From contig JBNKBE010000006.1 of the NCBI GenBank assembly GCA_050287085.1, positions 207,189 to 271,188 on the forward strand: 64,000 nucleotides of DNA, given 5' to 3'. Source of the DNA: Polyangiaceae bacterium. GTDB lineage: Bacteria; Myxococcota_A; Polyangia; Polyangiales; Polyangiaceae. The notes below the pieces were generated by a model. It saw only the letters and a program-made list of their open reading frames with translations. It did not search any database and was not told where the DNA came from. Below, in pieces: positions 1-64,000 of the stretch. Every line of letters begins with the position of its first letter. The first letter of the stretch is position 1. The position numbers and the translations under genes are program-made.

Positions 1-348
1 TCGTCGAGACGCTAGCGGATCGTCAAGAACCACATGGCAGCTATCGTGACGCCCGACAACAGTCTGTCCCTGCAGCAGCTCGATTTCTCGAGTTCCTAGG
101 GTTATCCAACACTTTGGAACTGAGCTGCGTGGGTCGTCCAATCTGAACTCCGGTGTCGGCTGAATACGATACCCGTTCTTGTCGAACACGTCGAGAACGC
201 GACGAGCAGGGAACCCGCCTCGGTCCTACTATGTGCGACCGGAGCCGACAATCTGCTCCCGGCAGTGTTTTGTTTAGGCGAACCGACAGTCGGAGCTTCG
301 CTTCCGGTCGTAGGAGTTTCTACAGCCCCCAAACGGGCCCCCTACCTT

Positions 349-1428
349 TCAGAGCTGAAAAGCCGCCATGAAGTCCGTCAGCGCAGCGACCCACTCGCGG
401 GAAACCGCATTGTAGAGAGAGGCGCGAATTCCTCCAACCAGTCGATGTCCCTTTAAGCCGACAAATCCCGCGGCAGTCGCCTCGGCGACGAATCGCTTCT
501 CGGCCTCTTCCGTAGGAAGATTGAACACGACGTTCATGACGCTGCGACTATCCTGCGCCACTGGACAGCGGTAGACCTCGGGCCGAGCGGATATCGCATT
601 ATACAACATTTCCGCTTTTTCCTTATTTCTTCGCTCGAACTCGTCCACGCCGCCCTCGGCCTTGAATACCGACAGGACATTGCGGAGCAAGTAGACAGCG
701 AACGTGGGAGGCGTGTTGTACAGAGAGTCTGCCTTGATATGAGTCGCGTAGCGGAAGATGCGAGGGATGTCGCTACGCGCAGAGCGCGCAACCCAATCGC
801 GATCGACGATCACTACGGTGACCCCGCTCGGCCCTAGATTCTTCTGCGCCCCCGCATAGATCAGTCCAAAGCGGGATACGTCGATCTTGCGCGATAGGAT
901 ATCGCTCGACATATCGGCCACCAAGGGGACCTTTCCTGTGCTCGGGTAGTCGTGCCACTGGGTACCGGAAACGGTGTTGTTCGTGGTGATGTGGACGTAC
1001 GCGGCGTCGTGAGACAGCTGCAGCTCCCCGGGCTCCGGGATCCGTGTGTACTTGCCGTTCTCCGGCAGCGGGTTGCCGGCCCTGGCTTTCCCTATCGTCT
1101 TCGCTTCCGCCAAGGCCTTCTCTCCCCACACGCCGGTCACCAGATAATCTGCCGACTGTTCAGGGTGCAGAAAGTTGAGCGGAACCCATGCAAACTGCTG
1201 GCTCGCTCCGCCTTGCACAAAGAGCACCTCGTGCGTGTCAGGAATGCCCATGAGTTCGACAAGCAAAGCCTTGGCTTCAGCATGGATGCCTTCGTAGAGC
1301 GGGGCCCGATGGCTTTGCTCCATCACGCTCATGCCGGAGCCTTCGATGTCGAGCAATTCTCGCTGGGCTCGCTCCAGAGCGGGCAGCGGCAGGGTGGCAG
1401 GGCCTGGATAAAAGTTGCGCACTCGCAT
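349..1428 (-). CDS. serC: Phosphoserine aminotransferase
   Basis: [11 protein letters not shown]-terminus, QGGAS, DMSSDI, PLP-lysine [32 protein letters not shown]. Confidence 0.97.
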
Positions 1429-1477
1429 GACTGGATCCTTCCGTTGACGCGGGAAGTAGTGATTTTGCGGGCGGCGG

Positions 1478-2089
1478 TCAAGCGTTCGCGAGAGGACGCC
1501 CGCCCCATTGCTCCAACGCCGCCCGCGTCACGGCGCCCGGTCGCACGATGCACAGACCTTCTGACGTATCCCGAACGATCGTCGACGGCGCTCCACCAGC
1601 GCCCGCGCCGGGAGTGCCCCAGACGTAGCGCGCGCTTCGGAATGCCACGTGCAGCCCGTCGACTCCCAGCACCGCCGGCTGACCGCTGAGATTCGCACTC
1701 GTTGCGGTCACAGCTCCCCCGTAGGCGCGAACGACATCCAATGCTGGCGACGAGCCGGGGATACGAACCCCCACGCAACCGTCAACGCATAGGCGCGGAT
1801 CGACACCGGCCCGAGCCGGCAGCGTCACCGTCAGCGGCCCGGGCCAGAATCGTTCAGCCAGAGACGAGGCCCAAGCGGGGATCTCCGTGACCCACTGCGC
1901 CCACGCGGCCACGTCCGGGATCATCAGCGCCACGGCGTGGGACGTAGAGCGTCCTTTCAGCTCAAACACCCGGTCCAGCGCCGCCGCGTCGCGGGCGTTG
2001 GCCATCAGAGCGCAGAAGGATTCCGTGGGGGCCACGACGATCTCCCCGTGCGCAAGCGCCCTCGCCGCCTGCGCCACGCTGCTCTTCAT
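1478..2089 (-). CDS. tsaC: L-threonylcarbamoyladenylate synthase (Sua5/YrdC)
   Basis: [28 protein letters not shown] motifs; start placed at ATG 2089. Confidence 0.92.
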
Positions 2090-2166
2090 CCGCGCCCCTT
2101 CATCACGGCTCGATGAGGGCCAACTGGCACTTTGCGGCACACGATCCTGAGGCGGCAGAGTCGGCA

Positions 2167-3444
2167 CTAGGATTGAACCGGCCCCAGGGCGCGGTAGCCG
2201 ATGTCACGTCGCAACTGCACGCCGTCAAAGTGGATAGCGTCGCAACCCCGGTAGGCCAGCTCTTTGGCCTCCTCCAGTGTTCCTCCGGCAGCGCTGACAC
2301 CCAAGACGCGGCCGCCCGCGGTGACCACCCCCTGCCCCTGCAGGGCCGTACCCGCGTGATAGACACGGACCCCCGGGATGGCGGATGCCGCATCCAAACC
2401 CGTTATCAGGTCACCCGTGCGGGGAGAAGCCGGGTAGTTGGCGGCGGCCAGAACCACGCACATTCCGTACCGTTCAGCCACGGCCACGGAACGACCATCC
2501 AGCGCCCCCGACGCCGCACTCTTGAGCAGCTGGTAGAAGTCCCCGTCGATCAGGTTCACCAATACCTGAGTTTCCGGATCCCCAAACCGCACGTTGATTT
2601 CGAGCAGGCTCGGAACCCCCTCAGCGCTGACCATCAGTCCCGCGAAGAGCGTGCCTTTGAAGGGCCTTCCCTCGGACGCCATCCCGGCCAAGACGCGATC
2701 GACAATCTCGACTTGCACCCGGGCCATCAGCGCCTCGTCGGCCACCGGCGCAGGCCCATAGGTTCCCATACCACCGGTGTTGGGACCCAAGTCTCCGTCG
2801 AAGATGCGCTTGTGATCCTGTATCGCGGGAAGGAGCCAGCCGCGCGTTCCGTCACAGACCGCGTGCACCGAGATCTCCTGCCCCAGCAGGCGCTCTTCCA
2901 AGACCACCTGAGCCCCAGCTGCCCCGAAGGCATCACCGCTCAACATGCCGAGAGCCGCCGCCTCGGCTTCGCCGAAGGTCTCCGCGACTACAACGCCTTT
3001 CCCAGCGCAAAGGCCCGATGCCTTGACCACCGGGGGGGATTGAAAAGACGCCAATGCGCGCGCCACGTCCTCGGAGCGCTCCACGGTCACGTGGCGCGCC
3101 GTACGAATCTGGTGGCGCTCGCAAAACGCTTTCATGAAGGCCTTGGAGGCCTCCAGCTCGGCCGCTGCGCGGTTTGGACCGTAGACCCGATGCCCCGCCG
3201 CTTCCAAGCGGTCGACAAGCCCTTCGCAGAGGGGCGCCTCGGGGCCAACCACAACCAGATCGGGGGATAGTTCTTCGGCCAAGCTCTGCACATCGCCCTC
3301 GCGAGACTCGAGCCCACTAGCCCTCGTCCCGGCGTTTCCCGGGGTGACAACAACACGCCCAACCGACGCACATTCGGCCAGCCGAAGACCGAGCGCGTGC
3401 TCGCGTCCACCGCTGCCTACGACCAATACGACTTCGCCGCTCAT
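2167..3444 (-). CDS. purD: Phosphoribosylamine-glycine ligase
   Basis: VGSGGREHAL, VGPEAPL, QDHKRIFDGDLGPNTGGMG, NVRFGDPETQ, GGRVL. Confidence 0.97.
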   Translation of the reverse strand: MSGEVVLVVGSGGREHALGLRLAECASVGRVVVTPGNAGTRASGLESREGDVQSLAEELSPDLVVVGPEAPLCEGLVDRLEAAGHRVYGPNRAAAELEASKAFMKAFCERHQIRTARHVTVERSEDVARALASFQSPPVVKASGLCAGKGVVVAETFGEAEAAALGMLSGDAFGAAGAQVVLEERLLGQEISVHAVCDGTRGWLLPAIQDHKRIFDGDLGPNTGGMGTYGPAPVADEALMARVQVEIVDRVLAGMASEGRPFKGTLFAGLMVSAEGVPSLLEINVRFGDPETQVLVNLIDGDFYQLLKSAASGALDGRSVAVAERYGMCVVLAAANYPASPRTGDLITGLDAASAIPGVRVYHAGTALQGQGVVTAGGRVLGVSAAGGTLEEAKELAYRGCDAIHFDGVQLRRDIGYRALGPVQS

Positions 3445-3646
3445 CGCCGCTCCGGGTAGCACACTTTGGTGACCTCGGTCACCTGTTGCGCCACACAGCC
3501 CAGTCTTGATCGGAGGTGCGGTGAGCGAGCTTGCTCGCCCCCGCGCTTTGGGGTTCGGCCGGTGGGAGGGGGGTTCGGTTTTGGGGCGACAGCGAGGGCA
3601 ACAGTCTAGTCGGGACCGGGACTTGAGTTGCCACGCAGCCTGGGAT

Positions 3647-4621
3647 TCACTCCGGAATCGGAACTGCGATCGGAGTCGCTCTCCGCGGTCTTGCCAACGC
3701 TTGTTTCACGAACCCAGCGCACAGATCCGAAAACGAAATGCCGATGGCAGCGGCGGCCTCGGGGTAGTTGCTCGTCTGCGTCATGCCCGGCAAGGTGTTG
3801 ACCTCAAGCACGATGCTACCTTGAGGTGAGTACACAAAGTCGATTCGCGACAGATCCCGAGCGCCTACCGCGTGATGAGCCGCGACAGCCAAGGACTGAA
3901 TCTCCGTCGTGCCTGCTTCTCCCAAGGGGGCGGGACACTCGTGACGGCTCCCTCCAACTTGATAGCGCGCGGTGAAGTCGTACCAAGAGCCGACCTGCGA
4001 GTGAACCAGCGTGGGCGGCAAGGCTTCCGTCTTGCCGTCTCGCTCCAACACGCCACAGGTGACTTCGAGCCCCTCGTGAAAAGTCTCAACCAGCGCTCCG
4101 CTGTCCACCTCAAAGGTCGTCGCGAGGGCTCGCTCAAGTTCGGAAGCCGCGCTGGCCGCCGATTCCGCTACGACGCGGGTGACGCCAATAGCTGATCCGC
4201 CCGACGCGGGCTTGACGACCAGTCGCGTCCCGAGAGCCGCTATCAATTCAGCGACCGGCAGGCCAGAGCCCCGCAGCACCAAACGTTCCGCTGCAACCGG
4301 CAGCCCCGCTGCCCTAAACAAGACTTTTGCCGTCGGCTTGTGTGCAGCGATGGCACTGGCTCTCACGTCTGAGCCCACGTAGGGCAAATCGAGAACCTCG
4401 AGCAACCCTTGCAAACAACCGTCTTCCCCCAGAGGACCGTGGGTCACCGGAAAGGCCACGTCACACTGCGCAAGTTCTTGCGCCAGCCCAGACCCGAGCT
4501 CCACGCAGCGTGCTTGGTACCCAGCCTGGCGCAACGCTGAGAGCACTCCCTCCGCTGATTTTCGGCTCACGGCCGCTTCGCTGGAAGGGCCGCCGCAAAC
4601 TATACAAACGCGAACACTCAT
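3647..4621 (-). CDS. ddl: D-alanine-D-alanine ligase
   Basis: GGPSSEAAVS, HGPLGEDGCLQGLLE, SRIDF, LEVNTLPGMT. Confidence 0.95.
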   Translation of the reverse strand: MSVRVCIVCGGPSSEAAVSRKSAEGVLSALRQAGYQARCVELGSGLAQELAQCDVAFPVTHGPLGEDGCLQGLLEVLDLPYVGSDVRASAIAAHKPTAKVLFRAAGLPVAAERLVLRGSGLPVAELIAALGTRLVVKPASGGSAIGVTRVVAESAASAASELERALATTFEVDSGALVETFHEGLEVTCGVLERDGKTEALPPTLVHSQVGSWYDFTARYQVGGSRHECPAPLGEAGTTEIQSLAVAAHHAVGARDLSRIDFVYSPQGSIVLEVNTLPGMTQTSNYPEAAAAIGISFSDLCAGFVKQALARPRRATPIAVPIPE

Positions 4622-4698
4622 CGACTGGACTCCTTGGCGGGCGCCCAAGGGCGCGCTCTCGGGTTGACGTTGGCTGATTTACGTGGCTTCGTCCGGGG

Positions 4699-5235
4699 GT
4701 GCAACGTTGGAGTCCTTTTCACGCGTGCGCCGCGGCCCGCTCCCGTTGGCGAGCGCTACTCGTGGCTGGTGGCCCCCTCCTGCTGCTGAGCGCTCCCCTG
4801 CTTGCGGACACTCCTGCTCGCGCCGGCGGGAGCCCCCTGGAGGAGGCCAACCGGCTGCTCGCGACGCTGGGGGAAGCTCAGACCAGCGCCGAGCGGGAAG
4901 CGCAGGAGCGAGCTCGCCAAGCGCTCGCCGGCGCGTCCAAGAGTGGCAGCCACAACCAGGACCTGCCGCTCAGCGAACTGCGCGCCGCGCAGGCTCTGGA
5001 ATGGGCCCGTCTGGCGGCGGCCCTCAAACGGGTTGCCGGGCTCGAAGCCCGCGCGGCCGCCGAAGAGCACTCCGTGGCTGAGCTCGAAACGACGCTGACC
5101 AAGCTCCGCACCCTGCACGAGGAAACACTCGCACACCGCGATCGCGCAGCCGCTGAGCTCTCCGCCTTCGAAAACGCTGCCAGCCGCCGGCCAGACGGAG
5201 CCGGCGCGAATGATGTCGCCACGGAGTCGAAGTGA
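4699..5235 (+). CDS. Hypothetical exported coiled-coil protein
   Basis: Hydrophobic N-terminal segment, Ala/Glu/Arg-rich helical body, GTGA overlap with next gene; start uncertain. Confidence 0.65.
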   Translation: MQRWSPFHACAAARSRWRALLVAGGPLLLLSAPLLADTPARAGGSPLEEANRLLATLGEAQTSAEREAQERARQALAGASKSGSHNQDLPLSELRAAQALEWARLAAALKRVAGLEARAAAEEHSVAELETTLTKLRTLHEETLAHRDRAAAELSAFENAASRRPDGAGANDVATESK

Positions 5236-6308
5236 AGCGCCGCCCTGCCTCCCGGGCGTTGCTGGGTCTGTTCTTGCTCGCCTGCGCTGGGGCGCCCAAA
5301 CCCCCACTCCTCGCCCAGGCCATTGAGCAGGAGGACAATCCGGCCCTACAAGCAGCCGCTCGTCTTGCACCCCAGGCTTTTGCCCACGCCGAACAGCTTC
5401 GACGCGCAGCAGACGACGCCCACACGCGGGGCGACGAGCGCGCGGCGCAGTTGCTGGCCGACCAGGCTTTGGCGGCACAACAGCAAACGCTGGTTCAAGC
5501 CCGGCTGGTGCAAGCGGATGAGCGGCTGCGCCAGGCCGCGGCGGAACGAGCGCGGCTTGAGTTGCAGATCTCAGCGCTGCGAGCAGAGCAGGAACGGGTT
5601 GCCGCCGACGCCCGAGCGCTCGAACTGCGGGTTAAAGTAGTGCGCGACGCCGAGCCCATCAGTCCGCCCGAGCCGGCCAGCCCCGAGCGCGAGATGGCTC
5701 GAACCCAGGCGGCCCGTCTGCTCTTGGAAGACGCGCGACTGCTGTGTCTCGCGGCACAATTGCTCGGCGTGGAGCCGAACACTTTGGACGCCCCCTTTGC
5801 AGCGCTGGATGCGTTGGAGCACGCCCTGGACGCTAAGACTCGCCCCGTGCCGATCGACGCCGCTTACAAGGCGCGCTCCACCTGCCTCAGCACTCTCAGC
5901 GAACGACGGCTACTCGCGGGTCGACGCGACGATGCGAGCGTTGCTGCGGACGAATTGCTTCGAGCCGTAGCAGCGGCCCTTCCGGACGGCGCGGCACACC
6001 GCGACGACCGCGGCGTGGTGGTGGTGATCCCTATGCTCCGTGAGCCGGGCGCCGGCCCGGTGCTCGCCCCGGGTGCGAAGGCCACCCTGGAAACGCTCGC
6101 CGCGGTAGCCAAAGGAGCAGGCACGCCGGTTCTCATCGCCGCTCATGCCCCGGCGGATCCGTGGATCGAGCAACTGCGTGAGAGCCCGATCGGAGCGCTC
6201 CCCCGCACACGCATCGAGGCGGCCGTGCTGAGGCGCTATCCCGCGGCGAACGCGGGCGCACGGCCCGGCGGAAACGAATGGGCTGAAGTGATCCTTGTGA
6301 CGCCTTGA
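5232..6308 (+). CDS. Putative lipoprotein, coiled coil (DUF4398-like) with degenerate OmpA/MotB-like C-terminus
   Basis: Lipobox LLAC after MKRR; long heptad region; RDDRGVVVVI and EVILV resemble the ends of an OmpA-like domain. Confidence 0.6.
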   Translation: MKRRPASRALLGLFLLACAGAPKPPLLAQAIEQEDNPALQAAARLAPQAFAHAEQLRRAADDAHTRGDERAAQLLADQALAAQQQTLVQARLVQADERLRQAAAERARLELQISALRAEQERVAADARALELRVKVVRDAEPISPPEPASPEREMARTQAARLLLEDARLLCLAAQLLGVEPNTLDAPFAALDALEHALDAKTRPVPIDAAYKARSTCLSTLSERRLLAGRRDDASVAADELLRAVAAALPDGAAHRDDRGVVVVIPMLREPGAGPVLAPGAKATLETLAAVAKGAGTPVLIAAHAPADPWIEQLRESPIGALPRTRIEAAVLRRYPAANAGARPGGNEWAEVILVTP

Positions 6309-6350
6309 AGCACAACCCGGCCATGCCCCCAAAGCGCACTTCGATGCGCG

Positions 6351-6455
6351 CGCAGGGACGTCACACGCACTGACATTGCACGCGCAGGGACGTCGCCACG
6401 CGCAGCGTCGATGCACGTGCAGGGACGTCGCCACGCGCAGGGACGTCGCCACGCG
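6351..6455. repeat. Intergenic direct repeat, four copies of GCAGGGACGTC(GCCACG)
   Basis: Core copies at 6352, 6384, 6419, 6437. Confidence 0.85.
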
Positions 6456-6651
6456 ACGCCCCTCGGCCGAGCTCGCACGCGCCCCGCATCCGAAACCCAC
6501 ATCGCGACCTGGTGTGAGCCTGTACGGTCCGCTTTCCGGCAAAGCGCGGAGTGGCGGCAGCCTCACTGGAAGTCGACAACGCGCGACCGATATCGCGCGC
6601 TTTATTCTGATCGGAATCACAATTTCGTAACTCACTGATAGTGCAGCTCAA

Positions 6652-6667
6652 TTGGCGCCCGTCTAGC
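6652..6667 (+). promoter_or_regulatory. Candidate sigma-54 promoter (-24/-12)
   Basis: TTGGCGCCCGTCTAGC fits GG-N10-GC, downstream of an AT-rich tract. Confidence 0.4.
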
Positions 6668-6784
6668 CCATTGTTCACAACTGCTGGACTGTCTCCCGAG
6701 ATCTAGACGAACACAGGGCCAACGAGCCTTCAGAGAATCTGGAGGCAGCCGAAACCTAAAGGAGGAACCCGACACTAAAACCTA

Positions 6785-7924
6785 TTGGCCGTGCCCCGCG
6801 ACGAACTACTCGACGAAGAGCTCATCTGGCAAGGACGCCCCGCCCGGACGGACGCGCCCACGGTGCTGCGCGCCGCACGCGCAGCGACCTTCCTGGTCAC
6901 TGCTACCTGCGTCAGCTTCGCCATCGTCACGGGGTTGGGCTTGGGACTGACGCCGCTGCCTCTGCTCGGCTGTGCTCTTTGGACGGCCACATTGGGTCTG
7001 TTTGCCAAGCCCGCCTACGATTGGTGGCTGAGCGCCGTGAGCTATGAGTTGACCGAGCACCACGTGATATGGCGCCGTGGCAAGCTCACTCGGATCATCG
7101 CACGTGAACAAATAAGCTACGCGCGGATATTCTGGAATCCCTACGACCGTCATGTCGGTGACATCGAATTGGTCCGCGCCGTACCAGCGGGTGTGCTGCG
7201 GCGGCGGCTACTGATTCGTCTGCGAGGGGTGGCTGCACCGGACCGTGTCTGGGCGATGATCCGCGGAGTGGATACCCGCTCAGACAGCAACGCTGGCACA
7301 CGAGCCGTCTCCCAGCGCTTGGACGAAGGTGAACGAGTGCTTTGGTCCGCGCGCCCCCTGGCCTCTTGGCGCCATTTTCTGCCGCACGGTACGCGGCGTT
7401 ATCGGCTGCTTGCGTTGGCCCTCACCCTGACGCTGACCTGCGTGCAGCTAACGCTTGCGCTCAAAGGCAACCTGCAGGTGTTGATTGAGGCGGGCGTGCT
7501 GCAGCAGCCGGTGGTCTTCGCTGCTCTCGTATTCGGTGAAATGGCGATGATGACGTTGCTGACCGGTGTCACCTTGCTCACCTGGTATGCCGCGCTCATC
7601 GGTCCGGGCAGGCAGCTCGAAAACACGTTCTACCTCATCACCAACCGGCGCGTACTGATCGCCCGCGGCGCTGAAGAGTTGCACCTTGACCGTTCTCGGA
7701 TCATCGACGTCATCGATGCGCCCACTATGTCGGGACTGCGCGATGTCTTCTTAGTATTGGATGGTCCGCAAGCCCGAGCGGTCGAAGTCGGAGGCGCGTT
7801 TCAAGAAACCGACCGCGATCCACAACTGAAACCCGTCTTCTCCTGGGTTGCAGATGCCGAAAGCGTTTCGCGACTACTCCTTGAGGCGGAGCCGGAGCCT
7901 TCCAAGCCGGATCTTGCCGCCTGA
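6785..7924 (+). CDS. Membrane protein with two bacterial PH-like domains
   Basis: Duplicated unit: LIWQGRP/VLWSARP, TM helices, YELTEHHVI/YLITNRRVLI. Confidence 0.75.
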   Translation: MAVPRDELLDEELIWQGRPARTDAPTVLRAARAATFLVTATCVSFAIVTGLGLGLTPLPLLGCALWTATLGLFAKPAYDWWLSAVSYELTEHHVIWRRGKLTRIIAREQISYARIFWNPYDRHVGDIELVRAVPAGVLRRRLLIRLRGVAAPDRVWAMIRGVDTRSDSNAGTRAVSQRLDEGERVLWSARPLASWRHFLPHGTRRYRLLALALTLTLTCVQLTLALKGNLQVLIEAGVLQQPVVFAALVFGEMAMMTLLTGVTLLTWYAALIGPGRQLENTFYLITNRRVLIARGAEELHLDRSRIIDVIDAPTMSGLRDVFLVLDGPQARAVEVGGAFQETDRDPQLKPVFSWVADAESVSRLLLEAEPEPSKPDLAA

Positions 7925-7968
7925 AGCGCACGGCCTCCAGTAGTGCACCACGATGAGCACGAAGCACC

Positions 7969-9099
7969 TCAGGGACTGGTTGCGCGACGCTCTTCCTGCT
8001 CGAGCCGAAAGATGAAGTTGGGATCGCCATCATCGAGGCGCCGAGGCAAGAGCCTCTCGAGCTTGCGCTTGATCGCTTGAACGTGAGACCGCGCTCGCTC
8101 GCGCCAGGGTGAACCGGAAGGCAGCTCATCATAGGCGGCGCCCCACACCAGCTGGGCACCCTGCAAGGCCCCCACCTCGGCGGACTCACCGCTGTGGCGT
8201 TGAGCGTCGGCCAAAGTACCCAGCGCACGCAGGTACGTTCGCTCCCCGGGTCCCAGCACCCCCGCTTCCGGCAGGCTCAACACGCTACTGCGCGCGTCCT
8301 CGCCATACCGCGCTCGATAGGCCAAGAACGCCAGTGGGTCCGCCTCCGAGGGGCGAAATGCGAGGTCTAACGTGGCCGCTAGCAGGTAAGCGCATAGAGT
8401 GCCGATAGCACTTCCTTCGGCCAGGCGGCGCCCCTCCGAAAGAGCCACTTCCGCAGCGCCCAGCTCGAGTTGCCTGAGAGAAGCAAGGCCGCTCCAGAAC
8501 AATAGGTGAGCTCGCGACTCCGGCTCCCAGGTATCGTCCACGGCTACAAATAGCTCGCCAGGAGAGGTCGCTTCGCCGAGGTGAGCGTTCCGCTCTGCAA
8601 GCCAATAACGAGCACGCGCGGCAAACGCCGAGTTCGGAAAGCGGCGCAATGCCTCCTCTAGTAGTGCCGCTCCCTGCGCCGCGTGCTCGTCACCCGACGC
8701 CGCCCATGTTGCGCCCTGCAAATACATCAAGGCGGCGTCGCCCCAAGTTGAAACTCCCTCCAGCGATAGCAACACGGCACTGCGCTCATTGAGCCGCTGC
8801 TCCAAGCGCGCAGTGCCAACTGCACGATGCCTCATCCCCCGCGACCGCTCCATCGCCTCGTAGAGCGCCTGAGCCCGGACGCGCGCTGGAGCGTTCACCC
8901 GTCCCCAGAAGCGACTGCGGCCCGGCTCAGATTCCCCCAATGGGAACGACAACGCCTCCGAAGAAATTGGGGCGTCCGGTGGTTTCGCGCTGACACCCGA
9001 CACCCAAGAAATGGCCGCGCACCCCAGAACGGCAGCGAAGCGGCGCCGGAAGCAGCCGCACTCCAGCCCCCTCGAGACCTGACTGACCCAAGGTATCAT
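7969..9099 (-). CDS. Hypothetical TPR-like helical protein
   Basis: Ala/Leu-rich helical repeats (RRFPNSAFAARARYWLA); ATGA overlap with upstream gene. Confidence 0.6.
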   Translation of the reverse strand: MIPWVSQVSRGLECGCFRRRFAAVLGCAAISWVSGVSAKPPDAPISSEALSFPLGESEPGRSRFWGRVNAPARVRAQALYEAMERSRGMRHRAVGTARLEQRLNERSAVLLSLEGVSTWGDAALMYLQGATWAASGDEHAAQGAALLEEALRRFPNSAFAARARYWLAERNAHLGEATSPGELFVAVDDTWEPESRAHLLFWSGLASLRQLELGAAEVALSEGRRLAEGSAIGTLCAYLLAATLDLAFRPSEADPLAFLAYRARYGEDARSSVLSLPEAGVLGPGERTYLRALGTLADAQRHSGESAEVGALQGAQLVWGAAYDELPSGSPWRERARSHVQAIKRKLERLLPRRLDDGDPNFIFRLEQEERRATSP

Positions 9100-9965
9100 T
9101 GCGCCCCCGCCTGCATCTGCCGAATGCGCCCACGCCAAGGGTCGTCCCGCGGCAGAAGGCGCAACATATGGCTGAACGCCTCGTGAGCGACCTCAGGCCG
9201 CTCGCCGAAAGACAATGCGTATACCAACGCCCACCTTTCGAAAGGCTCCAGCTGAACCTCCCGACTCAACCCCTCCCCTAGTTCGCTGGCATCCGCATAG
9301 AACCCGCGCACTCCCTCAGGATGCGAGTTGCCCTGCAGGAGGTGCATCCAGCGCATAAGGCCGAGCCGCAAGAAGCGCAGCTCCGGCGTCGGCAGGCTCC
9401 CCGTCGCCATCAAGCGCCCGCGCGCGGCCACAAGCCCCGCCTCTCCCCGGCGCAGCGCAACCACCGCCGACTCGAGCAATACGACCGCGCGCAGCTCGGG
9501 CCCAAGCACGCCTTGTGGCAACAACAAGACCGCGTCGTAGAGCCGCCCCGCCTGCAAGGGCTGGCCGAGCTGCGCCTGGGCCCGGGCGTAGGCCAAGGCG
9601 CTCGGCGCGTCCCAACTCGCCGGCGCGGTCCCGATGGAGCCAAACGTCGCCACCGCCTTCGCGAGCTGGCCAAGGGCAAGCTGCGCTCGGCCCAGCAGGC
9701 GCAGAGCAAAAGGTCTAAGCGCTCGCTGTCCGGCCGCCTCTTGTAGAAGCCGAGCGGCACGGGAGGGATCGTCCCCGACGAGGGCGAGCGCGGAGCTCAG
9801 GGCGCGGCACCCAGCGTCGAGCTCCGGTTGCAGGATGCGGCGCTGAGATGCCCCGCAAACCTCAGCCGGAGCCGTCGCCGCCGCGATTTCCAGCGCGCTC
9901 TCCGCCCGAGCAGGCGCTACCAAACTCAAGAGCACGGCCAGCTGAAGCGCAAACGCGCGTTTCAT
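9096..9965 (-). CDS. Hypothetical secreted TPR-like protein
   Basis: Signal peptide MKRAFALQLAVLLSLVAPARA; TPR-like LLGRAQLALGQLAKAV. Confidence 0.65.
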   Translation of the reverse strand: MKRAFALQLAVLLSLVAPARAESALEIAAATAPAEVCGASQRRILQPELDAGCRALSSALALVGDDPSRAARLLQEAAGQRALRPFALRLLGRAQLALGQLAKAVATFGSIGTAPASWDAPSALAYARAQAQLGQPLQAGRLYDAVLLLPQGVLGPELRAVVLLESAVVALRRGEAGLVAARGRLMATGSLPTPELRFLRLGLMRWMHLLQGNSHPEGVRGFYADASELGEGLSREVQLEPFERWALVYALSFGERPEVAHEAFSHMLRLLPRDDPWRGRIRQMQAGAQ

Positions 9966-10008
9966 GACGCCAAGCCTAGCCTGCGACGGGAATGGGGTCC
10001 ACGGTGCC

Positions 10009-11259
10009 CTAGGACCTCAGTCGCTCTCGAACAATACGGGCCAGCGTTTCCGGCTCAGAGCCTGAAGGGATGAGGCCCGCTCCCAGAGTCTCGTCCCCTC
10101 GCACCAGGACCCAACCGGCCTCCGTCGAACGCAGCACCGCGGCGCCTTCCCAATATTGCGCGTACGCCCGGGGCGAGGGCGCCGTGCAACAAGCGACGTC
10201 GGCGCCCCGCAAAGCAGCGATCACGCCTCGGGAGATCCCCTCCTCCAGCACGACGCGAGGAGGAGGCTCGAAACTGCGCTGGGCGTCGGACAAGGCCCAA
10301 AGCAGATGATTGATATCGATGGCGAAGCCCGCAGCGGCGCGCGACGAGCCAAAACGCTCGTGCAAACCGTCGTAGCGTCCGCCGGACGCCACCGGCTCAC
10401 CCGGCCCCAACGCGAGCAGCTGAAATACGACGCCCGTATAGTAGTCGAGGTCGCGGGTCTCACCGAGGTCGATGACCACCTCGGGTGCGAGTTCCGACAA
10501 GCTCTCCGCCAGGTCACGCAGTTCGCGCAGATAGGGCACCGCCGCGGTCGCTTGCAGTGCGCGCTCAGCATCCATAAGAACTTCCGTATCCCCGTGCAGG
10601 TCGACCAGGGCGACCAGCGCCCGCCGTTCTGCGGGCTGGAGCGGAGCGGCCTTGAGCAGCGTCTCCAACTGCGTCTTGTCTTTGGCCTCAAGCGCGACGG
10701 TCACCGGCGCTCGCAGGGGCGGCGGGACATCGCGGAGCAACGCACCCACCAGGCCAGCGTGGCCCAAATCGAGCACGAATGACTCCAGACGAGCGGCCCG
10801 CACCGCATCGCACATCAACGCGACAACCTCTCGATCGCCCTCGGGCCCGGGTTGACCTACGAGCTCCGCGCCCGCCTGCACGGTTTGACTTTCCAGTCGC
10901 GCTCGCTCTGCACGTCGACGCAATACCGACCCCTGGTAGGCAAGCCGAATAGGGCCTTGTTGCTCGCCGCAGCGAGTGGACACGACGCGGGCGATCTGAG
11001 GCGTCATGTCGGCCCGCAACGCCACGACCTCACCGGTTTCCGGCTCGATGAAGCGCAATGACTGGCCAGGTGCGTCGCGGCTGCGTTCCAGCACACCGGC
11101 ATACTCAAAGGTCGGAAGCCAGACACGCTGGTAGCCCGCCAAAGCAAAGGCGCGCATCACCTCACGACCCACCGCCGACTGCCGGTCGGCGAAAGGCGGC
11201 AGGACATCACGCATGCCAGCCGGCAACGAATTGACAATAAGAGTCACGGTGGCGAGCAC
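10009..11259 (-). CDS. hisZ: ATP phosphoribosyltransferase regulatory subunit
   Basis: LPAGMRDVLP, LRADMTPQIAR, QAGAELVG, DYYTG, SGGRYDGL; a separate full HisS is at 30843. Confidence 0.92.
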   Translation of the reverse strand: MLATVTLIVNSLPAGMRDVLPPFADRQSAVGREVMRAFALAGYQRVWLPTFEYAGVLERSRDAPGQSLRFIEPETGEVVALRADMTPQIARVVSTRCGEQQGPIRLAYQGSVLRRRAERARLESQTVQAGAELVGQPGPEGDREVVALMCDAVRAARLESFVLDLGHAGLVGALLRDVPPPLRAPVTVALEAKDKTQLETLLKAAPLQPAERRALVALVDLHGDTEVLMDAERALQATAAVPYLRELRDLAESLSELAPEVVIDLGETRDLDYYTGVVFQLLALGPGEPVASGGRYDGLHERFGSSRAAAGFAIDINHLLWALSDAQRSFEPPPRVVLEEGISRGVIAALRGADVACCTAPSPRAYAQYWEGAAVLRSTEAGWVLVRGDETLGAGLIPSGSEPETLARIVRERLRS

Positions 11260-11396
11260 ACTATCAGTTTGCGACCGCGACTTGGGGGGGCAAACTCTGC
11301 GCGATCAGACGGGCTGCAGAACCGCGGGCCAGCCGAAGACGTAAATTCCGAGACGGATCCTCGACGTGGACCGGTTGCGGTGGTTGCTTTCGATGC

Positions 11397-12143
11397 ATGA
11401 GCGCAGAGACCGACACAGCCCCCGAAGTTGACGTCTGGGAACGAACCAAGGGTCACAACGCCCCGGCGCAAGCCATGAACGAACGATTGTTCATGCTGCT
11501 CAACGTCTATGACTGCCCCCCGGGTGCGGATCCTCGAGAGGTCGCTCCGACTCTGCACGAGGCCTGTGTCAAGCACGACGCCAACGCCGTTATCTATGAA
11601 GACGTGACCAACCCCTTCGCGTTTGGTGTACTCAGCTGGAGCACGGACCCCGCACACTTCACTCAGGCGCTGCGTCCTGCCATAGCTTCTGCGCACGCGC
11701 TGCGGCTGTCGCCGCAACGGGCGTTCACGATGCTGGGGCGGAGCTACGCAACGGGTTACGAACCCGATTTGCGCTACTGGCTCATCGATCGTCCCATTGA
11801 CACGGTATGCAACCCTGCTTGGCCCTGGGCCGTCTGGTACCCGCTCCGTCGCTCAGGTGAGTTTGCGCGTCTCGAGCCGCGGGAACAGGGCGGTATCCTG
11901 CGAGAACATGCGGACATCGGCAAGGCCTACGGCTCTCAGAATCTCGCTCACGACGTGCGCTTGGCGTGTCACGGGCTCGATGCCCAGGACAACGAATTCG
12001 TCATCGGCTTGATCGGCGAGACGCTGCATCCTCTGTCTCACGTCGTTCAGCGCATGCGCTCTACGCGGCAAACATCGCAATATATCAACCAAATGGGGCC
12101 ATTCTTCGTGGGGCGTTCGGTCCTGCGAAACCGCGTCGCCTAA
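11397..12143 (+). CDS. Chlorite dismutase / coproheme decarboxylase (ChdC/HemQ) family protein
   Basis: WYPLRRS, proximal His in REHADIG, GLD..DNEF, MGPFFVG. Confidence 0.8.
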   Translation: MSAETDTAPEVDVWERTKGHNAPAQAMNERLFMLLNVYDCPPGADPREVAPTLHEACVKHDANAVIYEDVTNPFAFGVLSWSTDPAHFTQALRPAIASAHALRLSPQRAFTMLGRSYATGYEPDLRYWLIDRPIDTVCNPAWPWAVWYPLRRSGEFARLEPREQGGILREHADIGKAYGSQNLAHDVRLACHGLDAQDNEFVIGLIGETLHPLSHVVQRMRSTRQTSQYINQMGPFFVGRSVLRNRVA

Positions 12144-12186
12144 GCGTCCGGCGAGCACACGCGGCGCACGCAGGAAAGAGCGGCAC

Positions 12187-12274
12187 AGCCGTTCGCTTCG
12201 GCCAGTAGCGCTGCCGCTAGCCGTTCGCTTCGGCCAGTAGCGCTGCTGCTAGCCGTTCGCTTCGGCCAGAAGCG
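12187..12274. repeat. 32-bp tandem repeat (about 2.7 copies) duplicating the 3' end of the adjacent minus-strand gene
   Basis: AGCCGTTCGCTTCGGCCAGTAGCGCTGCCGCT at 12187, 12219, partial at 12251. Confidence 0.9.
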
Positions 12275-12968
12275 AATGGTAGGCCGCGCTCAGCTGCTGA
12301 AACGCGTTCACCGATCCGCCCCGGTCGGGATGTAGGGTTCGCGCGAGCGCCCGAAATGCGACGCGGATCTGGCGCTCACTCGCGCCTTCCGCAAGCCCCA
12401 GCTCTTTGAGCCAAGCTTCGCGACCGGAGCGTCCAACTGCAGCGGTGCTGCGCCCTCGCGCGCGGGGGCGACCCCAAAACACATAACGTGGTTCCAGGCG
12501 AGGGGCCCAACGCGGCGCCGGCTCGCTGACCACGTGAAATGCCACCCGACCCGCCTGCAGCTGGAAGGCATCCTCCAAGCGAATGCGGCTCTGAAGATCC
12601 AAGGCGCGCAGCAGCTGCTCAGGTCCAATGATGCCCGCTTCGACCCAAACATCACCGACCGAACGGCGACTGCGGCGCACACAAGCGCCCTCTAGCCTCG
12701 CACGCTCGCGAGCACTCAAGTCGCTCTCACGCCGCAGCAAGTCACCCAATCGCGTGCGAGCCGTAGGACCTCGTACGTGAGTCACCTGCCCTTCGCTCAG
12801 GTGAATGTCAAAGCGTTGGCAAGACTCACCATGGAGCGTCAATACGCCGGTCAAGCGTGCGCGATGGACGCGACCGAGTAGGTCGCCCAGTGTCGTTCGG
12901 GTTAGATCACCCTCAAGCTGCACGCGGCGAGAATGTCCGGGAAGCGCGCGCGGGCCAACTTTCCGCAC
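12249..12968 (-). CDS. DUF4388-like N-terminal domain plus C-terminal J-domain
   Basis: LEGDLTRTTLGDLL...LTGVLTL; RLGDLL; J-domain motif LHPDRGG. Confidence 0.8.
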   Translation of the reverse strand: MRKVGPRALPGHSRRVQLEGDLTRTTLGDLLGRVHRARLTGVLTLHGESCQRFDIHLSEGQVTHVRGPTARTRLGDLLRRESDLSARERARLEGACVRRSRRSVGDVWVEAGIIGPEQLLRALDLQSRIRLEDAFQLQAGRVAFHVVSEPAPRWAPRLEPRYVFWGRPRARGRSTAAVGRSGREAWLKELGLAEGASERQIRVAFRALARTLHPDRGGSVNAFQQLSAAYHSLLAEANG

Positions 12969-12978
12969 CTCCGAAAGC

Positions 12979-14094
12979 TCACGTTACGCCACTCGAACCG
13001 CCGCCAGGCCCCGGAGGTGTGCTCTTGGCCGCTTGGCTCGGCGGTGAATAGAAGTCAACGACTTCAACCGGTCGATCGCTCAGCGAAAGCTCAGCCTCGC
13101 CTCGCTCCCCCGCGACGTCGCCCCCCACTTGAAAGGCCGTCGACGGATCCATCGTGACCCGCACCGACTGGACCAAGAAATCAAAAATGTTGGAAGGATC
13201 GACGTGCTCACCGCGCCAGATTGCCGAGAGATGTTTGACAAACTCGGTGGGACCCAACGTACTGATTCGCAGGTTCATGCGATCCGGCATTTCGTCGGCG
13301 TAAGGAAACATCCGAAATCCGTAGCCATAATACGGAATCGTAGATGCCGCCGCGATCAGCGCCGGTCCATCGTATAACACCTCGCCGGTCGCGATCGGTC
13401 GGGTGTCAACACGTCCCGTCCGCCCGACCCTAAACGCCGGCGCGCCAAGATTGGTCACCCTGCAGTGGGGCACTCTGCGCAGCAGGTAGCTCGGCAGCGT
13501 GCGCGTCAACGTGGACACTACGTAGCTAAGCGGCCCTGCGGCGATCGCGCGCAAGGGCGTGCGAGCAAGCCTGGATTTGATCTTCTGATAGTCCTGGAGC
13601 ACCACCGCATCGACTCCGAAACCGCAGAAGGGGGTGAGCTGTCCATCCACCGACACCAGATTCAACGGCCTGGAGCCCGCCTCCGTCTTCAGCCGTAGAA
13701 TGTCCCCCGCCAGACCCCGGCTCTCGTCGGCGCCGACGACGTGCGCCAGGGCGTTGCCCGTTCCAAGCTTCAAATAGCCAAAGCGGGGCCGCGCGACGTT
13801 CAGAGCGTCTGCCACCTTGACCACGTTGGTCACGACCACGGAAAAGGTGCCGTCGCCCCCCCCGGCAAGCACGGTCCGGTACCCTCGCTCCACCACCGAG
13901 CGGGCAATCTCCCGAGCGTGGGTCAACGAGCGAGACACGTATAGGTCCTGGGCCGGAAGGATACGCCCGAGAAACGCCACCACGTCGTCGGTCACATTCT
14001 TGGCGTTACCATTTAGGATCACGGCCAGACGGTCTCCGCTCTCGCCGCCGCCTTCCTGAGCTTCGCGCCCCGGTTCGGACCCGCCTGCAAACAT
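12979..14094 (-). CDS. Diacylglycerol/lipid kinase family protein
   Basis: ILNGNA, GGGDGT, LGTGNALA, GFGVDA, YYGYG, QVGGD. Confidence 0.88.
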   Translation of the reverse strand: MFAGGSEPGREAQEGGGESGDRLAVILNGNAKNVTDDVVAFLGRILPAQDLYVSRSLTHAREIARSVVERGYRTVLAGGGDGTFSVVVTNVVKVADALNVARPRFGYLKLGTGNALAHVVGADESRGLAGDILRLKTEAGSRPLNLVSVDGQLTPFCGFGVDAVVLQDYQKIKSRLARTPLRAIAAGPLSYVVSTLTRTLPSYLLRRVPHCRVTNLGAPAFRVGRTGRVDTRPIATGEVLYDGPALIAAASTIPYYGYGFRMFPYADEMPDRMNLRISTLGPTEFVKHLSAIWRGEHVDPSNIFDFLVQSVRVTMDPSTAFQVGGDVAGERGEAELSLSDRPVEVVDFYSPPSQAAKSTPPGPGGGSSGVT

Positions 14095-14157
14095 CGAACT
14101 GGCTTATGCCTGATGAGACGCACCACAGACAAGCGAGGGGTGCTATAGGGCTCGGTC

Positions 14158-15198
14158 ATGCATTTCGTAGACGAGTGCTCCTTCCGAGTAGAAGCAGGTA
14201 AGGGCGGTGACGGCGCGATCGCGTTCCGACGCGAGAAATTTGTTCCCCTCGGTGGACCGGCCGGTGGTGATGGCGGACGCGGCGGTGACGTCGTTTTTGT
14301 GGGCGATCCGGGTAAGGGCACGCTGCAGGACCTGACCCACAACCACATTCTGCAGGCTCGCGGTGGAGACAATGGCTCCGGACGAGACAAGTACGGCCGC
14401 GGCGCCAAAGACCTCGAGCTGCGGGTGCCTCTCGGAACTGTGGTCATCGACGAAGAGTCGGGAGCGAAGGTGGGTGAGGTCACCCGCGAGGGTGAGCGCC
14501 TGATCGTGTGCAAAGGGGGGCGCGGCGGACGCGGCAACATGCACTTCACCACCCCTACCGACCGCGCTCCGCGACGAGCAGAGCCCGGTCAGCCTGGAGA
14601 GCAGCGCAGCGTCCGGCTCGAGCTCAAGGTGATGGCGGACGTAGGTCTCTTGGGCTTTCCGAACGTGGGCAAGAGCACTTTCATCAACTGCACAAGCCGC
14701 GCTCGTTCCAAGATCGCAGACTACCCGTTCACCACCCTCGAACCTCACCTAGGCGTTGTGGTTCTCGGCGAGCCCGACGCCGGGCTTGGACGCAGTTTTG
14801 TCATCGCCGACATCCCTGGCCTGGTGCCTGGCGCGGCTGAAGGTCAGGGCCTCGGCAGCCGTTTCTTACGCCACGTGGAACGCACGCGGGTCTTGCTGCA
14901 TCTTGTGACGCTCACCGACGATCCAGAGCGCTCACCCCGAGCCGACTACGAGGCGCTGCGCCTCGAGCTCCGCAAGTTCGATCCCCTGCTGGCTGAGCGA
15001 CCCGAGATCGTAGCGCTCTCGAAAGCCGATCTACCCGACGTCGCAGAGGCCTACGAGGCGCTGAAAGAGGAGTTCAAGTTGGAGCTCGACGTTGAGCTCC
15101 ACCTGATCTCCGCGGCGACACGCCAAGGGATCGACGCGTTGCTCACCCGCATCGAAGCCTCGCTCTCGGAAGCTCGCGCTCGACCGGCATTGCTCTGA
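14158..15198 (+). CDS. obgE: GTPase Obg/CgtA
   Basis: FVDE, FRREKFVPLGGPAGGDGG, GFPNVGKST, YPFTT, DIPG. Confidence 0.98.
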   Translation: MHFVDECSFRVEAGKGGDGAIAFRREKFVPLGGPAGGDGGRGGDVVFVGDPGKGTLQDLTHNHILQARGGDNGSGRDKYGRGAKDLELRVPLGTVVIDEESGAKVGEVTREGERLIVCKGGRGGRGNMHFTTPTDRAPRRAEPGQPGEQRSVRLELKVMADVGLLGFPNVGKSTFINCTSRARSKIADYPFTTLEPHLGVVVLGEPDAGLGRSFVIADIPGLVPGAAEGQGLGSRFLRHVERTRVLLHLVTLTDDPERSPRADYEALRLELRKFDPLLAERPEIVALSKADLPDVAEAYEALKEEFKLELDVELHLISAATRQGIDALLTRIEASLSEARARPALL

Positions 15199-15304
15199 GG
15201 CCCGCGAGTGTGAAAGTCATGCTACGCCGGCCGCTCCTCTTGCTGCGGCGGGCGGGCTTGTCGCGGCCCTCCTCAAGCAGAAAGAAGGCGACTCCCTTCG
15301 TACT

Positions 15305-16807
15305 CTAGGGGCCTAGCCCTTCGCCACCCAAGTCGAAGTTGTCGTAGTCATCCAGCTCATAGTCCTCGGGAGCGAGGTTATCGAAACGCGTGTACGCTGA
15401 CTCGAAGCGCACCTTTACGTCGCCGGTGGGGCCGTTTCTTTGTTTGGCCACAATCACCTCAGCCACCCCCTGATCGGGGCTGTCCTTGAAGTAGTACTCG
15501 TCGCGATAGATGAAGATGATGGTATCGGCGTCTTGCTCGATAGCACCTGACTCACGCAGATCGCTGAGCTGAGGGCGCTTGTCTTTCGTCGCGCGCGTCT
15601 CAACGGAACGATTGAGCTGACTGAGCGCGATGACGGCCACGCCCATTTCCTTCGCTAGCTGCTTGAGCCCTCGGGAAATCTCACTGATCTCCTGCTCCCG
15701 ACTGCCTGCGTCCCTGCGTCCGCTCATCAGCTGCAAGTAGTCGATCACAACCAGACCCAGCTTCTGTGCTTTCGGCCCTTCCGAACTTCCGCGGCCGATT
15801 TCCGCTTTCAGTCGGCGCAGCTTCGCCCTCAGATCGAGCAAAGAAATCGCCGGCGTATCGTCCAACCATAAGGGCAGCTGTCCCAGCATGGCGGCCGCTT
15901 CTGTTAGACGATTCCAGTCTTCCCCTCGAATCTGTCCGGAACGGATCTTCGATACGTCCACCCGCGCCTCGGAAGCGAGCACGCGAGATGCCAACTGTTC
16001 TCTGGGCATTTCCAGAGAGAAGAAGGCCACTCCGTAGCCTAATTCCTCTTGTTCACCCTGCTCGGCAGTGTATGTACGAGGCTGAGCGGCGTTGACCGCC
16101 AAGTTGAGCACGAACGACGTCTTGCCCATGCCCGGGCGCCCCGCCACGATGTACAGATCTCCCGCGTGGAGCCCGGAGCATCGCTTGTCGAGCTCGGTGA
16201 ATCCGGTGGGCATTCCCGTGATGGCACTGCCTCGTTTTGCGGCTTCGCCGAGAATATTGAAGGCGGTGAGAATGGCCTCCTTGAGCGGTCGCACAGAGCC
16301 CTGTTTGGCTACCCGGGCAATATCGAAGATCGCCTGCTCGGCGGAGTCGATGAACTCCTGGACGTCTCCTGTGTCCGCATAGCCCTCAACCGCAAAGCGC
16401 TGGCAGACGGAAATGATCTGTCGCAAGCGCGCGCGGCCCACCACGGTTTCCGCATGCGCTTTAACGTGGGCAACGGCAGGGGTCGCATCCGAGAGCTCCG
16501 CGAGATACGCGCTGCCCCCGATTTGCTCCAAGCGCTCGCGTTGACGCAGCCAACTGGCAACACTTACGAGATCAACCGGTTGTTCAACACGCCGAAGCTC
16601 GTAGATCGCCTCGTAGATGCGACGGTTGGCGTCCGAGTAGAAGTGCTCGGCTTGAAGTACGTCTTGGACCTCGTCAAAGGCGTCTGCGGACAACAACAGG
16701 GCGCTCAATACCGCCGCTTCCGCATCCAGGTCCTGTGGCGGGATGCGCCCTTCGCTCGGCCGCAGCGCCTCGGGTGCAGCCCGCTTGTGTTCGTTCCTAT
16801 ATGCCAC
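15305..16807 (-). CDS. dnaB: Replicative DNA helicase (no intein)
   Basis: AGRPGMGKT, FSLEM, IDYLQLM, LSQLNR, SDLRESGAIEQDAD, KQRNGPTG. Confidence 0.98.
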   Translation of the reverse strand: MAYRNEHKRAAPEALRPSEGRIPPQDLDAEAAVLSALLLSADAFDEVQDVLQAEHFYSDANRRIYEAIYELRRVEQPVDLVSVASWLRQRERLEQIGGSAYLAELSDATPAVAHVKAHAETVVGRARLRQIISVCQRFAVEGYADTGDVQEFIDSAEQAIFDIARVAKQGSVRPLKEAILTAFNILGEAAKRGSAITGMPTGFTELDKRCSGLHAGDLYIVAGRPGMGKTSFVLNLAVNAAQPRTYTAEQGEQEELGYGVAFFSLEMPREQLASRVLASEARVDVSKIRSGQIRGEDWNRLTEAAAMLGQLPLWLDDTPAISLLDLRAKLRRLKAEIGRGSSEGPKAQKLGLVVIDYLQLMSGRRDAGSREQEISEISRGLKQLAKEMGVAVIALSQLNRSVETRATKDKRPQLSDLRESGAIEQDADTIIFIYRDEYYFKDSPDQGVAEVIVAKQRNGPTGDVKVRFESAYTRFDNLAPEDYELDDYDNFDLGGEGLGP

Positions 16808-17211
16808 GTCGCTCTTCGCGTTCCTACTCTTGCTGCGTCACTCTTAGGTATCGTCCGACCGAGACTCGTCACGCCCGGCGTCGCTGCACTTAGCGCACGG
16901 CTCCCATGTGTAGCCACCCCTGAAAAGCGCCGCACCCTTTGGATGTCAACGGCTGCCCGTCACCCCCAAGTCGCGCCCAGGCGCCTCGCAACTTGTCCAC
17001 CGGATCCACACACTCGGCGTGCCCCCGATGCAGGGCCGCTCCGGGCGCGCTCCGGGGCAAGCTGAGCCGATACCTGAAAGCAAAGAGCACCAGGAGCCGC
17101 CGCCAAAACGCAGAAGGGAGCGCTTCATCTGTGATGAAACACTCCCTTCGAGCGCGTGCGAGCTTCCTGCTTGCATGCGCTCAAGCGCCAGGCGCTCTTT
17201 GCTCCGGAGCG

Positions 17212-17673
17212 CTAGCTCCCTTTGACCACCTCTACACGCAGCGTCGCTACGACTCCGCCGTGCAGACGCAGTAGGACCTCGGAAAGCCCAAGCGCACGAA
17301 TCGGCTCCGCGAGCTCCAGCTTGCGGCGGTCGAACTTCAGACCGTGAGCGGACTCATAGGCCTCTTCGATGTCGCGTGTCGTAACCGACCCGTACATCTT
17401 GTTCTCCTCGCCAACCTGACGGGTGATCTTGATGCTGACTGCCTCGAGCTTAGCCTTGAGCTGCTCAGCTTCCGCATTGAGCTCACGCTGTCGCTCCGCC
17501 GCCTTGGCCTTGAGCTCTTCTACCCGAGCGAGGTTGCCGCTGGTCGCGCGCGCAGCAAGGCCACGCGGGTACAGAAAATTGCGAGCATAACCCGGCTTGA
17601 CGCGTACGACGTCGCCACTAGTACCGAGGTGCTCCACGTCCTCTTGGAGGACGACCTGAATCGGTGTTGCCAT
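17212..17673 (-). CDS. rplI: 50S ribosomal protein L9
   Basis: VKPGYARNFL, KMYGSVT; ATG at 17673. Confidence 0.97.
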   Translation of the reverse strand: MATPIQVVLQEDVEHLGTSGDVVRVKPGYARNFLYPRGLAARATSGNLARVEELKAKAAERQRELNAEAEQLKAKLEAVSIKITRQVGEENKMYGSVTTRDIEEAYESAHGLKFDRRKLELAEPIRALGLSEVLLRLHGGVVATLRVEVVKGS

Positions 17674-17684
17674 CGTGACGTCTC

Positions 17685-17957
17685 CTATTCGTTGGTGGTG
17701 AAGGGCAATAGGGCGATATTGCGCGAACGCTTGATGGCCGTGGTCAGCGCACGCTGATGCTTGGCACAACAACCAGAGATTCGCCGCGGAACGATCTTCC
17801 CGCGCTCCGTGATGAAGTACTTGAGCAGCTGCGGATCCTTGTAGTCGATCTGCAGCTCTGTATCCCCGCAAAACGGACAACCCCGACGTCGCCCCAGTCG
17901 CTTGAAGGCTCCGCCCTCACCATTGCGATCGTAGACGCCTGCGTGCATGTCGCTCAT
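17685..17957 (-). CDS. rpsR: 30S ribosomal protein S18 (Cys-containing type)
   Basis: [24 protein letters not shown]. Confidence 0.97.
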
Positions 17958-18457
17958 TCGTCATCCTCCTCATCGTCGGAATCGGACTCATCATCGTCCG
18001 AGTCGTCGCTGTGGCCACCATACCCGCCGTCGTCATCGCGACGTATGCCGCCAACAAGGCCAAGCTCCTCGGCGAGCGTCTGCTCTTCCTCGGTGTCATC
18101 CACCTCGATGTGCTCGAAGCGAACGTCTTCCTCGTTGATTTCCTGAACCGTCTCCGCATCACCCAACTTGACGGTGTGATAGCGCAACACGGACTCTTGG
18201 AGCCGCAGGGCACGCTCCAACTCGGAGACGATGGCACCACCACCAAGGTACTTCAGGTAGACGTAAACACCACGCTTCTGACGCTGGATCTCGTAGGCCA
18301 GCTTGCGGCGGCCCCAGTTCTCAACGCGGGTGGTCTTGCCCCCGGACTTGATGATGTCCAAGACACGCCCGGCGATAGACTCGCTGGTCTCCTTCGGGGT
18401 GTCGGCTTTCAGTATGTATATGGTTTCGTATTCAGTTTGTACCGTAGCGTCTGCCAT
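17954..18457 (-). CDS. rpsF: 30S ribosomal protein S6 with long acidic tail
   Basis: [23 protein letters not shown]. Confidence 0.96.
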
Positions 18458-18509
18458 TGGTACTCCTTTCGGACTAATGGCCCCTCGAGTAACTCGAGGA
18501 GCGAGGAGT

Positions 18510-19082
18510 TTATCGCTTTTGATTCGTCTGGTTCATGGCCGCCGCAATACCGCGCTCGATGAGCAGTTCTGTGGCGTCGATGGCGCGGTCGATCGCGTCA
18601 TCAAGTTCTGCCGCTTCGCCAGGGGCGAATTGCGTTAGCACAAAGTCGGCAACCTTGCCTCGAAAGTCGGTGGGCGGTCGTCCGATCCCCATGCGCAATC
18701 GAAGGTAGCTCTGGGTGCCGAGATGCTGGCTGATCGATCGCAAGCCGCGGTGGCCGGCCTCGCCGCCGCCCTCTTTCAATCGAACATCACCAAAAGGCAC
18801 ATCGAGCTCGTCATGAACGACGAGCACGTGGTCCGGTTCTACCTTGAAGAAGTCACACGCCGGCCGCACCGATTCTCCGGAGAGATTCATGAACGTCTGA
18901 GGCATGAGCAAGACGACCCGTTGGTGACCGAGCTCGGAGAGCGCAAACAATCCCTTGAACCGCTCTTTGAACGCCACCATTCCGCGGCGCCCAAGCACGC
19001 TGACAACATCGAAGCCGATGTTATGCCGCGTGCCGGCGTATTTGGCTCCCGGATTGCCGAGCCCCACGATCAACCAAGTCAC
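18510..19082 (-). CDS. pth: Peptidyl-tRNA hydrolase
   Basis: VGLGNPG, TRHNIGF, PQTFMNLSG, HDELD, GHRGLRS. Confidence 0.97.
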   Translation of the reverse strand: MTWLIVGLGNPGAKYAGTRHNIGFDVVSVLGRRGMVAFKERFKGLFALSELGHQRVVLLMPQTFMNLSGESVRPACDFFKVEPDHVLVVHDELDVPFGDVRLKEGGGEAGHRGLRSISQHLGTQSYLRLRMGIGRPPTDFRGKVADFVLTQFAPGEAAELDDAIDRAIDATELLIERGIAAAMNQTNQKR

Positions 19083-19129
19083 GCGCTACGCCCTGCCCAG
19101 CAAAACACTCAGTTGGGCCGCCGCTCAAG

Positions 19130-19729
19130 CTACTTCTTATCGGGGGTCTCTTCGTCCTCAGCCCCCCCTGCGCGACGACGAGAGCCGTAAACCCCGCCCA
19201 GACGCTGATTGGGCGGCAGAGAAACGGAGACGCCCTCGGGCAACGCCAGGTCAGCAACGCTCACCGAGTCCTCAATTTCCAAGGAGCTGACGTCGTGGGC
19301 GAGACGCGCCGGGATCTGCGAGGGCAGACACTTGACCGGCACCTTGCGGTACACCTTGCGAAGCGTTCCACCCATGACGAGCCCTTTCGGCTTGCCAACG
19401 AACTCGAGGGGTACCTGAACGAGCACCGGCTCGCTTTCTGATACCGCCTGAAAGTCCACGTGCAGCAGCGCGCGCGTCACCGGATGGACTTGATAGTCCA
19501 CCGCCTGTACCGCCTGCTCCTTGCCGTCGATCTGGAGATGAAGCACCACATTTTGGCCAAGCTCTCCGGCCCATGCGTGCTCCAATTCCTTCGGTTCGAC
19601 GCTTAGCGACTGCGTCGCGATCCCCTTGCCGTAGAGCACAGCTGGAATACGCCCTGCTTGCCGAAGCCGACGTGCGTGGCCCTTGCCGGACTCGGGTCGG
19701 GTGCTGGTTTCGAGTTTCACCGTCTGCAT
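19130..19729 (-). CDS. rplY: 50S ribosomal protein L25/Ctc
   Basis: ARRLRQAGRIPAVLYG, QVHPV..LLHVDF; lies between prs and pth. Confidence 0.95.
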   Translation of the reverse strand: MQTVKLETSTRPESGKGHARRLRQAGRIPAVLYGKGIATQSLSVEPKELEHAWAGELGQNVVLHLQIDGKEQAVQAVDYQVHPVTRALLHVDFQAVSESEPVLVQVPLEFVGKPKGLVMGGTLRKVYRKVPVKCLPSQIPARLAHDVSSLEIEDSVSVADLALPEGVSVSLPPNQRLGGVYGSRRRAGGAEDEETPDKK

Positions 19730-19807
19730 TTCTTCGTTCCGTTTCTTGGAGTTACCCGTCGATACGCTCAAGCTCGCCGCACTGGGCGGCCAAACCTCAG
19801 CCTGCGC

Positions 19808-20752
19808 TCATACAAACAGGGAACTCAATGAGTCGTTGCTGTCAATTCTGCGAATGGCCTCGCCGAGCAATGCGGCCACGGAGAGGTGCACGATCTTCTC
19901 ACTGGCCCGCGCCGCCGGACTCGGTGGGATTGTGTTGGTCACGACCACGCTGCTCAACACCGAAGCATTGATACGCTCCATAGCCGGTCCGCTGAGAATG
20001 CCGTGCGTGGCGCAAGCGCTCACGCTGCTGGCGCCCGCCTCGCGGAGCGCTTGGGCCGCGTTGGTCAGCGTCCCCGCGGTGTCGATCATGTCGTCGACGA
20101 TGATGCAGTCACGATCTGCCACGTCGCCGATGATGTTCATCACCTCGCTGACGTTGGCACGTTCCCGCCGCTTGTCGACGATGGCTAGCGCGACGTTCAA
20201 GTGCTTGGCATACGAACGCGCGCGCTCGACGCCTCCGGCATCCGGACTGACCACGACGGTTCGCTCGCTAACCCGCGGGCGCAGATACTCCAGGAACACC
20301 GGCAGCGCATATAGGTTGTCGGTAGGAAAACGGAAGAAGCCCTGAATCTGCCCGGCGTGCAGGTCCATACACACCGCCCGGGTAACGCCCGCGACCTCGA
20401 GCAAGTCTGCGACGAGCTTGGCGGTAATGGGCGTCCGCGGCGCCACCTTCCTGTCCTGACGGGCGTAGCCGAAGTAGGGGAAGACTGCCGTGATCGACCC
20501 CGCGGAGGCGCGCCGCAGAGCGTCACATAAAATAAGCAGTTCCATCAGCGTATCGTTTGCCGGTTGGCACGTAGGCTGAATGACAAATGTATGAAGCCCC
20601 CGCACGTTCTCCTGGATACGGCAGAACATCTCGCCATCGCTGAAACGCGAGAGCTTCACCTCGGCCAAGCGCGTGCCTAGGGCTTCCGCAATATCAGCCC
20701 CAAGACTGGGGTTGGCGTTGCCCGAGAATAGGCAGAGGCTCTTGATGGACAT
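19808..20752 (-). CDS. prs: Ribose-phosphate pyrophosphokinase
   Basis: FSDGE, PYFGYARQDRK, DLHAGQIQGFF, VSPDAGG, VDDMIDTAGTL. Confidence 0.98.
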   Translation of the reverse strand: MSIKSLCLFSGNANPSLGADIAEALGTRLAEVKLSRFSDGEMFCRIQENVRGLHTFVIQPTCQPANDTLMELLILCDALRRASAGSITAVFPYFGYARQDRKVAPRTPITAKLVADLLEVAGVTRAVCMDLHAGQIQGFFRFPTDNLYALPVFLEYLRPRVSERTVVVSPDAGGVERARSYAKHLNVALAIVDKRRERANVSEVMNIIGDVADRDCIIVDDMIDTAGTLTNAAQALREAGASSVSACATHGILSGPAMERINASVLSSVVVTNTIPPSPAARASEKIVHLSVAALLGEAIRRIDSNDSLSSLFV

Positions 20753-20926
20753 GGCTTTGGTTCTTCCGCGAAAGCACCGGTTGTCTCGTGGGTGAAACCA
20801 CCGAGGGCTCGAGCGTTGAGGGGTCGCACAAATCCGCGCTCGAATCAGGCGCGGCCCCTTTTGGGGGCGGGTTTCCTAGCAGCTGTCCCAGTTGGTGTCA
20901 ACGCCGCGCTCGCACGTCGCCGTCCG

Positions 20927-22810
20927 CTATAGGTAGGGGTTCTCGACGTCGAGGCGCTTCGCTGGTTTCTTCTTTGGGCTCGCGACGTTAGGCGCCGGAC
21001 TCGGCAGCGCGCGCGGGCGCGGCGAAACGGGGACGGCGCCGGCGCCAGAAGGCGTCTGCGCTCGCTGAGCAGCCGCTCCCGACTCGACCGGAGAGCTCTC
21101 CGAGCCCACCTCGCTCCCGTTTCCCTCCCGGGGTGTTGCTGCTACGACGGATGCCGAGCTCGACGGCGGATCTGCCGGCTCGGCACTCGACGCCGAGTGC
21201 ACGGACGCACTCGAGGACGCGGATGCCGCACGCAGGGCGTGAGCGCTTTCACCCTCACCTCGCTGGGCAGACGGCTCGCTCTGGCTCGAAGAGCCCAGTA
21301 CGATGCCCACCACCAGCACGCCGAGAGCAAGCCCCGACGCCGCGAACATCCATAACGAACGCCGAGAGCGGCTGGGACTCGCAAACGGTGCCACGGGCTC
21401 CAGCAAAGGGGACGGCGCGGAAGGCGCTGCCTCCGAACGCGGCAGCGCCGACCCCGGCCCCCAGGGCAAGGGACGAGCGACGGCGCCAGCGGGCAAAGGA
21501 GGCGGCACGGCTACGGGCGAAGCGACCCCGGACGAAGCGACCCCGGACAGCAGCGCCGCGGGAGGTGGCGCGGCAAGCGGCGCTGCAGCAGGCGGCGCTG
21601 CGGAAGCAGGAGCTGTCCGAGCTGGCGGCGCGGGTCGGGCACGCCTCAAAGGCACCGCCGGTTGCACGGACGAATCGGGGGGGGATTCGACGACCTCAAC
21701 CGAGGCGCGGAGCAGCGGTGGAGGGCCCGACGTCGCGGGTCGCACGCTCGACATCTCGCCCACGGGCTGGCCCGGCGCTACCTGCGCCTGGGGAATGGCC
21801 CCTGTGCCGAGCTGCTGAGACCAGGCTCGCAGCGCCTGCCGATGCCGCGCGATCGGAGCCGCCGCCATCTCTTCGACGTACTGAGCCACATCGCGATGGG
21901 TGGCCAGCAAGCCCGCAGCCATCGCGGCTCGCTCGAGCGAATCAGCAAATTCGAGACAAGACTGAAACCGTTGGTGCGTCTCGCGCTGGAGGGCCTTGAG
22001 ACAGATGGCCGCAATCTGCTCCGGGACCTGCGGATTGACCCGCCGAGGAGAGACGATCCGCTCGCTCAGCACCCGGTTGAGGGTAGCAACGTGATTGTCT
22101 GCCTTGAAGAGACGCCTGAAGGCGAGCACCTCCCAAAGGACAACCCCAGCGGCAAAGACGTCCGTCGTACGCTCGACATCCTCCTCGCCACGCGCCTGCT
22201 CAGGCGCCATATAGGCCAACTTGCCTTTCAACGTGCCAGCGCGAGTAGCGGACAGGCGGCTTGCTGCCCGAGCCACCCCAAAGTCAGTGATGCGCGCGAT
22301 GCCGTCCGTTCCGACCAGCGCGTTCTGCGGCGACACATCCCGATGCACCAACCCGATAGGCTCTCCGGTGGCGCTCTTGAGTTCGTGCGCCGCATGCAGT
22401 CCGTGAAGTAAGTCAACGACGATACGGAGCGAGACGGGCAAAGGGATACGACTGCCGCGCGCCGCCGACTCGGACAGGAGCGCAGCGAGCGTGTCACCCT
22501 CGATGTACTCCATCACCAGGAAGTAGCCGGACTCCGCATGCCCCAGCTCCAGAATGGGCACAACATTCGGATGATGAATAAGCGCCGCAACCCTCGCTTC
22601 ATCCAAGAACATCTGAACGAACTCCGCGTTCTTGTTCAGATGCGGGTGAAGACGCTTGAGAGCAACCGTGCGCTGGAAGCCACCCATGCCGGCCAGTCGC
22701 GCAAGAAAGACGGTGGCCATTCCGCCCACTGCAATCTCGGCGACCAGGTGGTAGCGACCCAGTTGGGCCCCTACCGTGGGGCCCAGATTCTCTTCGATAG
22801 GTGACGTCAG
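20927..22810 (-). CDS. Hanks-type Ser/Thr protein kinase with Pro/Ala-rich linker and one TM helix
   Basis: GGMATV, VALKRL, HRDVSPQN, DFG, YMAPEQ; frame extends upstream of GTG 22729 through GRYHLVAEIA, start inferred at CTG 22810. Confidence 0.9.
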   Translation of the reverse strand: MTSPIEENLGPTVGAQLGRYHLVAEIAVGGMATVFLARLAGMGGFQRTVALKRLHPHLNKNAEFVQMFLDEARVAALIHHPNVVPILELGHAESGYFLVMEYIEGDTLAALLSESAARGSRIPLPVSLRIVVDLLHGLHAAHELKSATGEPIGLVHRDVSPQNALVGTDGIARITDFGVARAASRLSATRAGTLKGKLAYMAPEQARGEEDVERTTDVFAAGVVLWEVLAFRRLFKADNHVATLNRVLSERIVSPRRVNPQVPEQIAAICLKALQRETHQRFQSCLEFADSLERAAMAAGLLATHRDVAQYVEEMAAAPIARHRQALRAWSQQLGTGAIPQAQVAPGQPVGEMSSVRPATSGPPPLLRASVEVVESPPDSSVQPAVPLRRARPAPPARTAPASAAPPAAAPLAAPPPAALLSGVASSGVASPVAVPPPLPAGAVARPLPWGPGSALPRSEAAPSAPSPLLEPVAPFASPSRSRRSLWMFAASGLALGVLVVGIVLGSSSQSEPSAQRGEGESAHALRAASASSSASVHSASSAEPADPPSSSASVVAATPREGNGSEVGSESSPVESGAAAQRAQTPSGAGAVPVSPRPRALPSPAPNVASPKKKPAKRLDVENPYL

Positions 22811-24126
22811 AAGGCCCCCCTTGCTCCCATCATCGATGCTCCGCCGGGCCCGACCCAGGAGTGCATTGCGACCCCGCTAGCGCCCGGGTCCTCCGCCTCG
22901 GCCGCTGCAAAATCTGTGAAGAGCGCCAACGTCACAACAACGGCCACGCTCGCCGCGCTGACGCCCCAGAGGATGTTGGTTCGCCGCTGATTTTTGAGTC
23001 CGCGCTGGTAGGTCGGACAACTCACGTCGCCGGCAACGCAATCGCGCAGCACCGCTTCCTTCCCCGGGTTGTTCTGCGTGTCGATGGCGCTCCACGTCGC
23101 CGCACCGAGCAGCGCCGCCGAAACCCCGACGCCGCTATAAAGCCAGAGCGGACTGAGCCCCTTCGCCTCCCGAGCTGAGGACCGTCCTGCAGTGTCGCCG
23201 ATGGGGGGGCTCGAACTCGACGTGACCGCGCCGTCGTGGACCCCCGCACGCGCCGGCTCGGACGCTCGCGCCTCGCCCTCGCTGACTCCGAACTGCAGAG
23301 TCTCCGATGCGCCGCGCTCCACGCTGAAGCTACGAACGTCGCTCTGCTGCACCCCTTCTGCCACCCAGGATACGCGTACCTGGTGGCTGCCCGGCGTGAC
23401 ATAGAAGGTTCTCTGCCGCAGCGCGGGACCGTGTTGCGGCTGATCGTCGAGAACGACCAAGCACCCACTCGAACAACGCAGGAGCAGCCGGCCGCCGTCC
23501 TGCTTGGCGTGCTTGAGCCATGCCGCGTGCTGCTCGAAGCGGGCGTCTCCTGGATACAATTGCTGGCCGAGGCTTATCAACGTAGCCGCTTCGGCACTAC
23601 GGCCCGCTTCCTCATACGAACCGATGGCCAGGTCGAGCACTAGCGGATTGGGTACCAGGGAGTCCGCTCGCAGGAAATGCGACGCGGCGCTCATGTAGTC
23701 ACCGTCGTTGAAGGCATCCTTGCCCACGCTAAAAGCGCTGGCCGCTTGCGCTTTGACGCCCGAGTCATCGACGCTTGGGTCGTCGCTCGGGGCTGACTCC
23801 GCGCTAACCTCCTCCGCGTCCGGAGCCGTCGCGACGTCCCCATCGACAGTACCCGAGCCCAGGCCCGGGTCCTCCGCTGAGCTCTCGTCGACGCTTCCAG
23901 ACCGCTCGCCCTGTTCGCTTTCCGCCGCCAAAGGCGCGGCGCTGGCCTCTTGAGCCACCGCGGAGCTCACCAGGAGCCAGCCGCCCAGCGTCCACACACA
24001 AGCGAGGACGCTGTAGAAGAGGCAAGTGCGCGACCGTCTCATGCCCCGCTCTGCGGCGGGGCCTAAGACAAACTCATCGCCCCCGTCGCCGGGGGCCGTC
24101 TGGGCTAGTTCTTCCGGAAATTTCAT
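22807..24126 (-). CDS. TPR/PEGA-like exported membrane-anchored protein
   Basis: Signal-like segment, TPR (AFSVGKDAFNDGDY), beta-rich PEGA-like part (VTPGSHQVRV), two C-terminal TM segments; start may be ATG 24042. Confidence 0.75.
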   Translation of the reverse strand: MKFPEELAQTAPGDGGDEFVLGPAAERGMRRSRTCLFYSVLACVWTLGGWLLVSSAVAQEASAAPLAAESEQGERSGSVDESSAEDPGLGSGTVDGDVATAPDAEEVSAESAPSDDPSVDDSGVKAQAASAFSVGKDAFNDGDYMSAASHFLRADSLVPNPLVLDLAIGSYEEAGRSAEAATLISLGQQLYPGDARFEQHAAWLKHAKQDGGRLLLRCSSGCLVVLDDQPQHGPALRQRTFYVTPGSHQVRVSWVAEGVQQSDVRSFSVERGASETLQFGVSEGEARASEPARAGVHDGAVTSSSSPPIGDTAGRSSAREAKGLSPLWLYSGVGVSAALLGAATWSAIDTQNNPGKEAVLRDCVAGDVSCPTYQRGLKNQRRTNILWGVSAASVAVVVTLALFTDFAAAEAEDPGASGVAMHSWVGPGGASMMGARGAF

Positions 24127-24326
24127 CAGCGGGGACCCGTGTTGGCTCGGTCCAAAGGGGCTGCATTATCATATGTAGAAATGCGAACCCCGGGTCCAGA
24201 GAACCCGCGGCCAGAAGGCACCACAACCGCACTACGTACAGTCACCTACCGGCGAAGGTTCCGATTTCGCATCCCTGATTGCGACCGCACGGTATTCATC
24301 TGTGCAGGCTGCAGGAAGGCCGGGCC

Positions 24327-25685
24327 TCACATATTGACGAGGAGCTGGTCGGGGCTCTGCAGCATCCCGATCACGTCGTTGGTGAAAGCTGCGCCGTCGG
24401 CCCCGTCAATGATGCGGTGGTCAAACGACAGACTCAGATCCATCACGTGTCCAACGACTATCTCGTCGTTCTTCACCACCGGACGCTTCTTCATTTCCGG
24501 GACAAACAAGATCCCCACCTCGGGGTAATTGACAACGGGCGTTGCCATCAGCCCACCGAGCTTTCCGAGGGATGTGATGGTGAAAGACGAGCCCCCAAGA
24601 TCCTCGCGCCGCGTCTTGCCTATCCGAGCTTCGTGCGCCAGGCGCCAAATCTCTTGGGCGATATCCACTAGCGTCATGCGGTCAGCACCACGCAAAACGG
24701 GGACGATCAGCCCCGCGGGCGTCGCGACGGCGATACCGATATCGTAGGTCTTCCGCATCACGATCTCCTTACTGGTATCGTCGACCAGAGAGTTCATGAT
24801 CGGATGACGCTTGAGGGCGGCGACAACCGCTTTGACGATGAAAGGCAGGAAGCTGAGCTTTGCGGCACCAACGCCAGGCACGACCTCTGGAAGCGCGGCA
24901 AGCGCTGCCTCCGCGTGAGACTTCAACCTTCCACGCAGAGCCCGGAGCTCCGTGCACTCGCACTCGTCGACGTAGGTGAAGTGCGCGGCAGTGTGGACGG
25001 AACGCGCCATGCTTTCGTAGGTGCGCTTGCGCATCCCACGTATTGGAATTCGCTCTTCGGCTGCGCCAACTGGTACCGGCGCAGCGGCGGGTACCGGCGC
25101 AATGGCGGGGGCCGCCGCCGCGGAGCTCGCCACCACCCCACCCCCGGCGGCGAAGCGCTCCACATCCTCACGCGTGACGCGTCCGGCTTCACCCGTCGGC
25201 GGCACCCGCTGAATGTCAACGCCCAGCTCACGAGCCAGCTTGCGCGTGGCCGGTGCAGCCAATGGCTTGTCGTTGAAATAGTCACCCGTGGCAGGCGCCG
25301 CGCTTTTCGCCACGGCCGGAGCCGGCGCCTGCGCCGGAGCTTGCACCAGGGCCCCGGTGCCCGGCAGTTCATCTTTGATGTCACCGGCAGCGGAGGCCGC
25401 GGGGGCCTCTGCCGCGGCCGGTTCTGGCGCCGCACCCGCACCGTCCGTCTCCAACACGACGATGACCTCCCCAACGGGCACCGTGTCCCCTTCTTGCGCG
25501 TTGATCTGCGCAACGACACCCGCGCGCGGCGCCCCGATGGTGACGGTCGCCTTGTCGGTCATGACTTCGACCATGTCCTGGTCCTCAGCGATATTGTCAC
25601 CGACCTTGACGAGCCAGCTAACAATCTCACCCTCCGATACGCCTTCACCAATATCCGGAAGTTTGAACTCGAACTTTGACATCAA
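24327..25685 (-). CDS. pdhC: 2-oxoacid dehydrogenase E2 dihydrolipoamide acyltransferase
   Basis: Lipoyl motif EVMTDKATV, E3-binding AAPATRKLARELG, catalytic DHRIIDG; PDH versus BCKDH specificity not resolved. Confidence 0.9.
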   Translation of the reverse strand: MMSKFEFKLPDIGEGVSEGEIVSWLVKVGDNIAEDQDMVEVMTDKATVTIGAPRAGVVAQINAQEGDTVPVGEVIVVLETDGAGAAPEPAAAEAPAASAAGDIKDELPGTGALVQAPAQAPAPAVAKSAAPATGDYFNDKPLAAPATRKLARELGVDIQRVPPTGEAGRVTREDVERFAAGGGVVASSAAAAPAIAPVPAAAPVPVGAAEERIPIRGMRKRTYESMARSVHTAAHFTYVDECECTELRALRGRLKSHAEAALAALPEVVPGVGAAKLSFLPFIVKAVVAALKRHPIMNSLVDDTSKEIVMRKTYDIGIAVATPAGLIVPVLRGADRMTLVDIAQEIWRLAHEARIGKTRREDLGGSSFTITSLGKLGGLMATPVVNYPEVGILFVPEMKKRPVVKNDEIVVGHVMDLSLSFDHRIIDGADGAAFTNDVIGMLQSPDQLLVNM

Positions 25686-26662
25686 TCTTGGTCTTTCGCA
25701 GTCTTGAGAATGGCAGGTAGTATGCGGTGCGACAGAGGTAGATACTCCATCTCGAGCGCATAGGGAAACGGGGTATCAAAGCCCGTAACGCGAACTGGCG
25801 GCGCCTGAAGGTGGTAAAATGATCTTTCGGTCAACAGGCTGACGATCTCTGCTCCGAGGCCCCCCGTACGCGGCGCCTCATGCACCACCACCAAGCGCCC
25901 GGTCTTGCGCACCGACGCAACAACGGTGTCAATGTCGAGCGGCCACAGCGTGCGCAGGTCGATGACCTCAGCATCGACCCCCTGTTCCGACGCCTTGGCG
26001 GCTGCGTCGAGAATCTCATAGATCATGGCGCCGTACCCCACCACGGTGACGTCGCGGCCCGGACGGGGAACCGCCGCTGAGCCCAGGGGTACGAGGTACT
26101 CGCCTTCCGGAACCTCGCCCTTGGCTGCGCGATATACGCGCTTCGGCTCGAAGAAGATCACCGGATCCGGATCGCGCACCGAGGCTAGAAGCAAGCCCTT
26201 GGCATCCCTCGGGTTCGAGGGACAGACCAGCTTGATGCCCGGCACGGGCAAGAACTGAGCTTCCGGATGCTGAGAATGGTAGTGCCCACCGCGGATGCCG
26301 CCGCCCACGGGCGTTCGGATCACCATTGAGGCGCTGAAATCGCCACCGGAGCGGTAGCGCAGCTTGCTCAATTCGTTGACGATCTGGTCGTAGGCGGGCC
26401 AGAAGAAGTCGGAAAACTGCATCTCGGGAATCGGCACCAGGCCGTACATCGCCATGCCGACGGCGCAGCCGATGATACCGAGCTCGCTCAGCGGCGTATC
26501 GATGACTCGGTCGTCCCCAAATTCGGCGTGCAACCCCTGCGTGACGCGAAAAACGCCACCGACACGGCCCACATCCTCACCGAGAACGACCACGCGATCG
26601 TCACGCCTCATTTCGAGCCGCAGGCCGTCGTTGATCGCCTGAACCATGTTTAGCAGAGGCAT
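25682..26662 (-). CDS. pdhB: 2-oxoacid dehydrogenase E1 beta subunit
   Basis: GEDVG..GGVFR, DTPLSE, HSQHPE, IDLRTL.PLD. Confidence 0.92.
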   Translation of the reverse strand: MPLLNMVQAINDGLRLEMRRDDRVVVLGEDVGRVGGVFRVTQGLHAEFGDDRVIDTPLSELGIIGCAVGMAMYGLVPIPEMQFSDFFWPAYDQIVNELSKLRYRSGGDFSASMVIRTPVGGGIRGGHYHSQHPEAQFLPVPGIKLVCPSNPRDAKGLLLASVRDPDPVIFFEPKRVYRAAKGEVPEGEYLVPLGSAAVPRPGRDVTVVGYGAMIYEILDAAAKASEQGVDAEVIDLRTLWPLDIDTVVASVRKTGRLVVVHEAPRTGGLGAEIVSLLTERSFYHLQAPPVRVTGFDTPFPYALEMEYLPLSHRILPAILKTAKDQD

Positions 26663-26684
26663 TCGTCAGTTGCTCCCGAAAGCG

Positions 26685-27770
26685 TCAATGCTGCGGTGCG
26701 CGGGGACCGGTGAGCAGTTGCTGGCATTGCTCATCGAGGTTCCACGTTCGCTCCGCATAGACGTCGTCAAACATCGACTCTAGGGATGGCTTCGGTTGCG
26801 CTTCCGCCGACGCCACCGCCGCTTTGAACTCAGTCTCGATGCGCGTTTTGAGATCCATATCAGCGGCTTCCGACCAAGCGTCGTTGCGCTCTAGGTAGCC
26901 GCGCACCAGCGCCAGCGGATCTCGCGATTTCCAAGCTTCTAGGTCCTCAGGACCACGGTAGGCGTTCGGATCGTCGTTGGTCGAGTGCCCACCCATCCGG
27001 TAGGTCAATGCTTCGATTAGCGTGGGCCCCTCTCCCCGGCTGGCACGCGCTATGGCGCGGCGCACCTCATAGACGATCGCAAACAGATCGTTTCCGTCGA
27101 CTCTTACCCCCGGCACCCCGTAAGCGTCCGCCTTTTGCGCAAAGGTGGCGGACGCCGTCTGACGCTCCGTGGGGACACTGATGGCCCAACCGTTGTTGCG
27201 CAGCAAAAACACGGTTGGCGCTTTGAACACACCGGCCATGTTCATTCCGGCGTGAAACTCGCTGGAGCTGGTGGCACCGTCTCCGAAGAATACGAGCGTC
27301 GCCAGGTCGTCTTTTCGCAACTTGGCTGCCCAGGCGAACCCCACCGCTTGCGTGATTTGGGTCCCAACGGGCGAACTGATGCTGACGAACTTGTGCTCCC
27401 GCGAGGTGTAGTGATCGGGCATCTGCCGCCCTTTGACGGTGTCGCGAGCGTTGCCGAACATGTTGTCGATGAATGCCTGGAAGGGCAGCCCTCGCAGCAG
27501 CGCCGCGCCAAACTCGCGATAACAGGGAAACAGCCAATCCTGGGGTCTGACCGCCAGCGCGGCCCCGACAATCGCCGCCTCTTCGCCCAGCGATCCGACG
27601 TGGAAGCCGATGCGTCCCTGCCGCTGGAGCGCGGTCAGGCGGCCATCGAGCAGACGCGTCTTGACCATCCCTTCGTACCCGCGCACGACCTCTGGCAACG
27701 TCAGCCCAGGATCGCGCTCGGGGTCGAGCGTGCCGTCCTCGCGCAGCGTTCGAACAATCTCCGAGCTCAT
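26685..27770 (-). CDS. pdhA: 2-oxoacid dehydrogenase E1 alpha subunit
   Basis: LQRQGRIGF, TPP motif GDGATS...NN, YRMGGHSTNDDP; ATG at 27770. Confidence 0.92.
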   Translation of the reverse strand: MSSEIVRTLREDGTLDPERDPGLTLPEVVRGYEGMVKTRLLDGRLTALQRQGRIGFHVGSLGEEAAIVGAALAVRPQDWLFPCYREFGAALLRGLPFQAFIDNMFGNARDTVKGRQMPDHYTSREHKFVSISSPVGTQITQAVGFAWAAKLRKDDLATLVFFGDGATSSSEFHAGMNMAGVFKAPTVFLLRNNGWAISVPTERQTASATFAQKADAYGVPGVRVDGNDLFAIVYEVRRAIARASRGEGPTLIEALTYRMGGHSTNDDPNAYRGPEDLEAWKSRDPLALVRGYLERNDAWSEAADMDLKTRIETEFKAAVASAEAQPKPSLESMFDDVYAERTWNLDEQCQQLLTGPRAPQH

Positions 27771-28052
27771 CGTCGCCTCCCGGCCGCCGCGGAAACGGCC
27801 CTGAGCTCGCGTGCAAGCTCCGCAGCCGAGGGGCGGAATGAGGCACGGCCCGCTGCCGCGGAGGCAGACGGAATGACAACGGAGGACGGTTCGAGGGCGA
27901 TCATGCGGTGCAATCGAAGGCGGAGCATGTGCGGCGTGCCGCCGGAAAGGGGGCATAGCAATACTCGTTCGGCCTGACAAACGCTAGCGATCGGTCCGCA
28001 GGCTGCGGCGTACCTGGCCCGCCCGCCGCCTATTGAGTGGTGGTAGGGGCCG

Positions 28053-28087
28053 ACCGTATGCAGGCCCACCGTATGCAGGCACACCGT
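28053..28087. repeat. 15-bp tandem repeat ACCGTATGCAGGC(C/A)C, about 2.3 copies
   Basis: Copies at 28053 and 28068 in the lipA-pdhA spacer. Confidence 0.75.
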
Positions 28088-28113
28088 GCGACGTCGGCCC
28101 AACACTTGACCGG

Positions 28114-29190
28114 CTAGCGCCGAACGAGGGCGCTTGCGGCGATCAAAGGGCTGGTCTCGCCGTGACGCGCCATCAAGGGTGTGTTGTGAGCCTGCGAAGA
28201 CAGGGGCCGGGTATCAGTCGGCAATCCGGCCCGCTGGGCCTCCTCCGGTGCGAAGCGACTGGCCACAAACGCCTCAGCCGCATGGTAGCTAGAACGCACC
28301 AGAGGCCCGGAAGCCACGAAATCGAATCCCAGGGCCCGACCGTGTGTTTCGTAACGAGCGAATTGCTCAGGCTCTACGTATCGTACCACCGGCGCATGCT
28401 TCGACGTGGGACTGAGATATTGCCCCAGCGTGACGATATCGACGCGGGCCTTGCGGAGGTCCTCCATGGTCTGCATCACCTCGTCGTCAGTCTCGCCCAA
28501 GCCCACCATGATCGAGCTCTTGGTCAAGCGCTCCGGGGCCAATGACTTGGCCAGTTCAAGCACGGCAAGAGACTGATCGTAGCTGCAGCGCGGATCGCGA
28601 ATCTTCGGAGTCAGTGCGCGAGTGACCTCTATGTTGTGAGCGAATACGTCCGGCCCGCCACGCTGCAGTGTCTCGATGCTGCTTCGCCGCCCTTGAAAGT
28701 CGCCCACCAGCGTTTCGACGAGCAGTCCAGGCTGGCGACGCTTGAGAGCGCTCACGGTTTCGGCAACGTGTGCCGCACCCCCGTCGAGCAAATCGTCACG
28801 GTCGACCATCGTAAGCACGACGTAGCGCAGCCCCAGCTGAGACAAAGCGCGTGCGACATGCTCCGGCTCACGCGGGTCGACCGCGCCGCGCGGGTTGCCG
28901 GTCTTGACGGCACAAAAGCGGCAGCCACGCGTGCAGGTATGACCCAAGATCATGACGGTGGCCGTGCCTTGGGTCCAGCACTCACCGACGTTCGGACAGC
29001 GGGCTTCCTCGCACACCGTGTAGAGATCGAGCTCTCGCAAGGTGCGCTTGATCCGCGTGTAGTTCTCTCCTCCTGGAGCTCGCACCTTGAGCCATGCCGG
29101 CTTGGGCTCACGACGCGGTTGCGGCGTGCTCGTTCCCACCGCAGAGCTCGCACCCGCGAGCTCCGGGCGCCCCTCGGAGTCGCGACTCAC
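28114..29190 (-). CDS. lipA: Lipoyl synthase
   Basis: CEEARCPNVGEC, CTRGCRFC, GQYL, RSSY. Confidence 0.98.
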   Translation of the reverse strand: MSRDSEGRPELAGASSAVGTSTPQPRREPKPAWLKVRAPGGENYTRIKRTLRELDLYTVCEEARCPNVGECWTQGTATVMILGHTCTRGCRFCAVKTGNPRGAVDPREPEHVARALSQLGLRYVVLTMVDRDDLLDGGAAHVAETVSALKRRQPGLLVETLVGDFQGRRSSIETLQRGGPDVFAHNIEVTRALTPKIRDPRCSYDQSLAVLELAKSLAPERLTKSSIMVGLGETDDEVMQTMEDLRKARVDIVTLGQYLSPTSKHAPVVRYVEPEQFARYETHGRALGFDFVASGPLVRSSYHAAEAFVASRFAPEEAQRAGLPTDTRPLSSQAHNTPLMARHGETSPLIAASALVRR

Positions 29191-30623
29191 GCTCCCTCCT
29201 CGAGCAAGCGCTGGAGAAGATCGCTGACGAGTTTTGGATCGGCTGAACCCTTTGTTTCTCGCATCACTTGCCCGACAAAGAATCCAAGAGTCCCGGTCTT
29301 GCCAGAACGATACTGCTCAACCGCCTTGGGATTGTTTTTGACCACGGCTTCGCAAATCGGGCGGAGCTCGCCTTCATTCGACTGCACTTGCAGACCGCGC
29401 TCCTGCACGATTTGCTCGGCAGTCTTGCCAGGTTCATTCTGCAGAGCGGCATAGACCGCTTTCGCCTGTTTGCCACTGATCTGTCCCTGCTCGACCAATG
29501 CCAGCAGCCCAGCTACCTGCTCGGCCGTAACCGGCAGCGTTGCCTCGAGTCCAGAGGTGCTGACGTCACGCATGACCTCACTCGTCACCCAATTGGCGGC
29601 CTTCGGGGCGTTCGGATAGAGCGCCAGCACGTCCTCGAAGAACCGCGTGATCACCGGATGTGATGTCAAGGTTTGTGCGGCTTCGGCGCTCAGCCCGAGC
29701 TCCTCGCTATAACGCCGGCGGACGGACTGCGGCAGCTCGGGCAGTTGGGACTGTTCGGCCGCCACCCACTGCGCGTCGATGAAAAGAGGGGGCAAGTCTG
29801 GATCGGGGAAGTAGCGATAGTCGTGAGCATCCGCTTTGGAACGCAAAGTGCGCGTCTGGTGCCGATCGGGATCGTAGGAGCGGGTCTCTTGCACGATGCT
29901 ACCGCCGCTTTCGATGACCTCGATCTGGCGCTCGATCTCGCAGTCGATGGCGCGTTGCACAAAGCGAAAGGAATTGAGGTTCTTCAGCTCGGTGCGTGTT
30001 CCAAACGCGGCTTGTCCCACCGGGCGGATCGATACGTTCGCGTCGCATCGAAAGCTGCCTTCCTCGAGATTGCCGTCGTTGACGCCGATGAAGACCAGGA
30101 TCTCCCGGAGGGCGCGCAAGTAGGCTGCGGCCTCGGCACTGGAACGCAGATCAGGTTCGCCCACGATTTCGATGAGGGGTGTCCCAGCGCGGTTGAGATC
30201 AACAACCGAACTGCCTCCGACGCCGTGCACGTTCTTTCCGGCGTCCTCTTCCAAGTGTACGCGAGTGATCCCGGCGCGTTTTGGGCGGCCCTCGACGACG
30301 ATGTCCAGGTGGCCGCAACCCGAGAAAGGCCGCTCGAACTGACTTATCTGATAGCCCTTCGGCAGGTCGGGGTAGAAGTACTGCTTGCGCGCGAAGAAGC
30401 TCTGTTCGTGGATTTCGCAGTTGAGAGCCAACGCCGCGCGCACCCCCATGGCGACGGCAGCCCGGTTGGCGACCGGCAAGGCACCTGGCCAAGCCAAACA
30501 TACCGGGCAGACCTGCGAATTGGGCGCCTGCCCCACCTTCACGGCGCAGCGACAAAAGAGCTTGCTCCGCGTGAGGAGTTGAGCGTGGACTTCTAGGCCA
30601 ATGACGGGTTCGTACTGAGTCAT
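29187..30623 (-). CDS. gatB: Asp-tRNA(Asn)/Glu-tRNA(Gln) amidotransferase subunit B
   Basis: VIGLEVHAQL, YPDLPKGYQISQ, HLEEDAGK, RCDANVS, DYRYFPDPDL. Confidence 0.98.
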   Translation of the reverse strand: MTQYEPVIGLEVHAQLLTRSKLFCRCAVKVGQAPNSQVCPVCLAWPGALPVANRAAVAMGVRAALALNCEIHEQSFFARKQYFYPDLPKGYQISQFERPFSGCGHLDIVVEGRPKRAGITRVHLEEDAGKNVHGVGGSSVVDLNRAGTPLIEIVGEPDLRSSAEAAAYLRALREILVFIGVNDGNLEEGSFRCDANVSIRPVGQAAFGTRTELKNLNSFRFVQRAIDCEIERQIEVIESGGSIVQETRSYDPDRHQTRTLRSKADAHDYRYFPDPDLPPLFIDAQWVAAEQSQLPELPQSVRRRYSEELGLSAEAAQTLTSHPVITRFFEDVLALYPNAPKAANWVTSEVMRDVSTSGLEATLPVTAEQVAGLLALVEQGQISGKQAKAVYAALQNEPGKTAEQIVQERGLQVQSNEGELRPICEAVVKNNPKAVEQYRSGKTGTLGFFVGQVMRETKGSADPKLVSDLLQRLLEEGA

Positions 30624-30842
30624 AACGAGGGCTCGCGGACCAAGCCGGAAACGCGACACAGCGTGGCCCCGGTGTGCGGTCCGGAGGGCTGGCTGGTGCT
30701 GCGAGTTGGCTCATAGCGCAGGCCAGCGCCTCCGAACAAGAGGCCCCCGCCCCATAAGTCGTTCGCCCTTCCCCTGGCTCTCCGATTCAGGCAGATTCGG
30801 CCCCCCGACGGGCAAGCGCCCGCTCACCAGCCGAGTTCAGCA

Positions 30843-32150
30843 ATGAGTGAAACCATCGTTCCGCGCACGCTCAAGGGCTTTCGCGACCTAGAGCCTGGGC
30901 AAGTACTTCAGCGTAATCGCATCGTTCGTACCGCCCAAGAACACCTTGAAGCCTTCGGCTTCCAGCCGATCGCCACCCCGGTGTTGGAGTACGCGGAGAT
31001 CCTGCTGGGCAAAGGGGGCGGCGAGACGGACAAGCAGGTGTACCGCTTCGAAGACGGCGGCGCCCGGGACGTCGCCATGCGCTACGACCTGACCGTGCCC
31101 CTCGCACGCTATTGCGCATCGCGCGCCGGACGCCTTTCCCTGCCTTTTCGTGGCTACCAAATCGGACTGGTCTGGCGCGGCGAGAAGTCACAGCGCGGAC
31201 GCTATCGCGAGTTCATGCAATGTGACTTTGATATCTTGGGCACCACCTCTAGCTACGCTGACGCCGAGGTGCTGACCATGGCAGCAACCCTCGTTGGGGC
31301 GTTCTTCAACTCAGGCTTCGAAGTGCGCGCCAGCGACCGACGACTGCTGAAGGCATTTCTGGAGGAATGCGGGGTTGCCGACAGCCAGGTCGGCATCCTG
31401 CGCTCGCTCGATAAACTGGCAAAACAGGGACGTGAACGCACCCACGAGGAGCTCGTTGGCGAGCTCAAGCTCGACGCTGATATCGCCGAACGACTCCTCG
31501 CTTTCGCCGGGATCAGCGGTCCGATAGCCGCGGTTCGCAGCGCCCTGTCTCCGCTGAGCAAGAGCCCGGCGGTCCAGGCGCAGATCGATCGCCTCGAGGA
31601 GACCCTCGCCATCGCCGGTGCCGCAGGGATTGCTCCGGAGCAGCTGAAGGTCGACCTGTCCATCACGCGTGGTCTGGACTACTACACGGGGGTCGTGTTC
31701 GAGACTTTCGCTTTGGGTCAAGAAAGCGTCGGCAGCATCTGCTCCGGAGGACGCTACGACAACCTCACCGGCCTCTATTCGAAACACGCCATGCCCGGAG
31801 TCGGTGGCTCTGTGGGTATCGACCGCCTGCTCAGCCTGGTCGAGCCGGACCCGCCCCCCGCGCCGACCGTTGTGGTCGTTCATTTCGACGCGCCCGTCCA
31901 GGCCGCCGCACTCACGGCCTCGCTGCGCCGCGCGGGGATCTCCGCGGAAGGACATCTCGAGGGCGGGAAGCTGAAGGCTCAAATGAAATACGCAGATCGC
32001 CAGAATGCCAGACTGGTGGCCGTCGTAGGCGGAGACGAGTCTGCGGAGGGGTGTTTTCAACTGAAGCGCCTCGACAACGGTGAGACCCAGAAGGTACCGG
32101 TGGCGGAAGCCGTCAGCGCCTGCCAGGCCCTGCTGGCAACGCCGAACTAA
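30843..32150 (+). CDS. hisS: Histidine-tRNA ligase
   Basis: LKGFRD, RYDLTVPLAR, GRYREFMQCDFD, RGLDYYTG, GGRYD, anticodon-binding domain. Confidence 0.96.
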   Translation: MSETIVPRTLKGFRDLEPGQVLQRNRIVRTAQEHLEAFGFQPIATPVLEYAEILLGKGGGETDKQVYRFEDGGARDVAMRYDLTVPLARYCASRAGRLSLPFRGYQIGLVWRGEKSQRGRYREFMQCDFDILGTTSSYADAEVLTMAATLVGAFFNSGFEVRASDRRLLKAFLEECGVADSQVGILRSLDKLAKQGRERTHEELVGELKLDADIAERLLAFAGISGPIAAVRSALSPLSKSPAVQAQIDRLEETLAIAGAAGIAPEQLKVDLSITRGLDYYTGVVFETFALGQESVGSICSGGRYDNLTGLYSKHAMPGVGGSVGIDRLLSLVEPDPPPAPTVVVVHFDAPVQAAALTASLRRAGISAEGHLEGGKLKAQMKYADRQNARLVAVVGGDESAEGCFQLKRLDNGETQKVPVAEAVSACQALLATPN

Positions 32151-32181
32151 GCCTCGCGCCGGGCAGGCTGCCTAGCCGCGT

Positions 32182-32229
32182 CGCGCTGCGTGCTAGCCGC
32201 GCTGCGTGCTAGCCGCGCTGCGTGCTAGC
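32182..32229. repeat. 16-bp tandem repeat CGCGCTGCGTGCTAGC x3 spanning the stop codon of the convergent gene
   Basis: Copies at 32182, 32198, 32214. Confidence 0.9.
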
Positions 32230-33333
32230 CGGCACGAGCGCTTCCCAATGCTCGAGGGCCGGGAGGCGACGACGAACTTGGCCTTGCACCGCCGCCAGGC
32301 GAGGGTCGTCTACGCCGCTGACCCGCCCCAGATCGGCCGCCGCGAAGGCGGCCAACAACCGGCCCCGTTCCAAAAATGCAAGCGACAGGAACGGCCAGAT
32401 GAGCTCGGGCGCCGCGCGCAAGTTGGCCGCGCGACGCAAAGGTGCGATCGCTTCACCGGGACGTTTTGCTTCGAGCAAGAAGCGACCGAGATCGGCGTAC
32501 GCAGCCGCCGCGCGAGGTGAGTCCACCGCGTATTGGATGGCCAGGCGCATCACTTCCTCCGCCTGTTCAGCGTCATCTGCGGCGGCAAGAGCACGCCCCA
32601 AGAGCCCCAGCGCTTCCGCCAAGAGACTGCGAGTCTCGCTGTCGAGTGCCCGGCCGTCGGGGGTCCGAAGCAAGATGGAAAGGGGCGCAGCCCACCCCCC
32701 GAGCAACTTGATTACGTCGGCATGGTGGCCCTGCTCCGCGGCGCTCCTAGCTCGTCCAATGTCGGCGAGATCGACGCGCCCAGGCTCGTCCGGCACGTTG
32801 GTCTGGACGCGCTCGAGCTCCTCAAGAACGTGAGAACGCAGGAGCTCCTGGAAGGTGTCGAGCTCCAGTTCTACCTCGCGGCCGTCGCGCGAAACGACGA
32901 GCTCAGAGCGGCCGGGACGACAGCGAAGCGTCACGAGGGCGTAGCCGAAGAGCGGCGCAAGCAGGAGATAACGAACCCCCACGTGCATCTGAATGGCTTC
33001 GGTATCCGTGTCGCGCTCCGGCGCGGGTGCCAGCTCCTCCTTGGTAACTAGAGCAGCGACGAGCCGCTGACGGAAGCGCTCCAATGTGAGCCGTTGCGAG
33101 CGGAGCGGCTCCCCGCCGCTGCCACCGACCTCGTATTCAACGACCGAGCTCCGCGGGTTACGCCTGTCGACGTTGAGCGTCTTGATACGCGCTCCCGTTA
33201 TCAGAGAAAACGCAAAGAACGTCTCGCCCAGGATCTCACACAACGTCCCAAACGAGCCGACACTCTCACCCAGCCGTTCAAACCATCCATCGGTGCGGAT
33301 GGCCTCGAGGGAGAAGACTCTGCTTTCGCTCAT
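32209..33333 (-). CDS. Hypothetical protein with C-terminal TPR-like repeats
   Basis: Long ORF with natural composition; AYADLGRFLLEAKRPGEAIAPLRRA is TPR-like. Confidence 0.75.
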   Translation of the reverse strand: MSESRVFSLEAIRTDGWFERLGESVGSFGTLCEILGETFFAFSLITGARIKTLNVDRRNPRSSVVEYEVGGSGGEPLRSQRLTLERFRQRLVAALVTKEELAPAPERDTDTEAIQMHVGVRYLLLAPLFGYALVTLRCRPGRSELVVSRDGREVELELDTFQELLRSHVLEELERVQTNVPDEPGRVDLADIGRARSAAEQGHHADVIKLLGGWAAPLSILLRTPDGRALDSETRSLLAEALGLLGRALAAADDAEQAEEVMRLAIQYAVDSPRAAAAYADLGRFLLEAKRPGEAIAPLRRAANLRAAPELIWPFLSLAFLERGRLLAAFAAADLGRVSGVDDPRLAAVQGQVRRRLPALEHWEALVPASTQRG

Positions 33334-33780
33334 GATGGGCGGTTCACTCGCTGGGGACCACAATCGCCGACAAGGGCCGCGCCCGGCGCCGTCACCAACA
33401 CTCCCCCAGCGCGCAGCAACGGGATGCGCCGGGCTCTTGAGCTGGCACGGGAGCGAGGAATACGCAAAGCGATTTCATGGAGTGATGGGGGCTGCCGAAA
33501 AGGGAACAACGGAAGACTAGGCAAGGTTCCGTCCGGTCACAACTCCGAATGCGGGTTCCGCCGAGCCGCGTTTCCTGGAGAGTAGCACGGTCCCTCGCGC
33601 GGAGCACCAGACCTTCCGGTCGTGCAGCGACAGCGTTGCGCCCCAGCGCGGAGGTCGCTAGACGACCTACACGTCACGCGGGGCCTCGACCTCGAGCCCC
33701 TCGAATCTGAGAGCTCAAGAGCCTCACATCCCCGCCCAACGCTTCTTCCCCCACTCAGCTCCGACGAGAGCCCGTCAACC

Positions 33781-34839
33781 GTGCCCAACACCTCCAGCCT
33801 CGGACTTCGTTTGCTCGCTTGGTATCAGCGCCACCGACGCGACCTCCCCTGGCGCCGCGCTGATGACCCCTATGCCGTCTGGATCAGCGAAATCATGCTG
33901 CAACAGACGCAGGTAAACACTGTTATCCCATACTACCAGCGCTGGCTCAAACAGCTGCCCACGGTCGCGGCCCTCGCCACAGCGGAGGAACAGACCGTTC
34001 TCTCACTGTGGCAGGGCCTCGGCTACTACTCTCGCGCGCGCAATCTACGGGCAGCAGCGCAGCGGCTCGTGCGCGACCACAACGGCCAGCTACCGCGTGA
34101 CGTCAACGTGCTTCGGACGTTGCCGGGAGTGGGAGCGTACACCGCGGGAGCCATCGCGAGCATCGCCTACGAACAGAATGAGCCGCTCGTCGATGGCAAC
34201 GTCATCCGAGTGCTCACCCGCTTGTTTGCGCTCGCGGGGGATCCAACCCGCCGCGCGACGCAGGCGGCCATTTGGGAACACGCCCGAAAGCTGATCGTGC
34301 CCGGACGGGCCCGCGACTTCAACCAAGGGTTGATGGAACTCGGCGCGCTGGTGTGTACCAAGACGCGTCCGCTATGCGCGGACTGCCCGCTTCGCCAGGA
34401 CTGCGTCGCCTTTCGACGGGGAGAGATGGCACGGTTCCCAGAGAGCCGCCCCAGGCCGAAGGTCACGCCGCTACACCATGCAGCGCTCCTGATACGCTCC
34501 GAGGATTCAGTGCTGCTCGAACACATCGCCGATGACGCGCCGCGCTGGGCAGGGCTCTATCGCCTTCCGACGGTTGAGCATCCGGGTACGGACCCGCTCC
34601 TAGCAGCGCAGCGTCTCTTGACCCGTATCCTCGGGAGCCGCGCGCGCGTTCAGCACCTGGACACTCTGACACATAGCGTGACGCGCTACCGCGTCACGCT
34701 CCAGCTATTCACGATTCCAACGGTGTCCGCAGCGCGCCCCGCCAAGCTATCCGAGCTGCGGTGGACGTCACTCACTCAAGGCGACCGGCTTCCGATGACG
34801 GGTCCCCATCGCAAGCTTTGGCGACGTCACGTTACATGA
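33781..34839 (+). CDS. mutY: A/G-specific adenine glycosylase
   Basis: WISEIMLQQT, GLGYYSRARNL, LPGVGAYTA, VDGNV, Fe-S motif C-x6-C-x2-C-x5-C; start approximate. Confidence 0.96.
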   Translation: MPNTSSLGLRLLAWYQRHRRDLPWRRADDPYAVWISEIMLQQTQVNTVIPYYQRWLKQLPTVAALATAEEQTVLSLWQGLGYYSRARNLRAAAQRLVRDHNGQLPRDVNVLRTLPGVGAYTAGAIASIAYEQNEPLVDGNVIRVLTRLFALAGDPTRRATQAAIWEHARKLIVPGRARDFNQGLMELGALVCTKTRPLCADCPLRQDCVAFRRGEMARFPESRPRPKVTPLHHAALLIRSEDSVLLEHIADDAPRWAGLYRLPTVEHPGTDPLLAAQRLLTRILGSRARVQHLDTLTHSVTRYRVTLQLFTIPTVSAARPAKLSELRWTSLTQGDRLPMTGPHRKLWRRHVT

Positions 34840-34978
34840 CGCCTCGGAGCGCCGGTTCCCCCTCCCGCTCCGCCATTGCGGCAGGCCGCAGTGGGTGCTG
34901 GGGCTGGCTCGCGTCGCGCTCGGCGTTTTGCTCGGGTTGGGGTTGACCCCCACGCCCGTTTCCGCCCACAAGAGCGCC

Positions 34979-35581
34979 ATGAAGCGCGTCTTTGCAGTTG
35001 TGGGCGGCGCCACGTTGGCGGTGGCGGTACTGCTTGTGATGATCGGCTGGCTCCTGCCTCGTCACTGGCATGTGTCTCGCACAGTCGCGATCGCTGCCGC
35101 TCCGGCCAGCATCCACCACTACGTGGGTGACCTGAAACAGTGGCCCAATTGGGCCGACTCGACGCGACGCGGCGCTCTGTCGTACCGCTATTCAGCCAAG
35201 ACAGAAGGTGTCGGCGCGGAACGCACGTGGCAAGGCGCTGGCGGGAGCTTCGGTGCCTTGCGCCTAGTGGAAAGCGATCCAGAACACGGCGTCCGATTCG
35301 AAAGTCGAACCAACAGTGACGCGATCAACGGCCACGGCTCCGTACGTTATGCCGCACGCGTCGGCTTCGTCGAAGTCACCTGGGAAGATCACGGAGAGCT
35401 CCCCGCCATCGTCGGCGGCTTTTTGCTGGATGATATGCAGGAGCAGCTGGGCTACCACTTCGAAGAAGGTCTGGAACGACTCAAGACCCTCGCGGAGGCG
35501 AGCGCGCAAGCCGCCACCCCCACCGCGATCTCTACGGCTGCGGTCTCTACGGCTGCGGCTCCGGTAAACTCCGCACCATAG
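34979..35581 (+). CDS. SRPBCC/polyketide cyclase family protein with N-terminal TM
   Basis: WHVSRTVAIAAAP...DLKQWPNW, GVGAERTW, FEEGLERLK. Confidence 0.85.
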   Translation: MKRVFAVVGGATLAVAVLLVMIGWLLPRHWHVSRTVAIAAAPASIHHYVGDLKQWPNWADSTRRGALSYRYSAKTEGVGAERTWQGAGGSFGALRLVESDPEHGVRFESRTNSDAINGHGSVRYAARVGFVEVTWEDHGELPAIVGGFLLDDMQEQLGYHFEEGLERLKTLAEASAQAATPTAISTAAVSTAAAPVNSAP

Positions 35582-35689
35582 CCTAACACCGCGCTCGTCC
35601 CGACCCACCGCGCGCGGGCCCCGGGCGAAACGCCCGCGCGCGGGGTGACTTTGAGTCTACCACCGCCGCGCGGACCCCCGCCGCGAGCT

Positions 35690-37366
35690 TCAAGGAGTGG
35701 TCAACACCAACCCGAGGGTTGTGGTGAACTGAGTCGAAGCGTAGCTTCTAACACCCACGGGAAAGACTTCCTCGCTCGCCGCGTCGAGGCGATTGTCCAA
35801 ACGCATCAGCAAAGACGGTGCCGGCGCATACTCGGCGGTCAAGGTGCCGGAATAGAGGGTGACGTCAGGAGCCGAAACGAAGGGATCGTCGTTGGTGCGC
35901 CCATCAGGATCGCCGAAGACCTCTCCGCGCAGAGCGAGCGCGAAGCGTTCCGCCACTTGTGAACGCCCCATGAGCGAGACCCCCCACCAACTGGTGGAGC
36001 GAAAGCCGGGCGGATCCACTCTCTCCGTACCCTCACTATCGAAGTCCAACGCGCCGTTTCGCACCGAGTCGAATGCTAGATCCGCATTCAGTAGGAACGA
36101 CAGGCTGTCCGAAGGATTGAAACCCAACACGAGATCGACGAAGTGTCGCAGCGCCGAGTTCGCCGTCTGCGCGCTATAGGGCAACTCATTCGGTCCGGAC
36201 GCGCCCACCTGACAATCATTGGTCGACACGTCCACAGAGCTGCCAGGCGCACAGAAGTTGCGCGCCAAACCGAAGTCACGGGTCTCTGGACCCATCAGAT
36301 AGCCCAGGTGAGCGTCGAAGAGCGGACGCCCTTCGCTCGGCACTGAATAGGAAAACTGAAGCCCGAACGACTTGCCTAGGTTGTTGTCGACGCTGCGATT
36401 CCAGCCGTTGACCGCGAGCAACGTCATCCAGAAGTCGTCGCTGAAGTCGATGCTGGCCCTGAGCCCCGTGTGAAAATATGGCTGGCCCAGGCTGTAGAGC
36501 AACCCGCGGGTGTAGTTGAAATTGAGCTGGCTCTCAGGCGCCTCTGCGCCGTAGATGGTGTTGAACTTACCGAAGTCAACGGTGAGCTTGCTCTTCTTGC
36601 CATAGGGCTTCCACGTCACGTAGGCCTGCTGCAGGAATTGCAGCCCCACTTCCGCGTCGGCTCCGGCCAAAGCCGTGGCCGAAGGACCGACGCGCAGGTC
36701 GATCTCCCCCCCAATGACATCGCCCTCGTAGTTGAGATTGAGCCCAGCCCACGACACCGAGAAACCATTGGCGGTATCGAAGGCACGGAAGCGATTGCGA
36801 TGGCTCTGCGGCTGAGTCAGCGCGTAGTTGACGCTGCCATAGACGTCGGCAAACGCCGCAAGCTCGATCGCATCATACCAGCGCTCCTCGGGCTCGGACA
36901 CCTGAGGCTCCTCGACCGACGGGGGTTCGAGCTTGATCGGATCTAGGGCCACAGTAGTGCTCGCCGGCGACGCGCTCACCGGCGGCGCCGCGCTCGCCTG
37001 CGCTGCGCGCGTGGGATCCGGTTCCGGCGGCAGCGGCGGCACCTCCGGAGCTGGTGGGGGCGCCGGGATCGGCTCGGCCCCCGTGGCCTGTGCTGGCGGA
37101 ACCGGAGGGGTCGTCACCGAGACGCCCACAGACGTCGCGGGGGCCGGGGGCGCGTTCTGCGCAGCCGTCGCCACGGGCGCTGGAGAGGCCGCTGGCGCGG
37201 CAGGCGGCGGGGGCGCGGGGGCCGGCGCCGCCACGGGTGCGGCGGCCGCAGACGGCAAAGCAGCAGGAGCCACCTGCGCCAACGCCGAAGAGCTCAATAG
37301 TGCCGCAACACCCCCTGAGGCGCAGCAAGCGGCAACGGACGACAACGGGCGCGAAAACTTGGGCAT
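35690..37366 (-). CDS. Outer-membrane beta-barrel (putative porin, BBP2-like) with long Pro/Ala linker
   Basis: Signal peptide, QQAYV, DFGKFNTIYGAE, NFNYTRG, PYFHTGLR, VNGWN. Confidence 0.8.
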   Translation of the reverse strand: MPKFSRPLSSVAACCASGGVAALLSSSALAQVAPAALPSAAAAPVAAPAPAPPPPAAPAASPAPVATAAQNAPPAPATSVGVSVTTPPVPPAQATGAEPIPAPPPAPEVPPLPPEPDPTRAAQASAAPPVSASPASTTVALDPIKLEPPSVEEPQVSEPEERWYDAIELAAFADVYGSVNYALTQPQSHRNRFRAFDTANGFSVSWAGLNLNYEGDVIGGEIDLRVGPSATALAGADAEVGLQFLQQAYVTWKPYGKKSKLTVDFGKFNTIYGAEAPESQLNFNYTRGLLYSLGQPYFHTGLRASIDFSDDFWMTLLAVNGWNRSVDNNLGKSFGLQFSYSVPSEGRPLFDAHLGYLMGPETRDFGLARNFCAPGSSVDVSTNDCQVGASGPNELPYSAQTANSALRHFVDLVLGFNPSDSLSFLLNADLAFDSVRNGALDFDSEGTERVDPPGFRSTSWWGVSLMGRSQVAERFALALRGEVFGDPDGRTNDDPFVSAPDVTLYSGTLTAEYAPAPSLLMRLDNRLDAASEEVFPVGVRSYASTQFTTTLGLVLTTP

Positions 37367-37565
37367 GCTGCAGGCAACTCCTTGTGGTGAAAACGCGCGC
37401 AGCATAGCCCCAGGGCCCTGACCCCCCGCAACTATTTGAACTCGTGAGCACGAAACCAAACGCGTCTCTGGCACGCTGGCCGCGCCCCTTCGCTCGATGA
37501 GATAATTTTTCTCGGAGCGCGCTATGCCCTCTTCCGCAAGCCCACGCGGAGAGCCATAAAAGTGC

Positions 37566-38411
37566 ATGCCTGACTACTTCAAGGGCGCGCGTATCCTCGC
37601 ATTTGAGACGCGTCGCCAGCGCGAACTCGGCGTGCTGGTGCACAAGCTCGGCGGTCACTTCATCAGCGCGCCGGCCCTGCAGGAGGTTGAGCTCGAACGT
37701 CAAACGGCGGCGTTCGATTTTGCTGAGAAACTCGCGCTTGGCCAGGTTGATGGGCTGGTGTTGCTGACAGGCGTTGGAGCGCGCTGGCTGCTCCGCGCCA
37801 GCGTCGAGCGCCTGGGGGAGAGTGAGGCGCTCACCCGGCTCGCCGACGTACGAATATACTGTCGCGGGCCGAAACCCGTTGCCGTCCTGAAGGAGCACCA
37901 ATTGCGGCCCACCGTGGTCGCACCTGAGCCGAATACCTGGCGCGAGCTCCTCGCGGCGCTCACCCCGGAGCCGCTATCTGGCCTTCGACTCTACGTGCAA
38001 GAGTATGGCGTGCCCGCGCCCGAGTTGCGCGCCGCCCTGGAAGCACGTGGCGCGCAGGTATCGGTTGTGCCGGTCTACGCTTACGAGCTTCCCGACGACA
38101 CGGGTCCCCTGCAGCGGGCCATCGCTCAACTGGCTACCAGCGAGGTCGACGCGGTACTCTTCACAGCTGTTCAGCAGGTGCGGCATGTACAGCAGATCGC
38201 AGAGCAACTGGGTCTGTGGGCAGAGGTACAGCGGGCGATCAAGTCGGGGGCGACGCTCATAGCTTCGGTCGGCCCCTCTACGACAGAAGCTCTCGAGCAG
38301 GCGGGGCTGCGAGTGGATTGCTCCCCGCCCCACCCCAAGATGGGACAGCTGGTGACCCACCTGGCCCGCCACTACGAAACGCTGCGCGCCGCCCGCGACC
38401 GCGGGCTATGA
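37566..38411 (+). CDS. hemD: Uroporphyrinogen-III synthase
   Basis: LLTGVG, CRGPKP, VQEYG, VPVYAY, LFTAVQQV, SVGPSTTEAL, PPHPKMGQL. Confidence 0.85.
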   Translation: MPDYFKGARILAFETRRQRELGVLVHKLGGHFISAPALQEVELERQTAAFDFAEKLALGQVDGLVLLTGVGARWLLRASVERLGESEALTRLADVRIYCRGPKPVAVLKEHQLRPTVVAPEPNTWRELLAALTPEPLSGLRLYVQEYGVPAPELRAALEARGAQVSVVPVYAYELPDDTGPLQRAIAQLATSEVDAVLFTAVQQVRHVQQIAEQLGLWAEVQRAIKSGATLIASVGPSTTEALEQAGLRVDCSPPHPKMGQLVTHLARHYETLRAARDRGL

Positions 38412-38430
38412 GGCGGGCGGTAGCTGCGAC

Positions 38431-39612
38431 CTAGACGCCGCCCGAACGCTCGCTGAAAAATGCGCGGATTTCGTCAGCACGAGCCAGCGCGTCGCTGTAG
38501 CCCAGGGCTATCAGCCGCTGGGCATAGCGACCGTCGAAGAGCACATACGCGGCCCACTCCGCCTCCCAGGTAGCATCCGGACGGGCCGCACGGCGCAGCA
38601 AGAATCGCGGCAGCGCGCCCACCTTATAGCTGTGCAAGTGCTCTTGCAGGTGGTCGTGGGTTAGCTTTCCGAGATCGACGCTGGGTGCAAATACAAGCGC
38701 GTCCACGTGACGATACGGCGCGCCGCGCGTCTCGCGCATCACGGCCTGTACCGATTCGAGTTCCGCTGGAGGCAACGCGCGCTCGAGTGCCGCGGTTATG
38801 CGGTTGAAACGACCGAGCACCTCCAGGTCGTATTCAAAGGGATCGATGAGCAGAGCGTTGAGCAGGCGCCCCGCCATAAATGGCACACTGGGGTAACCTG
38901 CCAGATGCACCTCGTCGTGCTCGTTCTGGTACTTGAGCGAGATGACGACGAGGCGTTCTGCGCCCGCCCGAATCGCTGGCGAGATAGGCGTATTGAAACG
39001 CACGCCGCCGTCGCAATAGTAGTGGTCGTCGATCTTGCGCGAAGGAAACACAAAAGGCATGGCCGACGACGCCAACACGTGATCGATGGTGAGCGGCCCC
39101 ACCGTGTCGCGCCGCGTCGGATCGCGCGGCGTGCGCCCTGCCCGACGCTCGTTGACATGGGAGAAGATGACGGTCTGGGCGGTCGAAATATCAAAGGCCG
39201 CCACCATTGTCGCCGCCACAACACCTTGCGTTACGTTGCGCGCCAACTGATCGAAGTCCACACTGCGCCGCACGAGTACGTCGAGGGAGCGAGGGTCGAG
39301 CAGGGAGCTTGCGCCCCAAATGCCCCGTAGCGATCCCCCGCGAGACCAACGATCGCGCACGCGCAGGTGGTGATGAATATCCAGATCGCTCCAGAGCCGG
39401 GAAAGCTCCGCGATATTCATGTCGCCGTGCTGGGCATTGGCAGCCAGAAACGTCGTATTGATCGAACCGACGCTGGTGCCGGAAAAGATCTCAAAAGGGC
39501 CCCGGTCGCGTGCGCCAAGTTGAAGCACCTCGCTGAGGGCCTGAAGCACCCCCACCGCGTAGGCACCACGAGCGCCTCCACCGGAGAGCACCAAAGCCGT
39601 GTTGCGATGCAT
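38431..39612 (-). CDS. Patatin-like phospholipase
   Basis: [10 protein letters not shown], nucleophile GTSVG, DGG. Confidence 0.92.
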
Positions 39613-39724
39613 TGCTATTAGCTTATGGCGAGAAGCCGCGCGCCACCACAAACTCACAGCGAGTTTTGAGGACCCGTCGACCGGAGTTGCTCCGTTTCCA
39701 CGTTTCCGCTCGAAAGTCCGCCGA

Positions 39725-40654
39725 CTAGAATCGCCCGTGGAGCGCTAGGTTCACATTGCGAGGCCCGACCGACGCGCGCAGGGCCGTGGTGTCCTCGACC
39801 AATTGATGCTCCCCGGTCCAAAGACCGACCAGCGCGACGGAAGCCCCTGCGACCTGGACCAATCCGTCGGCGAGCAACCAAGCGACGGTCTTGCTTTCGG
39901 CGACAACCCGCTCTGCGCAATCGTTGCCGAGCCTGGCCGCTAGCAGGGGGTCGTCGAATCGTTTGCATTCAAGCTTTCGCCCGGTCATCATCAGCAACGG
40001 TCCGATCACCGGAACAAAGCGATAACCTGCGCTCGGCTCGCCACCGCCGGCCAAGATCAACGCCAGGTAGCTCGCGCCCCACATGACCGTACCCGTAGCC
40101 AGCACCCCCGTCGCCGGCTGAAAGCGCACCCGATAGCCATCTGGAACGGGATCGCCCGGAGAATAGGGCAAGCGCAGCGGCCGAAAGCCCAAAGGCAGTG
40201 GTCTGCTCGACGGGTCCCGCGAAGGGGGGAGCGAAGGGGGGAGCGATGCGGCGGGCTGTGCGTTCCGGGGTAGCGCGGCGGCTGGCGCACCAGCGGCGCT
40301 CGGCGACGGTGCGGGTGAGGCCGGCAGAGGGGCTGCGGCCCTTTCCGATGCGGCAGGCCGCGTGACCCTAACCGTCTCCGAATGAGTGGCCGAAGGCGGG
40401 GTCGAAGGCGCGCTGTCCGCCCTTGCACCCGTAACCGGAAAGGCCGCCGTTGGCTGCGCTGCCGCCGGAGCGCAAACCACAGTCAGAACCAGCGCAAGAA
40501 GCCCCGCGAGCCCAACCCAAGCACGCGCGCGCCTCGGCGTTGGCAAGCGCTCGTGAAGGCAAGCCCACGTCGAAGAGTCACTCCCTGCCCCCGTCGGGAC
40601 CTGCGCTCGGGGCGGTGCTGCTATCGGACGATCATCGCGCTGCAAGGCTTGCAT
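39725..40654 (-). CDS. Hypothetical membrane protein with Pro-rich linker
   Basis: TM segments, YSPGDPVPDGY, VPVIGP, C-terminal LHGRF; start uncertain. Confidence 0.65.
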   Translation of the reverse strand: MQALQRDDRPIAAPPRAQVPTGAGSDSSTWACLHERLPTPRRARAWVGLAGLLALVLTVVCAPAAAQPTAAFPVTGARADSAPSTPPSATHSETVRVTRPAASERAAAPLPASPAPSPSAAGAPAAALPRNAQPAASLPPSLPPSRDPSSRPLPLGFRPLRLPYSPGDPVPDGYRVRFQPATGVLATGTVMWGASYLALILAGGGEPSAGYRFVPVIGPLLMMTGRKLECKRFDDPLLAARLGNDCAERVVAESKTVAWLLADGLVQVAGASVALVGLWTGEHQLVEDTTALRASVGPRNVNLALHGRF

Positions 40655-40894
40655 GCGCTTCCCTTAGCACGACACCCAGCCAACGCGGCAGGGGACCGCA
40701 CCCGCATTGTTCGAGCGTTTCACCGCACTTGCGTAGGTCCCACAAGCCCCCTTTGGGGCAAAGCCTTGATGCAAAACTGCACTCGAAGCGAACTCCATCC
40801 CACATCTTGCCTCGCCGAGCCGCCACTACTCCTGCAGCGGATGCAAAGGCGTCTATGTCCTCCCCCGGCGCTTGAGGTGTGACTTTCGACGCGG

Positions 40895-41872
40895 ATGCCC
40901 CATAATCCAAAGTCCCCATGGTTCGGGCACGCGCTGGCGGCGAAGCTCGACGTTCCATTCGTTAGGTACTGGCAACCCGTGATCGATCCTTCCTCCCCCC
41001 CCGACACCGACTTCGGCGAAGTCACACCTGACGCCTCGGCTGATGCCTCAACTGACGCCTCAGCCAGCGCCGGCTACGACTTCGGCGACGCGCGATTTGA
41101 TCTGGACAAGAAAAGCGATCGCGAGATCTTGCGCTTCATCTTATCGCAGGCCCTCTATGGCGAAGCCACCGGGGTCTATTGTGGCAAATCACTCTTCGCC
41201 GCCCGTTCCCTCGAGGCCGCTCAGTTCTATGTTCGCCAGGCCCGTCAGGAGCTTGCGCATCTGCGCCTGTTCGCCGACATCATGAAAGAGCTGGAGCTCG
41301 AACCACTGCCGGGCCATTGGGTACTGCGGCTGATGTCGAGCCACAATAGCTACTACCCTCTGAAGGTGCTGCTGGAGCATGCCATTGGTGAGGGCATGGT
41401 TCTCGACATCTTCAAAGACCTGCTGCTGCAGACCCTGCCGGACAGCGATCCGCGCGTAGCGGGCATCAAGAAGAAGCTGCGCGTCATATGCCGAGAAGAA
41501 GCGGAACACGTTGCCTGGGGTGAACGGGAAACCCAGCGAATGCTGAGCGCTAAGCCCGCACTTGCCCCGGCGTATTATGGTCTAGTCGAGCTCCAATTGG
41601 CGCTGCTCCCCTTCATCGTCGCACGGCTCAATCGCAGCTTCAGTGCTCACCCGGTACTGCGCCAGGCCCCCGCTTTCATCGAGTTCGTCCGCAATCGCGT
41701 ACGAGAACAAGGCCGGCGGCTCGGGTATATGCCCCCGAGCGAACCTCCACGTTGGAAGAAAGCCGCCGCCATGACCTTCGGACTGACGCTGTACGCCCGA
41801 AGCCAACTGGCGCGCTCGCGTTCGCGCCTCGAGCACATCTACTTGAGCGAACTCGGATTCACTCCGCGCTAA
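40895..41872 (+). CDS. Ferritin-like di-iron protein
   Basis: E...ExxH (QELAH)...E...ExxH (EEAEH) carboxylate di-iron pattern. Confidence 0.8.
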   Translation: MPHNPKSPWFGHALAAKLDVPFVRYWQPVIDPSSPPDTDFGEVTPDASADASTDASASAGYDFGDARFDLDKKSDREILRFILSQALYGEATGVYCGKSLFAARSLEAAQFYVRQARQELAHLRLFADIMKELELEPLPGHWVLRLMSSHNSYYPLKVLLEHAIGEGMVLDIFKDLLLQTLPDSDPRVAGIKKKLRVICREEAEHVAWGERETQRMLSAKPALAPAYYGLVELQLALLPFIVARLNRSFSAHPVLRQAPAFIEFVRNRVREQGRRLGYMPPSEPPRWKKAAAMTFGLTLYARSQLARSRSRLEHIYLSELGFTPR

Positions 41873-42159
41873 GGGCCCGCGGATGGGCAAGTCTCGCCGC
41901 ACGCCTACTGTCAACCCATTTGAGACAAGCTGGGGCTCTCACGTGAAGCCGCTGCGGGAGCTCGTCGGGGTGTGCCAAAGTACAGCTAAACACCCGATAG
42001 TGCAGCCGTAGCCCGTCAAGGCGAAAGGTGGGTGCCCCGCCCCGAAGTGTTGTTTCGGCGCACATGCTGGTCACCTATGCAACAATCCACCGCCGCTCCC
42101 TGTCGCTGATGTGGCACCTCACCCACCTGGTGGGCTATGGTAGTTGCACTGGAGCACCC

Positions 42160-42987
42160 ATGACTGAGATGCGTCGCGTTCAACCGCTGTTTAGCACCCA
42201 AGTTCGGGAGACTGAAACCCGCGGTGGGGACCCCGAAGAACACACCGAACCTCAATCGGCAGGGCCCGAGGCCCTCAAGGATAGCGCGTTTTCGTGGAGC
42301 CCAGTCGCCGGCATCGGCTGGAGCTATTCGAGTCTGCCGCCGCGCCCCACCTATGGGGCTGACGCCCGAAGCGTGCCGGAAGGCGGCGCCGCTTTGGACG
42401 CGACTCGCTCGCTGAGCGCAACGGCGGGAGCAAGTCGCGAAGCGACTTCCGGAGTGCAGAGCGCCCGGGAGCGCCTCGAGCAAGCGGCGCGCATTCTCAA
42501 GCAGAGCCGTCCCAAGCGCGGCTCCCAGCTGCAGGCTTCCCTGTCCCAGGCGAGCGCCCGCATGATGACCGCCCAGTTTACGGTTGAGGTGCGCCGCGTG
42601 CTCAAGGAGCAAGAGCTCATCCTTCCCATGCTCGAGACGTCCCGCGAGTGGGCCCTGAAGGTGCTCAATCGACAGTACTACGCGATCCGCACGGCGGCCG
42701 AGCTGCTCCGACAGGACAACCTAGCGACCGTGGCCGGTCGCGCCGAGGTGTTGGTTTCGCTGCTCAGCCGAAACCGTCTCGCCTACCGCACAGCCCATGG
42801 TGACGTGCTGCGAGACACCTGGGAGCTACTGAGCTCCGTCTGTGACCACATTCGAGACGCAGGTTCGGACAAGCTGTGTTTCGCCGCCGCCAAGACGGCC
42901 ATCTGCCTGTTTGCCACCGCCGAACCTCAGACTGAAGGCTACGCTCCGGCGGCCCCTCCCCAGAGTCGCTCGACCCCCGCGCGCTAG
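42160..42987 (+). CDS. Hypothetical protein with degenerate HPt (CheA P1-like) C-terminal domain
   Basis: GGAG RBS before ATG 42160; helical pattern FTVEVRRVL...LNRQYYAIRTAAELL...LATVAGRAEVLVSLLSRNRL. Confidence 0.55.
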   Translation: MTEMRRVQPLFSTQVRETETRGGDPEEHTEPQSAGPEALKDSAFSWSPVAGIGWSYSSLPPRPTYGADARSVPEGGAALDATRSLSATAGASREATSGVQSARERLEQAARILKQSRPKRGSQLQASLSQASARMMTAQFTVEVRRVLKEQELILPMLETSREWALKVLNRQYYAIRTAAELLRQDNLATVAGRAEVLVSLLSRNRLAYRTAHGDVLRDTWELLSSVCDHIRDAGSDKLCFAAAKTAICLFATAEPQTEGYAPAAPPQSRSTPAR

Positions 42988-43064
42988 CCGCGGACCCAAT
43001 CCTAATGCCGGATCGTCGCGAGCTAGTCGGCTAGCACGCGACCCTCGCTAGCGGCCAAGGATCG

Positions 43065-44045
43065 CTACCAGCGTTGATGCACCAGAGGCGCTATGCGCGC
43101 TTGATACAGCGCGCGCGCCTCGCTCAGCGTGTCTTGGGATAAGGGCGGGAGGTCCGCTGCGGCGGCGTTCTGCTCCACCTGCTGCACGCTCTTGGCTCCC
43201 GGGATAACGCAGGCAACAGCCGGGTGCGAGAGGATCCACTGCAGGGCAAATTGCGAGAGCGAAGCAGACGGTGGCACCAGCGGACGCAACGCGTCGACGA
43301 ACGCGAGGCCCGTTTCGAAATCGACTCCCGAAAAGGTCTCTCCTCGATCGAAGGCCTCACCGTTCCGATTGTAGTTGCGATGATCGGTGGCTTCGAATTG
43401 CGTGTCCCGCGTCATGCGACCGGTGAGCAGCCCGCTCGACAGCGGCAACCGCGCCAGAATGCCGACGCCGCTGGCTTGAGCCCGCGAAAAGAACAGCTCA
43501 GCGGGTCTTTGACGCAACAGATTGAAGACGATCTGGACGGTGGCTACCCCGGGGTATTCTAGAGACTTTAGCCCTTCCTCAACCCGCTCGACGCTCGTGC
43601 CGTAGTGGGCCACCCGACCATCGGCGACCAACCGGTCCAGCGCCTCAAAGACCTCGGGGCGATAATAGACATCGGTTGGAGGACAATGGATCTGCAGCAG
43701 ATCCAGCTGTTCAACACCCAGGTTCTTGCGGCTGCGCTCCACAAACGCGCTCAGGTTATCGTAGGTGTAACCGTCCGCTACGTGCGGCGACAAGCGACGC
43801 CCTGCTTTGGTCGCGATGCGCACGTCCGGGTGACGGCGCCGATGCTCACCGAGCACACGCTCGCTGCGCCCATCCCCGTACACGTCCGCCGTATCGAAGA
43901 AGTTGATACCAAGCCCAGTTGCGGCCTCGAGTGCCGCCGCTGACTCCGCGTCACTGACAGTCCCGAAGTCACCGCCCAGCGCCCAAGCGCCAAAGCTGAC
44001 CGCAGAGACCTGCCACCCCGTCTTACCCAACTGTCGATATTGCAT
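43065..44045 (-). CDS. Aldo/keto reductase
   Basis: LGKTG..VS, FFDTADVYGDGRSE, ATKAG, LDLLQIH, IPGA. Confidence 0.95.
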   Translation of the reverse strand: MQYRQLGKTGWQVSAVSFGAWALGGDFGTVSDAESAAALEAATGLGINFFDTADVYGDGRSERVLGEHRRRHPDVRIATKAGRRLSPHVADGYTYDNLSAFVERSRKNLGVEQLDLLQIHCPPTDVYYRPEVFEALDRLVADGRVAHYGTSVERVEEGLKSLEYPGVATVQIVFNLLRQRPAELFFSRAQASGVGILARLPLSSGLLTGRMTRDTQFEATDHRNYNRNGEAFDRGETFSGVDFETGLAFVDALRPLVPPSASLSQFALQWILSHPAVACVIPGAKSVQQVEQNAAAADLPPLSQDTLSEARALYQARIAPLVHQRW

Positions 44046-44100
44046 CTTCGTTAATCCAACCCCGCCACGCCGGGCGGTTCAAGAGGACGGCTCAGGTACC

Positions 44101-44484
44101 CTATTGCATGTTCTTGGGATTGCGCAGAGCGAACGCGGGAATTGCCACCTCAAACTCATCCCCGTCCTCGTCGACCATCGTGTAGCTGCCCTGCATGCTG
44201 CCAAACGGAGTCCGAAGCGGGCACCCTGAGCTGTATTCGAATCCCTCCATGGGTCCGAGCGTCGGTTGACGGCCCACGACCCCGGCGCCGCGCACCTCTT
44301 CTACCTCGCCTTCAGCGTCGGTGATAAGCCAATGCCGATCCCGCAGCTGGGCCGCCCGCTCGCCGAGATTGACCACCTCTACCGTGTAGACGAAGAACCA
44401 CATGCGCCGCTCAGGCTCGGAGCGCTCGGGCGCGTAGCGACACGTCACAGTCACTTTGATGTCGTGGGTGGTGCAACTGGGCAT
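44101..44484 (-). CDS. apaG: ApaG protein
   Basis: QLRDRHWLITD, GAGVVGRQP, YSSGCPL.TP.GSMQG.Y. Confidence 0.95.
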   Translation of the reverse strand: MPSCTTHDIKVTVTCRYAPERSEPERRMWFFVYTVEVVNLGERAAQLRDRHWLITDAEGEVEEVRGAGVVGRQPTLGPMEGFEYSSGCPLRTPFGSMQGSYTMVDEDGDEFEVAIPAFALRNPKNMQ

Positions 44485-44631
44485 AGTGCGCGCTCGTAGC
44501 ATCCGCTCTCACACCGTGAAACCCCAAAACGCGCACGCCGCAGCGCCGAATGGGGCCCAATGCCCCCCCCGCGATACAAAGGGATAAACTCGGCCCTTGA
44601 TCATTTAGTTAACCATGGTTAACTAATAGCT

Positions 44632-45972
44632 ATGAGCTCGCTCCTCCCGGGCCGCAGGGCACTCTTACGTCTGGCCTTGCCCATCATCGTTTCCAACCTC
44701 TCCACCCCCCTTCTGGGCCTCGTCGACACGGCCGTTCTCGGGCGGCTACCGGGGCCCGACTTCCTCGGCGCAGCCGCGCTAGGCGCGCTGATTTTCACGG
44801 TATTGTTTTGGGCCTTTGGCTCGCTGCGAATGGGTACCACCGGCCTCACGGCACAAGCTCTGGGCAGTGGCAATCTACAAGAAGTCAGCGGCCAGCTGGG
44901 ACGCGGGTTGGGGCTGGCAGCGAGCCTCGGCTTGCTGCTCATCCTGGTTCAGTCGCCGGTGGCAACCCTCGCTATCCACTGGCTCGACGCCCCCGCTGCG
45001 GTGGCACGCGAGGTCTTGGCCTACTACTCGGTGCGCATCTATTCTGCCCCACTGGCCCTCGGCAACTACGTGCTTCTGGGGTGGTTCCTAGGTTTAGGAC
45101 GCACTCGAAGCGCTCTGTTGCTGCAGGTAGTGCTCAACGTGACGAACCTGGTGCTGGACGCCTACTTGGTCCTGGTGGTGGGGCTTCAGACCGAAGGGGT
45201 AGCCTGGGGCACTCTGCTTGCAGAAGCTACAGCTCTGGGAGTGGGCCTCGTGCTGGTATTCCGGACGGCGCGTGCGCTAGCCCTGCCAACGCCTCGTCTG
45301 CGTGCGAGCGACTTGCCGGCCTTGCTCTCGACCCTAAAACTCAACGCCAACATCTCCGTCCGCACCCTTTCGCTGGTGGCGATCTTCGCGCTCTTCCAAC
45401 AACAGAGCGCTGCCCTGGGCGCGGTCACTCTCGCCGCTACCGCCGTGCTCCTGCAGCTGGTTTCCTTCTCCGCGTATTTTCTGGATGGTATCGCTTTTGC
45501 CACAGAGGCGCTGGTGGGCCGTGCGATCGGAGAGCGAGACATGCCGGGGCTGCGACGCAGCGTCCGACACTCCACGGAAGTCGCTACGGGGCTGGCCCTC
45601 ATGCTCAGCCTGGGGTTTGCCTTGAGCGCTCCCGTTGTCATCGAGCTTCTCGCGCAGGATGAAGCCGTGCGCGCTGCCGCCAAGAGCCACGTGTTATGGG
45701 CCATCGGCGCGCCCCTGGCAGGCGTGTTCGCGTTTCAACTCGACGGCATCTTCATAGGAGCAACACTCGGCTTCCGCATGCGCAACGGTATGCTCCTTAC
45801 GCTAGGCGCGTTCTTGCTTGCGCTCGCTGTCCTGCGTCCGCTTGGAGCGCACGGGCTGTGGGCGGCTCTGTACTTCCACTACGTGGCCCGAACCGCAGCA
45901 CTCGCATTGCAGCTCCGTCACGTCTACGCTCAAGCGGCGCTTCCTGCCGAAGCGCCGTCACCCGCGGGCTAA
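44632..45972 (+). CDS. MATE efflux transporter (DinF-like)
   Basis: LALPIIVSNLSTPLLGLVDTAVLG, LRMGTTG, about 12 TM. Confidence 0.93.
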   Translation: MSSLLPGRRALLRLALPIIVSNLSTPLLGLVDTAVLGRLPGPDFLGAAALGALIFTVLFWAFGSLRMGTTGLTAQALGSGNLQEVSGQLGRGLGLAASLGLLLILVQSPVATLAIHWLDAPAAVAREVLAYYSVRIYSAPLALGNYVLLGWFLGLGRTRSALLLQVVLNVTNLVLDAYLVLVVGLQTEGVAWGTLLAEATALGVGLVLVFRTARALALPTPRLRASDLPALLSTLKLNANISVRTLSLVAIFALFQQQSAALGAVTLAATAVLLQLVSFSAYFLDGIAFATEALVGRAIGERDMPGLRRSVRHSTEVATGLALMLSLGFALSAPVVIELLAQDEAVRAAAKSHVLWAIGAPLAGVFAFQLDGIFIGATLGFRMRNGMLLTLGAFLLALAVLRPLGAHGLWAALYFHYVARTAALALQLRHVYAQAALPAEAPSPAG

Positions 45973-46009
45973 TCGCTGCCCGGCAAGAGCCGCAGCACAC
46001 GCCCCCAGC

Positions 46010-46342
46010 TCACCCTTCCGGATGTTCGTTTGCAAACGCCGCGAGGCTCTCCTGCGAGATTCGGATCTGAACCAGTCCGTCCCTTTCGATTCGAGCCTGA
46101 CAGCCTAATCGAGACTGGATTCGAACGTCGAAGGCCTTGTCGAGAATATCCTCCTCGTCTTCGGACGCATCGCTCAATAGCTCCGCCCCCCCCTCCACGT
46201 AGACGTGACACGTGGAGCAGGCACAAACGCCTCCGCAGGCATCACCTTCGGGCGCCTTCGCTTTGCGAGATGCCTCCAGAATGCTCGTCCCCACAGGCAC
46301 TTCCACCGAAAGCCCCTGCTCTAGAAATTCAACTGTCGCCAT
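46010..46342 (-). CDS. fdx: ISC-type [2Fe-2S] ferredoxin
   Basis: CGGVCACSTCH, SRLGCQ; last gene of isc operon. Confidence 0.95.
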   Translation of the reverse strand: MATVEFLEQGLSVEVPVGTSILEASRKAKAPEGDACGGVCACSTCHVYVEGGAELLSDASEDEEDILDKAFDVRIQSRLGCQARIERDGLVQIRISQESLAAFANEHPEG

Positions 46343-48321
46343 CAATCCTCCGAGAAGTCAAGCAGCCCTGCCGAAGCATTGCTCCCCACTTCGCGTTCTT
46401 TCCGCGCGGCGTCATGCTCGCGCACATGAGCGTCCACGCCTTTGGCTTGCGCTACGTCGGCGAAGACCTGCTCCACGCCCTGGCCCGCGAGCGCCTCCAA
46501 GATCGCCTGATTCATGCGCCTACCAGCCCAATCATGGGTCGCTTGATCCAGGGCTTCCACGCAGTTTTGTACCTGCCCCGGTCGCTTCGCGTCGGCGATC
46601 GCGCGGCGGAGTTCAGCCATTGCCTGCTCAATGCGACTCCGCTCCTCGGCGTTCAGCAAGGAATTGCCCCCATCCGATTGCAGCGCCTTTTCCGTCGCAA
46701 GCAACAACCGGGAGCCCTCCACCCGCGCCTCGACAAGCCGTCGCAGCTCAAAGTCGTCTTCACCATGATCGAGCGCGTCAATCAACATTCGCTCAACCTG
46801 CTCGTCGTCCAAGCCGTAGCTGGGCTTCACTTCCACGCTCTGAGACACCCCCGTTGTCAGCTCTCTGGCATCAACTGTGAGCAGCCCGTTTTCGTCGACC
46901 GAGAAGTGCACCTCGAGCCGCGCCTGGCCCGCCGGCATGGGAGGAACCCCCTTCAAGGTAAAACGAGCCAGCGAGCGACAGTCGGCTGCCAGCTCACGCT
47001 CCCCCTGCACAACGTGGATCTCAAAACCGGTCTGATTGTCCGCGTAGGTCGTAAACGTGGCGCGAGCCCCAGTTGGAATGGTCGTGTTGCGCGGCAGAAT
47101 CTTGTCCACCGCGCCGCCCATGGTTTCCACGCCAAGCGACAGCGGCAACACGTCGAGCAGCAGGACCTCGTCGCTTGCCTGCGAGAGGAGCTCGGCCTGC
47201 AGCGCCGCGCCATAGGCCACAACCAAGTCAGGGTCGATATCCCCCAGCGGCTCCCGTTCGAAAACCGAGGCCACGTACCGCCGCACCACGGGCGAGCGAG
47301 TGCTGCCCCCCACCAGGATGATGCCATCGAGTTCATCGGGGCTGAGCTCCGCATCGCGCAGGGCTTTTCGACAAGCGCGCCCCGTCCGTTGCAACAAGGG
47401 CTCCGCCAGCTTGGCAAACGCCATGCGATCGATGGTGTATTCCACCTCACCGCCCCCGCGCTTGGGCAGCTTGGCAACGACCGTTGCGGCCTCCGTCAAG
47501 CCGTGTTTGGCGCGGCGAGCTGCCCCAAGCACCACGCCGATCACTTCCGGCGGAGCCGTCTTCGGCTCAAACCCCATCAGCGACAGCATTTCCGCGGCCA
47601 CAAGGCGATCGATATCATCGCCCCCCAGCGCCGAGTCCCCACCGGTTGCCCGCACCTGAAATACGCCATCCTCCAGGCGCAGGACCGTGACATCGAAGGT
47701 GCCTCCCCCCAAGTCATAGACGACGAAGGTACCGTTCTGCCCCTTCTCCAAGCCATACGCCAACGCGGCAGCGGTCGGTTCGTTGAGCAAGCGCAGCACA
47801 TTCAGTCCGGCAATTCGCCCAGCGTCCTTGGTCGCCTGACGCTGCGCGTCGTCGAAGTAGGCGGGCACCGTGATCACCACTCCTCCTACGGCTCCCAGCT
47901 GTTCGCGCGCGCTTTGATGCAGACTGCGCAGGAGCTCCGCACTTGCCTCCACGGCGCTGACCACTCGGTTGCCCACATCGAAGCGGACGACGCGGCGCTC
48001 GGCGTCATTGTCCGCACTCGCAAAGCGGTACGTAGACAACGCCTGCAGCTGCTCGTCGTCCATACCACGACCGATGAAGCGCTTGACGCTCTGCAGCGTG
48101 CGCTGAGGCTCACGCTCGGCGTAGCTCAGTGCACTGCGGCCTACGATCACTTCCCCATGCGCCCCGTAGTGAACCACGCTGGGCAGCAGCTGTCCGCCGT
48201 CGCAGTTGGTGAGAGCGAATGGCCGTTCGTCGCGCACGACCGCCACCACGGAGTTGGTTGTTCCAAGGTCGATGCCGATGGCTTGGGGAGGGGCTTTGGG
48301 ATCAAAGATGTCGAGTAACAT
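46342..48321 (-). CDS. hscA: Fe-S assembly Hsp70 chaperone
   Basis: GIDLGTTNS, TVPAYFDDAQRQAT, DLGGGTFD, RRMNQAILEAL; operon context. Confidence 0.95.
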   Translation of the reverse strand: MLLDIFDPKAPPQAIGIDLGTTNSVVAVVRDERPFALTNCDGGQLLPSVVHYGAHGEVIVGRSALSYAEREPQRTLQSVKRFIGRGMDDEQLQALSTYRFASADNDAERRVVRFDVGNRVVSAVEASAELLRSLHQSAREQLGAVGGVVITVPAYFDDAQRQATKDAGRIAGLNVLRLLNEPTAAALAYGLEKGQNGTFVVYDLGGGTFDVTVLRLEDGVFQVRATGGDSALGGDDIDRLVAAEMLSLMGFEPKTAPPEVIGVVLGAARRAKHGLTEAATVVAKLPKRGGGEVEYTIDRMAFAKLAEPLLQRTGRACRKALRDAELSPDELDGIILVGGSTRSPVVRRYVASVFEREPLGDIDPDLVVAYGAALQAELLSQASDEVLLLDVLPLSLGVETMGGAVDKILPRNTTIPTGARATFTTYADNQTGFEIHVVQGERELAADCRSLARFTLKGVPPMPAGQARLEVHFSVDENGLLTVDARELTTGVSQSVEVKPSYGLDDEQVERMLIDALDHGEDDFELRRLVEARVEGSRLLLATEKALQSDGGNSLLNAEERSRIEQAMAELRRAIADAKRPGQVQNCVEALDQATHDWAGRRMNQAILEALAGQGVEQVFADVAQAKGVDAHVREHDAARKEREVGSNASAGLLDFSED

Positions 48322-48346
48322 GAAGATTGGCTCTGGCGGCGAAGGT

Positions 48347-48892
48347 TCAAGCGAGCTGCATTTCGTCCAACTGCGAGGTCGCCTCATCGACAAGTCGCTG
48401 CAGATAGCGCAGCTCCGCCAAGGAGACGAAGAGCTCGGACACCTCCGCGCATTGTGTCCGCTCGGATTCCGGAATCGCTTGTGCGGCAGTGAATAAGGCC
48501 GCCAAGTGCTCCAGTGCGGCCCCCCGTCGATCAGAGGCGCGGCGGACCAACTTGGACAAGGCGCTCTCATCGCGAGCCGCCACATAGGAGCTCAGCTCTT
48601 CCCTCAGTTCCATCATCTCGAACAAGAAGGATTGAGACGTCGAGCCCTTGGGTTCGGCCAGTCCTAGGCGAGAGAGCAGCAATTCGGCGCGACGCACCGG
48701 ATCGCGCAAAGCGCGGTGCGCCTCATTGACGGCGATGGCGTCACTCAACGCGCGCCGCCGCTCGGCGGGCAATGCACCCACGAAGCGATCGGGGTGCAAC
48801 GCTCGGGAAAGCTCCAGATGTCGCTTGTCGAGCGTTGTGCGTTCCAGCGCAAATACCGGTTCAAGCCCCAGAGTGTCGTAGGCGTCAGTCAT
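48347..48892 (-). CDS. hscB: Fe-S co-chaperone
   Basis: J-domain HPDRF, LRDPVRRAELLL, FLFEMMELRE. Confidence 0.93.
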   Translation of the reverse strand: MTDAYDTLGLEPVFALERTTLDKRHLELSRALHPDRFVGALPAERRRALSDAIAVNEAHRALRDPVRRAELLLSRLGLAEPKGSTSQSFLFEMMELREELSSYVAARDESALSKLVRRASDRRGAALEHLAALFTAAQAIPESERTQCAEVSELFVSLAELRYLQRLVDEATSQLDEMQLA

Positions 48893-48982
48893 GCCAATTA
48901 GCTTCGACAAGCCCCCATGGATCAGACCGAGAGCCCGCCCCAACACAGCGATGCACTACGACCTTGCCACGCGGCGGACTCG

Positions 48983-49462
48983 CTACTTCACGGTAAACGA
49001 GTGTCCACAACCACAGCTCGCAGCTTCCTGTGGATTGAGGTACTTGAAGCCGCGAAACATCATCGTGTTCACATAGTCCAAAGTGGAACCGCCAAGATAG
49101 ATCAAGCTCTTCTTGTCGACGTAAAAACGCACGCCACCGTAGTCCGCAACCGTGTCCCGCTCACGCGGGGGCTCGTCCGAAAACTCGATGACGTACTGAA
49201 ACCCGCTGCAACCGCCGCCGCGCACGCCAAGCCGAATCGCCGCGTCGGGCGTGCCGCGCTTCAGCAAACGCTGCTTGGCGTACTTCACGGCAGCCTCGCT
49301 CACATGTATTCCGGGGCGCGCGCGGCCAGCGGGCTCAGGACGCTGGGGTGCGTCACTGGGCTCTCCCACGGCGGCGCCCGAAGAGGAGTGCTCATCACGC
49401 TCAACGGGGCGGCTGACGCCACTTGCGACTCCTGATGTCATCGAAGCCACCGCAGCTGTCAT
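48983..49462 (-). CDS. iscA: A-type Fe-S carrier with N-terminal extension
   Basis: GGGCSGFQY, CGCGHSF; ATGA overlap with iscU. Confidence 0.93.
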   Translation of the reverse strand: MTAAVASMTSGVASGVSRPVERDEHSSSGAAVGEPSDAPQRPEPAGRARPGIHVSEAAVKYAKQRLLKRGTPDAAIRLGVRGGGCSGFQYVIEFSDEPPRERDTVADYGGVRFYVDKKSLIYLGGSTLDYVNTMMFRGFKYLNPQEAASCGCGHSFTVK

Positions 49463-49863
49463 TTGTCCGCCAATGCCTTTCGCGCCGCTTGTTTCTTGCG
49501 GAAGTCCTCGACAGCGCTCTTGATCGCATCTTCCGCCAGCACCGAGCAGTGAATCTTCACGGGTGGCAAGTTGAGCTCCTCCGCGATCTGGCTGTTGCTG
49601 AGCTTCTCCGCTTCGTCGAGGCGCTTGCCTTTGATCCACTCCGTGGCCAGAGACGACGAGGCAATGGCCGAACCACACCCGAAGGTCTTGAACTTCGCGT
49701 CTTCAATCACGCCATCGTCGCTGACTTGAATCTGCAAACGCATGACGTCGCCACACGCTGGAGCCCCCACCAGCCCTGTTCCCACGCTCTCCGACGACGC
49801 GTCCAACGTCCCGACGTTGCGCGGATTCTCGTAGTGCTCGATGACTTTATCGCTGTAGGCCAT
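49459..49863 (-). CDS. iscU: Fe-S scaffold
   Basis: MAYSDKVIEHY, APACGDVM, FGCGSAIAS, LPPVKIHCS. Confidence 0.98.
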   Translation of the reverse strand: MAYSDKVIEHYENPRNVGTLDASSESVGTGLVGAPACGDVMRLQIQVSDDGVIEDAKFKTFGCGSAIASSSLATEWIKGKRLDEAEKLSNSQIAEELNLPPVKIHCSVLAEDAIKSAVEDFRKKQAARKALADK

Positions 49864-49923
49864 GATGGTCTCCTAATACAGTCCGTGTTTCTCGGATGTT
49901 AAGCTCATTGTAAATAGCAAGCC

Positions 49924-49968
49924 CAGGGCGCTTCCTAGCAGGGCGCTTCCTAGCAGGGCGCTTCCTAG
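49924..49968. repeat. 15-bp tandem repeat CAGGGCGCTTCCTAG x3 between iscS and iscU
   Basis: Three exact copies plus a degenerate fourth. Confidence 0.9.
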
Positions 49969-49992
49969 CAGGACGCATCCTGTTCAGAATGT

Positions 49993-51216
49993 TCAGTGCG
50001 CCGCCCATTGAATGCTCTTGATGTCGATGCCTTGCTGGTGCATCTCGTAGAGTGGCGACATCTCACGCAGCTTCTTGACCTTGGCGCTGACCAAGTCGGC
50101 AACGTAATCCACTTCCTCTTCGGTGTTGAAGCGACCGAGGCCAAATCGAAGCGATGAGTGAGCGAGATCCTCGTCAAGCCCCATTGAGTGAAGCACGTAG
50201 CTCGGCTCCAAGCTGGCGCTGGTACACGCAGAGCCACTCGAAACCGCAACGTCTTTGATCGCCATCATCAGGGCTTCGCCCTCGACGAACGCAAACGAAA
50301 TATTCAGGTTGCCGGCCAGGCGCTGCGTCGGATGTCCGTTGAGAAAGATCTGGTCCAACGCATCGCCAAGACGACGATGCAAGCGCTCTCGAAGGGCGTG
50401 AAGCCGCTCCGCCTCCGCCTTGCCCTCGGCCATCATCAACTCACAAGCCTTGGCGAACCCCACGATGCCCGGCACATTCAAAGTCCCAGAGCGGTTGCCC
50501 CGCTCATGACCACCACCATCCATCTGGGCGGTCAGGCGAACACGGGGCTTGGAGCGGCGCACATACAACGCCCCTACCCCCTTCGGACCGTAGATCTTGT
50601 GGGCCGTGATCGACGCCAGATCCACGTTCATCGCTTCGACGTCAAAGGGCGTCTTGCCCACGCCTTGAACCGCATCGGTATGAAGCAGGACCCCCGCCTT
50701 GCGGGTCAGGGCGCCAATCTCTTGTAGCGGCTGAATCGTTCCAACTTCATTGTTGGCCAACATCACGCTCACAAGAATTGTCTTGTCCGTCAGTGCGGCG
50801 GCGATCTTCTCCGGCTCAACGAGGCCCTGCTCGTTGGCTTTGACATAGGTTACCTCAAAGCCATCGCGCTCGAGCCGTTTGCAACTATCCAGCACGGCCT
50901 TGTGCTCTATGCTGGAGGTAATGATGTGATTGCCTCGCGGACGGTAGTACTCTGCCACCCCTTTGATCGCGAGGTTGTCGCTCTCCGTAGCCCCGGAGGT
51001 GAACACGATTTCCTTGCCGCTCTTTGCGCCGATGAAAGCGGCAATCTTCTCACGCGCGTCGTCTACCGCGGCTTCTGCCTGCCAGCCGAACGCGTGAGTG
51101 CGACTGGCTGCATTGCCGAAGTGCTCGGTGAAATACGGGAGCATGGCCTCTACCACACGCGGGTCGACAGGCGTCGTCGCGTGGTTGTCCATGTAGATGG
51201 GTAACTTGATGGTCAT
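49993..51216 (-). CDS. iscS: Cysteine desulfurase
   Basis: [43 protein letters not shown]-terminal SPLYEM...QWAAH. Confidence 0.98.
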
Positions 51217-51257
51217 ATCAGTCTCGGTTTAGAAGCCTTTGTACCGGTGGCAAACGC

Positions 51258-51830
51258 TCACAGATTGACAGCCGCACCCGCCACCAGTTCTGGGGCCTTG
51301 CCGCCGCCCCGTTGGTGCGCAGCACAGCTCTTGCAGTCGGGATCGTTCACTTCGTGCTCGCAGGCGCTGGTACAGGTGTTGAGAAACGCCAGGCTGGCTT
51401 CCAACTCAAGCTCAAGTTCCCGGTACTTGCGTACCGTTTCACGCACCTCGGCGAGCTTCTCGGAGTACACAGCCTTCAAGTCGGCCGCGGCACGGCGCGC
51501 CGATTCGGACGCTGCCCTTTGCAGCATGATGGCCTGGATATCCGGCAACGACAGGCCGAGGCTCTGCAGCTTGGTGATCCACGACACCCGGAGCCGTGCG
51601 TCCGGAGCATACAGCCGATAGCGCCCTTTACTGCGCCGCACGGGCGTCAGCAGGCCCAAATCCTCGTAGAGGTGAATGGCACGCACGGTCTTGCCCGTGG
51701 CTTTCGCTAACTCCCCCACCTGGAGCAGGCTGTCTTCCTCCCATTCGACGCGCCCCACGGCCATTCCCTTCGCCTCGAGCTCCGGCTCGGGGCTGCCCAT
51801 GACAGCGAGATGGCGACGGGGTTTGGTCAT
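51258..51830 (-). CDS. MerR-family regulator with C-terminal Cys cluster
   Basis: VGELAKATGKTVRAIHLYEDLGLL, YRLY, coiled coil, C-x3-C-x8-C-x2-C; start could be 51830 or 51800. Confidence 0.88.
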   Translation of the reverse strand: MTKPRRHLAVMGSPEPELEAKGMAVGRVEWEEDSLLQVGELAKATGKTVRAIHLYEDLGLLTPVRRSKGRYRLYAPDARLRVSWITKLQSLGLSLPDIQAIMLQRAASESARRAAADLKAVYSEKLAEVRETVRKYRELELELEASLAFLNTCTSACEHEVNDPDCKSCAAHQRGGGKAPELVAGAAVNL

Positions 51831-51915
51831 CAGACGTGGTGGTAGGAGGGCTGGCACCGGGAAGGAGCGAACGCGAAGCCCGCGTTCGGAATGTGAGGCG
51901 AGGTGCCACCAACAC

Positions 51916-51939
51916 AACCCTTACGTATGGGTGAGGGTT
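51916..51939. promoter_or_regulatory. Dyad operator candidate AACCCTTAC-N6-GTGAGGGTT
   Basis: 8 of 9 bp inverted repeat just downstream of the predicted promoter of the merR-isc unit. Confidence 0.55.
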
Positions 51940-51951
51940 GCTGGTAGATGT

Positions 51952-51980
51952 TTGGTAGCGCTCCCCACCCGGCTTGTCAA
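51952..51980 (-). promoter_or_regulatory. Sigma-70-type promoter for merR-isc
   Basis: TTGACA-N17-TACCAA on the minus strand. Confidence 0.55.
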
Positions 51981-52090
51981 CGGCCGCTGCTCGTCGCGTC
52001 CCAGATCTTGGAAACCCCCAGTGATCTCGCCCCGGAACGTTGCACCGCAGAGCACCGCCGACGTATTTCACATGCTCGATACATTCCTGC

Positions 52091-52118
52091 TTGACTCCAG
52101 AATCCCTGCGACTATGTT
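52091..52118 (+). promoter_or_regulatory. Sigma-70-type promoter for the tRNA
   Basis: TTGACT-N16-TATGTT, 13 nt before the tRNA. Confidence 0.55.
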
Positions 52119-52131
52119 CCGCCTCACTTGA

Positions 52132-52208
<77 letters not shown>

Positions 52209-52214
52209 TGGTCG

Positions 52215-52246
52215 AAGGCCAGTCCCATACGGGGCTGGCCTTTTCC
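52215..52246 (+). terminator. Intrinsic terminator after tRNA
   Basis: AAGGCCAGTCCC-ATAC-GGGGCTGGCCTT followed by a T-rich tail. Confidence 0.7.
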
Positions 52247-52325
52247 CGTTTGGGCTGGCTTTCGTTTTTCATTGCCATGCCCTTCGGCATGGGCCGCGGC
52301 TCCGCCGCGGGCCGCCCGCGCAACC

Positions 52326-52360
52326 AAAGGCTCCGGAAGACAAACTTCCGGAGCCTTTTT
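52326..52360 (+). terminator. Second intrinsic terminator
   Basis: AAAGGCTCCGGAAG-ACAAA-CTTCCGGAGCCTTTTT perfect stem. Confidence 0.75.
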
Positions 52361-52682
52361 CGTTTTGTCAGGTCGCGCGCTCGTTCGCGCCTTCTCCGCG
52401 CGGTGGTCGCTCTTGTCGGCGGCGGGGGACATAACCCGGAGGCCGGGTGAGACGCCGCCAGGAGGGCCGTGGCGGGGCGATCTGGGGGCTCTCTGAGAGG
52501 GTTCAGCGCCGAGAGTCTCGGGGCGGGTTATGAGCTGAGCGCGGGGGACAGGGGCAGGACGATTGGGTGACCCTGGGGTTATGGGGGTGACCGGGGGGTT
52601 ATGGTTATGTCAGGGCGCGACCGCTTGGGATGTTCCTGCCGTGGCGGCGGAACGGGGGGAGCAGAATCGGCTGCCGCTCGCT

Positions 52683-52711
52683 TTGCCGTGCTACCGAAGC
52701 TGTGGTACGTT
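52683..52711 (+). promoter_or_regulatory. Candidate sigma-70 promoter of the peptidase-PIN-Beta operon
   Basis: TTGCCG-N17-TACGTT with extended -10 TG. Confidence 0.45.
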
Positions 52712-52738
52712 TGTTCAGTAATTTGACGAGGTCCAACA

Positions 52739-53746
52739 CTGGCCGACGAACGCTCCATCCCATCGCTTCTAAAACGCTTGAACCGCGCAGGGTTCAAGCG
52801 GGAGTTCGTACGCTCTGCAGTTTGTCCTGAGTGGTGGGATGAGACCTGCGAACGGGACCCTTCGCTCCTTTCTGACTTGGAATTTCGAGTAGCGCGGTTT
52901 CTCGGTGTATCGATATCCGACGTACGTGATGGGAGCTTTTCGCTTTCCGCACCAGCCTACTCAGGAGCCCAGCTCCGACGCGTGCGTGATCTGGAGCGCG
53001 ACAGGCTAGGTCCTGCAATTCACACTGCCATTCGATTGGCTGGCGCCGTCGTTCGGTCGCTTCGGTCGGATTCCGCACCTAATCCTCCCCCATCTAGCGC
53101 CCGTGCGTGGCGCTCAACCCTCATTGGCAACACGGCAGCGGTCACCCTTGACGGCTTGCTGGCAGATCTTTGGGCGCGAGGTATCCCCGTCGTCCCGATC
53201 GAGCGCCTTCCCGCACCGAGCTTTCAGGGGCTTGCGTGTGTAGTTGAAGGGCGTCCGGTAGTCCTTCTCGGACACAAGAACGATGAACCCGGGCGCGTTG
53301 CCTTTCTGCTAGCGCATGAAGCCGGGCACATCGCTAATGGCGACTGCACGGAGGAGACGCCCGTCGTTGACGAGGAGGAAAGCATTGGAGACGACGCGGA
53401 AATCGAGACTCGCGCGGACAGTTTCGCGCGCGAGGTCTTGGTGGGCGCTGGCGACTTCCCAGGAATCGATGGGCAGTCCTTCAAGGACCTAGCATCAGGT
53501 GCCGTCGCACTGGAACGAACGCTGGGGGTAGACGCAAGCTTCGCGATCTTCGCCTGGGCTCAGAAGACCCGTGACTACGCAAAGGCGACATTGGCTGTCA
53601 AGGCGCTCTACCGGCACATTGGCGCTCGTCGGAAGCTTCGGAAGCGTTTTGACGAGCATGTGGACGTCGATGGAGCGTCGGAGAGCGACCGTGCTCTGCT
53701 GCGCTGTGTGTTTGGCGCTCAGGAGCACAATGAAGCTGCTGATTGA
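52739..53746 (+). CDS. ImmA/IrrE-family (peptidase M78-like) zinc metallopeptidase
   Basis: GRPVVLL...RVAFLLAHEAGH...ETRADSFAREVL; start inferred at CTG 52739 (GAGGT RBS), otherwise TTG 52778. Confidence 0.85.
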   Translation: MADERSIPSLLKRLNRAGFKREFVRSAVCPEWWDETCERDPSLLSDLEFRVARFLGVSISDVRDGSFSLSAPAYSGAQLRRVRDLERDRLGPAIHTAIRLAGAVVRSLRSDSAPNPPPSSARAWRSTLIGNTAAVTLDGLLADLWARGIPVVPIERLPAPSFQGLACVVEGRPVVLLGHKNDEPGRVAFLLAHEAGHIANGDCTEETPVVDEEESIGDDAEIETRADSFAREVLVGAGDFPGIDGQSFKDLASGAVALERTLGVDASFAIFAWAQKTRDYAKATLAVKALYRHIGARRKLRKRFDEHVDVDGASESDRALLRCVFGAQEHNEAAD

Positions 53747-54323
53747 CTCTGACGCATTCTGTAAGCTCGGAATCGCAGGAGTATTGGACGACCTAGCTGC
53801 GCAACTTGGCGCAACATTGACAGAAGCTGGGCGCCTCCCCGCGCTTCCCCATATGCTTCGGCGAGGGAAGCTTCGACGGCTCTACGGAGGGGCGAACTGC
53901 GACTCGCTGTTGACATTGGCCAACGCCCTACGACCCGTGCCAGATGCTCCACCTGAGTGGCTCGACGCGCTTGTGCACCTGGACGGGGTTGATCCAGGAG
54001 AAGCCCAGTTGTTCGCGCTCGCAGCATCGCAGTGCCTGTACGTCGCAACGGGTGACAAGCGTGCTTTGCGAGCGCTTCGCGGAGTGCCCCAACTCGTCGA
54101 CGCGCTTGATGGCCGTGTCGTCGTGATGGAGGCGGCTCTGTTGTCCGCGTGTACCACACTCGGTGTGGATGTTGTTCGTCTGCGTGTCGTTCCGCTTGGC
54201 GAGGCCGACACAATGATTCGTGTGTGCTTCTCTGGGAACGGCGACCCGAGGCAGGGCCTGTTATCCTACCTTGAACACACTGAGCAAGAGATGCAGCCAT
54301 TGACCCTTTGGAGGTCAACGTGA
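53730..54323 (+). CDS. PIN-like domain protein
   Basis: LLIDSD at N-terminus, VDPGEAQLF, ATGDKRAL; AGGAG RBS; overlaps the peptidase stop. Confidence 0.78.
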   Translation: MKLLIDSDAFCKLGIAGVLDDLAAQLGATLTEAGRLPALPHMLRRGKLRRLYGGANCDSLLTLANALRPVPDAPPEWLDALVHLDGVDPGEAQLFALAASQCLYVATGDKRALRALRGVPQLVDALDGRVVVMEAALLSACTTLGVDVVRLRVVPLGEADTMIRVCFSGNGDPRQGLLSYLEHTEQEMQPLTLWRST

Positions 54324-55396
54324 GCGCAGCCGAATCCGACTTCGGCTGCGACCACTATGTGCCGGTGCTCAAGGTGAAGCGCGCCGAGAAGACGGCCTTG
54401 ATGCTGCTCCCAGCGCATGCGCGCTCGCGGATCACTCCGCTACTCGAAATCGTTGAGCGCAAGCCAGAGGTCACTCTCGCAAAGCACCTAGAGAACGCTT
54501 TTCGAGATCTCTCTGCGTCGCTGGAAGGTACGGAGCGGTGCTTCCTCGATGCGCACGAGATCTCTCCTGACGGGAACTCGGGTGCAATGGCGGTCTTCGC
54601 TCGCGCGGCGACAGACAGCATATCATTCACGCCGGTCACAGGGATCTCGCGCACCGTAGATGTGGCCGCAGCTCTGCTGTACCGAGCGCAAGGGACAGCG
54701 ATTCGACTATCGCGGGCTGACTTCGAAGCAGGAACGCTTCAGCGGCGTCTTCTCGGTTTCCTGGGGACGCACCAACTTCGCCCCGAAGACGTCGACCTAA
54801 TCGCTGACCTGGGCCCCGTCGACGACATGGTATCCTTGGGGGTCGAAGCACTGGCTGATGCCTTTATGGCGGACATCCCCAATCAGTCTCAGTGGCGAAC
54901 ACTTACGCTCTCTGCCTGTGCCTTCCCAGCCGGCTTGGGAGCCATCGAGAGATACTCGGATGGGTTCGCGGACCGCATTGATTGGGTCGCATTGCGGAAC
55001 ACTGCGGCTGCGCGCGCTCGGCAGTCTCTTCGGGTACCCACGTACAGCGACGGGGCGATTCAGCATCCCATTGGGGTCGAGGGATTTGACCCAGTTAAGA
55101 TGCAAGTGTCGGCGTCAGTGCGCTACACAACGGGGGAGAGGTGGCTGTTGATGAAGGGTGAGAGCATTCGCCGTCGCCCACCAAGCGCCCAGTACAAGGA
55201 TCTCGCGACGCACCTTGCGCACGGCCACTTGTCGGGCAATTTCTTTGGAGCCTCGCACTGCCCTGGTTGCGCTTCGGTCAGAGCTGCCGCATCAGGCGCG
55301 TCAGGACACGGTTCGCTTGAAGCGTGGGGACGGATCGGAACGCTTCACCACATCGTCTGCGTCTTGAACGACATCAAGTCGTCTTGCGGGTCTTGA
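54320..55396 (+). CDS. Beta-family protein (Beta_protein / Sce7725-like)
   Basis: YVPVLKVKRAEKTAL, ITPLLEI, DLIADLG, AFP, YSDGAIQHP, SVRYTT, C-terminal W..IGTLHHI; GTGA overlap and GGAGGT RBS. Confidence 0.8.
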   Translation: MSAAESDFGCDHYVPVLKVKRAEKTALMLLPAHARSRITPLLEIVERKPEVTLAKHLENAFRDLSASLEGTERCFLDAHEISPDGNSGAMAVFARAATDSISFTPVTGISRTVDVAAALLYRAQGTAIRLSRADFEAGTLQRRLLGFLGTHQLRPEDVDLIADLGPVDDMVSLGVEALADAFMADIPNQSQWRTLTLSACAFPAGLGAIERYSDGFADRIDWVALRNTAAARARQSLRVPTYSDGAIQHPIGVEGFDPVKMQVSASVRYTTGERWLLMKGESIRRRPPSAQYKDLATHLAHGHLSGNFFGASHCPGCASVRAAASGASGHGSLEAWGRIGTLHHIVCVLNDIKSSCGS

Positions 55397-56048
55397 GAGC
55401 GGCTCGAACAGCGGCAGCAACTTCATCCAAGCTCAGGTGCTCGCAAACGCGGTCCCATACAGCTGCACGCGGCTTGCCCCGCACGCCGACGGCTAGTCCG
55501 CGAGCCTCCAAGAGTGCCATCGCCTCGCTGAGCCACAGAAGCTCAGCTAGTGCTCTCGGATTCCGAGATGGGTTCTTTCTCCCTTTGCGTACCGCTCGCA
55601 GTACTGGCTGATCGCGCCGCTGGGCGGCAACGGTTACCCCCCACCATTTCGGCACGAGCTTGGTAGCTGCGATCAAGTGCTTTTCGCCAACGACCAACGT
55701 TACGCGATCAAGCACCCGTCCGTACATCTCGACTTGAGCGGGAAGCCGCCGCAGGGTGTCTCGATCCGACTTGATCTCGTACCCGTGAAGGCTGCCGTTC
55801 ACCACAGCGACATCGACCCGGTTCTGTCCACGGCAAAGACCTAGCTCGTCAACGATCACCGTATCCGTTTCTGTGAAGTGTTCGGCTTCCAGCTTGATTC
55901 GCAGGACGCGACGCAGAGCTGCGTCGTCTGGGACGATGCTTGTGGAGTCGGCGACCGGCGAATGGTTGCTTGAGCACATTGATAACTTAGCTGGCGCAAA
56001 GCCCTCGAGTCCGCAGCCCCGGGACGCGAGACGTTCAATCGAGCTCAT
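55374..56048 (-). CDS. Sce7726-family protein (PD-(D/E)xK-like)
   Basis: IVDELGL...RVDVAVVNGSLHGYEIKSDRDTLRRLPAQ...Y; PKWWGV; LAELLW. Confidence 0.82.
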   Translation of the reverse strand: MSSIERLASRGCGLEGFAPAKLSMCSSNHSPVADSTSIVPDDAALRRVLRIKLEAEHFTETDTVIVDELGLCRGQNRVDVAVVNGSLHGYEIKSDRDTLRRLPAQVEMYGRVLDRVTLVVGEKHLIAATKLVPKWWGVTVAAQRRDQPVLRAVRKGRKNPSRNPRALAELLWLSEAMALLEARGLAVGVRGKPRAAVWDRVCEHLSLDEVAAAVRAALKTRKTT

Positions 56049-56257
56049 TTGACCGCTCCGTGCTCCCGGAGGATGTCCTGCACCGTTGCCATGTCGTACG
56101 CGACGTCACAGCACCACGTGCCGGAACCGCCCTTGGTGTTGACGCCCTCGACCCAGGCCCGCATCGCTGCAACCTTGGCTCTGCTCGCTACCCTCGCCCT
56201 TCACCTCAAGTGTCCCTGCGGCGCGACGACGATGGACGTCTTCTGTGCCTCATTCAT
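56045..56257 (-). pseudogene. Collapsed restriction-modification operon remnant: 18-codon N-terminal stub fused to a type III Res-like C-terminus
   Basis: MNEAQKTSIVVAPQGHLR* (56257-56201), then LEVKGEGSEQ / AKVAAMRAWVEGVNTKGGSGTWCCDVAY...K* with a frameshift. Confidence 0.6.
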
Positions 56258-56450
56258 CTCGGTCCTTCTTTCCGGAAACGCTTTGCGTCTGCTGCCCGAT
56301 CCACTCGTCGAGGTCTGAACGACGAAGGCGCCACTGGCCACGGACTTTGAATGCCGGCAACTCACCCTGTTGCGCCATCGTATATACGGTCTTGTCCGCG
56401 ACCTTGAGCAAGGCCGCGACCTCTTGAACCGTCAAGATCTCAGCGGTCAT
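56250..56450 (-). CDS. Excisionase-like HTH DNA-binding protein
   Basis: ILTVQEVAALLKVADKTVYTMAQQGELPAFKVRGQWRLRRSDLDEWI. Confidence 0.9.
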   Translation of the reverse strand: MTAEILTVQEVAALLKVADKTVYTMAQQGELPAFKVRGQWRLRRSDLDEWIGQQTQSVSGKKDRDE

Positions 56451-56611
56451 TCAGTGGGTGCTCCAGGCATGAAACGGGCTCGGCTTCCAACGGATGCCAA
56501 GCTACGGCAGAGGTTGCCGTGGCACAATCCCAAAGGCCATGAAGACGTTCTGACGGTACCATTGGGCCGAATCCGACACGACCCACTGCCCACGAGCAGT
56601 CTGTCGCACCT

Positions 56612-57010
56612 CTAGGCAGCGCCGCGCAATTCGCGCCACACCCGCCACTGCCCCACCCACCCGGCCTCCCGCACCACCTCGCGCAGCGGCCGTTCGCTCA
56701 TCGGCTCCTTGCCATCGACAGCTTCCAGCGCTGCGACCTCGGCCTGAATCGCGGGCGACAGGTACGTCAGGTTCACCAGCTGGGTGATGCGCGGCTGGCT
56801 GACCTCTAAGCGACGAGCCAGCTCGCCGACGCTCTCCACCCGGCCCTCGTCGAGGAGGCGCCGCAGCTGGTGCCCCAGCGCCAGGGGGCGCGCCACGTAC
56901 GCGGGACGGCGGTTGGGCTGGCCGGGGAGGCGCCGCGCTCGCTGGGCGCGCGCCACGGCCGCCCGTGGGCGCAGCTGGGCGCGGAGGACGACCGGCGCTT
57001 CAGGCGGCAT
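56612..57010 (-). CDS. Small HTH protein of the kind found after large serine recombinases
   Basis: LALGHQLRRLLDEG...ELARRLEVSQPRITQLVNLTYLSPAIQ; GAGGAGG RBS before ATG 57010. Confidence 0.7.
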   Translation of the reverse strand: MPPEAPVVLRAQLRPRAAVARAQRARRLPGQPNRRPAYVARPLALGHQLRRLLDEGRVESVGELARRLEVSQPRITQLVNLTYLSPAIQAEVAALEAVDGKEPMSERPLREVVREAGWVGQWRVWRELRGAA

Positions 57011-57116
57011 CGGTGGCCTCCTCGTCTTGCATCGTCCCACCGAGCATGGCGCCCACCCAGGGAGCCAGCGTGATGCTGATCTCGCCGGTCACCGAGTTCG
57101 CATCCACGCGCTCGAC
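57000..57116 (-). pseudogene. C-terminal remnant of a large serine recombinase-like gene
   Basis: VERVDANSVTGEISITLAP...DAA*; stop overlaps the start of the HTH gene; no upstream body. Confidence 0.5.
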
Positions 57117-57118
57117 AG

Positions 57119-57574
57119 AGGGTTCTCCGGGGAACGCTAGGCACCGATGACGAGCTCGCCGAGTCGGCTTCCGACACCGATCGTCGCGCGCTCGAGAAGC
57201 TTCGCGGCTTCCTCCAGACTCTTGCCGATAGCGAGGCGACGTGCAGCCTTGCGCTCGGCGAAGAAGTGGTGACTTTCAGCGACGTCAGTCAGATTCGCAC
57301 CAGCATTGAACGCCTAGGACAGGAGAACTTCCAGGAGGACGTGGAGGACATCATGGGTGCACTCCAAGGGGTTCTTCCGGCCGCTCGAACCTTCGAGTTC
57401 AGGAAGGACGATGGCGAGACCATTCGAGGCAAGCTGGGTCCAGCCATCGCGATGCCGTCGGCATTGAACCAGATGCTCGCTCAGCGCGTGCGCCTCAAAG
57501 TTCACGTAACTCGCGTAGGCCGTGGAAAGCCGCGTTACATGATGCTCGAGTCGCCCGCTGTTGAAGTCTCATAG
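57119..57574 (+). pseudogene. 5'-truncated hypothetical gene
   Basis: Frame open with protein-like sequence for 49 codons upstream of GTG 57266 (VLRGTLGTDDELAESASDTDRRALEKLRGFL), starting abruptly at the recombinase junction. Confidence 0.55.
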
Positions 57575-58462
57575 CACGGGAGGCATCAGCTCTGCCGTAC
57601 ATCGACTGACCTGACCAAGCAGCTGCCCGTGTCGTCCAATACCGCAGCGATATCGGCCGCGTCGTCGGCATCCCAGAGGAGGTGTTCGCCGAGCGAGAAC
57701 TCGGCTTCCGGAAGCACGAGGGAAACGCTCAAGACAGCGCAAGCGCCGCTTAGAGCTCTGCACCTGTTCCTGCGTGCCAAGCTGAAGACTTCGATGGCCC
57801 CGACGGCATCTACAACGTGCGCAGCTTGACCGGCTCTACCGAACACTTCCCCATCGAGGAAGGGAGGGTCACTGGCAAGCTGGAAGAGCACTGGGCGTAC
57901 CTTGGGTCGACGGATGACCGGTTGCCCATTCCCCTCGCCCCAATGTTCAGGCCCAACTACCGTTCTGAGATCGGTAAGCGCTAGCTACTCTTACTGCGCA
58001 CGCTGGAGTTGGCTGCCGGCAAGAAGCTCGAGCTGTGCCAGCTCATCGGCTCGGACACGTTCAAGCACGACGTGCCTGCGCTGTAGCGCGATGCCCACAG
58101 GGGCCGCCTCCGTGCCACGCTTCCACGGAGGAAATGCGTCGGCACGACGTGATGCTTCAGCAACGGCCTTCCAGAAGTCCGAGTTAGGGTCATTCTTCCT
58201 GATGGTCATGGTTTGCTCCGGCTGTGCTGGCGTGCAGCAGCTTAACCGCTTCGCCCTCACGTTCAGGATAAGAACGTTGGTACCATGGAAGCCCTGAGGG
58301 ACGTGGCATTTCTGGACCAGTTGCCAGTCGCTGCGTCCTTTCGACTCAGCGCTCTTCCGGTGCTCAGCGTCAACGAGAAGAGATCCAAGTACTTTCGAGG
58401 CCCTAGCCTGCTTGAGGAGTTTGTCGGCGGCGAAGGTAGCGTTCTAGATTCTCGAAACAACT

Positions 58463-58999
58463 TCACCCCTTCCCACTCCGCCTCATCACAACCTCGCCCC
58501 AAAGCCGCTCCGCGAAGGCTCGTGCTGCTGGGCTTGCGGCGGAGCTGAGTGACATCTCGAGACCGGGCATGAGCACCATGCGTTGCCAGATCTCTACGGC
58601 GCCGGCCGAGGCTTGGTGTACCTGGACGGTGCCACCTTGCGTGGCGCCGGGCCCCGGAGTGCGCTCCGGCGACGGATCGGGGCTGACAGGGGGTAGACCT
58701 AGGGCGGCGGCTTGCTCTGGCGTCAGGGGCGGCGCGAGTGCAAACCTCTCGAGTTCTGCGGTCGGCATGGCGTTGAGCCGCTGCTGACAGTGCGCTAGCT
58801 TCAGGCCCGCCTCGCGCTGGAAACGTTGTACTGCTAGGAGCCGCAGCAAGTGAGACCGATGGTAACGCGTTGCCTTGCTGCGAAACTGGGGTGCCGGCAG
58901 CACACCAGCGGAGACGTAGTACCGCACCGTGCGGGGTGACACGTTGGCCAGTTGCGCTAGTTCCGTGACGGACCAGGAGGCTTCGCGGGAGGACTGCAT
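58463..58999 (-). CDS. MerR-type HTH protein
   Basis: WSVTELAQLANVSPRTVRYYVSAGVLPAP...YHRSHLLRL; WQRMVLMPGLEM. Confidence 0.85.
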   Translation of the reverse strand: MQSSREASWSVTELAQLANVSPRTVRYYVSAGVLPAPQFRSKATRYHRSHLLRLLAVQRFQREAGLKLAHCQQRLNAMPTAELERFALAPPLTPEQAAALGLPPVSPDPSPERTPGPGATQGGTVQVHQASAGAVEIWQRMVLMPGLEMSLSSAASPAARAFAERLWGEVVMRRSGKG

Positions 59000-59058
59000 G
59001 AAGCTCGGGGCTCGCGGTGGGAGAGTCGTTCCAGGGTTCAGCAGCTGCGACCCAATGG

Positions 59059-59391
59059 CTAGGCGTGGTCGAACACCAGTGCGTGTTGCGCGATCTTCTT
59101 GACCGCTTCGATGCCGTTGTCTCGGGCTTGGGGAGAGGAATACATTTCGCTCGTGCCGATGACTTGGTGGTTGGCGGCCCTCAGCACGAAGTACGGCTCT
59201 TCCCGTTGGGAGCTACGGCGCTCGAAGCGGGCGTCGAGTGACCCATTTACCCGCACGGACTCGATGCCGGTGTGAGCGTTGTGTTTGGCCGTGTAGCGCT
59301 CACTGGTGAGCACCACCTCGTTGTTTGCGGCGATGAGGTTGAAGTAAAATTGGCTATCGCTGCTTGTTTTGATCTCATAACGCGGGTGCTT
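59059..59391 (-). pseudogene. YegP/DUF1508 family gene lacking its start codon
   Basis: Duplicated motif FYFNLIAANNEVVLTSERY / YFVLRAANHQVIGTSEMY; the codon before KHPRYEI is TCG and belongs to the antisense sheath fragment. Confidence 0.7.
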
Positions 59392-59875
59392 CGAGACCGA
59401 CGAGGTACTCGAGGAGCGCAAGCGCGACCTGGTGTACCCCCATCGGATTAACCCACTCACCACTGGCCCGGGACTACCGCGCTACATCGACGGTTCCCGG
59501 ACGCTCAAGGGCGACGGCAACTTCCCCTACGTGGCCGAGCGGCGAGGCGTCATCTTCATCGAGCGCAGCCTGAAGCAGGGGCTTGAGTTCGCACAGCACA
59601 AGAACAACACCGAGGGGCTCCGTGCCCAGGTACGGAGAACCATCACCGCGTTCCTCCTCGCGCAGATGAACAACGGGGCATTCCGCTCCCGTGAACCCGC
59701 GAAGGCGTTCTTCGTGGATGCCTCCGATCAGCTGAACACCCCGAGCGTCATCTTCGCCGGCAAGCTCATCGCCCGCGTCGGCCTCGCCACCAACAAGCCC
59801 GCGGAGTTCATCATCCTCCGCATCAGTCAAGACACCCGCGCGCTCGAAGCCGAGCTCGCCGCCACTCAAGCGTGA
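59390..59875 (+). pseudogene. C-terminal fragment of a contractile tail sheath protein
   Basis: [40 protein letters not shown]; only about 160 codons, no start. Confidence 0.85.
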
Positions 59876-59892
59876 TCATGAGGAACTGACCC

Positions 59893-60351
<459 letters not shown>

Positions 60352-60361
60352 CAGCGGAGGA

Positions 60362-60417
60362 ACTTCACTAAAATGACCGCCTTTACCGGCGAGTGAAGGT
60401 GGCGAATTTAGTGAAGT
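60362..60417. terminator. Long hairpin between convergent tail tube and abiEii
   Basis: ACTTCACTAAA...TTTAGTGAAGT perfect 11-bp IR with inner CCGCCTTTAC/GTGAAGGTGG stem. Confidence 0.6.
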
Positions 60418-61310
60418 CGCCAGCTCCACTCGTCGGGCTCCCAGGTCCCGTTGAGCTCGCCAGCAAGGACGGGGTCGAGGAAGGTCTGGGCAGCCTTGGT
60501 CACTTCCTCGAGAGTTCTCCAGGGCAGCTGATCGTCCCGCGCCATGGCCGCATACGGCGTCGTCCACGCCGAAAGGGGCTCTGGCACCTTCCCTGGCAGG
60601 GCATGCGTCTTGCGATGCGTGAAGGTCTGCTCAAGCGCGTCGCGCAGCCGTTTTCCGTCAATGGCCTGCGCACTGGCGAGCAGCGCGATATCGGGGAGAT
60701 CTTTGACGCGTGAATTGGGGCGTGGCCGCGGCATTGTGTACGCGTGCAGCTTCTCGGCGAGATGTGTTTCGATCGGGTAGATGCGAAGTGTTGGGGGTGC
60801 GATCCCCGCGAAGGCAAGCACGTCAGCAGCGACAGCTACTTCAGGCTCGCCAAAGATGGGATCACCGAAGGCGACGTCAACACCGAAGGGCTGCCCGTAG
60901 AGTTTCCCGGCCAGCTTGCACGCTGCCCGGAAACGAAGTCCGTCGTACTGCACGGCATCATTCTGGATCTCCGGGTGGTCCGCGTCAGGCTCGATCTCGA
61001 ACGTCAGGAAATCGCCGAGTTCAAGACGCGCAGCCTCCCGCAGTCTTGTCAGCACATCGTGGGGCGAGCCCACCAGGCGTAGGTCGACATCCTTCGTCGT
61101 GCGGGCGCGTTCGAGGCGTAGCTCAAGGACGAGACCGCCCTTCAGGGTCACTGCACTACCGAGCACGGCGACGACGCGCGCAAGGAAGCGATCGAACACC
61201 AGTAGCTGCCGGCTGCGGGTGAACGCGGCCCCGGATTTCGCAGCGGACCGCAGACGCTGCTCGAGGGCTTGCTTGAAGGCCTCGGGCGAAGAGTACGAGC
61301 GGGCCGTCAT
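60408..61310 (-). CDS. abiEii: AbiEii/AbiGii-family nucleotidyltransferase toxin (type IV TA)
   Basis: LKGG, RTTKDVD, AEKLHA, SRVKDLPD. Confidence 0.92.
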   Translation of the reverse strand: MTARSYSSPEAFKQALEQRLRSAAKSGAAFTRSRQLLVFDRFLARVVAVLGSAVTLKGGLVLELRLERARTTKDVDLRLVGSPHDVLTRLREAARLELGDFLTFEIEPDADHPEIQNDAVQYDGLRFRAACKLAGKLYGQPFGVDVAFGDPIFGEPEVAVAADVLAFAGIAPPTLRIYPIETHLAEKLHAYTMPRPRPNSRVKDLPDIALLASAQAIDGKRLRDALEQTFTHRKTHALPGKVPEPLSAWTTPYAAMARDDQLPWRTLEEVTKAAQTFLDPVLAGELNGTWEPDEWSWRLH

Positions 61311-61894
61311 GCCGCGAGCCCTCCGAATGGTCTGAGCGCTTCCTCGACAGCGCCGAGTTCAGCTTCGGCGACGATTCCACGGTGGAGGGCCTGCTGCGCT
61401 GCCTGCCGCAGCAGCTCCGGCGAGAGGCCGCCGCGTGCGCAGTCGTTGAGCGTTCTTCCCGCGTTGGTAATTGGTACGGAGCCGAACCACGTTCGGTCCG
61501 TGACGGACACGTCGTCGTGATGGAGCACGACACCGGGAGGCACGCGAAAACGACGCTGGCGCCAGGTGCTCGGGAGCGTGAGGTGTATCTGCGCCGGCAG
61601 CACGTCGGACAGGTCGTGCAGTACTAGCGCCGATTGGTGTGAGATGATCCCGACCTGCTCAGACCAAAGCCACGCGGTCACCAGCTCCTCGTGTTCGGTC
61701 GCAGGGAAGTGGACGAGGCGATAGATGCCGCGCCTCGACCGGGCGACACGTCCAGCTTGACTGTGCTTTCTGAGCAGGTGGGTGGAGTAGCCGGCCTCCG
61801 CGGCCTGTTGGGTGGTGAAGTAGCCAGCCTGCGCCGAAGCCAGCTCAAACAGCCGGTCCCAGTCCGGCTTGTTGGTGCTCTCAGGTCGGGCCAT
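61307..61894 (-). CDS. abiEi: AbiEi-family antitoxin / regulator
   Basis: ASAQAGYFTTQQA, RGIYRL, ISHQSALVLH.LSD, PITNAGRTLND; ATGA overlap with toxin. Confidence 0.9.
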   Translation of the reverse strand: MARPESTNKPDWDRLFELASAQAGYFTTQQAAEAGYSTHLLRKHSQAGRVARSRRGIYRLVHFPATEHEELVTAWLWSEQVGIISHQSALVLHDLSDVLPAQIHLTLPSTWRQRRFRVPPGVVLHHDDVSVTDRTWFGSVPITNAGRTLNDCARGGLSPELLRQAAQQALHRGIVAEAELGAVEEALRPFGGLAA

Positions 61895-61973
61895 GCACAA
61901 AACGTAACCCTGAGTTCCCTTTTGTGCAAGAAGCCGCCGCGCACAAAACGTAACTGTTGGTTCCCTTTTGTGC
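61895..61973. promoter_or_regulatory. Two tandem 33-bp imperfect palindromes upstream of abiEi
   Basis: GCACAAAACGTAAC-N5-GTTCCCTTTTGTGC at 61895-61927 and 61941-61973. Confidence 0.8.
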
Positions 61974-62031
61974 GCCCCTCGCCCTCGGACCTGCCACCGT
62001 CCTCGCGTGGTTCTTGTCGATGCACGGATGG

Positions 62032-62209
62032 CTACTGGGGACGTTTGCGGCAGAAGCAATACACGAAGGACTGGGCGCTGCCCCAAGGCGTTTCATGGAT
62101 CTCGGCAGCATCCCCCACCTTGTCGTAGAGGCCGCCAAATGCGGAGTGGATGCCGGCGGCATCGTAGAGAGCGCTCCAGATGGGGGCGGTACCAGCTGAC
62201 CTCACCTGG
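62032..62209 (-). pseudogene. Internally deleted class I SAM methyltransferase remnant
   Basis: N-terminal motif [13 protein letters not shown] joined out of frame to C-terminal [11 protein letters not shown]...[18 protein letters not shown]. Confidence 0.65.
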
Positions 62210-62948
62210 CCGCGTTCGCGGCTTGAAAGTGCGCGAGGAGCGCATCCTCGCTGACCGAAAGCTCGCCAAGCAGGGCGGGCAGATGGACGAACTACTGTCG
62301 TCCTGCTGGGAAGAGACGCTCGACGCGGGGCCCTACGAGGTCCCGGGCGAGGCGAAGCTCGACTGGGGCAAGGTGCTGCAGGGCGACCGCTTCTTCGCGC
62401 TGCTGATGGTCCGAGCGCTCACCTACGGGCCCAACTACGCCTTCGCGGTCGGCTGTCAGAACGCTGCCTGCCGGGCCCGTGTGGAGTGGGAGGTGAACCT
62501 CACCGAGCTCCCCGTTCGACAGTTGTCCGACGAGAGCCGAGCCGCGTTCCTGGATGGCAATCGCTTCGAGACCACGCTGCCCGACGCGGGGGTGCGGCTC
62601 CGCTTCAAGCTGCTGACTGGGGACGACGAGCGGAAGCTTCCGGCGCTTCAGCGCGCCTCGCAGGACCGAGTGCTCTCCGCCGTGCTTGCGTACCGGGTGC
62701 TCGACATCGACGGCGTTGAGGCCAAGGGCAAGCGCGCCTTTCTCGAAGATCTGACGATGCGCGACGCGGACCACCTCGTCGACGAGTTCGACCGCGTCGA
62801 CTGCGGCGTCGACACCACCATCGAGATCGAGTGCCCCGAGTGTTTCGCCACCCAGGAGGTCGAGCTCCCTTTCGACAAGGGGTTCTTCCTCCCGGGGAAG
62901 GACAGGACGGCACGACGGAGGGCGCGGAGCAACTCTTCCCCGAGGTGA
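62208..62948 (+). pseudogene. Tail assembly chaperone / baseplate-hub-assembly-like gene, 5' end lost
   Basis: [35 protein letters not shown] and CPEC Zn pairs, LPFDKGFF; lies between tube and tape measure; upstream frame is antisense methyltransferase debris. Confidence 0.65.
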
Positions 62949-63148
62949 CTCTCGATGGCTGGCGCGAGGGCCTCTTTCAGCTGTGCTGGCAACAGCACGG
63001 CGGTTCCGGTCTCGTCGCGCCGCTGGGACATGCTCTTGAGCTTGCGACCACGGATCGCGACTGGCGCCTCGAGCGCATCAACGAACAACGCACCCGCGAG
63101 GCGCGCGCCATGGAGAAGGCGGCGCGCTCCAAGAAGGGAGGGTGCTGA
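62945..63148 (+). CDS. Small gpT-like ORF before the tape measure gene (-1 frame relative to the chaperone)
   Basis: [15 protein letters not shown]...[12 protein letters not shown]; either GTGA-coupled start or frameshift product. Confidence 0.55.
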
Positions 63149-63151
63149 GTC

Positions 63152-63814
63152 ATGGGCCTAAACAATATGGGCCTTGGCTTCGTGTTCACGGCCCGCGACC
63201 TGGCTTCGGGCTCGATGCGCCGGCTCGAGCGCAACTTCATGAGCCTCGATCAGCGCGTGGGGCTCGGCGCCGATCGCATCCAGACCTCCTTTGCGCAGCT
63301 CGGTGCGGGGCTCGCGCTCTTCACCGCAGGTGCCGCGGCCGTGGGCGCGGGACTGTCACTGGCGAACGCCGCTGGTCAGTTCGAGCAGGGACTCGCGGCA
63401 ATCGGCGCCGTCACCCGGGCAACGTCGGACGAGCTCGGCATGCTTCGCAACGCCGCCATCCAGGCTGGCATCGAAACGCAGTTTTCGCCCGACGAAGCGA
63501 TCGCTGGGCTCCAGTCCCTCGCGACCGCGGGACAGACCGCCACGCAGGCCACGCAGACCCTCATCCCTGTACTTGACTTGGCAGCAGGCTCACTGGGCCA
63601 GCTCGGCGTCGCCCAGGCCGCGGAAGCCGTCGTCGGTACGCTCAACGCCTACGGCATGGCCGCCAATCAGTCCGCTGGTGTGACGGACCGCCTGCTCCGG
63701 ATCACGCAGCTCACCAACTTCCAGACGCGGGACTTCGAAGCTGGACTCTCCAAGGCAGCGGCGACCGGTGCGGTCTTTGGACAGAGCTTGGATGACGTGC
63801 TCATCGGCATGGGC
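63152..63814 (+). pseudogene. TP901-type tail tape measure protein, N-terminal part only
   Basis: Own translation: [19 protein letters not shown]...[12 protein letters not shown]...[19 protein letters not shown]...VLDLAAG; breaks after IGMG into antisense IS66. Confidence 0.85.
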
Positions 63815-63960
63815 TTCGAGACGAACACGAAGAGATCGCCCACGGGGACATCGCGCTTCATGGCGCTTTGCACCACGACGGCGAGCGTGTTGAAGCTTCT
63901 GCGCATGTCGCACGGCTGGTCAAAGAGAAATACCTCGACTCCGCGTGGTAAGCCGATCAT
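63814..63960 (-). mobile_element. tnpB: IS66-family TnpB (Orf2) accessory gene, truncated
   Basis: [23 protein letters not shown]...GDLFVFVSK, then the family pattern stops. Confidence 0.85.
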
Positions 63961-64000
63961 GCGAGCGCCCTCACCAGTCGCGCTACGTCATCGATCGAAA
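63957..64000 (-). mobile_element. 3' end of probable IS66 TnpA (Orf1)
   Basis: [13 protein letters not shown] with ATGA overlap onto tnpB. Confidence 0.55.

Follow-up and report, generated by a model that had tools for sequence, protein, structure and literature searches.

Do the 4 genes at positions 52683 to 56048 of the window, by which we mean the whole analyzed stretch of 64,000 nucleotides, form a single defense system, and if so, how might their products act together? The initial annotation had called an IrrE-type peptidase, a PIN protein, a Beta protein, and an Sce7726 protein, and these family calls proved right by Pfam, NCBIfam, PADLOC, and structure and profile matches. The locus is laid out as follows, with the reading frames of all 4 genes open at the given places.

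52132..52208, + strand: tRNA-Met(CAT), identified with ARAGORN
52683..52711, + strand: promoter candidate from sequence, with -35 TTGCCG, a 17-bp spacer, and an extended -10 TGnTACGTT
52728..52741, + strand: GAGG as Shine-Dalgarno sequence, followed by the peptidase gene's non-canonical start codon, CTG
52739..53746, + strand: M78/ImmA-IrrE-type Zn peptidase, 335 aa, whose N-terminal PxWW domain is predicted to bind PIN; presumed antitoxin and switch
53730..54323, + strand: VapC-fold PIN protein, 197 aa, extended by ~60 aa at the C-terminus; presumed RNase toxin
54320..55396, + strand: Beta / TIM-B protein, 358 aa, a TIM barrel; homologue of P4 beta and PD-lambda-2C
55374..56048, - strand: Sce7726-family protein with a PD-(D/E)XK nuclease motif; homologous to P4 cII, its gene converging on beta

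The intact frames and their overlaps were borne out, with 17 bp shared by the peptidase and PIN genes (53730-53746), GTGA shared by PIN and beta (54320-54323), and a convergent overlap of 23 bp between beta and cII (55374-55396). The claimed motifs are likewise present, namely HEAGH at residues 193-197 with E223 in the peptidase, D6/D8, G90-E91, and T107-G108-D109 in the PIN protein, and E68..D79..E91-I-K93 in cII. The cassette is a peptidase-PIN toxin-antitoxin (TA) head on a beta/cII backbone, a variant of the P4 beta/cII - PD-lambda-2 family.

The proposal that the 4 genes are one conserved unit held, and the quartet recurs. All 4 genes occurred in the same order in 62 of 79 PIN-anchored loci, and a beta-anchored search recovered the partner genes upstream in 63/65 and downstream in 73/73 cases. 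The 4 proteins have correlated pairwise distances (rho 0.59-0.79 in 43 sets), a long branch with support of 100 sets off the peptidases of this clade, and no fifth conserved gene was found in the 79 loci and the window. The PIN profile was identified in 5 of 301 genomes of the order, 4 of them carrying distant 2-gene pairs, and phyla are mixed on the tree, so that the distribution of the quartet is patchy. It is a conserved mobile cassette found in many bacterial groups. Only 2 viral contigs matched beta, one too short upstream to hold a head and the other without a head, and a comparison of PIN with plasmids gave two weak partial matches only.

In the window, the quartet lies in an island that probably integrated at the tRNA-Met(CAT) gene on its left border; no att repeat was found for the island, and the contig ends at window position 64000. 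Neighboring genes had been described as shredded, which holds broadly (Pfam scraps and a short recombinase piece) except for AbiEi/AbiEii; these appear intact, so the quartet is not the island's sole intact defense unit. Pfam matches around the quartet comprise an excisionase HTH, a tail tube, a short tail-sheath fragment, and an IS66 scrap, while the restriction-modification (R-M) scraps at 56045-56431 had no Pfam match and were identified by eye. A sister element in the same genome begins at a tRNA-Asn, encodes a whole recombinase in place of the window's short piece, and carries a type I R-M system in the quartet's slot. Defense, TA, or mobile-element families were among the nearest genes in 19 of 42 loci versus 0-2 of 20 random loci, the classes being our own sorting of Pfam names and the count including related, non-independent loci; 23 of the 42 had no annotated defense or mobile neighbor, with many lying among housekeeping genes.

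Such housekeeping surroundings, together with the position inside an integrative element at a tRNA, would suit a stress-response or element-stabilizing (addiction) module without an anti-phage role. We regard that reading as extremely unlikely, given that the closest characterized homologues of 3 of the 4 genes belong to tested defense systems and that R-M occupies the same slot of the sister element. The statement that the Beta and Sce7726 families lack a settled function was wrong, as they are the homologues of P4 beta and cII, the backbone of tested defense systems. We consider a role in defense highly probable.

Translation of the operon may be set low. Position 52683 belongs to the -35 box of the candidate promoter, whose score fell under the threshold of the consensus scan; TGnTAnnnT was found upstream in 45 of 108 related loci (shuffled mean 9.5, maximum 20). 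As a peptidase start, 52683 was rejected, having no start codon in the peptidase frame and being followed by stops. The gene most likely starts at CTG 52739 behind GAGG rather than at TTG 52778. Among 108 distinct loci, the equivalent codon was CTG in 58 (53 with a Shine-Dalgarno sequence), GTG/TTG in 16, ATG in 7, ACG in 6, and another codon in 21, whereas PIN starts with ATG in 60 of 65. Judged from these alignments, the weak CTG start is conserved (58/108), a feature newly recognized here, and the N-terminus of the peptidase therefore tends to be clipped by standard gene callers. For cII, ATG 55979 is a possible start; alignments to its homologues mostly begin at residues 25-45.

The peptidase carries the M78 hallmark of HExxH with a downstream Glu. 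Pfam M78 scored 20.6 bits, below its cut-off of 22, and 53 of 67 homologues match at E<=0.05; among solved structures, the profile retrieved CapP (7t5t, E 1e-4) and IrrE (8slm, E 0.0085), and the PADLOC models that matched were PD-Lambda-2_B (4e-7, residues 132-227), capP, and RmrA. Residues E194, H197, E223, W32, and W33 are present in all 67 homologues, H193 in 66, C203 in 65, and R186 in 61. The clade-specific Cys and Arg, reported here for the first time, seem to resemble the switch and ssDNA residues of CapP. No HTH Pfam domain was found in the 67 members; the N-terminus matched an XRE profile weakly over only 17-19 columns (probability 12-30), which is suggestive only of descent from an XRE HTH. 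An Atlas search with residues 1-125 gave nothing above 0.78, and the full peptidase retrieved M78 clusters.

The ssDNA groove of CapP and IrrE is formed by a C-terminal GAF domain. None of the 67 members matched a GAF domain, and the IrrE alignment stops near profile position 296, leaving ~35 residues, too few for one. Judged from these sequence comparisons, ssDNA sensing as in CapP/IrrE is doubtful for this peptidase. The DNA-damage trigger envisaged by the initial annotation draws weak support from the retained CapP-like Arg and loop Cys, and the lack of a GAF match by sequence speaks against it.

For the window's PIN protein, Pfam gave no match, and only 2 of 120 homologues had a weak PIN match. 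Its AF2 model (pLDDT 95) best matched the VapC toxin 6sd6 (Z 10.2, rmsd 3.6, 120 aligned), and the top 10 structural matches, over model residues 1-134, were all VapC-type PIN proteins (Z 9.0-10.2); the best Foldseek E value was 0.029. The acids D6, D8, E91, D109, and E134, by sequence position, are kept in 120 of 120 homologues and D88 in 113. Modeled together, peptidase and PIN reached a complex score of 0.89 (best control 0.02). Of 157 solved pairs, 116 attain that level, as do 2 of 215 mismatched ones, figures that are rough with the alignments used. Three runs shared 100% of contacts, with partner pLDDT of at least 91. The predicted interface joins peptidase residues 30-63 to PIN residues 36-48, 69-93, and 111, and thus the N-terminal PxWW domain is predicted to adjoin the PIN active site, an arrangement new here. 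With a predicted complex and with peptidase-PIN pairs existing elsewhere, the peptidase-gated PIN toxin first suggested is the best model of these 2 genes.

The same predicted complex would also fit a reversed polarity, as in PD-lambda-2, where the 2B protein is toxic on over-expression and is rescued by 2A (PMC9519451). The peptidase would then be the toxic effector and the PIN-fold protein its neutralizer, the conserved CTG/ACG starts limiting a dangerous protease. We consider this quite unlikely, because 3 decayed copies (L070, L076, L078) combine a truncated PIN with a whole peptidase motif set, the PIN protein keeps its 5 invariant acids, and RmrA-type peptidases are antitoxins, delta-rmrA being not transformable (10.1101/2022.05.11.491447; PMC10440598).

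Natural variants also bear on beta. Peptidase-PIN pairs without beta or cII were identified at 9 loci. One locus (L026) has lost beta and keeps the catalytic residues of PIN, peptidase, and cII; another (L031) keeps a whole PIN with an N-terminal piece of the peptidase, and in a third (L125) that piece and PIN are both lost. These deletions, few in number, drawn from metagenome-assembled genomes, and perhaps unexpressed, suggest that beta is not the antitoxin, a point made here for the first time. Were beta instead an inhibitor (negative regulator) of the effector, with the peptidase providing a second de-repression step, this would agree with the text of section 33 of a preprint on TIM-B systems (bioRxiv 10.64898/2026.10.19.760177), with the toxicity of Gop without beta as cited in PMC9122126, and with the invariance of the beta acids. 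Intact PIN without beta at L026, at L031, and in the 2-gene pairs makes it very unlikely, as do the predicted binding of PIN by the peptidase and the finding that PD-lambda-2C is required for defense and not for neutralization (PMC9519451).

Beta matched Pfam PF14350 (E 8e-47) and, over its full length, the PADLOC model PD-Lambda-2_C (2e-29) rather than a 'beta' model; P4 beta itself gave a weak full-length match (E 0.002, 303 columns). Its structure model (pLDDT 94) matched TIM barrels, and D77, D163, D244, H313, C314, C317, and H343 are present in 58 of 58 homologues, the HCxxC..H motif being, as far as the alignments indicate, a new clade-specific feature. The model aligned with archaeosine TGT (Z 12.4, rmsd 4.6, 270 aligned) and TGT (Z 12.3, rmsd 4.4, 266 aligned), scores that tie with those of unrelated TIM barrels (Z 12.6 and 12.5). 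The C-x-x-C...H spacing resembles that of the TGT of the same genome (26 vs 27 residues), and a comparison of the 2 sequence profiles gave nothing (probability 0.3). Foldseek and a second-look alignment returned generic TIM barrels only, and the beta profile had no significant match among solved structures. In the searches made, the link between beta and TGTs is inseparable from generic TIM barrels.

The cII protein scored 167.6 bits with NCBIfam NF033832 (cut-off 70), matched the PADLOC model cll (2e-31) and P4 cII (probability 99, E 3e-18), and shares E68, D79, E91, K93, Q105, and Y109 with 55 of 55 homologues; its profile found no significant match, and hence no solved relative by sequence, among solved structures.

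The 2 halves might be separate, layered modules that travel together without direct contact. Beta and cII would act first, for instance as a nuclease paired with a base-exchange "modifier" or inhibitor in the manner of a minimal R-M pair, and the peptidase-PIN pair would be a back-up or addiction TA firing when this first defense is blocked. Each pair does occur without the other, beta and cII standing without a head at 3 loci (L081, L184, L250); the 3' ends of beta and cII keep a conserved overlap (35 or 44 bp in 47 of 62); TGTs align with the beta structure over the greatest length; and the gop-beta-cII trigger orf184 adjoins the anti-restriction gene ral (10.1101/2023.04.06.535777). We judge this possible, if unlikely, because cII remains intact at L026 without beta, because beta accompanies an RNase and M78 head without cII at L178 and L180, a setting in which beta is required (PMC9519451), and because linkage within the clade is near complete, with its peptidases on one side of the 100-support branch.

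Our preferred reading is abortive defense against phages, or more broadly mobile elements, with proteolysis setting PIN free, and as a whole we give it an even chance of being right. From the sequence and its conservation, the 3-gene operon would be weakly translated from CTG, with PIN coupled via the 17-bp overlap. In the predicted complex, the N-terminal domain of the peptidase (residues ~30-63) would bind PIN beside its catalytic acids and keep it off. By analogy with CapP, IrrE, ImmA, and RosmerTA, the HExxH peptidase would be damped by the Cys203/acidic loop before infection; infection would turn it on, the peptidase would cut its own N-terminal antitoxin domain or linker, and the freed PIN would cleave RNA and arrest the cell. 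Beta would serve triggering and not neutralization, like PD-lambda-2C, probably via a nucleobase- or nucleic-acid-directed TIM-barrel activity, and cII, on the opposite strand, would be a second, DNA-cutting arm that may supply peptidase-activating DNA damage.

Several observations count against this mechanism: the peptidase protein is the toxic part in over-expressed PD-lambda-2 (PMC9519451), a conserved weak start suits a toxic peptidase better than an antitoxin needed in excess, and at L042, 178 of ~203 PIN residues are kept with nearly all of the peptidase gone. Against cross-talk of the halves counts that each also exists alone.

A more specific cascade seems rather unlikely to us. Here, beta would bind zinc and catalyze a TGT-like base exchange, marking or damaging nucleic acid of the invader (or of the host), and the beta and cII signal would open a cysteine-switch peptidase. 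The peptidase would then cut off its antitoxin domain, derived from an XRE HTH in which the recognition helix has turned into a PxWW toxin-binding motif, and free the PIN RNase, with the CTG start setting the threshold. If true, immunity would run from a transglycosylase fold through a protease to an RNase, a cascade that no system has yet been shown to use, and the pairing of beta with an M78 peptidase under HigB and PIN heads alike would be accounted for.

The cassette is a compact, widespread member of the gop-beta-cII/PD-lambda-2 kin, both of which are shown to protect against phage. Each of its 4 parts has a mutable catalytic motif, the antitoxin-toxin interface is predicted, and the natural deletion variants separate the proposed roles of beta as inhibitor or activator. 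The class of peptidase-PIN TA systems, found only as a gene-neighborhood prediction, also gains a structural hypothesis.

The 4-part combination had been thought undescribed, and this holds in part. We found no literature text describing the PIN-headed version, the TIM-B preprint being covered by its text apart from Figure 6B and the supplements; the template of effector, metallopeptidase, TIM-B, and convergent REase does appear in that computational 2026 preprint (bioRxiv 10.64898/2026.10.19.760177, section 33). According to the text, TIM-B systems share with the cassette a PF14350 TIM barrel, a variable effector, an optional metallopeptidase, and a convergent overlapping REase. They differ in that PIN is absent from the effectors listed there and the peptidase lies between effector and TIM-B rather than first, and an activating beta would explain the natural deletions here better than an inhibiting one. 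Toutatis was considered as an identity and rejected, TutA/TutB being unrelated.

The gop-beta-cII system of satellite phage P4 (NC_001609), which protects against lambda and P1 (PMC9122126), likewise places its toxin gene(s) ahead of beta within one operon, with a convergent cII after beta. In the cassette, however, gop (133 aa) is replaced by peptidase and PIN, with no match to the gop model; P4 has a terminator between beta and cII where the genes here overlap, P4 beta lacks the HCxxC motif, and beta here appears dispensable for neutralization. PD-lambda-2 shares an RNase-fold protein, an M78 peptidase, and beta, and its forms with cII (L179, L252, and probably L251) are HigB-headed analogues with the same 4-part layout. 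The cassette differs in having PIN for HigB (no HigB or PD-Lambda-2_A match on gene 2), the peptidase gene first, a PxWW domain with at most trace HTH similarity in place of the HigA/XRE HTH, and a beta from another subfamily.

Peptidase and PIN pairs were already described, as an HTH-DUF955(M78) and PIN 3-component TA (PMC5499597) and as RosmerTA/NetFlax node D25 with PIN (PMC10440598). As here, an ImmA/IrrE-type peptidase gene lies directly upstream of PIN and is the proposed antitoxin or switch; unlike them, the cassette has no recognizable DNA-binding HTH, has beta and cII attached, and is predicted to act by direct toxin binding instead of transcriptional de-repression. RmrA models match the peptidase core only, and weakly (best 6e-6), with no RmrT match on gene 2. 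With CapP/CapH and IrrE/DdrO, the cassette shares the M78 core (HExxH and E), an Arg at H-7, by spacing the position of CapP R90, and a Cys with acidic residues in the loop after HExxH. It has no GAF domain recognizable by sequence and no separate repressor gene, and its Cys lies at H197+6, whereas C114 of CapP lies at H101+13.

The quartet is a real, conserved and mobile four-gene unit, laid out in the window as four open frames:

probable CTG start 52739 to 53746, peptidase (gene 1)
53730-54323, PIN (gene 2)
54320-55396, beta (gene 3)
55374-56048, cII (gene 4), convergent on beta

The overlaps are 17 bp (peptidase/PIN), 4 bp (PIN/beta) and 23 bp (beta/cII), bearing out the uninterrupted, overlapping genes of the initial annotation. 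Position 52683, from which its span runs, is a candidate promoter box and was rejected as a start codon. Upstream, the peptidase frame is closed by a stop at 52724, after which come GAGG and CTG 52739. Across 108 distinct related loci (126 before identical ones were removed; four distant loci excluded), the equivalent codon was CTG in 58, GTG/TTG in 16, ATG in 7, ACG in 6, and another in 21. A Shine-Dalgarno sequence precedes 53 of the 58 CTG codons, and 44 of these CTG loci have a stop upstream with no intervening ATG. For PIN, the start codon is ATG in 60 of 65 loci. The extended -10 motif upstream of the peptidase was found in 45 of the 108 loci vs 9.5 in shuffles. The stretch from the tRNA to the candidate promoter of the cassette holds a strong terminator-like hairpin of 14 pairs (52326-52358).

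Profile, PADLOC, and structure searches recovered all four families proposed initially. Gene 1, assigned to the M78 peptidases from its sequence, scores below the Pfam threshold (20.6 vs 22 bits), with 53 of 67 homologues matching M78 at E<=0.05 and its profile retrieving CapP (1e-4) and IrrE; the wider peptidase family is large (498 representatives at E<=1e-30). Gene 2 gave no match in Pfam, NCBIfam, or PADLOC and only matches below significance with Foldseek by itself, but its model (pLDDT 95) has VapC toxins as best structural matches (Z 10.2, rmsd 3.6, 120 aligned), and five acids are invariant among its homologues. Gene 3, a TIM barrel, matches PF14350 and PADLOC PD-Lambda-2_C, and gene 4 matches NF033832 and PADLOC cll. 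The P4 record annotates beta as beta family and cII as sce7726 family; our cII profile matched P4 cII strongly (E 3e-18), and the beta profile matched P4 beta weakly yet end to end (E 0.002). The beta motif H313-C314-x-x-C317...H343 is present in 58/58 homologues and missing from the other beta proteins that we examined. Its spacing resembles that of the Cys/His motif in the TGT of the same genome, which we take to be the zinc site of that enzyme; in structural alignments of beta, TGTs were longest, yet tied with other barrels.

Scanning species genomes with PIN as the anchor, we kept the best 80 of 93 matches, which gave 79 loci. Of these, 62 match all four genes in the same order and orientation, a count that takes in one within-genome duplicate, frameshifted copies, and L042, a locus with the peptidase mostly deleted; 42 loci passed a strict intactness filter. 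The remaining 17 comprised 4 cut by contig ends, 5 distant loci without beta or cII, and 8 partial deletions. By record titles, the PIN-anchored loci cover about a dozen phylum-level groups. A second scan, anchored on Beta, took the best 80 of 240 metagenome matches and 2 viral ones, near-duplicates among them. Here peptidase and PIN preceded beta in 63 of the 65 loci with 1 kb or more of upstream sequence, and cII followed it in 73 of the 73 with 300 bp or more downstream. The two pairs that the initial annotation had joined recur together elsewhere. The 17-bp peptidase/PIN overlap was seen 52 times, the beta/cII overlap was 35 or 44 bp in 47 of 62, and across 43 sets the distances of the four proteins are correlated with one another (rho 0.59-0.79). 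In a quick tree of 33 chosen rows, a 100-support branch separates cassette peptidases from 7 two-gene peptidases, a split with a support of only 67 in the PIN tree; both trees are unrooted. The cassette is rare among kin: the PIN profile matches 5/301 genomes of the order, PF14350 occurs in 7/401 of the phylum, and the cII profile in 11/400 of the class (one unpublished genome included, which bears on no other result).

In the window, tRNA-Met is followed by the cassette, an excisionase HTH, recombinase scraps, tail genes, AbiE, and an IS66 scrap. A sister element on another contig of this genome (G000:C24:43620-55258, L216) carries, in this order, tRNA-Asn, a complete type I R-M in which hsdS and hsdR flank a Macro-domain gene, and the same HTH-recombinase genes, here an excisionase HTH with a serine recombinase. 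Its R-M occupies the same cargo slot as the quartet. The intact-looking AbiEi/AbiEii pair (60408-62086) is inserted between tail-tube and baseplate-type genes, in tail DNA with 74-83% identity to C24:87700-91639. An IS66 tnpB fragment (63667-63960; contig end at 64000) breaks a gene judged tape-measure-like by eye, and the host side of the tRNA (46010-51917) has genes for Fe-S cluster assembly (by eye, IscS, IscU, IscA, HscB, HscA, and a ferredoxin-like protein) and a MerR-type regulator. Surveying the two nearest genes per side of the 42 loci (150 of 153 scanned; own gene caller), we found R-M, TA, DUF499/DUF1156, Schlafen, integrase, transposase, or similar families at 19/42 loci vs 0/20 random stretches from four genomes (2/20 if generous; Fisher p 0.0002-0.009, with our own family classing and loci that are not independent). 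At L026, L035, L040, L054, and L061, the quartet lies within or adjoining DUF1156/DUF499 loci, between the two genes at L061, with several copies decaying.

The predicted peptidase-PIN complex scored 0.89 vs 0.02 for the best control, with 100% contact agreement over three runs and partner pLDDT of at least 91; 116/157 solved and 2/215 mismatched pairs reach the score mark, which is roughly applicable with our own alignments. The predicted interface pairs peptidase residues 30-63, where invariant W32/W33 lie, with PIN helices beside D88-E91 and R111. Natural decay, in which PIN was lost and the peptidase kept (L070, L076, L078), or the peptidase N-terminal piece and PIN were both lost (L125) or both kept (L031), fits PIN as the toxin and the peptidase N-terminal domain as the antitoxin. 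Against this reading, the peptidase was the toxic part in PD-lambda-2 (PMC9519451), an antitoxin would hardly be expected to have a weak start codon, and the mostly deleted peptidase of L042 is awkward.

Beta as an obligate inhibitor is argued against by sequence from one genome, L026, which lost beta and still has every catalytic residue of the peptidase, PIN, and cII. Cassette-clade peptidases have C203 in 65/67 and R186 in 61/67, where the wider family has mostly V/L and W. In CapP (PMC13228613), ssDNA-gated activation involves a loop Cys and R90 (7 residues before the first His) and also requires the GAF domain, whereas no GAF domain is evident in the cassette peptidase.

Six further beta loci in the phylum sample comprised 2 quartets, 3 HigB + HTH-M78 + beta loci (one with convergent cII), and 1 broken locus; of the 11 cII loci, five taken with wider flanks comprised 2 known quartets, 2 M78 + beta + cII, and 1 beta + cII alone. 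This mix makes RNase + M78 peptidase, beta, and convergent cII a template on which two heads or more can replace one another. Four-gene analogues, PD-lambda-2-like HigB + HTH-M78 + beta operons with convergent cII, occur at L179:3576-6743, L252:2580-5983, and probably L251:2544-5693; Pfam confirms HigB for L179 only, and L251 adjoins apparent type I R-M genes. Sister-group two-gene peptidase-PIN pairs (L072-L075, L166, L168-L170, L185) include one flanked by type III Res and Mod genes (L073) and two sharing a BpsA_C/spermidine-synthase-family neighbor (L074, L185). L081, L184, and L250, Rac-like prophage Rac-SA53 included, have beta and convergent cII with no recognizable upstream toxin head. 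At L063:320-1780, a frameshift joins peptidase 1-311 (H193 to Y) to PIN 1-128, and a second peptidase copy begins at the contig end.

We found no description of the peptidase, PIN, beta, and cII combination in the literature searched, most subscription papers lying outside it. Comparison drew on PMC9122126 (gop-beta-cII), PMC9519451 (PD-lambda-2), PMC13228613 (CapP), PMC5499597 (M78+PIN TA), PMC10440598 and 10.1101/2022.05.11.491447 (RmrA/RosmerTA), 10.1101/2023.04.06.535777 (orf184/ral), 10.1101/2024.07.02.601686 (Toutatis), and section 33 of 10.64898/2026.10.19.760177 (TIM-B systems), whose Figure 6B or supplements could list PIN. Each half and the overall template have already been published. 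What appears to be new, and makes the mechanism testable, is the PIN head together with the modelled interface, the CTG start of the peptidase, and what the deletions indicate about the role of beta. The quartet belongs to no single named system and is a PIN-headed variant in the P4 beta/cII - PD-lambda-2 (TIM-B) defence family.
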